A DNA stretch of 32,000 bases, from assembly GCF_017876815.1 (NCBI RefSeq), contig NZ_JAGIOS010000002.1, positions 510,001 through 542,000 on the forward strand, written 5' to 3'. The DNA is from Sinorhizobium meliloti. Lineage in GTDB: Bacteria > Pseudomonadota > Alphaproteobacteria > Rhizobiales > Rhizobiaceae. Position numbers and translations under genes: made by a program. Of the stretch, positions 1-32,000 are shown piece by piece (the first letter of the stretch is position 1; each line of letters starts with the position of its first letter). A model generated the notes under the pieces. It was not told the origin of the DNA. It saw only the letters and a list, made by a program, of their open reading frames with translations, and did not search any database.

Positions 1-198
1 TCTTGCTGCGCCGCCGAACACCGGAGATCGGCCATCCGCATCGACGCTTTTTGTCGCACTGTCTGGATCGTGCCGGCTCATACTTCGAAAGCTCGCAAGG
101 AAAAGTTGTTCCCCGAAATACAATGATGTACGCCAAACTTGCTTAATTGACTACCGATCAATGCGAATCCCGCGCTTTGCCGCCGGCAGTCGGCGCCA

Positions 199-543
199 TC
201 ACTCCATCGAAGCAGCGGCCTCGGCCAGAGGGGTGGACTCGGTCGGAGGCGCAGGCTCGTCGGCCGCTGCCAGAGGGCTTCCCTCGATGCTGCCGCCCCT
301 TCCCCATGTCCCGGCAAGGCTCATCAGTTCCTCCATTTCCCGCCGGAGCCGATGCCATGCCAGGATGTCGTCCGCGTGCGTCGCATTGGTGCGCGGATCA
401 TAGAAGTGGTCTATCTCGTCGCCGGCGCTCCTGCGGGCGGCCTCGAGGCGCCCCTTCAAGGCGCCCGACTCCTCTTTCAGCAAAAAATACCGCCGCATTA
501 CCGCAATCAGGGCAAGATCGTTCCGACTGGCGTTCACAAGCAT
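199..543 (-). CDS. hypothetical protein (~114 aa)
   Basis: Internal start (MLVNASRNDL...) of the 199..636 ORF, preceded by GGAGGA. Codon third positions are GC-rich like the neighbouring genes. No family recognised. Confidence 0.4.
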   Translation of the reverse strand: MLVNASRNDLALIAVMRRYFLLKEESGALKGRLEAARRSAGDEIDHFYDPRTNATHADDILAWHRLRREMEELMSLAGTWGRGGSIEGSPLAAADEPAPPTESTPLAEAAASME

Positions 544-664
544 TCCTCCGCATAATTTCTTCTGCCCAACGGCGCAGGGGCTCGCGGCCGGCAGGGCCGG
601 CCCCAATTGCCCAAGACTTTGGCACTTTTCCGGCAAGACAGGAGAAAATGCGACGCACGAAGAA

Positions 665-697
665 GAACGACCCGGCGGAATTTCCGCCGGGTCGTTC
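665..697. terminator. strong hairpin terminator downstream of the DUF475 gene
   Basis: Perfect 15-bp arms (gaacgacccggcgga / tccgccgggtcgttc) with a 3-nt loop. On the minus strand it is followed by TTCTTCTTCG. It lies about 50 nt after the stop at 750. Confidence 0.6.
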
Positions 698-749
698 CTT
701 GTCCTGATGAGACCTTTCGGCCGGATGGGTCCGGTGACCAGGGCTTGGC

Positions 750-1850
750 TCAGGCCTCGACGCGCCTGCGCCCGCGCGTGTCGTCCTCCACCTGCTCCAT
801 TTCCCGCCTGTTGTGCCGGATCGAAGACCAGAGCGAAAGACCTATGAGGCCTGCCCCGCCGAGGCCGGTAATGACTTCGGGAATGTGGATCAGCGTTTGG
901 AAGTACATGACCACGGAAAGGATCAGGATAGCGTAGAAGGCGCCGTGCTCCAGGTAGCGGTATTCACTGAGCGTGCCCTTCTCGACCAGCATGATCGTCA
1001 TGGAGCGGACATACATCGCCCCGATGCCGAGTCCGATGGCGATGATGAAAAGGTTCTGGGTCAAAGCGAAAGCGCCGATGACCCCGTCGAAGGAGAAGCT
1101 GGCGTCGAGCACTTCCAGATAAAGGAAGGCCCCGAAGCCCCCCTTCGCCGCAGCGCTCATCGTCTGCTGCGAGGCGTCGAGCAGACCGCCGACCACCTCG
1201 ACCGCCAGGAAGGTGAGGAGGCCGTAAACGCAGGCATGAACGAAGATCACGGCTTCTTCCGCTTCGAGCAGCCTCGAAAAGCCGAGTATGAGCGCAAGCA
1301 CGAAGGCAATCTCGACGCCCTTGATGGTCGCAAAGCGTGCCATCCGGCTCTCCAGCCATGCGATCCAGTGCACGTCCTTCTCATGATCGAAGAAGTAGGT
1401 GAGACCGACCATCATCAGGAACGTGCCGCCGAATGCGGCGATCGGCAGATGCGCCTCGTGCATGATCCGGGAATATTCCTCGGGCCGGGCCGCGGCGAGA
1501 ATCACGGCATCGATCGGACCGATACCCGCGGCGATGACCACGATCAGCAGCGGAAAGACGATGCGCATGCCGAAAACGGCGATGAGGATGCCCCAGGTCA
1601 GGAAGCGTTGCTGCCAGACGGGAGTCATGTCCTTGAGCTTGTTGGCATTGACGATGGCGTTGTCGAAGGACAACGAGATTTCCAGAACGGCAAGGACGGT
1701 GCAGATGAAGAACACCGTCATCATTCCGCCGATGGTGCCGGTCGACTGCCAGCCGAGCCACCCGCCAAGCAGAAGCCCGGCAGCCGTAACGATGAACGCC
1801 CATTTGAAATAACCGAGGGCGGTTGTCTGTGCGCTGGATCCAGTCATGGG
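750..1850 (-). CDS. DUF475 / TerC-like integral membrane protein
   Basis: Multi-TM ORF with the LEISLSFDNAIVNA signature typical of DUF475/TerC-type proteins. Start chosen at MTGSSAQ, with GGAGGGGAGG 8 nt upstream. The longer ORF (to 1934) would read through a terminator hairpin. Confidence 0.8.
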   Translation of the reverse strand, partial: PMTGSSAQTTALGYFKWAFIVTAAGLLLGGWLGWQSTGTIGGMMTVFFICTVLAVLEISLSFDNAIVNANKLKDMTPVWQQRFLTWGILIAVFGMRIVFPLLIVVIAAGIGPIDAVILAAARPEEYSRIMHEAHLPIAAFGGTFLMMVGLTYFFDHEKDVHWIAWLESRMARFATIKGVEIAFVLALILGFSRLLEAEEAVIFVHACVYGLLTFLAVEVVGGLLDASQQTMSAAAKGGFGAFLYLEVLDASFSFDGVIGAFALTQNLFIIAIGLGIGAMYVRSMTIMLVEKGTLSEYRYLEHGAFYAILILSVVMYFQTLIHIPEVITGLGGAGLIGLSLWSSIRHNRREMEQVEDDTRGRRRVEA

Positions 1851-1906
1851 CGAACCTCCCCTCCACGCGCTGTGGTAGCGTTGGCGAAAGGGAGATTTCC
1901 GGAGAC

Positions 1907-1937
1907 AAAAAAACGCACGGCCGTATGGGCACATGCG
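1907..1937 (-). terminator. intrinsic-terminator-like hairpin plus U7 inside the 5' leader of the DUF475 gene
   Basis: Minus strand reads CGCAUG(U)GCC-cauac-GGCCGUGCG followed by UUUUUUU, about 55 nt upstream of the ATG at 1850. Confidence 0.4.
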
Positions 1938-2137
1938 TGAGGCATGAGATCAGTTTTCATGGTAGCTATATCCGCCGGCGTGACTTGCTGGCGGTACCGA
2001 CATCACGAGAGCGCCGTAAACTCTCGCCAGAGGGGCCCGGCACCAATGTTCATCCCGCATTCCGATGTCCAAGAGCGGGACGCCTCTTACTTAGCGATGC
2101 CGCGCCTTGCGTCAAGGGGCAGCCGCCTGCTTGCGGC

Positions 2138-2163
2138 GGAACCAAAAGCCCTTCTCCCAAGTT
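2138..2163 (+). promoter_or_regulatory. EcfG/RpoE2-like promoter candidate (GGAAC-N17-AGTT)
   Basis: GGAAC at 2138-2142 and AGTT at 2160-2163, about 39 nt upstream of the first DUF982 ATG (2202). Confidence 0.35.
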
Positions 2164-2201
2164 TCATTTCCAACCGGCAACAACCCGCGAGGCTAGGCGT
2201 C

Positions 2202-2453
2202 ATGCATTGTTTCTGGTGGGATAAGAGTGTCGAATTGGAACTGGGAACCGAGGGCAAATATCGCGACGTGAAAAGCACGCGCGAGGCCGTAGAATGCCTG
2301 CTGCAGCGGTGGCCGCGCCGGGATGGACCGGCGCTGGCCGCAGCCAAGCGCGTATGCCTTCAGGCTCTGGATGGCAAGGTAAAGACCGAAAGAGCCCGCA
2401 GGGCCTTTATAAAGGCAGCGGAAGAGGCACATATTTCGATCCGCAGCCATTAG
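2202..2453 (+). CDS. DUF982 domain-containing protein (paralog 1)
   Basis: 83 aa with the W..V...A..CL..WP...G...A...C...ARxAFxxAAxEA pattern shared by all four paralogs in this window. ATG at 2202 inside the 1944..2453 ORF. Confidence 0.8.
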   Translation: MHCFWWDKSVELELGTEGKYRDVKSTREAVECLLQRWPRRDGPALAAAKRVCLQALDGKVKTERARRAFIKAAEEAHISIRSH

Positions 2454-2562
2454 ACCAAGACAATTTTAGGTTCAAACGCGTCGAAAGACGCGGTCGATCG
2501 AGTTTCGGAGTGGGACGCGGGAGGCGCCGTGCTGGCGGCTTCGGATTGGGCGAGGAAGAACG

Positions 2563-2844
2563 ATGTACGAGATCCCATGGAGCAAGCCCGTCAATATCAA
2601 CATGCTCGACGGCAGGTGCCGCACGGTTGTCGGCCCGCTCGACGCGATGCACTGCCTCCAAAGCGAATGGCCGGTCCGGGACGGCGCCTATTACGGCTGC
2701 GCCATACGCGCCTGCAATGCGGCGCTCAAGCGCAGAAAGAGGCCGGAAGACGCGCGGGCTGCCTTCATCGCCGCTTTGCGGGAAGCCTTTCTGACGGTCG
2801 TGCCGCTGCAGGAGGAAGGTCATGGACCCCGGCCCCTGGAATGA
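2563..2844 (+). CDS. DUF982 domain-containing protein (paralog 2)
   Basis: 93 aa with the same motif pattern. GAGGAAGAAC lies upstream of the ATG. Confidence 0.8.
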   Translation: MYEIPWSKPVNINMLDGRCRTVVGPLDAMHCLQSEWPVRDGAYYGCAIRACNAALKRRKRPEDARAAFIAALREAFLTVVPLQEEGHGPRPLE

Positions 2845-3070
2845 ATGCGTCCCCGTGCGGATGCCCGATGATCCGCAGATCCACATGGTGTCGAACACCC
2901 GTCAGGCGGTCGAGTTGCTGACGAAGCGCTGGCCGGTGAGCCACGGCCAGGCTTACCAGGCGGCAATCGACATCTGCATGGCGGTGCTCGAACGCGAATC
3001 CCCGGCTTACGTCGCGCGGGCGGCCTTCGTCGCTGCCGCGAAAGAGGCGCAGGTCAATATCGTAAGCTGA
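2822..3070 (+). CDS. DUF982 domain-containing protein (paralog 3)
   Basis: 82 aa with the same motif pattern. GGAGGAAGG lies upstream of the ATG. Overlaps paralog 2 by 23 nt. Confidence 0.8.
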   Translation: MDPGPWNECVPVRMPDDPQIHMVSNTRQAVELLTKRWPVSHGQAYQAAIDICMAVLERESPAYVARAAFVAAAKEAQVNIVS

Positions 3071-3175
3071 CCCGTATTGAGCGGGAGGAGAACCGAATGC
3101 GTTTCCCGCACGCATGCGCACCGATTCAACCTGCCTACGGAGCGTTGCGCGGCTGACGGAGCTTGGCGTCGAATG

Positions 3176-3200
3176 GGAACTCTTCGCCTGCTTGCGTGTT
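3176..3200 (+). promoter_or_regulatory. EcfG/RpoE2-like promoter candidate (GGAAC-N16-TGTT)
   Basis: GGAAC at 3176-3180 and TGTT at 3197-3200, about 31 nt upstream of the ATG at 3232. Confidence 0.35.
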
Positions 3201-3231
3201 GATCAGCGGATCAACAAACGTGGGATACCCG

Positions 3232-3666
3232 ATGCCAAAGGCCAATGGTTTCAGCAGGTTTGCAAGTACGGTGGCGGAATATTCCGGGCGCCCGGCGGTC
3301 TTTGTCCTCGCCCTTATATCGATAGCCGTATGGGGCCTCACAGGCCCGATCTTCGGTTTTTCCCAGACGTGGCAACTCGTCGTCAATACCGGCACGACGA
3401 TCGTCACCTTCCTGATGGTCTTCGTCCTTCAGAACACGCAGAACCGGGACGGCCGGGCGCTGCAGGCGAAGCTCGACGAGCTCATTCTCACCAGCGCGGC
3501 TGAGAACAGTTATGTAGGCATCGAAAGGCTGGACGAAAAAGAGCTGAAACGCCTGGCCGAGATCCTCCAGCAGCACGCTCACGATGACGATGACGATGAC
3601 GATGATCATACGCTTCGAGAAAAGGTCTCGAATGTTATCAGCCGGCGGCCGCCGGCCCGGAGCTAG
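3232..3666 (+). CDS. low-affinity iron permease family protein (small bacterial Fet4-like type)
   Basis: GFSQTWQLVVNTGTTIVTFLMVFVLQNTQNRD...KLDELI matches the conserved core of this family. Start taken at MPKANGFSRF. The C-terminus carries a D8 run. Confidence 0.8.
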   Translation: MPKANGFSRFASTVAEYSGRPAVFVLALISIAVWGLTGPIFGFSQTWQLVVNTGTTIVTFLMVFVLQNTQNRDGRALQAKLDELILTSAAENSYVGIERLDEKELKRLAEILQQHAHDDDDDDDDHTLREKVSNVISRRPPARS

Positions 3667-3671
3667 GCGTC

Positions 3672-3696
3672 GGAACCAAAATCCGCCGCATCCGTT
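3672..3696 (+). promoter_or_regulatory. EcfG/RpoE2-type promoter, perfect consensus GGAAC-N16-CGTT
   Basis: GGAAC at 3672-3676, a 16-nt spacer, then CGTT at 3693-3696. It starts 6 nt after the upstream stop codon and about 70 nt upstream of the ATG at 3770. Confidence 0.6.
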
Positions 3697-3703
3697 TGCC
3701 TGA

Positions 3704-4920
<1,217 letters not shown>

Positions 4921-5033
4921 CCGCTCCCAGCGTCAAGTTCCTGCAATGATTTGAGCGTTTTACTTTTGGGGTGGAACAAAGACAGCTCTCTGTCTGCTGC
5001 GCTCCTATACGTTATATCGATCGGAGTTCCGTC

Positions 5034-5318
5034 GTGCCGACGCCTGTCACTTAACGAGTAAAAAAGCGCCGAGACGCGCTGCGGGCGGCCGGGTTGCGCC
5101 CCGTGCAAATATGGATTCCGGATAACCGCCGCCCAGGTTTTGCCGACGAGTGCCGGCGCCAGGCGGAGGCGGTCGCCTCGGCTGATGCTGCCGCCCGCGA
5201 CCTGGATGCCTTCATTGACGTCGCTCTGTCCGTGATGCATGAAGCGTGGCGATCTCGTTACCATCGCCCTGCCGGTGGACTTCGGGAAGCCCCGGCCTGC
5301 CCTGATCATTCAGGCTGA
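5034..5318 (+). pseudogene. MazE-like (DUF3018) antitoxin, apparently disrupted
   Basis: The conserved RVKKRRDALRAAGLRPVQIWIPDNRRPGFADECRRQ region is in frame with a GTG at 5034. An in-frame TAA at 5052-5054 interrupts it. The only uninterrupted ORF starts at TTG 5094 and runs about 80 nt into the toxin gene instead of ending at the ATGA junction at 5239-5242. Confidence 0.5.
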
Positions 5319-5556
5319 TTTGTTCGAGGACACCGGCACGGTGACTGTGCTGCTGGTGTCGGAAGCGTTGCTCGATGCCCCTCTGTTGTGGCCAACGGTA
5401 CGACCGACGCCGGAGAGTGGGCTTGGTAACCGTCACAGATAATGATCGACAAGGCCATGTCGGTGAAACGAGAAAAACTCGGCCCGCCTTTCGGCCGGCT
5501 AGACGACGAAACGATGCTTTCCGTCGCTCGCTCGCCGCTTATTTGGTCTTGCCTGA
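5239..5556 (+). pseudogene. MazF/PemK family toxin, frameshifted
   Basis: The N-terminal part (MKRGDLVTIALPVDFGKPRPALIIQADLF...) stops at 5442. The conserved continuation PSQIMIDKAMSVKREKLGPPFGRLDDETMLSVAR lies in another frame, consistent with a 1-nt loss near 5424-5428 (ggtaaccg). The tail may be shifted again at the cgctcgctcgc run (~5527). The stop at 5554-5556 is inferred. Confidence 0.6.
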
Positions 5557-5654
5557 TATGCGTTTCCTTCGGGAGTGCGCTGTCAGAGCATTTCTTGCGA
5601 AAGAGCCATGGGGTTCGCGATCGTGACAAAGCGGGAATTCAACAAGCAAATCCG

Positions 5655-7483
5655 ATCGGCATAGGGGGCGGCCGTTGTGACCGCGCCCCTGCCACACCAC
5701 CCGGCATGCGGGTCCGCACCGGGCGGTTCGAAGAGTTGAGGTCAGGCGAGGCGGGGGATACGGAGGGCATCCATCCACCTGAGGGTTAGGACCGAATTGA
5801 GCAACATGCCGCTGTTGCGCCACCATCTGCGGCTGTTGACCGCGATCTGCCGTGCCACTTCGGGCTTGGCGCCCTTGGCAAGCAGGGCCTTGTAGGTGGT
5901 CTTGCCACGCTTCCAGTGCTTGAGCTGGATCGCGCGCACCCGGTGACGCATCCACTCCTCCAGCTCCTTGAAGAGCCTTGGAGTTTGTGCCAGCCGGAAG
6001 TAGGCTTTCCAACCCAGAACATAGACGCGCAGGCGCTCGGCCACTTCCGCCATGCTGCGCCCGCCCGAACGGCGGGTCAGTTGCCGGACGCGGCGCTTGA
6101 ACGCCTTGAGCGGCTTGTCGGCCACCCGCCGCTTGACCGCGCCATCCCGGCCCCGCCAGAAGCTGAAGCCGAGGAACTTGCGGCCAAACACAGTGGTAAC
6201 CGCGCTCTTGCCCTCGTTGATCGTCAGGTGCAGCCGTCCGTAAAGCCGCCGCAGAAGCGCCATGACCCGTTCGCCCGCCTTGCGACTGCCAACGTAAACG
6301 TTGCAGTCGTCCGCATAGCGCACGAAGCAATGGCCCCGGCGTTCCAGTTCCTTATCCACCTCATCGAGCAGCACATTGGCCGGAAGCGGCGACAGCGGCC
6401 CGCCTTGCGGCGTGCCCATCACCCGCTCCTGGACCACGCCATGGTCCATGATGCCGCTGTTCAGATAGGCCCGGATCCGGCGGATAACCCGCTTGTCCGA
6501 TATCCGTTTGCTGAGGCGGTCGATCAGGATGTCGTGGTTGACCCGGTCGAAGAACTTCTCAGGTCGACGTCCACGACAATCCGCCGGCCCGACTGCACAA
6601 GGGATTGCGCCGCAAGCACGGCCCCATGCGCACTACGGCCCGGCCGGAAGCCGTGGCTGTGCTCGCTGGAAGTGGGATCAAGGAGCGGCTGCAGCACTTG
6701 CAGCAGCGCCTGCTGGATCAAGCGATCCGTCACCGTCGGGATGCCGAGCTCGCGCTCGCCCCCATCCGGTTTCGGGATCGTCACCCGTCGCACCGGCATC
6801 GGCCGGTACGTTCCCGCCAGAACCCGTTCGCGGATGCCAGGCCACGCCGTGCGCAGATGAGCCGCGGTCGCCTCGATGGACAGACCGTCCGCACCAGCCG
6901 CGCCCTTGTTGGCCTTCACCCGTTTCCAAGCTCTTTGCAGGTTCTCGCGCGCCAGGGCCGCTTCCAGCAGCCCCGGCCCTGTGCTGCGCGTCACAGCGCG
7001 GGCAGGTCGCTTCATCGCTGCCCGGTTCAGACAGGGCTTCACCCTGTCTCCCCCCGGACCGCCCCGCTCTCGCGGGCATCTGATGCCTGGCTTCCTGCAT
7101 CGCTATGCCTCAAGCACTCCTCTTCGTTCGGTCCTTCGCCGCGGATACGGCTACTACGACCTCTGCTGACTTCTCGCTCCGGCTCGACACCGTCGCCCTT
7201 TCAGGCGCAAGGCGAGATCTCCCCGGGTAAGAACGCATTCCTTCACCGCACCACCGCCGGATCTACGCCGCCGCCCCTTGGTCACGAGAGCTTCGCGGTT
7301 CATGGCCCGCTCGCCCTGGTCGGCACCGCCTCATATCCGGTTCTTGTTCATCGGCACGCGGTTTACGCTCCACGCTTCCTCCCCACGCTCGGTCACCCTC
7401 ACGCAGTTGCGCTTCACTTCACTCGCTGTGACCAGCTCGTGGCGGGACTTCCACCCGCAGGAATGCGCCCATGCCGGGCGCAC
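5655..7483 (-). mobile_element. bacterial group II intron, class C-like (~1.83 kb)
   Basis: On the minus strand the 5' end reads GTGCGCC at 7483, exactly 10 nt after a terminator hairpin plus TTTT. It contains an En-less RT/maturase ORF, a domain V-like hairpin (~5696-5727), and a domain VI-like stem. The 3' end is placed at ...GAU (~5655) and is good to about +/-10 nt. Confidence 0.8.
5742..7015 (-). pseudogene. group II intron reverse transcriptase/maturase, frameshifted
   Basis: The RT domains are split between ORFs 6524..7042 and 5742..6449. At ~6560 the sequence reads gac ctg aga agt tct, where gac ctg gag aag ttc ttc (DLEKFFDRVNHD) is expected, so one G is missing. YADD is present (FVRYADDCNVYV). 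There is an X/maturase tail and no En domain. The restored product would be ~424 aa. Confidence 0.8.
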
Positions 7484-7486
7484 CAC

Positions 7487-7517
7487 AGGAAAAGGCCCCG
7501 CCCGGGGTGGCGGGGCC
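7487..7517. terminator. bidirectional rho-independent terminator and group II intron target site
   Basis: GGCCCCGCC (7494-7502) / GGCGGGGCC (7509-7517) form a perfect 9-bp stem with a 6-nt loop. The flanks are AAAA on one side and TACTATTTTGTT on the other. Confidence 0.7.
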
Positions 7518-7604
7518 TACTATTTTGTTCGTTATTATTGAGGAGCGCGTGGATCCGTAGGGGCTTTGCGGAGAGGGAACTTGTTCCACGCGATCCGACT
7601 GTCA

Positions 7605-7629
7605 AACCGTGCAGCGATGCGTTTGTTCC
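7605..7629 (-). promoter_or_regulatory. EcfG-like promoter candidate (GGAAC-N16-GGTT) facing the 7487-7517 terminator
   Basis: On the plus strand, AACC at 7605-7608 and GTTCC at 7625-7629 with a 16-nt spacer. No protein-coding ORF lies between this motif and the terminator. Confidence 0.25.
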
Positions 7630-7633
7630 CTTA

Positions 7634-7681
7634 GATCACGATGTTTTTAGGTCGGGGCGACCTAAAAACATGAACGTGATC
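7634..7681. repeat. intergenic palindromic repeat (rhizobial REP/RIME-like)
   Basis: ATGTTTTTAGGTCG-ggg-CGACCTAAAAACAT forms perfect 14-bp arms (7641-7671). The outer arms are GATCACG / CGTGATC. Confidence 0.6.
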
Positions 7682-7879
7682 GATTCCAAGAAGTTGAGAC
7701 GCGGGATCCGGGCGGAAAACCGCACACACTTTTCCTCTTCCCGCTCTAGCACCGGATAAAGTTGTTGCGCCCGGATTTTTCCCGGACAATACCGCCGAAG
7801 AGGGGCAAGCGATCGCGGCGAATGAATCGTTAACCATCTAGCCGATAGAGGTGGCTGGTGATGAACGTAAGGTGATTCG

Positions 7880-8182
7880 ATGGCAGTTGAGTTTGGTGAA
7901 CGAACCGTGGTCCGGGGCGGCGAAGTAGTCGCGTTTCCTCTGGCGGCACGCGCCAGCGATGTCGACCGCTGCGCGCGTGAACTCGACCGGATACATGGGG
8001 CCGCTGCAGTCCGCTACTGGAAAAGCGAATGCCGGAAGCTCGCCGAGCAGCTTTCCGCACTGGGTCTTCGGGAGGACGAGATCCGAAACGAGGTCCTCGC
8101 GTTCCAGGCGGAAGTCCAGATCGCTATCGCCGGACGCTATCAGGAGCCGCCGGCCCGGAACCGCTCCGATAGCCGCCCATGA
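7880..8182 (+). CDS. DUF6074-like hypothetical protein
   Basis: 100-aa ORF (VVAFPLAARASDVDRCARELDRIHG...FQAEVQ) that resembles small Rhizobiales DUF6074 proteins. Family assignment is from memory. Confidence 0.55.
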   Translation: MAVEFGERTVVRGGEVVAFPLAARASDVDRCARELDRIHGAAAVRYWKSECRKLAEQLSALGLREDEIRNEVLAFQAEVQIAIAGRYQEPPARNRSDSRP

Positions 8183-8225
8183 TCCTTTGATCATTCAGCA
8201 GTCTTTGTAACGCGGACCTGATCGA

Positions 8226-8486
8226 TCACCCGGTCCAGCTGTGTACGCTGAACTGCGCTTCCTCGGCGGCCTTAATGAAGGCGGTGCGTGCGACATCGGG
8301 CTCGTCATCCCCGTCGATCACCCGCTCGCAGGCCGCGAAGGCATCGCGCTTTGCTTCTCCGTCGGCAATCGGCCAGTGATTTTTGAGGCAAAGAAAAGCG
8401 TCACGGGTGCTTTGTACCCGGAGGACACGGTTTTCACCTGCCTCCAGAATCACCGCTTCGCTCCAGAGACGATCCTGCGTCAGCAT
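8226..8486 (-). CDS. DUF982 domain-containing protein (paralog 4)
   Basis: 86 aa with the same motif pattern as the 2202-3070 triplet (CLKNHWPIADGE...ARTAFIKAAEEAQ). Its start overlaps the stop of the CBS gene (ATGCTGA). Confidence 0.8.
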   Translation of the reverse strand: MLTQDRLWSEAVILEAGENRVLRVQSTRDAFLCLKNHWPIADGEAKRDAFAACERVIDGDDEPDVARTAFIKAAEEAQFSVHSWTG

Positions 8487-8956
8487 GTCGACATTCCTTC
8501 AAGCTGGGTATCGACGGGGGCAGGCCGGTTGATCCCCTCGAGAACGAGACCGCCTAGTTCCGGATTGGCCCGGCTGATGTCCCCAAGAGCCACGATGCCG
8601 GCCGCGTGTCGCTTCCCGTTGACGACGACGAGACGTCGGATTCGCAGGTTGTGCATCTTCTGGGCGGCAAGCAGGAGGCTGTCGTCCTCCTCGCAGGATT
8701 CGGCGGCGACCGTCATGAACTCGAACACGGCCGTCGAACTGGACAGCCCTTGTGCGACCACGGAGGTGACTATGTCCCGATCCGTGACGATCCCGAGGAT
8801 CGTTCCGACACCCGGCGTTTCCACAGGCACCGCGCCAACCCCTGTCTCAGCCATTAGCCGGGCGACGGATTGCGCCGTATCGGTGGGCGAAACGGTGAAA
8901 ACCTGTCGAGACATTACATCCCGAACACGGATCATCTTGTCTTCATAGCCGGCCAT
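8480..8956 (-). CDS. CBS domain-containing protein
   Basis: 158 aa with tandem CBS motifs (VRDVMSRQVFTVSP...GIVTDRDIV; ...RRLVVVNGKRHAAGIVALGDI). Start at MAGYEDK, with GGGAGGAG 8 nt upstream. Confidence 0.85.
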   Translation of the reverse strand: MAGYEDKMIRVRDVMSRQVFTVSPTDTAQSVARLMAETGVGAVPVETPGVGTILGIVTDRDIVTSVVAQGLSSSTAVFEFMTVAAESCEEDDSLLLAAQKMHNLRIRRLVVVNGKRHAAGIVALGDISRANPELGGLVLEGINRPAPVDTQLEGMSTC

Positions 8957-9146
8957 CGATGAGACTCCTCCCATTGATCGAGGCCGGAACTGCCACTTCA
9001 TCTGCCGTCGACTTCTTGAGAGTGAGGTCGACCCGGTAAGGGACAATAACCTGAGGTTGCCAGGTATTCCGCCCAGATTTCTTCGGATTTGGATTTTCAG
9101 GCGGCCGGGCAAATTTCGGACGCTTCTGTTTCAGTCGAACGCGCAC
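8943..9146 (-). CDS. candidate small basic protein (67 aa), GTG start
   Basis: GTG at 9146 is preceded by AAGGGAG with a 6-nt spacer. It lies about 50 nt downstream of the perfect EcfG-type promoter and overlaps the CBS start by 14 nt. No family recognised, and GC3 is only moderate. Confidence 0.35.
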   Translation of the reverse strand: MRVRLKQKRPKFARPPENPNPKKSGRNTWQPQVIVPYRVDLTLKKSTADEVAVPASINGRSLIDGRL

Positions 9147-9203
9147 GATACGCTCCCTTCTCTTGCGTGGACATGCGGGGGCTGAAAACGCAGCCTTTCG
9201 GTT

Positions 9204-9228
9204 AACGCACGAAGGTAGAAGGGGTTCC
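9204..9228 (-). promoter_or_regulatory. EcfG/RpoE2-type promoter, perfect consensus GGAAC-N16-CGTT (minus strand)
   Basis: On the plus strand, AACG at 9204-9207, a 16-nt spacer, then GTTCC at 9224-9228. It lies just downstream of the stop at 9253 and upstream of the sORF-CBS-DUF982 string. Confidence 0.6.
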
Positions 9229-9252
9229 GGTCTAATCGCCCGGGCGGCCGTC

Positions 9253-9516
9253 TCAGAGCGGCTCAGGATCCAGATCCGTCCGGGCCCTCGCATCCTGCAG
9301 GATGGAAGCGATTTCCGTCGTCATCGCGTTCTGCCTGGCAAAGGCTTCCGAGGGTACGACGCCGGGATCTTCCTCATGGTCCTGAACGATCGGGACATCT
9401 TCCAGGGCACGGTTGATCTCCGCCCAGACGTCCTTGTGGCGGTAAAGCGCGGATAGAACGGCAACAAGGATTTCTCTTTGCGCCGCCAGCCGAAACTCGA
9501 TTCTTTGATTTTCCAT
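9253..9516 (-). CDS. hypothetical protein (87 aa)
   Basis: Start taken at MENQRIEF within the 9253..9555 ORF. Codon usage looks coding-like. No family recognised. Confidence 0.5.
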   Translation of the reverse strand: MENQRIEFRLAAQREILVAVLSALYRHKDVWAEINRALEDVPIVQDHEEDPGVVPSEAFARQNAMTTEIASILQDARARTDLDPEPL

Positions 9517-9647
9517 GGTGCCCCCAGAGGCTTGCGTGGCGGCGCCAACCGCCACGCTCGTGATTCAGGGGATAGGAACCGCACGAAGCAGACTTGCGCA
9601 TGCATGCTGCGCACCTACAGCGCCGCGTCTCCGTCAGACGCGCAAAG

Positions 9648-9929
9648 CTACTGCAAGACTTCCACGACCGTGTGCGTCTTCGGATTTACGACAACGCGCT
9701 TATCGTTGACGATGGCATAGGCAAAATCGGGCTGGTCCGGAATCGTGTGAATCTCCACCGTTTCGGGAATCGGTTGCCCGACCACGATCTCACCTTCGTA
9801 GGCGATCGAAGGCGTGTTCTGCTCCATTACATAGGTTCTTACTTCGCCCGGCAGGACGACCGTCGTCTGCGCGACGGCCGATGAGCCGATCAAAAGCAGG
9901 GCAGCAGTCATAGAGGCAATTCTCTTCAT
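9648..9929 (-). CDS. DUF1236 domain-containing secreted protein
   Basis: Signal peptide (MKRIASMTAALLLIGSSAVAQ) followed by the DUF1236-like pattern VRTYVMEQ...YEGEIVVGQPIPETVEIHTIPD...YAIVNDKRVVVNP. Confidence 0.8.
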   Translation of the reverse strand: MKRIASMTAALLLIGSSAVAQTTVVLPGEVRTYVMEQNTPSIAYEGEIVVGQPIPETVEIHTIPDQPDFAYAIVNDKRVVVNPKTHTVVEVLQ

Positions 9930-9971
9930 GGCGTTCTCCTTCCACTCAACTGGATGTCCCTAGACCACTCA

Positions 9972-9996
9972 AACTGGTGACGTCGCTTTTGGTTCC
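9972..9996 (-). promoter_or_regulatory. EcfG-like promoter candidate (GGAAC-N16-AGTT, minus strand)
   Basis: On the plus strand, AACT at 9972-9975 and GTTCC at 9992-9996. It lies 43 nt upstream of the DUF1236 ATG (9929). Confidence 0.4.
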
Positions 9997-10169
9997 CGTG
10001 GGCGGGCGGCGGAGTTGCCGGCATATCTCCGCGTGAATGGCCGTATGATCAGGTGCCGGATTGATGCGCGCCCGGAAATATCCCCAGAGCCTCAGGAACC
10101 AAAGGGCCGGAAAGGCATTTCCTAACGTCACCTGGAGAAATCATCATAGGCAGAAGGGCAATATTCGAC

Positions 10170-10691
10170 ATGCCTGCTATCGGCGGTCACGCATCGCGAC
10201 AATCACCGTTGCTTGAGGAGCAAGTCGTCGATCTGATTCCCGCTCTGCGGGCGTTCGCGCGTACGTTCACGTCAGCGTCGTTCGAGGCCGACGACCTCGT
10301 GCAGGAGACATTGCTCCGGGCGCTGAGAAGCATCGAGCAGTTCGAGCCCGGCACGAGTCTCAAGTCCTGGCTGTTCACGATCATGCGCAATGCGTTTCGC
10401 ACGCAGTACAAGATTCGCACGCGGGAAAGCCCGGGGAGCACCAATTGCGCCGAATTGCCGATTCCAACCGCGCCGTCGCAGGAGTGGTCCGTCCTCAACG
10501 GCGAGCTACGCAGCGCGCTTGGGGCTCTTTCACCGGAGCACCGCGAAGTCCTCGTGCTCGTTGCCGGGTTCGGAATGAGCTATAAGGAAGCCGCTGACAT
10601 ATGCGACTGCGCGATCGGTACGATCAAGAGCCGGCTCAGCCGGGCACGCGACGAACTGACGGCGCAAATGCACGGAAATCCGCTGAACTGA
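10170..10691 (+). CDS. ECF (sigma-70 family) RNA polymerase sigma factor, EcfG-like
   Basis: Region 2 (DDLVQETLLRALRSIEQFEPGTSLKSWLFTIMRNAF) and region 4 (LSPEHREVLVLVAGFGMSYKEAADICDCAIGTIKSRLSRAR) are both present. Its position next to MFS and cyoABCD recalls S. meliloti rpoE5; this is from memory and unverified. Confidence 0.9.
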   Translation: MPAIGGHASRQSPLLEEQVVDLIPALRAFARTFTSASFEADDLVQETLLRALRSIEQFEPGTSLKSWLFTIMRNAFRTQYKIRTRESPGSTNCAELPIPTAPSQEWSVLNGELRSALGALSPEHREVLVLVAGFGMSYKEAADICDCAIGTIKSRLSRARDELTAQMHGNPLN

Positions 10692-10729
10692 GCGGACGGG
10701 CGGCTCTGTGCTGGCAAACCGGCTTCCGG

Positions 10730-10888
10730 TTAGCGCTTCCGATCGTCAAGGGCCTTTTGCAACTCCCGCGCCAGTTCGAGAAGTCGCTCCGGGACCGCTT
10801 CCGTGCGCATCTTCTGGACGAGCAGTGCAATCCGCTCGTCAACGGCTTTTTCCGCGTCCGCATCCGCGGAAGCCCTGCTATCGTCCAT
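10730..10888 (-). CDS. NepR-like anti-sigma factor candidate (52 aa)
   Basis: Hand-translated ORF, below the 60-aa cutoff of the ORF track: MDDSRASADADAEKAVDERIALLVQKMRTEAVPERLLELARELQKALDDRKR. The I..L......VPERLLEL...L helix resembles the NepR sigma-binding motif. It is convergent with the ECF sigma gene, with 38 nt between the stops. Confidence 0.45.
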   Translation of the reverse strand: MDDSRASADADAEKAVDERIALLVQKMRTEAVPERLLELARELQKALDDRKR

Positions 10889-11101
10889 TCGCCCGTCCTT
10901 AATCACGACCCGGATCCTGCTACAGAATATTGTTCCCGCTTACCGCTGTAAATCATCAAAACGGCGGGCGTGAAAGGGCTACAGCCATGGTGAGCTGAAA
11001 CATTCTTCCGACCGTGAGGGTAAACCGGAAACTTTATACCTCGGCCCGAATACCGTTTACCGACGCGTTCCGCAAGCGCACCGCGCTTTCAGCATGCGCG
11101 G

Positions 11102-11290
11102 TTACTTGTCCGAGACGTGTTCCTTCTTTCCCTTGCGCTTGGTCGAGGCCATTTCCTCGAGTTCCTTCTCGGTCATGGACTCTTCCATGCCCTTAGAGGC
11201 GCCCTTGAGTTCGCTCTTCTTCTTCTCGCCTCGTTTGGCGGCAAGGGCCGCGCCGGCGGCCTTCTGCTGCGCCTTCGACTTTGCAGGCAT
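11102..11290 (-). CDS. DUF3008 family protein
   Basis: MPAKSKAQQKAAGAALAAKRGEKKKSELKGASKGMEESMTEKELEEMAS is typical of DUF3008. AAGGAGAAAGGAG lies upstream of the ATG at 11290. Confidence 0.75.
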   Translation of the reverse strand: MPAKSKAQQKAAGAALAAKRGEKKKSELKGASKGMEESMTEKELEEMASTKRKGKKEHVSDK

Positions 11291-11370
11291 GGCTCCTTTC
11301 TCCTTTCGGTGCATGGCACTCACCGCAATGCACGGAACCAGTTCGCTCCCGCACCGCGCGTCGCTGCCGG

Positions 11371-11395
11371 AACCGGCGAGACTCGATTATGTTCC
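11371..11395 (-). promoter_or_regulatory. EcfG-like promoter candidate (GGAAC-N16-GGTT, minus strand)
   Basis: On the plus strand, AACC at 11371-11374 and GTTCC at 11391-11395, 81 nt upstream of the DUF3008 ATG. The site is part of a larger CGGAAC...GTTCCG inverted repeat, so a dimeric-regulator site is an alternative reading. Confidence 0.3.
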
Positions 11396-11497
11396 GCCGT
11401 TCGAGCGAGCTTTACGGTTCTGGTCGGCGGAAACAATGACGGAAGCTCGGGGGCACATGGCGGGACGGGAACGAAGGCGCTTCCGTCCCGATTTCCT

Positions 11498-12841
11498 CTA
11501 TTCGTTGTCGATCTCCAGTTTCTTGCTGAAGACCAGCGCGAGGATCGTGCAAAGGGCGCCGGAGAGAAGATAGTAGCCCGCGAAGGCGAGCCCGAAGCGG
11601 CTGGTCAGCCCTAGTGCCACCAGCGGCGCAAAGCCTGCGCCGATCAGCCAGGACAGGTCCGAGGTGAGCGCCGCCCCCGTATAGCGGTAGGCCTTGCCGA
11701 AGCGCGACGCAACGGCTCCGGCGGCCTGGCCGAAGGAGAGGCCTAGGATCGTGAAGCCGACGATCACGAAGACATCGCGACCGGTGGCGCCAGCCTGGAG
11801 CAGCACCGGGGCGACGAAGCTGAAGATCGCGATCAGGACCGCGCAAATTCCGAGGTGATTGCGCCGGCCGATACGATCGGCAATCAGCCCGGAAGCGATG
11901 ATGGCGAGGATGCCGCAGACCGCGCCGAGGAACTGCACCATCAGGAACGAACTTGCGCCATGATCCGTGTAGATTTCCACCCAGCTGAGCGGAAACACGG
12001 TCACCAGATGGAAGAGAGCGAAGCTTGCAAGCGGGACGAAGGCGCCGACGAGGACGTTGCCTCCATTTACCCTGAGCACTTCCGTGACCCGGGCCGCCTG
12101 AAGTTCGTGCAGGTCGAGCAGCGTTCCGAATTCCTTGGTCATGACGAGCCGCAGGCGCGTGAACAGCGCGACGACGTTGATCGCAAAGGCTACGAAGAAC
12201 GGGTAGCGCCAACCCCAGGCGAGAAAGTCCGCTTCCGAAATCGACACGAGAAAATAGGCGAAGAGGGCGCTGGCGAGCATGAAGCCGAGGGGCGCGCCCA
12301 GCTGCGGAATCATCGCGTACCAGCCGCGATGGTGCTGCGGCGCGTTCAGAGCGAGAAGCGAGGCGAGCCCGTCCCAGGCGCCGCCAAGCGCAAAACCCTG
12401 ACCGAGACGAAAGACGGCAAGGAGCACGATGGACCAGGCGCCGAGCGTCGCATAGCCCGGCAGGAAGGCAATCGAGGCCGTCGAGCCTCCGAGAAGGAAA
12501 AGTGCGATCGTCAGCTTGACGCCTCGGCCGTAAGTCCGGTCGATGGCCATGAAGACCAGCGAACCGACCAGTCTTGCAACGAAGGCGAGCGAAAAAATGG
12601 CGAAGGAGTAGAGCGTCGCCGTCAGCCGATCGGGGGCGAAAGGAAAGAAGAGCTGCGGAAAGACGACCACCGAGGCTATGCCATAGACGAAGAAGTCGAA
12701 GAATTCCGCTGCCCGGCCGATGACGACGCCGATGGCGATATTGCCGGCGGATACGGGCGTGTCGTCGTGAATGCGCCGCGCGTCGCGCTCCATCGAAGAG
12801 GACGACGGTCCCAGGGACTGTTGCATTGCACTGCTCATCAA
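11498..12841 (-). CDS. MFS transporter, metabolite/H+ symporter (MHS) type
   Basis: 447 aa, 12-TM-like. The N-terminal pattern GRAAEFFDFFVYG...RLVGSLVFMAIDRTYGR is typical of MHS-family symporters. Confidence 0.9.
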   Translation of the reverse strand: MMSSAMQQSLGPSSSSMERDARRIHDDTPVSAGNIAIGVVIGRAAEFFDFFVYGIASVVVFPQLFFPFAPDRLTATLYSFAIFSLAFVARLVGSLVFMAIDRTYGRGVKLTIALFLLGGSTASIAFLPGYATLGAWSIVLLAVFRLGQGFALGGAWDGLASLLALNAPQHHRGWYAMIPQLGAPLGFMLASALFAYFLVSISEADFLAWGWRYPFFVAFAINVVALFTRLRLVMTKEFGTLLDLHELQAARVTEVLRVNGGNVLVGAFVPLASFALFHLVTVFPLSWVEIYTDHGASSFLMVQFLGAVCGILAIIASGLIADRIGRRNHLGICAVLIAIFSFVAPVLLQAGATGRDVFVIVGFTILGLSFGQAAGAVASRFGKAYRYTGAALTSDLSWLIGAGFAPLVALGLTSRFGLAFAGYYLLSGALCTILALVFSKKLEIDNE

Positions 12842-13137
12842 ACGCCTCCCGCGCTCGCACGGGGGCTAAGAACATGCGGTGTTCCGCCGCACCCGCTCGT
12901 ACTCTCAAGATGAGAGCGCAAGGCTCCCTTGGAGGGATCTTGACCAATCAACCGTTCATATCAAGGGGAGAAACGCGAAATAATGCGTTTCACGTCCTCA
13001 CTGTCTGCAAGCGGCGGAAGATGCTGCGTCGCAAAACGACTGCGGCGGATTGCTGCAGTGCGACCATCGACCTCATACCTTTCCCATCCACTCTACTTTA
13101 GTCGCAGGGCCGTCGAAACAAAATAGAGCTCCGAGCC

Positions 13138-14298
13138 GTGCCAGAACTGTTGAAGTTTTCCCGCCGCCTCGCCGTTTTGCCGCTTTTCCTCGTGATGGCG
13201 GGATGCGACATGGTGGTGATGTCGCCATCCGGCGATATCGCTGCGCAGCAACGCGATCTGATCGTCATATCGACGATCCTCATGCTGCTGATCATCGTCC
13301 CGGTCGTTTTCCTGACGCTTTTCTTCGCTTGGCGGTATCGGCGGTCCAACACGAGCGCCACCTACGATCCGGAGTGGCACCACTCGACGGCGCTCGAGGT
13401 GGTGATCTGGTCGGCACCGCTTGCGATCATCATCGCGCTCGGGGCGATTACCTGGATCAGCACGCACAAGCTCGACCCCTATCGACCGCTCGACCGGCTG
13501 GATGCGGAAAGGGCGATCCCCGCGGATGCCAGACCGCTCACCGTCGAGGTCGTGGCGCTCGACTGGAAATGGCTGTTCTTCTATCCCGACCTCGGGGTCG
13601 CGGCCGTCAACGAGCTCGCAGCGCCCGTCGACGTTCCGATCCATTTCAAGATCACCGCCTCCTCGGTGATGAACTCCTTCTATATTCCGGCCCTTGCCGG
13701 CCAGATCTATGCGATGCCGGGCATGGAAACAAAGCTCCACGCGGTGATCAACAAGCCGGGCGAATATGAAGGCTTCTCGGCCAATTACAGCGGCGACGGC
13801 TTTTCCCACATGCGCTTCAAGTTCCACGGGCTCGACCGGCAGGGCTTCGACGATTGGGTCGCGCGGGTGAAGGCGCAGGGAACCGCGCTCAACCGCGACG
13901 CCTATCTGAAGCTCGAAAAGCCGAGCGAAAGGGAGCCGGTCCGCTATTACGCCGCGGTCGAGGACGGCTTGTATCGGGCAATCCTCAATCTATGCGTCAC
14001 ACCCGGCAAGATGTGCATGGAGGAGATGATGCACATCGACATGATGGGGGGCGCCGGCAAGGAGAGCGCCGAGAACCGGGAAAAGCTGGAATACGACAAC
14101 AGGCATTCCCTGGCGGAAGGAGCACCGGCCGCAACGCACCCGGCGACGGGCACACCCGCGCGCAGCCAGCAGGAGCCGCAGGGCACTGGCGCCGAGGAGC
14201 CGATGCAGCACGATATGCCCATGGGAGGACACGAGGGACACTCGATGCCGGGCATGAACCATCAGAGCGATCCGGCACCGCCGCAGCTCAACCATTGA
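13138..14298 (+). CDS. cyoA: cytochrome o ubiquinol oxidase subunit II
   Basis: Lipoprotein signal (LVMAGC), two TM helices and a cupredoxin-like domain. Followed by cyoBCD. GTG start. Carries a Met/His-rich C-terminal extension of about 70 aa. Confidence 0.9.
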
Positions 14299-14335
14299 AC
14301 ACGGCGCGTTGCGCCAACGATTGAACAGGTTTCCG

Positions 14336-16345
14336 ATGTTCTCCGATCCAGATTTTCTGAAGCTCATCTTCGGCCGGCTTACCCTCGACGCGATCCCTTA
14401 TCACGAGCCGATCCTCGTCGTGACCTTTCTCGCCGTCGCGCTCGGCGGCATCGCGCTGATCGGCCTCATCACCTATTACCGCTTCTGGGGGACGCTCTGG
14501 CGCGACTGGCTGACGAGCGTCGACCACAAGAAGATCGGCATCATGTACATCATTCTCGCGCTGGTGATGCTGCTGCGCGGATTTTCCGACGCGATCATGA
14601 TGCGGCTGCAGCAGGCGATGGCCTTCGGCGGCTCGGAAGGCTACCTGCCGCCGCATCACTACGACCAGGTCTTCACCGCACACGGCGTGATCATGATCTT
14701 CTTCATGGCGATGCCCTTCGTGACGGGGCTGATGAACTTCGTCGTGCCGCTGCAGATCGGCGCGCGCGACGTCTCCTTCCCCTTCCTCAACAATTTCAGC
14801 TTCTGGATGACGACGGCCGGCGCGATCATCATCATGCTGTCGCTCTTCGTCGGCGAGTTCGCGCGGACCGGATGGCTTGCCTATCCGCCGCTGTCGGGCG
14901 CGGACTACAGCCCCGGCGTCGGGGTCGACTATTACATCTGGGGCCTGCAGATCGCCGGCATCGGAACGACGCTGTCGGGGATAAACCTCATCGCCACCAT
15001 CGTGAAGATGCGCGCCCCCGGCATGACGATGATGAAGATGCCGGTCTTCACCTGGACGTCGCTCTGCACCAATGTGCTGATCGTCGCCACCTTCCCGGTG
15101 CTGACCGCGACGCTGGCGCTGCTTACGCTCGACCGCTATGCCGGCACGAACTTCTTCACCAACGACCTCGGCGGCAATCCGATGATGTATGTCAACCTCA
15201 TCTGGATCTGGGGCCATCCGGAGGTCTACATCCTCATCCTGCCGGCCTTCGGCATTTTCTCGGAAGTCGTCGCGACCTTCTGCGGCAAGCGGCTCTTCGG
15301 CTATGCCTCGATGGTCTATGCCACGGTCGTCATCACCATCCTCTCCTACATCGTCTGGCTGCACCACTTCTTCACCATGGGCTCGGGTGCGAGCGTCAAC
15401 GCCTTCTTCGGCATCACGACGATGATCATCTCGATCCCGACCGGAGCGAAGATGTTCAACTGGCTCTTCACCATGTATCGCGGCCGCATCCGCTACGAGG
15501 TGCCTATGCTGTGGACCATCGGTTTCATGGTGACCTTCGTCCTCGGCGGCATGACCGGCGTCTTGCTTGCCGTTCCGCCGGCCGATTTCGTCCTGCACAA
15601 TTCGCTGTTCCTCATCGCCCACTTCCACAATGTCATCATCGGCGGCGTCGTCTTCGGGCTGATGGCAGGCGTCGTCTACTGGTTCCCGAAGGCCTTCGGA
15701 TTCAGGCTCGATCCGTTCTGGGGCAAGATGTCCTTCTGGTTCTGGCTGACCGGCTTCTACTTCGCCTTCATGCCGCTCTACGTGCTCGGGCTCATGGGGG
15801 TCACGCGCCGCGTCAGCCAGTTCGAGGATCCCTCGCTGCAGATCTGGTTCGTCATCGCGGCCTTCGGCGCCTTCCTGATCGCGCTCGGCATCCTGTCGAT
15901 GCTGATCCAGCTCGTCGTCAGCTTCGTGAGGCGCGAAGAGCTGCGCGACACGACCGGCGACCCCTGGGACGGGCGCACGCTCGAATGGTCGACCGCCTCG
16001 CCACCACCGGATTACAACTTCGCCTTCACCCCGCTCGTCCACGATCAGGACTCCTGGTGGGATATGAAAAAGCGCGGCCACAGCCGGCCGCTTGTAGGCT
16101 TTAAGCCGATCCACATGCCGAAGAACACCGGCACAGGCGTCATCCTCGGAGCGATCAGCGTCGTCTTCGCCTTCGCCATGGTCTGGTACATGTGGTGGCT
16201 GGTGATCCTCTCCTTCGTCGCCATGGCGGCGATCGCCATCGGCCACACCTTCAATTATGACCGCGACTTCCACATTCCCGCAAACGTCGTCGCCGACACA
16301 GAGGGCAAGCGGACCGAAGCGCTTGCCGCCGAGGTGCAAGCATGA
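14336..16345 (+). CDS. cyoB: cytochrome o ubiquinol oxidase subunit I
   Basis: Haem-copper oxidase subunit I signatures (WFFGHPEVY-like [36 protein letters not shown]). ATG at 14336 is preferred over the TTG at 14309. Confidence 0.95.
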
Positions 16346-16974
16346 CCGAGTTCCATACCGAACGCGCGCTCGATGAGGGACAGGCGCCGGCCTTCTACCT
16401 GACGGAGGAGCATCACCCCGAAGGGAGCACGATGCTCGGCTTCTGGCTCTATCTGATGAGCGACTGCCTGATCTTCGCGGTTCTCTTCGCCACCCATGCG
16501 GTTCTCGGCCGCAACTATGCCGCCGGCCCCTCGCCCGCCGATCTCTTCGACCTGCCGCTCGTCGCGGTGAACACGTCGATGCTGCTTTTCTCCTCGATCA
16601 CCTACGGCTTCGCCATGCTGGCGATGGAACGTTACGAGAAAAAAGCGACGCTCACCTGGATGGCCGTCACCGCGCTCTTCGGCATCGCCTTCGTCGGGCT
16701 CGAGTTCTACGAGTTCGCGCATCTGCTCCATGAGGGCGCCGGACCGCAGCGTAGCGCCTTCCTGTCGTCTTTCTTCACGCTCGTCGGCACGCACGGCCTG
16801 CACGTGACCGCCGGCATCGTCTGGATGTTCGTGCTCATGGCGCAAGTCGCAAAGCGCGGACTGATCCCGGAAAACAAGCGCCGCCTCATGTGCCTTTCGA
16901 TGTTCTGGCACTTCCTCGACGTCGTCTGGATCGGCGTCTTTTCCTTCGTCTATCTGATGGGAGTTCTCGGATGA
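16342..16974 (+). CDS. cyoC: cytochrome o ubiquinol oxidase subunit III
   Basis: 210-aa, 5-TM subunit III-like protein. Its start overlaps the cyoB stop (ATGA). Confidence 0.95.
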
Positions 16975-17372
16975 GTACGCACGCACCTTCGCACGAGGAC
17001 GCTTTCGAGGCCCATCACGGCCACAGCCATGGTCACGACGCGGGACACGGAACGCTGAAGAGTTACGCGACCGGCTTCGTCCTCTCCGTCATCCTGACCG
17101 CGATCCCCTTCTGGCTGGTGATGGCCGACATTCTCGACAGCGCCGTCCTCACCGCCGCGATCATCATGGCCCTCGGCGCCGTCCAGATCGTCGTCCACAT
17201 GATCTTCTTCCTGCACATGAACACCCGTTCCGAGGGCGGCTGGACGATGATGGCGTTGATCTTCACGATCCTTCTCGTCGCCATCGCGCTTTCCGGCTCG
17301 CTCTGGGTCATGCATCATCTGAACACGAACATGATGCCGATGAGCCCGGAAATGATGAAGAACATGCCGTGA
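16971..17372 (+). CDS. cyoD: cytochrome o ubiquinol oxidase subunit IV
   Basis: 133 aa with a His-rich N-terminus followed by [19 protein letters not shown]. Its ATG overlaps the cyoC stop (ATGA). Confidence 0.9.
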
Positions 17373-17384
17373 ATCGGGACTTCG

Positions 17385-17465
17385 CCCCTCTCCTCGGGTT
17401 TAACCCGAGGACTAACCCTCTCCCCGCATGCAGGGAGAAGGTGGCGGCAGCCGGATGAGGGGGCG
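17385..17465. repeat. rhizobial intergenic repeat element (REP-like) after cyoD
   Basis: Perfect hairpin CCTCGGGTT-t-AACCCGAGG (17392-17410). This is followed by CCCTCTCCCCGCATGCAGGGAGAAGGTGGCGGCAGCCGGATGAGGGGG, a motif type that recurs in rhizobial intergenic DNA (from memory). Confidence 0.5.
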
Positions 17466-17507
17466 CAAGCCTCGATCATATTGGTTCCGCTTCGAAGCAA
17501 GAACGTC

Positions 17508-18299
17508 ATGAGCGACACCGAACTCACCTCCAGCCCGCACTCCCGGCTCTCGCTTGCGATCCTCAGCATCCTCGGCCTCCTGCTCATCGCGGCTTTTGCT
17601 GCGCTCGGCACGTGGCAGCTCAAGCGCCTCTCCTGGAAGCTCGACCTGATCGCCCGGGTCGAGGAGCGCGTCCACGCGGCACCCATGCCTGTGCCGCCCC
17701 GCAACGACTGGCCGAACGTCAACGCCGCGCGAGACGAATACCGGCACGTCGCTCTCCAGGGCCGCTTCCTCAACGATAAGGAAACGCTGGTCTATGCCGC
17801 AACCGAACGCGGCGCCGGCTATTGGGTTGTGACGCCCCTTGCAGCTGCCGATGGGACGACGGTGCTCGTGAACCGCGGCTTCGTACCGACGGAGAGGCGT
17901 GAGGCATCGACGCGGCGGGAAGGCCAGATCGAGGGCGAAGCGAAGGTCACCGGCCTCATGCGCATGGACGAGCCTGACGGCTCGCTCCTGCAGTCGAACA
18001 GGCCCGGGGAAAACCGTTGGTATTCGCGCGACGTGGGTGCGATCGCTGCGGCGCGTGGCCTCTCCGAGGTCGCGCCCTACTTCGTCGACGCGGATGCCAG
18101 CCCGAATCGCGGCGGGCTCCCCGTCGGCGGACTGACGCGCGTCGTCTTTCCCAACAATCACCTCGTTTATGCCGTCACCTGGTACGGTCTCGCGGCCATG
18201 ACGGTGGGTATGCTGGTGATTTTGTGGAGGTCGGCGAGGAGATCGGTCCCGGCGCGGCGTAACGGCCGCGCCGGCGAAGACATCAATTCGCGGAGTTGA
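17508..18299 (+). CDS. SURF1 family cytochrome oxidase biogenesis protein
   Basis: N-terminal TM followed by GTWQLKRLSWK, with a C-terminal NNHLVYAVTWYGLA motif. Located downstream of cyoABCD. Confidence 0.85.
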   Translation: MSDTELTSSPHSRLSLAILSILGLLLIAAFAALGTWQLKRLSWKLDLIARVEERVHAAPMPVPPRNDWPNVNAARDEYRHVALQGRFLNDKETLVYAATERGAGYWVVTPLAAADGTTVLVNRGFVPTERREASTRREGQIEGEAKVTGLMRMDEPDGSLLQSNRPGENRWYSRDVGAIAAARGLSEVAPYFVDADASPNRGGLPVGGLTRVVFPNNHLVYAVTWYGLAAMTVGMLVILWRSARRSVPARRNGRAGEDINSRS

Positions 18300-18813
18300 G
18301 GGTCATCGACGTGCCCGCGGCCGCGACGTTGAGACCGAGCTGGCCGGTGACGCTGACCGTCTGGAGGTGGATCGAGCCGGAGGTGCCGCCGACGAGGACA
18401 TTGGCGCCCACACCCGCACCGAGCGTCGCCTCGGCGCTCGCGCCCTTATAGATACCGCTCAGAGAACCATGGTGGTAGCCTGCCGTCGGCGCGAACACGG
18501 CCCAGATCAACCGGCTGCGCATCGTGAAACCCACGTCGATCCCGAGTTTGCGAATTTCACCCGTGTAGCGATCCTCGATCACATCGCCGCCCAGCGACCG
18601 GAAGGCGCACTCGACCTCTTTGGACGAACCGAGCACGTAGCCGGCGCCGCCGCCGATGTCGCATTCCAGATAGCCGATCTTCACACCGCCGCGCGCGTCC
18701 TGCATCGCCGGCGGCGGCGCCGGCTCCTGATAGGTCAGATCGGCCGCATTGGCGCCCGCGGCGGCAAACGCGATCGTGACCGCGGAAAACGCCATGGCGA
18801 GAGTCTTCTTCAT
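18283..18813 (-). CDS. DUF992 domain-containing secreted protein
   Basis: Signal peptide plus the Gly-rich pattern GYLECDIGGGAGYVLGSSKEVEC...GANVLVGGTSGSIHLQ, typical of DUF992. Confidence 0.8.
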   Translation of the reverse strand: MKKTLAMAFSAVTIAFAAAGANAADLTYQEPAPPPAMQDARGGVKIGYLECDIGGGAGYVLGSSKEVECAFRSLGGDVIEDRYTGEIRKLGIDVGFTMRSRLIWAVFAPTAGYHHGSLSGIYKGASAEATLGAGVGANVLVGGTSGSIHLQTVSVTGQLGLNVAAAGTSMTLNSAN

Positions 18814-19055
18814 GCATCTTCTCCTTTTCGGCTCATCATCGGCAGAAACCCCGGCCGATCGTCCGAAACAAATTCAGTAATGTCAGCTGCACGGAAAGAT
18901 TTCGTGCCGCTATGCCTGCCACTCAGGCGGGCTCACGTTTTCGTTGCATTGAGACAATTCGGAGGCAGGCTCGACAACATCTTGCTTTTGCGCAGAAGTG
19001 TTGCCTTTCGGCCAAAGCCTCAAGCGCGCCGCCTCGAACGGATCTGCCACGCGCA

Positions 19056-19676
19056 TCAGCCGCCGTTCACGAGATTGAGGATGAGCTGGTGAACATTGCC
19101 GCCGTCGCTGAGCTCGGCCTTGTCGAAGTCGCGGCTCTTCTGTCTTTGCGCGCGGGAGATTTCGCCGAGCCGCTTCGTCATTTCGGATTTGATCTTGCGG
19201 CATTGGGGATCGTCGGCAACGGTGAGGCCCACGGTGGCGGCCTCGATGGCGCTCACCATCTCCTTGATGAAGTCGCCATGGACCAGTTCATGCTTTTTCA
19301 CGCCGGCGATGAAGGTCTGCCAGTGCGTCTCGATCCCGGCCGGCAGCTTTCCGGCAAGCTCCGGCAGCGTATACGTGATGGTGAGCTTCGGCAGCGCCGA
19401 CGCGAGCACGCAGGCCCCGTCTCGCTCCTCGTATTTCCGCCTCCAGGTGAGTTTGAAGCTCGTATGGGCGATCGCGCGCCCGAGGCCGCCCACCTGCGGT
19501 CCTCGTTCGCCGATGGAAGCGTAGAGCTCCGGTCCGGACTGCCCGGTGATCGCGTAGGTCTTGATCTTTTCGACCGCCTGCCATTCCGCCCGGGCAGCCG
19601 CCGGCGTCATGAGAACACAGGCCAACAGAAAACAAGTTCGACGGCCCGCCAAGCCAACCCCCACGAAAACCTTCAT
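19056..19676 (-). CDS. DUF922 domain-containing predicted secreted Zn-dependent protease
   Basis: Signal peptide and an HELVH (HExxH) motif in a KKHELVHGDF context. Family assignment is from memory of DUF922/COG5661. Confidence 0.75.
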   Translation of the reverse strand: MKVFVGVGLAGRRTCFLLACVLMTPAAARAEWQAVEKIKTYAITGQSGPELYASIGERGPQVGGLGRAIAHTSFKLTWRRKYEERDGACVLASALPKLTITYTLPELAGKLPAGIETHWQTFIAGVKKHELVHGDFIKEMVSAIEAATVGLTVADDPQCRKIKSEMTKRLGEISRAQRQKSRDFDKAELSDGGNVHQLILNLVNGG

Positions 19677-19752
19677 TGAATGCGGGCGCAACCTAACGGG
19701 GATGGGCACGGCTTTCAATCGTCCCGATCTGCCCCTACGCGGCTGCTGCCGG

Positions 19753-20214
19753 TCAGACGCTGCTCAACAGGAGGCTGGTCTCGCTGTTGGCGACGCCGTC
19801 GATCATCCGCACCTCGCGCAGGATCCGGTCGAATTCGGAGAGATTGGCCGCCCGTATGTTGGCGACCAGATCCCAGTTGCCGTTGGTGGTGTGCAGCGTA
19901 AAGATCTCGGGCATGCCGCGCAGTTTGCGAACCACCTGCGTCGTGGACTTCCCCACAACCTCGATCATCATCACCGCATGAACCGTGTTGACGTCGTAGT
20001 CTTCCCTGACGCGCACCGTGAACCCGAGAAGCGTCCCGGTCTCGAGCAGGCGGTCCAGGCGATTTTGCACAGTGCCGCGCGCCACGCCCAGCGCGTCGGA
20101 AAGTTTGGAAAGCGATGCCCGCCCATCAGCGCGCAGATGCGCAATGATCCGGCGGTCCAGATCATCCGGGGTGTATTTTGCAACTGCTGAATCGCCAACT
20201 CCTGTTCTGCTCAT
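19753..20214 (-). CDS. Lrp/AsnC family transcriptional regulator
   Basis: N-terminal HTH (LDRRIIAHLRADGRASLSKLSDALGVARGTVQNRLDRL) plus a RAM/AsnC_trans_reg C-terminal domain. Divergent from ocd. Confidence 0.9.
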   Translation of the reverse strand: MSRTGVGDSAVAKYTPDDLDRRIIAHLRADGRASLSKLSDALGVARGTVQNRLDRLLETGTLLGFTVRVREDYDVNTVHAVMMIEVVGKSTTQVVRKLRGMPEIFTLHTTNGNWDLVANIRAANLSEFDRILREVRMIDGVANSETSLLLSSV

Positions 20215-20340
20215 ATTGCACAATCCGACTGGAAAAATTGCTCAGTTCGGTGCCGAAAATAGCACATCTTTGCGCTTTCGACCAGCGCGCTCAATCGCTA
20301 CCCTGTCCTGGAATACAGCAAGCCGCCAAGAGGAACCTCC

Positions 20341-21408
20341 ATGTTCTCCCCGCTCCCTTCAGCCAAGGCCATGGTGCCCTTCGTCAGCGTCGACAACATG
20401 ATGCGCCTCGTTCATCACCTGGGCATCGAGACGGTTCTGGCAGAGCTCACGGACACCATCGAGGCGGATTTCCGCCGCTGGGAGAGCTTCGACAAGACCC
20501 CGCGCGTTGCCAGCCATTCGCGCGACGGCGTCATCGAACTGATGCCGACCTCCGACGGCAGGGTCTACAGCTTCAAATATGTCAACGGCCACCCGAAGAA
20601 CACCGCCGAGGGGCTGCAGACGGTGACCGCCTTCGGGCTGCTCGCCGAGGTTTCGACAGGCTATCCCGCGCTGCTTACCGAGATGACGATACTGACGGCG
20701 CTCAGAACCGCCGCAACCTCGGCGATGGCCGCACGGCACCTGGCACCGAAGGGTGCGCGCACGATGGCGATGATCGGCAACGGCGCCCAGGCCGAGTTCC
20801 AGGCGCTGGCGATGAAGGCCGTCTGCGGCATCGACACCATCCGGCTCTACGATATCGACCTTCGGGCAACGGAGAAGGCCGCCCGCAACCTCGACGGTTC
20901 CGGCCTCAAGATCCTGTCTTGCAGGTCCGCCCAGGAAGCGATCGAAGGCGCCGAGATCGTTACCACCTGTACGGCCGACAAGCAGTTCGCCACGATCCTC
21001 ACCGACAACATGGTCGGCGCCGGGGTCCACATCAACGCAATCGGCGGCGATTGCCCCGGCAAAACGGAATTGCATCGCGATATCCTGAAGCGCTCGGACG
21101 TCTTCGTCGAATACCCGCCACAGACCCGCATCGAGGGTGAGATCCAGCAAATGGCGCCGGACTTTCCGGTCACCGAACTCTGGAAGGTCGTCACCGGCGA
21201 GGCGCAGGGCCGCCGCGATGCCCGCCAGATCACCCTCTTCGACAGCGTCGGCTTCGCCATCGAGGATTTCTCGGCGCTCCGCTACGTGCGAGCCCGCCTT
21301 CCCGGCACGGATTTCTACCAGAATCTCGACATGATCGCCGATCCCGACGATCCGCGCGACCTGTTCGGCATGTTGCTCAGGGCAAAAGAGAACGAAGAAA
21401 CGATCTGA
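20341..21408 (+). CDS. ocd: ornithine cyclodeaminase
   Basis: Close resemblance to characterised OCDs (RVASHS..GVIELMP...FKYVNGHP.NT..GL.TV.AFG.LA....GYP.LL.E.TI.TALRTAATS; GNGAQAEFQALA). GAGGAA lies upstream of the ATG. Confidence 0.9.
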   Translation: MFSPLPSAKAMVPFVSVDNMMRLVHHLGIETVLAELTDTIEADFRRWESFDKTPRVASHSRDGVIELMPTSDGRVYSFKYVNGHPKNTAEGLQTVTAFGLLAEVSTGYPALLTEMTILTALRTAATSAMAARHLAPKGARTMAMIGNGAQAEFQALAMKAVCGIDTIRLYDIDLRATEKAARNLDGSGLKILSCRSAQEAIEGAEIVTTCTADKQFATILTDNMVGAGVHINAIGGDCPGKTELHRDILKRSDVFVEYPPQTRIEGEIQQMAPDFPVTELWKVVTGEAQGRRDARQITLFDSVGFAIEDFSALRYVRARLPGTDFYQNLDMIADPDDPRDLFGMLLRAKENEETI

Positions 21409-21442
21409 GCGCTTCCAGGAAGGGTTTTCCGTCCGGCCCGCC

Positions 21443-21712
21443 TCACCGCCCCTGCAGACGCGATATCGCCTTACGGGCATCTCCAACGAGGTGATGGCCG
21501 GGATGACGGCGGATGAAGCGTTCGTAGGCTTGCACGGTATTTTCCGCCCGTACTGCCTCGAATTCCGATCTCACGGCCCGCTCATAGTCGGGTGGCTTTT
21601 GCATTTCCGCTCCGCTTGGCTTCATCGCGCCTTGCGCGGCAGGCGAAGACATTGCCAAAAATCCCAGGGCAAGCAACTGCACCGCTTTGCGAAATGTCAC
21701 TGACCGCTCCAA
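21443..21712 (-). CDS. hypothetical secreted protein (89 aa)
   Basis: ORF with a signal-peptide-like N-terminus (LLALGFLAMSSPAAQG). No family recognised. Confidence 0.45.
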   Translation of the reverse strand: MERSVTFRKAVQLLALGFLAMSSPAAQGAMKPSGAEMQKPPDYERAVRSEFEAVRAENTVQAYERFIRRHPGHHLVGDARKAISRLQGR

Positions 21713-21795
21713 TCCTATCGATCTGGTTACATTAACAGTAGCCAGTGTCGGCGATAATTGCTAATCAGTCGACACAACAATAGCGGGAATCCTGA

Positions 21796-23217
21796 ATGAG
21801 CGGCACCGGTAAGTCCCTTAAGTTCGCCAAAGCAACTGGAAACAACGTTGTCGATTCGCTGCTGACGAGAGTTGCCTGGGCCGGAACGATTACCTATTCG
21901 TTTCCGACTTTGGCCAAAAGCTACGCCTACGGATTTGAAAAGTACTTCGGCTTTACCTCGGTATCGGCGGCACAGAAAAATGCGGCCCTGTTCGCCATGG
22001 AGCAATCCTTCGGCCCGGCGGCCAATGACGGCTTTTCCGTCGAGGGCTTCACCAATGCCAGCTTCGCGCCGGGAAGTGCCGGCACCGCGACAATCCGCTT
22101 TGCGCAGACGGCGCTGGCGGAGACCTCCTATGCCTACCTTCCTGCGCTTCATGCGGCAGCAGGAGACATTTGGTTCGGCACAGCCTATGCCGGCACGGCG
22201 GACGACTATCGCAAGCCGGTCGCCGGGAACTATGCATGGCACACGCACCTGCACGAACTCGGTCATGCGCTCGGGCTGAAGCACGGCCACGAGTCGGACG
22301 TCTACGGTGCCACACCGGCTCAGTACGATTCCATCGAATATTCCGTCCTGTCCTATAGGGCATATGTCGGTGCCGACACCGGCGGGAGTTATTCCTACGA
22401 GCAGTTCGGTGCACCGCAGACCTTCATGATGGGCGACATTGCCGCGCTGCAGGAGATGTACGGTGCCGACTTCACGACCAATAGCGGCAACACGGTCTAC
22501 AAGTGGACGCCCGGCAGCGGCGCCACTTTCGTCAATGGAGCCGTCGGAATCTCGCCGGGCGCCAACCGCATCTTCGCAACCATATGGGACGGCGGCGGCA
22601 AGGACACCTACGATCTGACGGCCTATACGACCGCTCTCAAGGTCGATCTCAGGCCCGGCAAGGCTTCGACCTTCAGCATCGACCAACTCGCCTGGCTCGA
22701 CGGCGGCCCGAACGGCGGCTTTGCCGCCGGAAACGTCTTCAATGCGCTGCTCTACCGTGGCGACACGCGCTCTCTGATCGAAAACGTCAAGGGCGGCTCG
22801 GCCGGCGACGCGATCACCGGCAATCAAGCCACCAATGTGCTGTGGGGTTATGCTGGCAACGACACGCTGAACGGCGATACGGGCAATGACGTGCTCTACG
22901 GCGGCTCCGGTTCCGACAGGCTCTACGGCGGAAAGGGCAACGACCAGATCTTCGGTGAGACCGGCAACGACCTGATTTACGCGGGCGCGGGGGCGGACCG
23001 TTTGAACGGGGGCAGTGGAACCGACAGCTTCGTGTTCAAGGCGCTCTGGGATTCGACCGCCGCAGCATCCGGACGCGACACTATCTTTGATTTTACGCCG
23101 AAATCCGACCGGATCGATCTTTCCGCGATCGATGCCAACACGTCGATCGCCGGCGATCAGGCGTTTCTCTTCGCCGGTACTGCCGCCTTCGGCGGCAAGA
23201 AGGGCGAGTTGCGTTAG
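21796..23217 (+). CDS. M10 (serralysin-like) zinc metalloprotease with RTX calcium-binding repeats; C-terminus cut off by an in-frame TAG
   Basis: HELGHALGLKHGHE zinc motif, a Met-turn-like SVLSYR, and at least five GGxGxD nonapeptide repeats. After the TAG at 23215-23217, the same frame continues for 34 codons (VRDVSDTYIYGDRKADLAIHLDDAVTLQKGYFVL) to a TAG at 23320-23322. Confidence 0.85.
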   Translation: MSGTGKSLKFAKATGNNVVDSLLTRVAWAGTITYSFPTLAKSYAYGFEKYFGFTSVSAAQKNAALFAMEQSFGPAANDGFSVEGFTNASFAPGSAGTATIRFAQTALAETSYAYLPALHAAAGDIWFGTAYAGTADDYRKPVAGNYAWHTHLHELGHALGLKHGHESDVYGATPAQYDSIEYSVLSYRAYVGADTGGSYSYEQFGAPQTFMMGDIAALQEMYGADFTTNSGNTVYKWTPGSGATFVNGAVGISPGANRIFATIWDGGGKDTYDLTAYTTALKVDLRPGKASTFSIDQLAWLDGGPNGGFAAGNVFNALLYRGDTRSLIENVKGGSAGDAITGNQATNVLWGYAGNDTLNGDTGNDVLYGGSGSDRLYGGKGNDQIFGETGNDLIYAGAGADRLNGGSGTDSFVFKALWDSTAAASGRDTIFDFTPKSDRIDLSAIDANTSIAGDQAFLFAGTAAFGGKKGELR

Positions 23218-23330
23218 GTCCGGGATGTCTCCGACACCTACATCTACGGCGACAGGAAAGCGGACCTCGCCATACATCTGGATGACGCCGTCACGCTGCA
23301 GAAGGGCTACTTCGTCCTGTAGACCGCGCC

Positions 23331-23357
23331 GATTTGAGGTCGGATCGACCTCAAATC
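23331..23357. repeat. palindromic element / terminator hairpin after the protease gene
   Basis: GATTTGAGGTCG-gat-CGACCTCAAATC forms perfect 12-bp arms. It shares the AGGTCG-N3-CGACCT core with the 7641-7671 palindrome. Confidence 0.55.
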
Positions 23358-23580
23358 GTGAGCGCGCCTGCAACCGGCTCCGATGAACTGCGGAAGCGTC
23401 CTACATGACTGATTTGCGGACACAATCTCCTTTCCAATTCGCCACCGTGCGGCTAGCATGAAAAACAGGAGCAATTTGAAGTTGCGCCGCTTGAATTGCG
23501 GCGTGACTTGAATCGAGGAAAGTGCTGAGATCCCACTCGGTCGATGCGGGTCCCACACAAGCCGTTCAGGGGAGCATTGC

Positions 23581-24702
23581 ATGCGCGTTTCGAGAGTTCT
23601 GGCTGCGGCTCTTTCATGCGGGCTGCTCACGACCATCGGCATCGTCGCGGGAAACGCTTATGCACAGCAGCCCCCTCCAGCCGTCACCGTGGCGCCGGCC
23701 GCGATCATGGACCTGCGCGAAAGCGTGGATCTGACGGGCAAGGTCGTTGCTGTTCAGAAGGTCGACATCCGCGCCCGTGTGTCCGGCTTCCTCGAGAAGG
23801 TCAATTTCGAGGATGGGCAGAAGGTCTCGGCGGGAACGGTGCTTTATCAGGTGGAGGACGGTGCCTATCGCGCCGCCCTGCAGGAAATCGACGGTTCGAT
23901 CGCGGCAGCGGAGGCTCAACGGGACCTCGCCGTTCTCGAACGTGACCGTGCCCAGCGGTTGATCGCCACCAATACGGTTGCGCAGGCGACGCTCGACACT
24001 GCGAACGCACAGGTGAAAAAGGCCGAGGCCGATATCCTGCGCCTCAAGGGCAGCAAGCAGAATGCCGAACTCAATCTTTCCTACACGAAGATCCTCGCGC
24101 CGTTCGATGGCGTCGTCGGCCTGACCACGGTCGATGTCGGCGCCCTCGTCGCGCCGGACAGTGGATCGCTGGTGACGCTGACGCGCCTCGACCCGATCTA
24201 TGTCGAGTTTCCCGTCGCGACCTCTCTTTATTTCTCCTACCGCGAGCGCGTCGAAAAGGGTGAGATGTCGAGCGGCGCCAATGTCAGCATCACGCTTCCG
24301 AACGGCACCGACTACCCGGAGAAAGGCACGATAGACTTCGTCGCGAGCACGGTCTCGCAAGGGACCGACACCGTCACGGTTCGCGCCGAGTTTCCCAATC
24401 CCGGCGGGACCCTTCTCGACGGCACGCTCGTCAGGGTCGTTCTCGAGCAGTCCGATCCGCAGGACGTGCTCGCCGTACCACAGCAGGCGGTCCAGCGCGA
24501 CCAGCAGGGCGCCTTCGTCATGGTGGTCGACGCCAATTCCAAGGTCGAGCTTCGCCGCGTCGACGTCAGCCGCTCCAGCCGCGGCCAAGCCGTCGTCGCC
24601 AAGGGGCTGAAGGAGGGCGAGAACGTCATAACGGAGGGCGTGGGCAAGGTGCGGCCGGGGATCGTGGTCGACGCTGTAGCCGCAACGTCGACGGGTGGCT
24701 GA
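23581..24702 (+). CDS. efflux RND transporter periplasmic adaptor subunit
   Basis: Signal/anchor sequence, then coiled-coil, lipoyl and beta-barrel architecture typical of MFP/HlyD_D23 proteins ([13 protein letters not shown]). Immediately upstream of the RND pump gene. Confidence 0.9.
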
Positions 24703-24706
24703 GCCG

Positions 24707-27700
24707 ATGATCTCCGAAATCTTCATCGATCGCCCGCGCTTTGCCGCGGTCATTTCCATCGTGCTGACTCTCGCGGGGCTGATCGCCCTGACGAGACTGC
24801 CGATCGCGCAGTTTCCCGACATCGTCCCGCCGCAGGTCAGCGTCACGGCGAGCTATCCCGGCGCAGGCGCGGACGTGGTCGAGGCAACGGTCGCCCAGCC
24901 GCTCGAGAGCAAGGTCGTCGGCGTCGACAACATGCTCTACATGAAATCGACGAGCGGCGCCGACGGGACCTACTCTCTGACCGTCACCTTCGCCGTCGGC
25001 ACCGATCCGGACATTGCCACCGTCAACGTACAGAACCGCGTCGCGCTCGCCGAGCCGGTGCTGCCGGCCGAAGTCAAGCAGAGCGGCGTCAGCGTCCAGA
25101 AGAGATCCTCCTCGCTGATGCAGGTGATCGCCATTCACGGCGAGAATGACGAATTCGACAATCTGTTCCTCTCGAACTACGCGACGATCAACGTGCTCGA
25201 CACGATCAAGCGCGTGCCCGGCGTCGGCGATGCAACGCTGTTCGGCGCTCAGGACTATTCGATGCGGGTCGTCCTCGACATCGACCGGCTGACCAATCTG
25301 GGACTGACGCCGACGGACGTGATCAACGCATTGAAGACGCAGAACGTCCAGGCCGCGATCGGCCGCATCGGCGCCCAGCCGATGACGGACGACCCGCTGT
25401 TCCAGTTGAACATCCAGACGCAGGGGCGGCTGACCGACCCCGCCCAGTTCGAAGACGTCGTGCTCCGGGCCGAGCCGGACGGCTCGTTCGTCCGCATTCG
25501 CGACGTCGCGCGCGTCGAGCTGGGTTCGGTGAGCGCCGACTCCACCGCCCGCATCAACGGCAAGCCGGTCGCGATGATCGGGACCTATCAGGCGCCGGGC
25601 GCCAATGCGCTCGCCGCCACCGAGGGCGTGCAACAGGCGATGGACCGCCTCGCCGCGGCGTTCCCGGAGGGGCTCACCTATACGGTCTCCTACGACACGT
25701 CCGATTTCGTGCAGGCGAGCGTGGAGAATGTCGAGCATACGTTGTTCGAGGCCTTTGCTCTCGTCATCATCGTCGTCTTCCTCTTTCTAGGCAATTGGCG
25801 CGCCGCGCTGATCCCGCTCATCGCCGTTCCGGTGGCGCTCGTCGGCACCTTTGCCGTGATCCTGGCGATGGGCTTTTCGCTGAACACGGTCTCGCTTCTG
25901 GCGCTGGTGCTCGCGATCGGCATCGTCGTCGACGACGCGATCGTCGTCGTGGAAAATGTCGAGCGGGTGATGGAGGAAAATCCCGGCATGAGCGCGGCGC
26001 AGGCCGCGCGTCTGGCGATGGGCGAAATCACCGGGGCAATCGTCGCCATCACGCTCGTCCTGCTTTCGGTCTTCGTACCGGTTGCCTTCATTCCGGGCCT
26101 CAGCGGGCAGCTCTTCCAGCAATTCGCCGTCGCCGTCTCGGTATCGATGGTCATTTCCGCGATCAACGCGCTGACCCTCAGCCCGGCGCTTTGCGCAATC
26201 CTCCTGAAACCGCATCACGGCCCGAAACGCGGCATCCTGGGCTGGATCTCGCGCGGCATCGACCGCACCCGCAATGGCTATGCCCATGTCGCCGGAAGCA
26301 TTGCGCGCAGAGCCATCATCGGCGTGATCCTCCTGGCGGTCGCCATCGGCGCCAGCGGCTGGCTGTTCCGGATCGTCCCCACGGGCTTCCTGCCGAGCGA
26401 GGATCAGGGCGCATTCTTTGCGGAGATCCGCCTTCCGGAAGGTGCCTCCTTCAACCGGACGGACGCCGTGGTGCGCGAGGTCGAAACCATGCTCGGCGGC
26501 ATCGAGGGCGTGGCGAACGTCACCACCGTCACCGGCTACAGTTTCCTCGACGGCATCGCCAAATCGAGCAGTGCCTTCGCGATCGTCACGATGAAGCCCT
26601 TCGCCGAACGCCAGGACGAGTCCGCCTCGGTCAATGCCGCGATCGGCACCGTGATGGCCAAGGGCGCGGCAATTCGCAATGCCCAGGTCTTCGCCTTCAA
26701 CCTGCCGCCCATCATCGGTCTCGGGACGGGGTCGGGCTTCGAATATCAGTTGCTCGACCTGCAGGGCCGGTCGCCGGCAGAGCTTGCCGCGACAGCGGGC
26801 GGGCTGATGGTCGCGGCCAATCAGAACCCACAGCTCGGACCCACCTTCAGCACCTATTCGGCGAGCTCGCCCCAGCTCTACCTCAATCTCGACCGCGATC
26901 GGCTGCAAGCGCTCGGGGTCTCTGTAAGCGATCTTTTCGCAACGCTGCAGGGCACGCTCGGATCCTATTACGTCAACGACTTCAATCTTTTCGGCCGAAG
27001 CTGGAAAGTCACGATGCAGGCGGCCGAAGCGGATCGCGATGCGGTCGACGACATCTCCCGGTTGCATGTACGCAACGCCGCGGGCGATATGGTCCCCGTG
27101 GCCTCGGTCGCGCGCGTGGACTACATCGTCGGGCCGCAGTCGATCGTGCGCTACAACAACTACCGCTCGATCACACTCAACGGGCAGCCGGCGCCCGGCA
27201 TCTCCTCGGGTCAGGCGCTGGCCGCTATGGAACAGGTCTCCGCCGCGACTCTGCCGCCGGGCTACAGCTTCGAGTGGACGGGAACGGCGCTGCAGGAGCT
27301 CGAGGCCGCCGGCCAGACGACGGTGATCCTGGCGTTGGCCCTGCTCTTCGCCTATCTCTTCCTCGTGGCGCTTTACGAAAGCTGGACGATCCCCATACCG
27401 GTTCTGCTTTCGGTGTCCGTCGGGGTGGCCGGTGCTCTCGTGGCGGTGCTGGTTGCCGGTCTCTCCTTCGACATCTATGCCCAGATCGGCCTCGTCGTCT
27501 TGATCGCGCTCGCCTCAAAGAACGCGATCCTGATCGTCGAATTCGCAAAATTCCAACGGGAGAAAGGCGCGACCATCGTCGATGCCGCGGTCGAGGGCGC
27601 GCGCACCCGTTTCCGCGCGGTGATGATGACCAGCTTCGCCTTCATCGTCGGGCTGATCCCGCTCGTCACGGCCGATGGCGCCGGCATGCTCAGCCGCCGC

Positions 27701-27940
27701 GCGGTCGGAACGGGCGTTGCCGGCGGCATGCTCGCCGCTTCGCTCCTCGGGATCTTCATCATTCCGGCGCTCTATGTCGTGTTCCAGTGGCTGCGCGAGA
27801 GGGGCCACAAGCTCGCCGGCCTGTCGTCGCATGCGGCCGGCGAGGCGCCGCATGCTGCAACGGAGAGCGCTGAAAGTGTCAAGCCCGCCACCGGCCAGCA
27901 GGCGCAAACCGTCGGACAAGATCGGAACGTCCCCGACTGA
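24707..27940 (+). CDS. efflux RND transporter permease subunit (HAE1/AcrB-like)
   Basis: Starts [15 protein letters not shown]. 12-TM AcrB-like protein of ~1077 aa with a conserved [15 protein letters not shown] motif. The ATG at 24707 lies just after the adaptor stop. Confidence 0.95.
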
Positions 27941-27942
27941 AC

Positions 27943-30102
27943 CTACATCTCCAAGAGGAAATAGGTGGTCGGCCCGTAGGGCGTGTCGTTCGAGAGACGG
28001 AAAGCAACGCGCCCGCTGCCGCTGTCTACCGGCGGATAAACGGTGCCGTCGAGGCCGACCGGCGACACGCTCCATCTGGCAGCGGTTCGCGACAGTTCGA
28101 GATCGACATAGCCCTTCCGAATTCTCACCGGCAGCGCGCCGAAATCCTCGATCACCTTCTCTTCGCTGTCGCGAAAGATCATGCCGGTGTTCTGCGCATC
28201 GGTTGCAAGGATCAGGAGCAGGCGCCGGCTTTCAGAAAGTTTGCCTTCCGGGTCGATGGCCGAAAGCGCCACGAGGCTGTTCCCCTCCGCCTGTCCGATG
28301 CGCATGAGACCGAGATCGATCGGCTCACGCAGAGAGGAGAAGGCAGCAGCTTCCGTAGCGGGCGTCGAAACGCGGAGCTGCCCTGCCCGGCGGTCGAGGA
28401 GGACCTGTTCCGTATCGCTCTCGTAAAATCCGCTTGCGATATCGGTGCGGTTTTCGGCCGCGAGCATGTGTTCGTCGCGGAGTGCGGCAAGGATCGTTCC
28501 GGCGTCCCGGTCGCGTGGTTGCGTGATACCGGTTTCTCCATCAAACCGGTCTGCCGGAAGCAAGCCAATGCGCCCGACCAGCGCCAGATCGGTCAATCGC
28601 TCCGGCTCGCGGGCCTGCATGTCCTCGCCGAGATCCTCCTCGCCACGAACGGCGAAGGGGATCGTAATGGCGGAGGTCGCCACGTCGCCGCGGCGAAAGA
28701 CGAGTGCGCCGAGCGTCTCGCCGGCGCGCGCCACGGGATCGAGGGCAATCGCATAGGGTAGCATCGCCTTCTTGTGCGGAAAGGGTTCGCCATAGGCGAG
28801 CGCAATCGGCCCGTGGCCGTGACGGCAAAGCACGTCCCAGCCCTGGAGTGCAGCGTAGGCCGGCATTGTCAGCCCTGCCTCGTAGCGATAGCGGTTCCAG
28901 AAGAGATGGTCGTATTCGCTGACGATAAACGGCTTTCCGAGCCACCGCGCCGCGGCGATCATGCGCATGTAGTTGGCGCCGTCGGCAAGCGAACTCACCT
29001 GCGTCAGGGCGCTGCCCGGCGAATAGCCGCCGACCCAATCGTGATAGGTGTTCATCGTCACGGCGCCGAGATCGCGCCGGCTGAGTGCGGTCTGCACCGT
29101 CGGCCAATTATTGTAGGTGCTGATCAGGCCGCGATAACCGAGACCGCGCAGGACCTCGCTCATGCGTGCGGCAGAAGCGCGCTCGGTCTCGACGAAGAAG
29201 GCCTGAAGATCGCGCATGCGCGGACCGTCGGCGTAGCGGTTGGCGGGAAGCCTCACCGTTGCCGTTTCGACCCGCTCGTCGGCGCCGAGATCTCCCCAGG
29301 CACGCGCGAGCGTTTCCGTCGATCCGTAGCGGGCCGAAAGCCAGCGGTTAAAGGGTTTCGCCAACGCCTCGTCATAGGCGGGCCTTTCGGGCCGCTCATG
29401 CACGACGCTGTCGAATTCGATGCCGTTTTCATTGGCAAGGATCACCAGCGCGAGCGCGTCGTCACGGATGGTCGCCGTCCCCGTATAGGGATTGACGCTC
29501 GCGAGAAACTTCTCCTGCAGCTTGCTCCAGTGCGCAACGGCATCTTCGTCGAGATGCAGCCGGAGCTTGAGATCGCCGTTGGCGTCCCATCGGTCGTCAT
29601 GGCCGCCATAGGCGCCGCGCGGGGACGAGAGCCCGTCGATGATCCAGTAGATGCCGTTGCGCTTCAGCGCCGCCAGCAGGTAATGGATGCGATCCAGCGT
29701 CTCCGGATCGAAATCGAAATCCTTCTGCCTGCCGAACATCAGGCTGGCATCGACAAAATGCAGCCGGGCGATGTTGTATCCGTGCATCGCAAGCTGGCGG
29801 GCATAGCGCTCGGCGCCGTCATGGTCCGGAAAACCGCCCGAAGCCGGGCTCCAGGCGAGCGACGCGCATAGCATTCTGACCGGCTGTTCCGGCGCCCTGG
29901 CAAAGGCCAGCCGGCCATCCGGACCTGCGACGAGGCGGCTATCCGCGTCGATCGAAGCGTTCGGCAGCAAGGACGAGAAATCGAGCGGACTGCCGGCGCG
30001 GACTTCGAGCGAGACCTCGCGAACCGGCACCCATTCGGAGGCACTTGTGGCCGGGGCAAGCCAGGTGCAAAGCAGCGCCGCCGCGAGCGATCGCCTCCTC
30101 AT
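27943..30102 (-). CDS. secreted glycoside hydrolase-like protein (GH5/cellulase-fold-like), polysaccharide-associated
   Basis: Signal peptide, a (beta/alpha)8-like region with a LANENG acid/base-type motif, and a later VSEYD motif. 719 aa. Translationally coupled (ATGA) to the upstream GT2 gene. Family assignment is tentative. Confidence 0.6.
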   Translation of the reverse strand: MRRRSLAAALLCTWLAPATSASEWVPVREVSLEVRAGSPLDFSSLLPNASIDADSRLVAGPDGRLAFARAPEQPVRMLCASLAWSPASGGFPDHDGAERYARQLAMHGYNIARLHFVDASLMFGRQKDFDFDPETLDRIHYLLAALKRNGIYWIIDGLSSPRGAYGGHDDRWDANGDLKLRLHLDEDAVAHWSKLQEKFLASVNPYTGTATIRDDALALVILANENGIEFDSVVHERPERPAYDEALAKPFNRWLSARYGSTETLARAWGDLGADERVETATVRLPANRYADGPRMRDLQAFFVETERASAARMSEVLRGLGYRGLISTYNNWPTVQTALSRRDLGAVTMNTYHDWVGGYSPGSALTQVSSLADGANYMRMIAAARWLGKPFIVSEYDHLFWNRYRYEAGLTMPAYAALQGWDVLCRHGHGPIALAYGEPFPHKKAMLPYAIALDPVARAGETLGALVFRRGDVATSAITIPFAVRGEEDLGEDMQAREPERLTDLALVGRIGLLPADRFDGETGITQPRDRDAGTILAALRDEHMLAAENRTDIASGFYESDTEQVLLDRRAGQLRVSTPATEAAAFSSLREPIDLGLMRIGQAEGNSLVALSAIDPEGKLSESRRLLLILATDAQNTGMIFRDSEEKVIEDFGALPVRIRKGYVDLELSRTAARWSVSPVGLDGTVYPPVDSGSGRVAFRLSNDTPYGPTTYFLLEM

Positions 30103-31142
30103 GCCGTCTTTCCGAGGGCCGGTTCACCGAGAGAGGATTCCCCGAGAGAGGGCTTTCCGAGGATCGTGCTTTCGATCGGCTCGGCAGGCAGCCGCCGGCT
30201 TCGCAGGAAGCCTACAGGAAGGGCCGCCGCATGGAAGAACCAGGCGACGACCGTATAGAGACCCATGCTGAGGCCGCCTTTTCGGAAGCTGACGGCAAGA
30301 ACGGCGACCGCGAAACTCGCGCAGACGGCGGCGAGGGCCAGGAGCGTATCAGGCAGCAGCAGGATCAGGCCGAGACAGGCGAGCCACCAGAGATAGATGA
30401 GACCCCAGAGTTTCAGCTCCGGCAGTTCCTGCAGAAGCTGAAAGAAATAGGGCTTGCCGAGAGAAGCGCGCAGTAGCTCGCCGATCCCGTAGAGATATTT
30501 GGTCTTCCAGCGGCGAACGAGCAGCCGGTAGGAATTGACCGTGTGGCCGAAGTGCTGGACGAAACGGCGGTCGAGCCGGTAAAGCCTCCAGCCGGCACTT
30601 CTGAGGCGAATGCCGAGGTCGAATTCCTCGTAGCCGTGCAGGTTGCGGTCCGAGAGGTAGCCGACGTCCTCGATGGCACTGCGCCTGTAGAGCCCGCCGC
30701 CGTTCATGCGGTCGATCGGACCCGTCCGGTTCTCGGGCGCATTGCGGCTGACGCGGCGCGCGAATTCGAGATTCGAGATGTGCATCTCCTCCACATGTCC
30801 GGTAACGCCCGCCATGGTCGGATGGTCGGCAAGGAAGCGGACGGCGTCTTTGAGGAAGGCAGCGTCGAGCAGCATGTCGCCGTCGATGAGACAGACGTAA
30901 TCATGACGGGAATGCTGGAAGCCGAGCTGCGGGCCGATGCCGCAGCTCGGTCGCGCGGGCGGGGCGATCTGTGCGATGATGACGGGATATTGCGAGGCGA
31001 TCTCGACCGTGCGGTCGCAGGAGCCGCTGTCGGCGATGATGACCTCGCCGCCCGTGTCCTGAAGCGCCGCAAGCGCGCTCTCGACGGTTGCGGCAATCCG
31101 CTTCTCTTCATTCAATGTCTTGATGATGATGGATATGGTCAA
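30099..31142 (-). CDS. family 2 glycosyltransferase with C-terminal membrane domain
   Basis: ISIIIKTLNEE...IIADSGSCDRT...LIDGDM (GT-A, DxD) followed by TM helices. Start proposed at the TTG at 31142 (GGGGG upstream), because the longer ORF would overlap the VanZ-like gene. Confidence 0.75.
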   Translation of the reverse strand: MTISIIIKTLNEEKRIAATVESALAALQDTGGEVIIADSGSCDRTVEIASQYPVIIAQIAPPARPSCGIGPQLGFQHSRHDYVCLIDGDMLLDAAFLKDAVRFLADHPTMAGVTGHVEEMHISNLEFARRVSRNAPENRTGPIDRMNGGGLYRRSAIEDVGYLSDRNLHGYEEFDLGIRLRSAGWRLYRLDRRFVQHFGHTVNSYRLLVRRWKTKYLYGIGELLRASLGKPYFFQLLQELPELKLWGLIYLWWLACLGLILLLPDTLLALAAVCASFAVAVLAVSFRKGGLSMGLYTVVAWFFHAAALPVGFLRSRRLPAEPIESTILGKPSLGESSLGEPALGKTA

Positions 31143-31197
31143 GAGAGCCCCCAAAATCGTGCAGCGAAAATCTATCCGCGGTAGTTTGCGCTTTGGT

Positions 31198-31560
31198 TCA
31201 TGCCCGCGATTTTCGGCTGGAACCGGGCAAAAGGCTGACAAGCAGCCAACCGGCGCCGACACCGCAGCCGGCCCCCGCCACTTTGACCGCAAGGTCTATC
31301 AACCGGGCATGGCGGTCGGCGGCGAGCATCTGCGTGAGTTCCAGCCCGATTGCCGCCGCGAGCATAGCCGCCAGAACGGCGAGCACGTGCCGGGGATAGG
31401 CGATCGCGAACATGAGACCCGTCAGCCCGAATGCCCCGAACCGTTCAATCTGCACCGAGCTGCCCATGTGCGGGCGCAGATCGAGCGGAGAGAGGGTCGA
31501 ATAGGCAATGACGCCAAGAAGGAGCCACGCAAGAACGGATGCGATGCGCCTGGCATTCAT
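31198..31560 (-). CDS. VanZ-like family membrane protein
   Basis: 120-aa, 4-TM protein with a VanZ-like pattern (...FGAFGLTGLMFAIAY...ELTQMLAADRHARLIDL). ATGA overlap with the upstream GT4 gene. Confidence 0.55.
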   Translation of the reverse strand: MNARRIASVLAWLLLGVIAYSTLSPLDLRPHMGSSVQIERFGAFGLTGLMFAIAYPRHVLAVLAAMLAAAIGLELTQMLAADRHARLIDLAVKVAGAGCGVGAGWLLVSLLPGSSRKSRA

Positions 31561-32000
31561 TTCGTCACGGCCCGGTAAACGTCTAGCGTCTTCAGTGCCA
31601 CGCTCGACCAGCTATAGACGGCTTCGACGCGCTCGGTCTGCGCGAGCACCTCTTGTTCGTCGGGGGGATTGGCGATCTTTTCGGCTATGGCAGAGGAAAG
31701 CGCGTCGACGTTCCCCAGCGGAAAATAATCGCCGGCGGGCAGGCCGAGCTGCCGGTTGGCAACGATGTCGCTTGCCAGAACCGGGAGGCCATGGGCCATC
31801 GCCTCCAGAAGCGCGATCGGCATGCCTTCGTGGCTCGACGGCAGCACGAAGAGCGCCGCATTGGCGAAGAGTTCCGCCAGGCGATCGCCGGTCTGGAACC
31901 CCGTCAGGACGACGCCCGGCACGCGGCTGGCCAGCGCCCGTACCTCCTCTTCGTAGACGCCCGCGAATTCCGCACCGCCCGCAAGCACGAGATCGAATCC
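31557..32000 (-). CDS. family 4 (GT-B) glycosyltransferase, partial (N-terminus beyond the window)
   Basis: C-terminal GT1/GT4 signature: FVLPSSHEGMPIALLEAMAHGLPVLASD. The reading frame is still open at position 32000. Confidence 0.8.
   Translation of the reverse strand, partial: GFDLVLAGGAEFAGVYEEEVRALASRVPGVVLTGFQTGDRLAELFANAALFVLPSSHEGMPIALLEAMAHGLPVLASDIVANRQLGLPAGDYFPLGNVDALSSAIAEKIANPPDEQEVLAQTERVEAVYSWSSVALKTLDVYRAVTK

Follow-up and report, generated by a model that had tools for sequence, protein, structure and literature searches.

Four anciently diverged DUF982 genes in an RpoE2-associated region of the Sinorhizobium meliloti megaplasmid pSymB: conservation, expression and a possible role as small protein-binding modules

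The window analyzed here, a 32 kb stretch of the S. meliloti pSymB megaplasmid, carries exactly four DUF982 genes, as determined by a six-frame HMM search (Table 1). The original prediction had described three head-to-tail DUF982 ORFs plus a fourth copy, and all four were recovered where they had been placed. When the ORFs were searched against Pfam, each was assigned to DUF982 with 84 to 95 bits, compared with a PF06169 gathering threshold of 22.2 bits, and with E values of 3e-27, 7e-26, 2e-26, and 6.5e-24 for copies 1 to 4. The matches are full length, covering positions 1-71/73 of the 73-position model. The DUF982 labels of SMb21469, SMb21470, SMb21471, and SMb21480 are already in GenBank, and the paralogue cluster had thus been annotated previously. 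The two predicted overlaps were also seen: copies 2 and 3 share 23 nt (2822-2844), and the start of copy 4 overlaps the stop of the CBS gene by 7 nt (8480-8486). Copy 2 ends in a C-terminal tail of 13 residues, the region that overlaps copy 3, and direct inspection of the sequence revealed a GGAGGA ribosome-binding site in front of the copy 3 start.

Table 1. Features of the pSymB window discussed in the text (positions counted from the first nucleotide of the window)
Feature	Coordinates	Strand	Description
EcfG/RpoE2-type promoter motif GGAACCAAAAGCCCTTCTCCCAAGTT	2138..2163	+	Motif scan; 64 nt before copy 1 ATG
DUF982 copy 1 (SMb21469)	2202..2453	+	83 aa, pI 9.5; Pfam PF06169, 94.7 bits
DUF982 copy 2 (SMb21470)	2563..2844	+	93 aa; Pfam PF06169, 90.4 bits
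DUF982 copy 3 (SMb21471)	2822..3070	+	82 aa; Pfam PF06169, 92.4 bits
DUF6074 gene	7880..8182	+	Pfam PF19551, 95 bits; convergent with copy 4
DUF982 copy 4 (SMb21480)	8226..8486	-	86 aa, pI 4.7; Pfam PF06169, 84.1 bits
Stand-alone CBS-pair protein (SMb21481)	8480..8956	-	158 aa; Pfam CBS, two stretches, E 1e-22
Unannotated conserved small ORF	8943..9146	-	67 aa, GTG start, pI 11.3; 3' end overlaps CBS start by 14 nt
EcfG/RpoE2-type promoter motif GGAACCCCTTCTACCTTCGTGCGTT	9204..9228	-	Motif scan; heads small ORF-CBS-DUF982 operon

The neighbours of the DUF982 copies in the window include DUF475/TerC, iron permease, SDR, CBS, and DUF1236 genes. Apart from a group II intron and a MazE/MazF remnant (5094-5442), no mobile element lies near the four genes; the remnant is a separate unit that is missing from the loci of other species. 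Copies 1 to 3 are separated from copy 4 by 5 kb here and by about 2.5 kb in relatives that lack both elements, so the distance is partly due to these insertions.

For copy 1, the 83-aa start given in the original prediction is better than the 135-aa call of PGAP, for three reasons. Across seven species, conservation upstream of the gene begins only at the GGAACCAAA...GTTT promoter and the GAGG ribosome-binding site that precede that ATG; the orthologues in other genomes are called at 83 aa; and the putative N-terminal extension is occupied by a terC RNA motif and a published transcription start site (TSS) on the opposite strand. The analysis thereby corrects the start of one gene and, as described below, adds one unannotated small ORF.

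Next, we compared the copies with each other and with their relatives. The four paralogues are only 30 to 47% identical, versus 66 to 100% between the one-to-one orthologues that each copy has across Sinorhizobium, in agreement with the old paralog expansion postulated before. The orthologues of copy 1 are 83 to 99% identical (dN/dS, 0.08 to 0.13), those of copy 2 are 75 to 100% identical (dN/dS, 0.06 to 0.18), and those of copy 3 are 66 to 95% identical. Copy 4 is 76 to 96% identical to its Sinorhizobium orthologues and 64% identical to that of Shinella, always with a CBS gene directly before it. The dN/dS of the four copies ranges from 0.06 to 0.18. Judged from these sequence comparisons, the duplication took place long ago, and purifying selection has maintained each copy individually.

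The residues invariant in the four copies are W6, V10, A29, L33, W37-P38, G42, A48, C52, A65-R66, A68-F69, A72, and E75-A76, and these signature positions are 82 to 100% conserved among 138 diverse family representatives; the W...V, WP, G, Cys, and ARxAFxxAAxEA motifs noted originally are therefore genuine features of the family. Of the window copies, copy 1 was modelled, and its AF2 model (pLDDT, 79) matched PDB entry 2KPQ with a TM score of 0.74 and an rmsd of 1.9 Å (Foldseek). The latter is a structural-genomics NMR structure of the DUF982 member Atu1219 of Agrobacterium tumefaciens. The fold consists of a beta-hairpin, a three-helix bundle, and a C-terminal strand. No other match to the copy 1 model was obtained in PDB or BFVD, and in a profile search of PDB sequences 2KPQ was the sole significant match, with YjgA (E, 0.12) and cytochrome c3 not significant. 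Sharing the full-length HMM match, the signature residues, and (for copy 1) the fold of 2KPQ, the window copies are ordinary members of PF06169. Most of the conserved positions are occupied by Ala, Leu, Trp, Phe, or Cys, and from their spacing they look like a helix-packing core. The pI of the family spans 4.6 to 10 (median, 6.7). The conserved core and the wide pI range would fit a conserved scaffold with diversified surfaces, and a nucleic-acid-binding role is unlikely because of this pI range.

As seen in Table 1, copy 1 and the CBS operon are each preceded by an EcfG/RpoE2-type motif, in agreement with the EcfG-like promoters reported earlier, and both motifs are conserved across species. 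In the copy 1 motif, GGAACCAAA and GTTT are invariant in the seven Sinorhizobium species, with the spacer and all upstream sequence variable; in the CBS-operon promoter, GGAACC and GCGTT are invariant in five Sinorhizobium species and Shinella. The CBS-operon motif conforms to the consensus of the RpoE2 regulon, whereas the -10 element of copy 1 (AAGTT) is non-consensus. The motif scan found no EcfG motif of their own upstream of copies 2 and 3. Over the whole window, nine GGAAC-N15-18-GTT sites were observed, compared with 2.9 expected, and such sites precede copy 1, the iron permease gene, SMb21473-SDR, the CBS operon, the DUF1236 gene, and rpoE5. The DUF1236 and rpoE5 promoters coincide with mapped RpoE2 promoters among the published entries, and SMb21472-74, SMb21481-84, and rpoE5, which neighbour the DUF982 copies, appear there as RpoE2 targets.

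Published RpoE2-overexpression arrays bear on the same question. Among the values listed (PMC6180224 Data Set S1; PMC3616915), the log2 fold changes were 3.28 to 3.50 for SMb21480 and 3.96 to 4.17 for SMb21481, and 0.68, 1.32 to 1.42, and 0.92 for SMb21469, SMb21470, and SMb21471, respectively. The adjusted P values of SMb21480 and SMb21469-71 were below 1e-5 (PMC6180224 Data Set S1). Copy 4 is strongly induced, and copies 1 to 3 respond weakly (1.6- to 2.5-fold). The genes resemble the RpoE2 (EcfG-type, ECF15) regulon in their GGAAC-N16-(C)GTT promoters and in their induction on RpoE2 overexpression, and they differ from it in the weak response of copies 1 to 3 and the non-consensus -10 element of their promoter. 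Mapped transcripts are less clear-cut. The published supplement entries listed include no TSS for SMb21469 downstream of the copy 1 motif; the 5' end mapped for SMb21481 (TSS3077) is displaced downstream from the expected start by about 75 nt and carries no motif assignment; neither the copy 1 nor the CBS-operon promoter has a motif entry among the published table rows listed; and an antisense TSS falls within copy 2, at about 2692 on the minus strand. In a family-wide survey, in which ORFs were defined by a crude ORF heuristic, an EcfG motif was found near the gene in 17 of 61 DUF982 subfamilies, versus 1.2% of random windows (odds ratio, 32), and 44 of the 61 had none. The weak induction of copies 1 to 3, the lack of a TSS downstream of either motif among the entries listed, the offset of TSS3077, and the motif-less subfamilies count against the explanation proposed below. 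Overall, the motifs and the arrays support the view that this part of pSymB forms a general-stress island under RpoE2 (EcfG), to whose regulon the DUF982 copies belong, and the stress link drawn in the original prediction is backed by the arrays.

The operon that ends with copy 4 contains two further genes. The small ORF was found by tblastn in all Sinorhizobium loci at 72 to 98% identity, with a dN/dS of 0.10 to 0.25; in Shinella it matches a called 68-aa gene (57% over 42 aa). It has no match in Pfam, and the small upstream ORFs at other DUF982 loci are related neither among themselves nor to SMb21482. The CBS-pair protein SMb21481 is 60% identical to a Shinella protein whose gene is likewise upstream of a DUF982 gene, and the translational coupling between the CBS gene and copy 4 is kept in Sinorhizobium and Shinella. 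The CBS coupling claimed earlier thus holds for copy 4, where it is conserved, but the linkage is confined to the copy-4 subfamily. A paralogous RpoE2-dependent CBS operon, SMb21442-41, contains neither a DUF982 gene nor the small ORF. Some stand-alone CBS-pair nucleotide sensors act via protein partners, as exemplified by c-di-AMP-binding CbpB/DarB with Rel and by HRP1 of the Mycobacterium tuberculosis dormancy regulon. Like these, SMb21481 is a small, CBS-only, stress-induced protein, and it is translationally coupled with a small partner gene, a likeness in general description; unlike in the case of CbpB/DarB, the presumed partner DUF982 is unrelated to Rel.

Neighbourhoods across the family were then considered. 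Clustering of the neighbours at 38 genome loci revealed no partner common across genera, with synteny within lineages alone. Tandem DUF982 arrays occur at 30 to 38% of loci, and stress-type neighbours elsewhere include BON, Transgly_assoc, WrbA-like, CinA, and Usp genes. Among the best 150 of 1,605 family clusters, the only fusions were DUF982-DUF982 and one DUF982-DUF2934, nearly all other members being stand-alone. A single-sequence AF2 model of a two-domain DUF982 fusion (pLDDT, 59) was too poor for its interface to be read.

Taken together, we propose that the four genes encode anciently diverged, maintained cytoplasmic proteins of about 80 aa that act within an RpoE2 island as adaptor-type protein-binding modules, an explanation to which, as a whole, we give about an even chance of being correct. 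Copy 1 heads a weakly RpoE2-responsive unit on which copies 2 and 3 probably ride, the three being presumably cotranscribed and copies 2 and 3 translationally coupled to each other. Copy 4 is the last gene of a strongly RpoE2-induced, translationally coupled operon comprising the basic 67-aa ORF, the CBS-pair protein, and DUF982. Carrying neither a catalytic nor a nucleic-acid-binding signature, DUF982 may be a module that binds proteins and forms pairs or small complexes; the idea of pairing or oligomerization derives from the conserved copy 2/3 and CBS/copy 4 overlaps, the tandem arrays, and the natural DUF982-DUF982 fusions. Copies 2 and 3 could accordingly form a heterodimer, and copy 4 could be a stoichiometric partner of the predicted nucleotide-sensing CBS protein, serving the stress response as an output or adaptor. 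The complexes, any involvement of nucleotide sensing, and the function in the cell are what we infer here. The confinement of CBS coupling to one subfamily and the SMb21442-41 operon devoid of DUF982 count against an adaptor of the CBS protein, and the prophage carriage described next could point to a different primary role than that of a stress adaptor.

DUF982 is frequently carried by rhizobial prophages, an observation missing from the original prediction. A total of 42 IMG/VR loci encode the domain, many with one to four tandem copies on the strand opposite to DnaB helicase, RuvC-like, DNA methyltransferase, and PHROG-only genes; the GC3 of these copies is below that of their neighbours, several have an EcfG-type motif of their own, and in Pseudorhizobium five copies lie together in such a region (locus L049). 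Prophage morons are accessory genes that sit between phage genes, run in the reverse orientation, and are transcribed on their own, and many DUF982 genes in rhizobial prophage replication modules resemble them in having their own promoter motif and a distinct codon composition, in which respect the four window genes, located outside any prophage, are unlike. DUF982 could hence be primarily a moron family with a function in the phage-host relationship, such as superinfection exclusion, anti-defence, or stress-tuned prophage behaviour, of which the pSymB copies would be long-domesticated descendants. We consider this rather unlikely: PHROGs, BFVD structures, PADLOC defence models, and 50,697 INPHARED phage genomes (tblastn with copy 4 as the only query) yielded no match, about eight of the viral matches may be host flanks, given their place at the extreme edge of predicted prophages, a toxin or defence partner adjacent to the genes is absent, and the window copies stand in genus-wide, non-phage synteny under strong purifying selection. 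That the window copies are themselves prophage genes was rejected on the basis of their DUF475/TerC, iron permease, SDR, CBS, and DUF1236 neighbours and of the negative PHROG, phage-genome, and BFVD searches. An anti-phage defence or toxin-antitoxin array was also rejected, with no PADLOC match, no toxin gene adjacent to the window copies, and the MazE/MazF remnant a separate unit. A related idea, which we regard as doubtful, is that DUF982 proteins are small adaptors which temperate phages disseminate among Hyphomicrobiales, which have come under the EcfG control of the host, and which form homo- or hetero-oligomers tied to host stress physiology. In such a case, copy 4 might, for example, serve a nucleotide-sensing CBS protein as its effector arm, or DUF982 might couple the behaviour of prophages to the general stress response of their host; if true, the proteins would represent a new class of general-stress effectors or of lysogenic-conversion modules.

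The modulator idea put forward at the outset, taken to mean that DUF982 directly modulates the EcfG-NepR-PhyR switch as a stress-response feedback, for instance by binding RpoE5/RpoE2, RsiA, or RsiB, draws on RpoE2-dependent genes that lie 1.7 to 8 kb from rpoE5 and an RsiA-like ORF, and on EcfG promoters that would provide a feedback architecture. The duplicated switch components of S. meliloti, as described in part in PMC6180224, could also match several paralogues. Nevertheless, this sigma/NepR-like pair, rpoE5 and the RsiA-like ORF, accompanies DUF982 at the syntenic Sinorhizobium locus alone and at none of about 85 other DUF982 loci, so its proximity is not functional evidence, and the suggested co-occurrence with sigma and NepR genes was absent from all non-Sinorhizobium loci examined. 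DUF982 resembles NepR, PhyR, and anti-sigma domains in neither sequence nor fold, and RpoE5 has no known regulon to modulate, since its overexpression altered one gene only. To our knowledge, the partner switch occurs across Alphaproteobacteria, but DUF982 does so in some Hyphomicrobiales only. Direct modulation of the switch is thus improbable. Still less probable is that DUF982 uses the thiol of its conserved cysteine to sense redox state or to act as a small redox chaperone: Cys52 is 94% conserved in the 138 representatives, expression is under a stress sigma factor, and some loci have redox neighbours (WrbA/FMN reductase and SDR), but this is the single conserved cysteine, with neither a CxxC nor a metal-binding motif, its place in helix 2 is one turn away from the invariant Ala48, which looks like a core position, and it is missing from the second domain of natural tandem fusions. 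Finally, the tandem copies might be redundant or decaying duplicates, or miscalled ORFs, with no individual function. The weak RpoE2 induction of copies 1 to 3 would fit, as would copy 3, the fastest-evolving copy, whose orthologue was not found at the S. fredii or S. glycinis loci; the full-length Pfam matches, intact ribosome-binding sites, low dN/dS, and genus-wide one-to-one orthologues leave this reading hardly credible.

The function of most RpoE2/EcfG-dependent rhizobial genes is not known, and therefore how the general stress response protects the cell is unclear. DUF982 is over-represented in plant-associated Alphaproteobacteria (PMC554113). No functional study emerged from full-text literature searches with DUF982, PF06169, Atu1219, and the locus tags (SMb and SM2011), which retrieved a domain census from 2005 and otherwise papers on unrelated subjects. 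The family is compact, with a solved structure and four conserved copies in a model symbiont, and the analysis turns a bare DUF label into testable statements: two promoters can be mutated, the three-gene operon (small ORF, CBS, and DUF982) predicts a complex, the coupled copies 2 and 3 predict a heterodimer, and the prophage link predicts lysogen phenotypes. We also observed that the convergent pairing of DUF6074 and DUF982 genes recurs in two unrelated DUF982 subfamilies (L031 and L050/51).

All four ORFs matched the full Pfam model PF06169 with 84-95 bits (cut-off, 22.2 bits), which upholds their assignment to DUF982, and a six-frame HMM search of the 32-kb window found no fifth copy. The motifs originally listed as common to the four proteins are exactly the family signature, with W6, V10, A29, L33, W37, P38, G42, A48, C52, A65, R66, A68, F69, A72, E75 and A76 being 82-100% conserved in 138 diverse representatives. 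The arrangement was also confirmed in the sequence: copies 2 and 3, head to tail, share 23 nt, a GGAGGA ribosome-binding site precedes copy 3, and copy 4 starts 7 nt ahead of the CBS stop codon, which it overlaps (ATGCTGA). The observation was thus correct and carefully described. The annotation itself is already known, as GenBank (PGAP) records of S. meliloti carry four "DUF982 domain-containing protein" genes at this locus, and RpoE2 dependence is already in published supplementary tables. The first 12 kb of the window is 99-100% identical to pSymB of many S. meliloti strains, and within it positions 1900-3200 match strain Rm41 at 100% and strain 1021 at 98.6% identity.

The paralogues are 30-47% identical to each other, and each copy has one-to-one orthologues across Sinorhizobium species (Table), except that none was found for copy 3 in the S. 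fredii and S. glycinis loci. All four copies have dN/dS values of 0.06-0.18 (versus S. medicae, S. fredii and S. saheli). Therefore, the expansion is older than the genus Sinorhizobium, in agreement with the ancient origin first proposed, and purifying selection keeps each copy. Other Sinorhizobium species have a gap of about 2.5 kb between copies 3 and 4 at the orthologous locus, and the extra DNA of the window is absent there. In the window, a group II intron adjoins the MazE/MazF genes.

Features at the DUF982 locus (window positions; SMb numbers follow strain 1021) and at DUF982 loci from other contigs (L numbers)
Feature	Position	Strand	Detail
DUF475/TerC-family gene	750-1847	-	divergent from copy 1
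terC RNA motif (Rfam RF03067)	1988-2048	-	63.9 bits
EcfG-type motif before copy 1	2138
Copy 1 (SMb21469)	2202-2453	+	orthologue identity 83-99%
Copy 2 (SMb21470)	2563-2844	+	orthologue identity 75-100%
Copy 3 (SMb21471)	2822-3070	+	orthologue identity 66-95%
EcfG-type motif before low-affinity iron permease	3176-3200	+
EcfG-type motif before SMb21473-SDR	3672-3696	+
MazE-like antitoxin gene, then truncated PemK/MazF toxin gene	5094-5442	+	toxin 67 aa, positions 1-68 of 109-position model
Group II intron	about 5700-7400	-	Rfam D1-D4 domains at 7131-7402; reverse transcriptase/maturase in two ORFs, 5742-6449 and 6524-7042
DUF6074 gene	7880-8182	+
Copy 4 (SMb21480)	8226-8486	-	orthologue identity 76-96%; 64% in Shinella
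CBS gene (SMb21481)	8480-8956	-	adjoins copy 4
Unannotated small ORF	9146-8943	-	67 aa, GTG start, pI 11.3; between SMb21482 and CBS gene
EcfG-type motif before CBS operon	9228-9204	-
EcfG-type motif before DUF1236	9996-9972	-
EcfG-type motif before rpoE5	10095-10119	+
rpoE5 (SMb21484)	10170-10691
DUF6074 gene, L031	6268-6540
DUF6074 gene, L050	5282-5584
Prophage DUF982 array, L057	4683-5234
Prophage DUF982 array, L082	4962-6132

Copy 1 is called at 135 aa by PGAP, versus 83 aa in the original prediction, and three lines of evidence favor the shorter form. In a seven-species alignment, conservation begins with an invariant GGAACCAAA box and extends to a GTTT box 16 nt downstream, a ribosome-binding site (GAGG) and the start ATG-CAY-TGT-TTC-TGG, while sequence further 5' is unalignable. 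Gene calls for the orthologues of other species likewise give 83 aa. Moreover, the terC RNA motif lies in the leader of the DUF475/TerC gene, on the strand opposite to the supposed extension. A transcription start at about 2081 (-), classed as antisense to SMb21469 in the published data consulted, falls with the terC motif inside the 135-aa call and is probably the start of the DUF475/TerC leader. The corrected start is a contribution of the present analysis.

Nine GGAAC-N15-18-GTT sites were seen in the window versus 2.9 expected, six of them ahead of genes within the first 11 kb. The EcfG-like promoters originally proposed are present ahead of copy 1 and the CBS operon; both are conserved and are contributed by the present analysis. 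Additional motifs precede the iron permease, SMb21473-SDR, DUF1236 and rpoE5, and for the last two Schlüter et al. 2013 (PMC3616915) mapped RpoE2 promoters; the region from 2 to 11 kb therefore is a compact RpoE2 regulon island, which is conserved across the genus. In published RpoE2-overexpression arrays (PMC6180224 Data Set S1; values consulted in PMC3616915 are similar), log2FC was 0.68, 1.32 and 0.92 for copies 1, 2 and 3; 4.0, 3.6 and 3.0 for SMb21472, SMb21473 and SMb21474; and 3.5 and 4.0 for copy 4 and the CBS gene. Thus, copy 4 is a strong RpoE2 target and copies 1-3 are weak ones. A published antisense RNA, SMb_asRNA_2949 (TSS3066; about 2596-2692, -), lies opposite copy 2, and its sigma-70-like promoter (CTTGAG-N17-GTATGG, 2702-2730) is intact in the window. 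This RNA might act as a regulator of copy 2 or copy 3.

The conserved, unannotated small ORF ahead of the CBS gene is a further contribution of this analysis. It matches no Pfam family, is kept in every Sinorhizobium locus (72-98%) with dN/dS of 0.10-0.25, and has as its Shinella counterpart a called 68-aa gene immediately ahead of CBS-DUF982. Its last 14 nt overlap the beginning of the CBS gene (translationally coupled), reading frames overlap throughout the three genes, and the GGAACC...GCGTT motif preceding the ORF does not vary between Sinorhizobium and Shinella; the operon therefore reads P(EcfG), small ORF, CBS, DUF982. TSS3077, the 5' end given in the published data consulted, is about 75 nt further downstream than the start expected from the motif and has no motif assigned to it there. 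In a Shinella-like metagenome contig (L042, 96-5940), the neighbors of the orthologous operon are another CBS gene, a gene for a PAS/GAF hybrid histidine kinase of 1241 aa and a DUF3008 gene; DUF3008 is also found in the window (11102-11290, -).

EcfG wiring is widespread in the family. Of 61 subfamilies clustered at 70% identity, 17 had GGAAC-N15-17-GTT within 130 nt upstream, versus 1.2% of windows drawn at random from these loci (odds ratio, 32; P about 1e-18), an enrichment that is new here. Unrelated DUF982 loci also have stress-type neighbors (BON, Transgly_assoc, WrbA-like, CinA and Usp). Tandem arrays are a family trait as well, with 2-4 adjacent same-strand copies in 30-38% of loci. 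Together with genuine DUF982-DUF982 fusion proteins and the conserved copy 2/3 overlap, these arrays suggest that DUF982 works in pairs.

The best-supported reading is that the four genes are maintained members of the general stress regulon encoding small protein-binding modules. The data show their family membership, age, selection, promoters and expression. As to the complex formation and physiological role that we infer, copies 2 and 3 would probably act as a pair and copy 4 would probably be the stoichiometric partner of the CBS-pair protein, perhaps joined by the basic product of the small ORF. The original idea was that DUF982 proteins may be stress-response modulators, in part on the hint of proximity to a sigma/NepR-like pair; an EcfG-like sigma and a NepR-like ORF stand beside DUF982 in the syntenic Sinorhizobium locus only, so this linkage is lineage synteny, and modulation of the sigma/NepR system, now an unlikely role, loses its main argument. 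The proposed CBS coupling holds for the copy 4 subfamily and not for other subfamilies, nor for the other RpoE2-dependent CBS operon on pSymB, where a DUF982 gene is absent. In three unrelated subfamilies, a DUF6074 gene lies convergent with and directly downstream of DUF982, which may be a functional pairing of two families of unknown function.

The main rival holds that the primary biology of the family is prophage related, with the pSymB copies as domesticated descendants. DUF982 genes lie on 42 IMG/VR prophage contigs (L054-L095), an association new from this analysis, although about eight of these matches are at the very edge of the predicted prophage and may be host flank. In many of these contigs, from rhizobial prophages, 1-4 tandem copies lie between phage genes and on the strand opposite to them; these phage genes include those for DnaB helicase, a RuvC-like resolvase and DNA methyltransferase as well as PHROG-only genes. 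These copies have GC3 below that of their neighbors and several have their own EcfG-type motif (GGAAC-N16-CGTT), which together is a moron-like layout. No DUF982 matches were found in PHROGs, PADLOC or BFVD, nor, with copy 4 as query, in INPHARED isolated-phage genomes.

The family has about 1600 clusters at 50% identity and is restricted to Hyphomicrobiales genera in genome-contig and plasmid collections. Modelled with AF2 (pLDDT 79), copy 1 consists of a beta-hairpin followed by three helices and a C-terminal strand, and the model matches 2KPQ, the NMR structure of A. tumefaciens Atu1219 (TM 0.74), itself an uncharacterized protein and the only match in PDB or BFVD. Most conserved residues are small or aromatic and have the spacing expected of helix-packing core positions, the conserved polar ones being R66 and E75 in helix 3. 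Reading the four sequences revealed no obvious signal peptide or membrane segment. The family pI ranges from 4.6 to 10, a spread that speaks against nucleic-acid binding as a shared role. Literature searches yielded no functional study, and the sole paper found to mention the family describes its over-representation in plant-associated Proteobacteria (PMC554113). Among the best 150 of 1605 family clusters, nearly all members are stand-alone proteins of 80-110 aa, and the only fusion to a different domain is a 168-aa representative (P0144), in which a copy 4-like DUF982 domain is joined to a DUF2934 motif.
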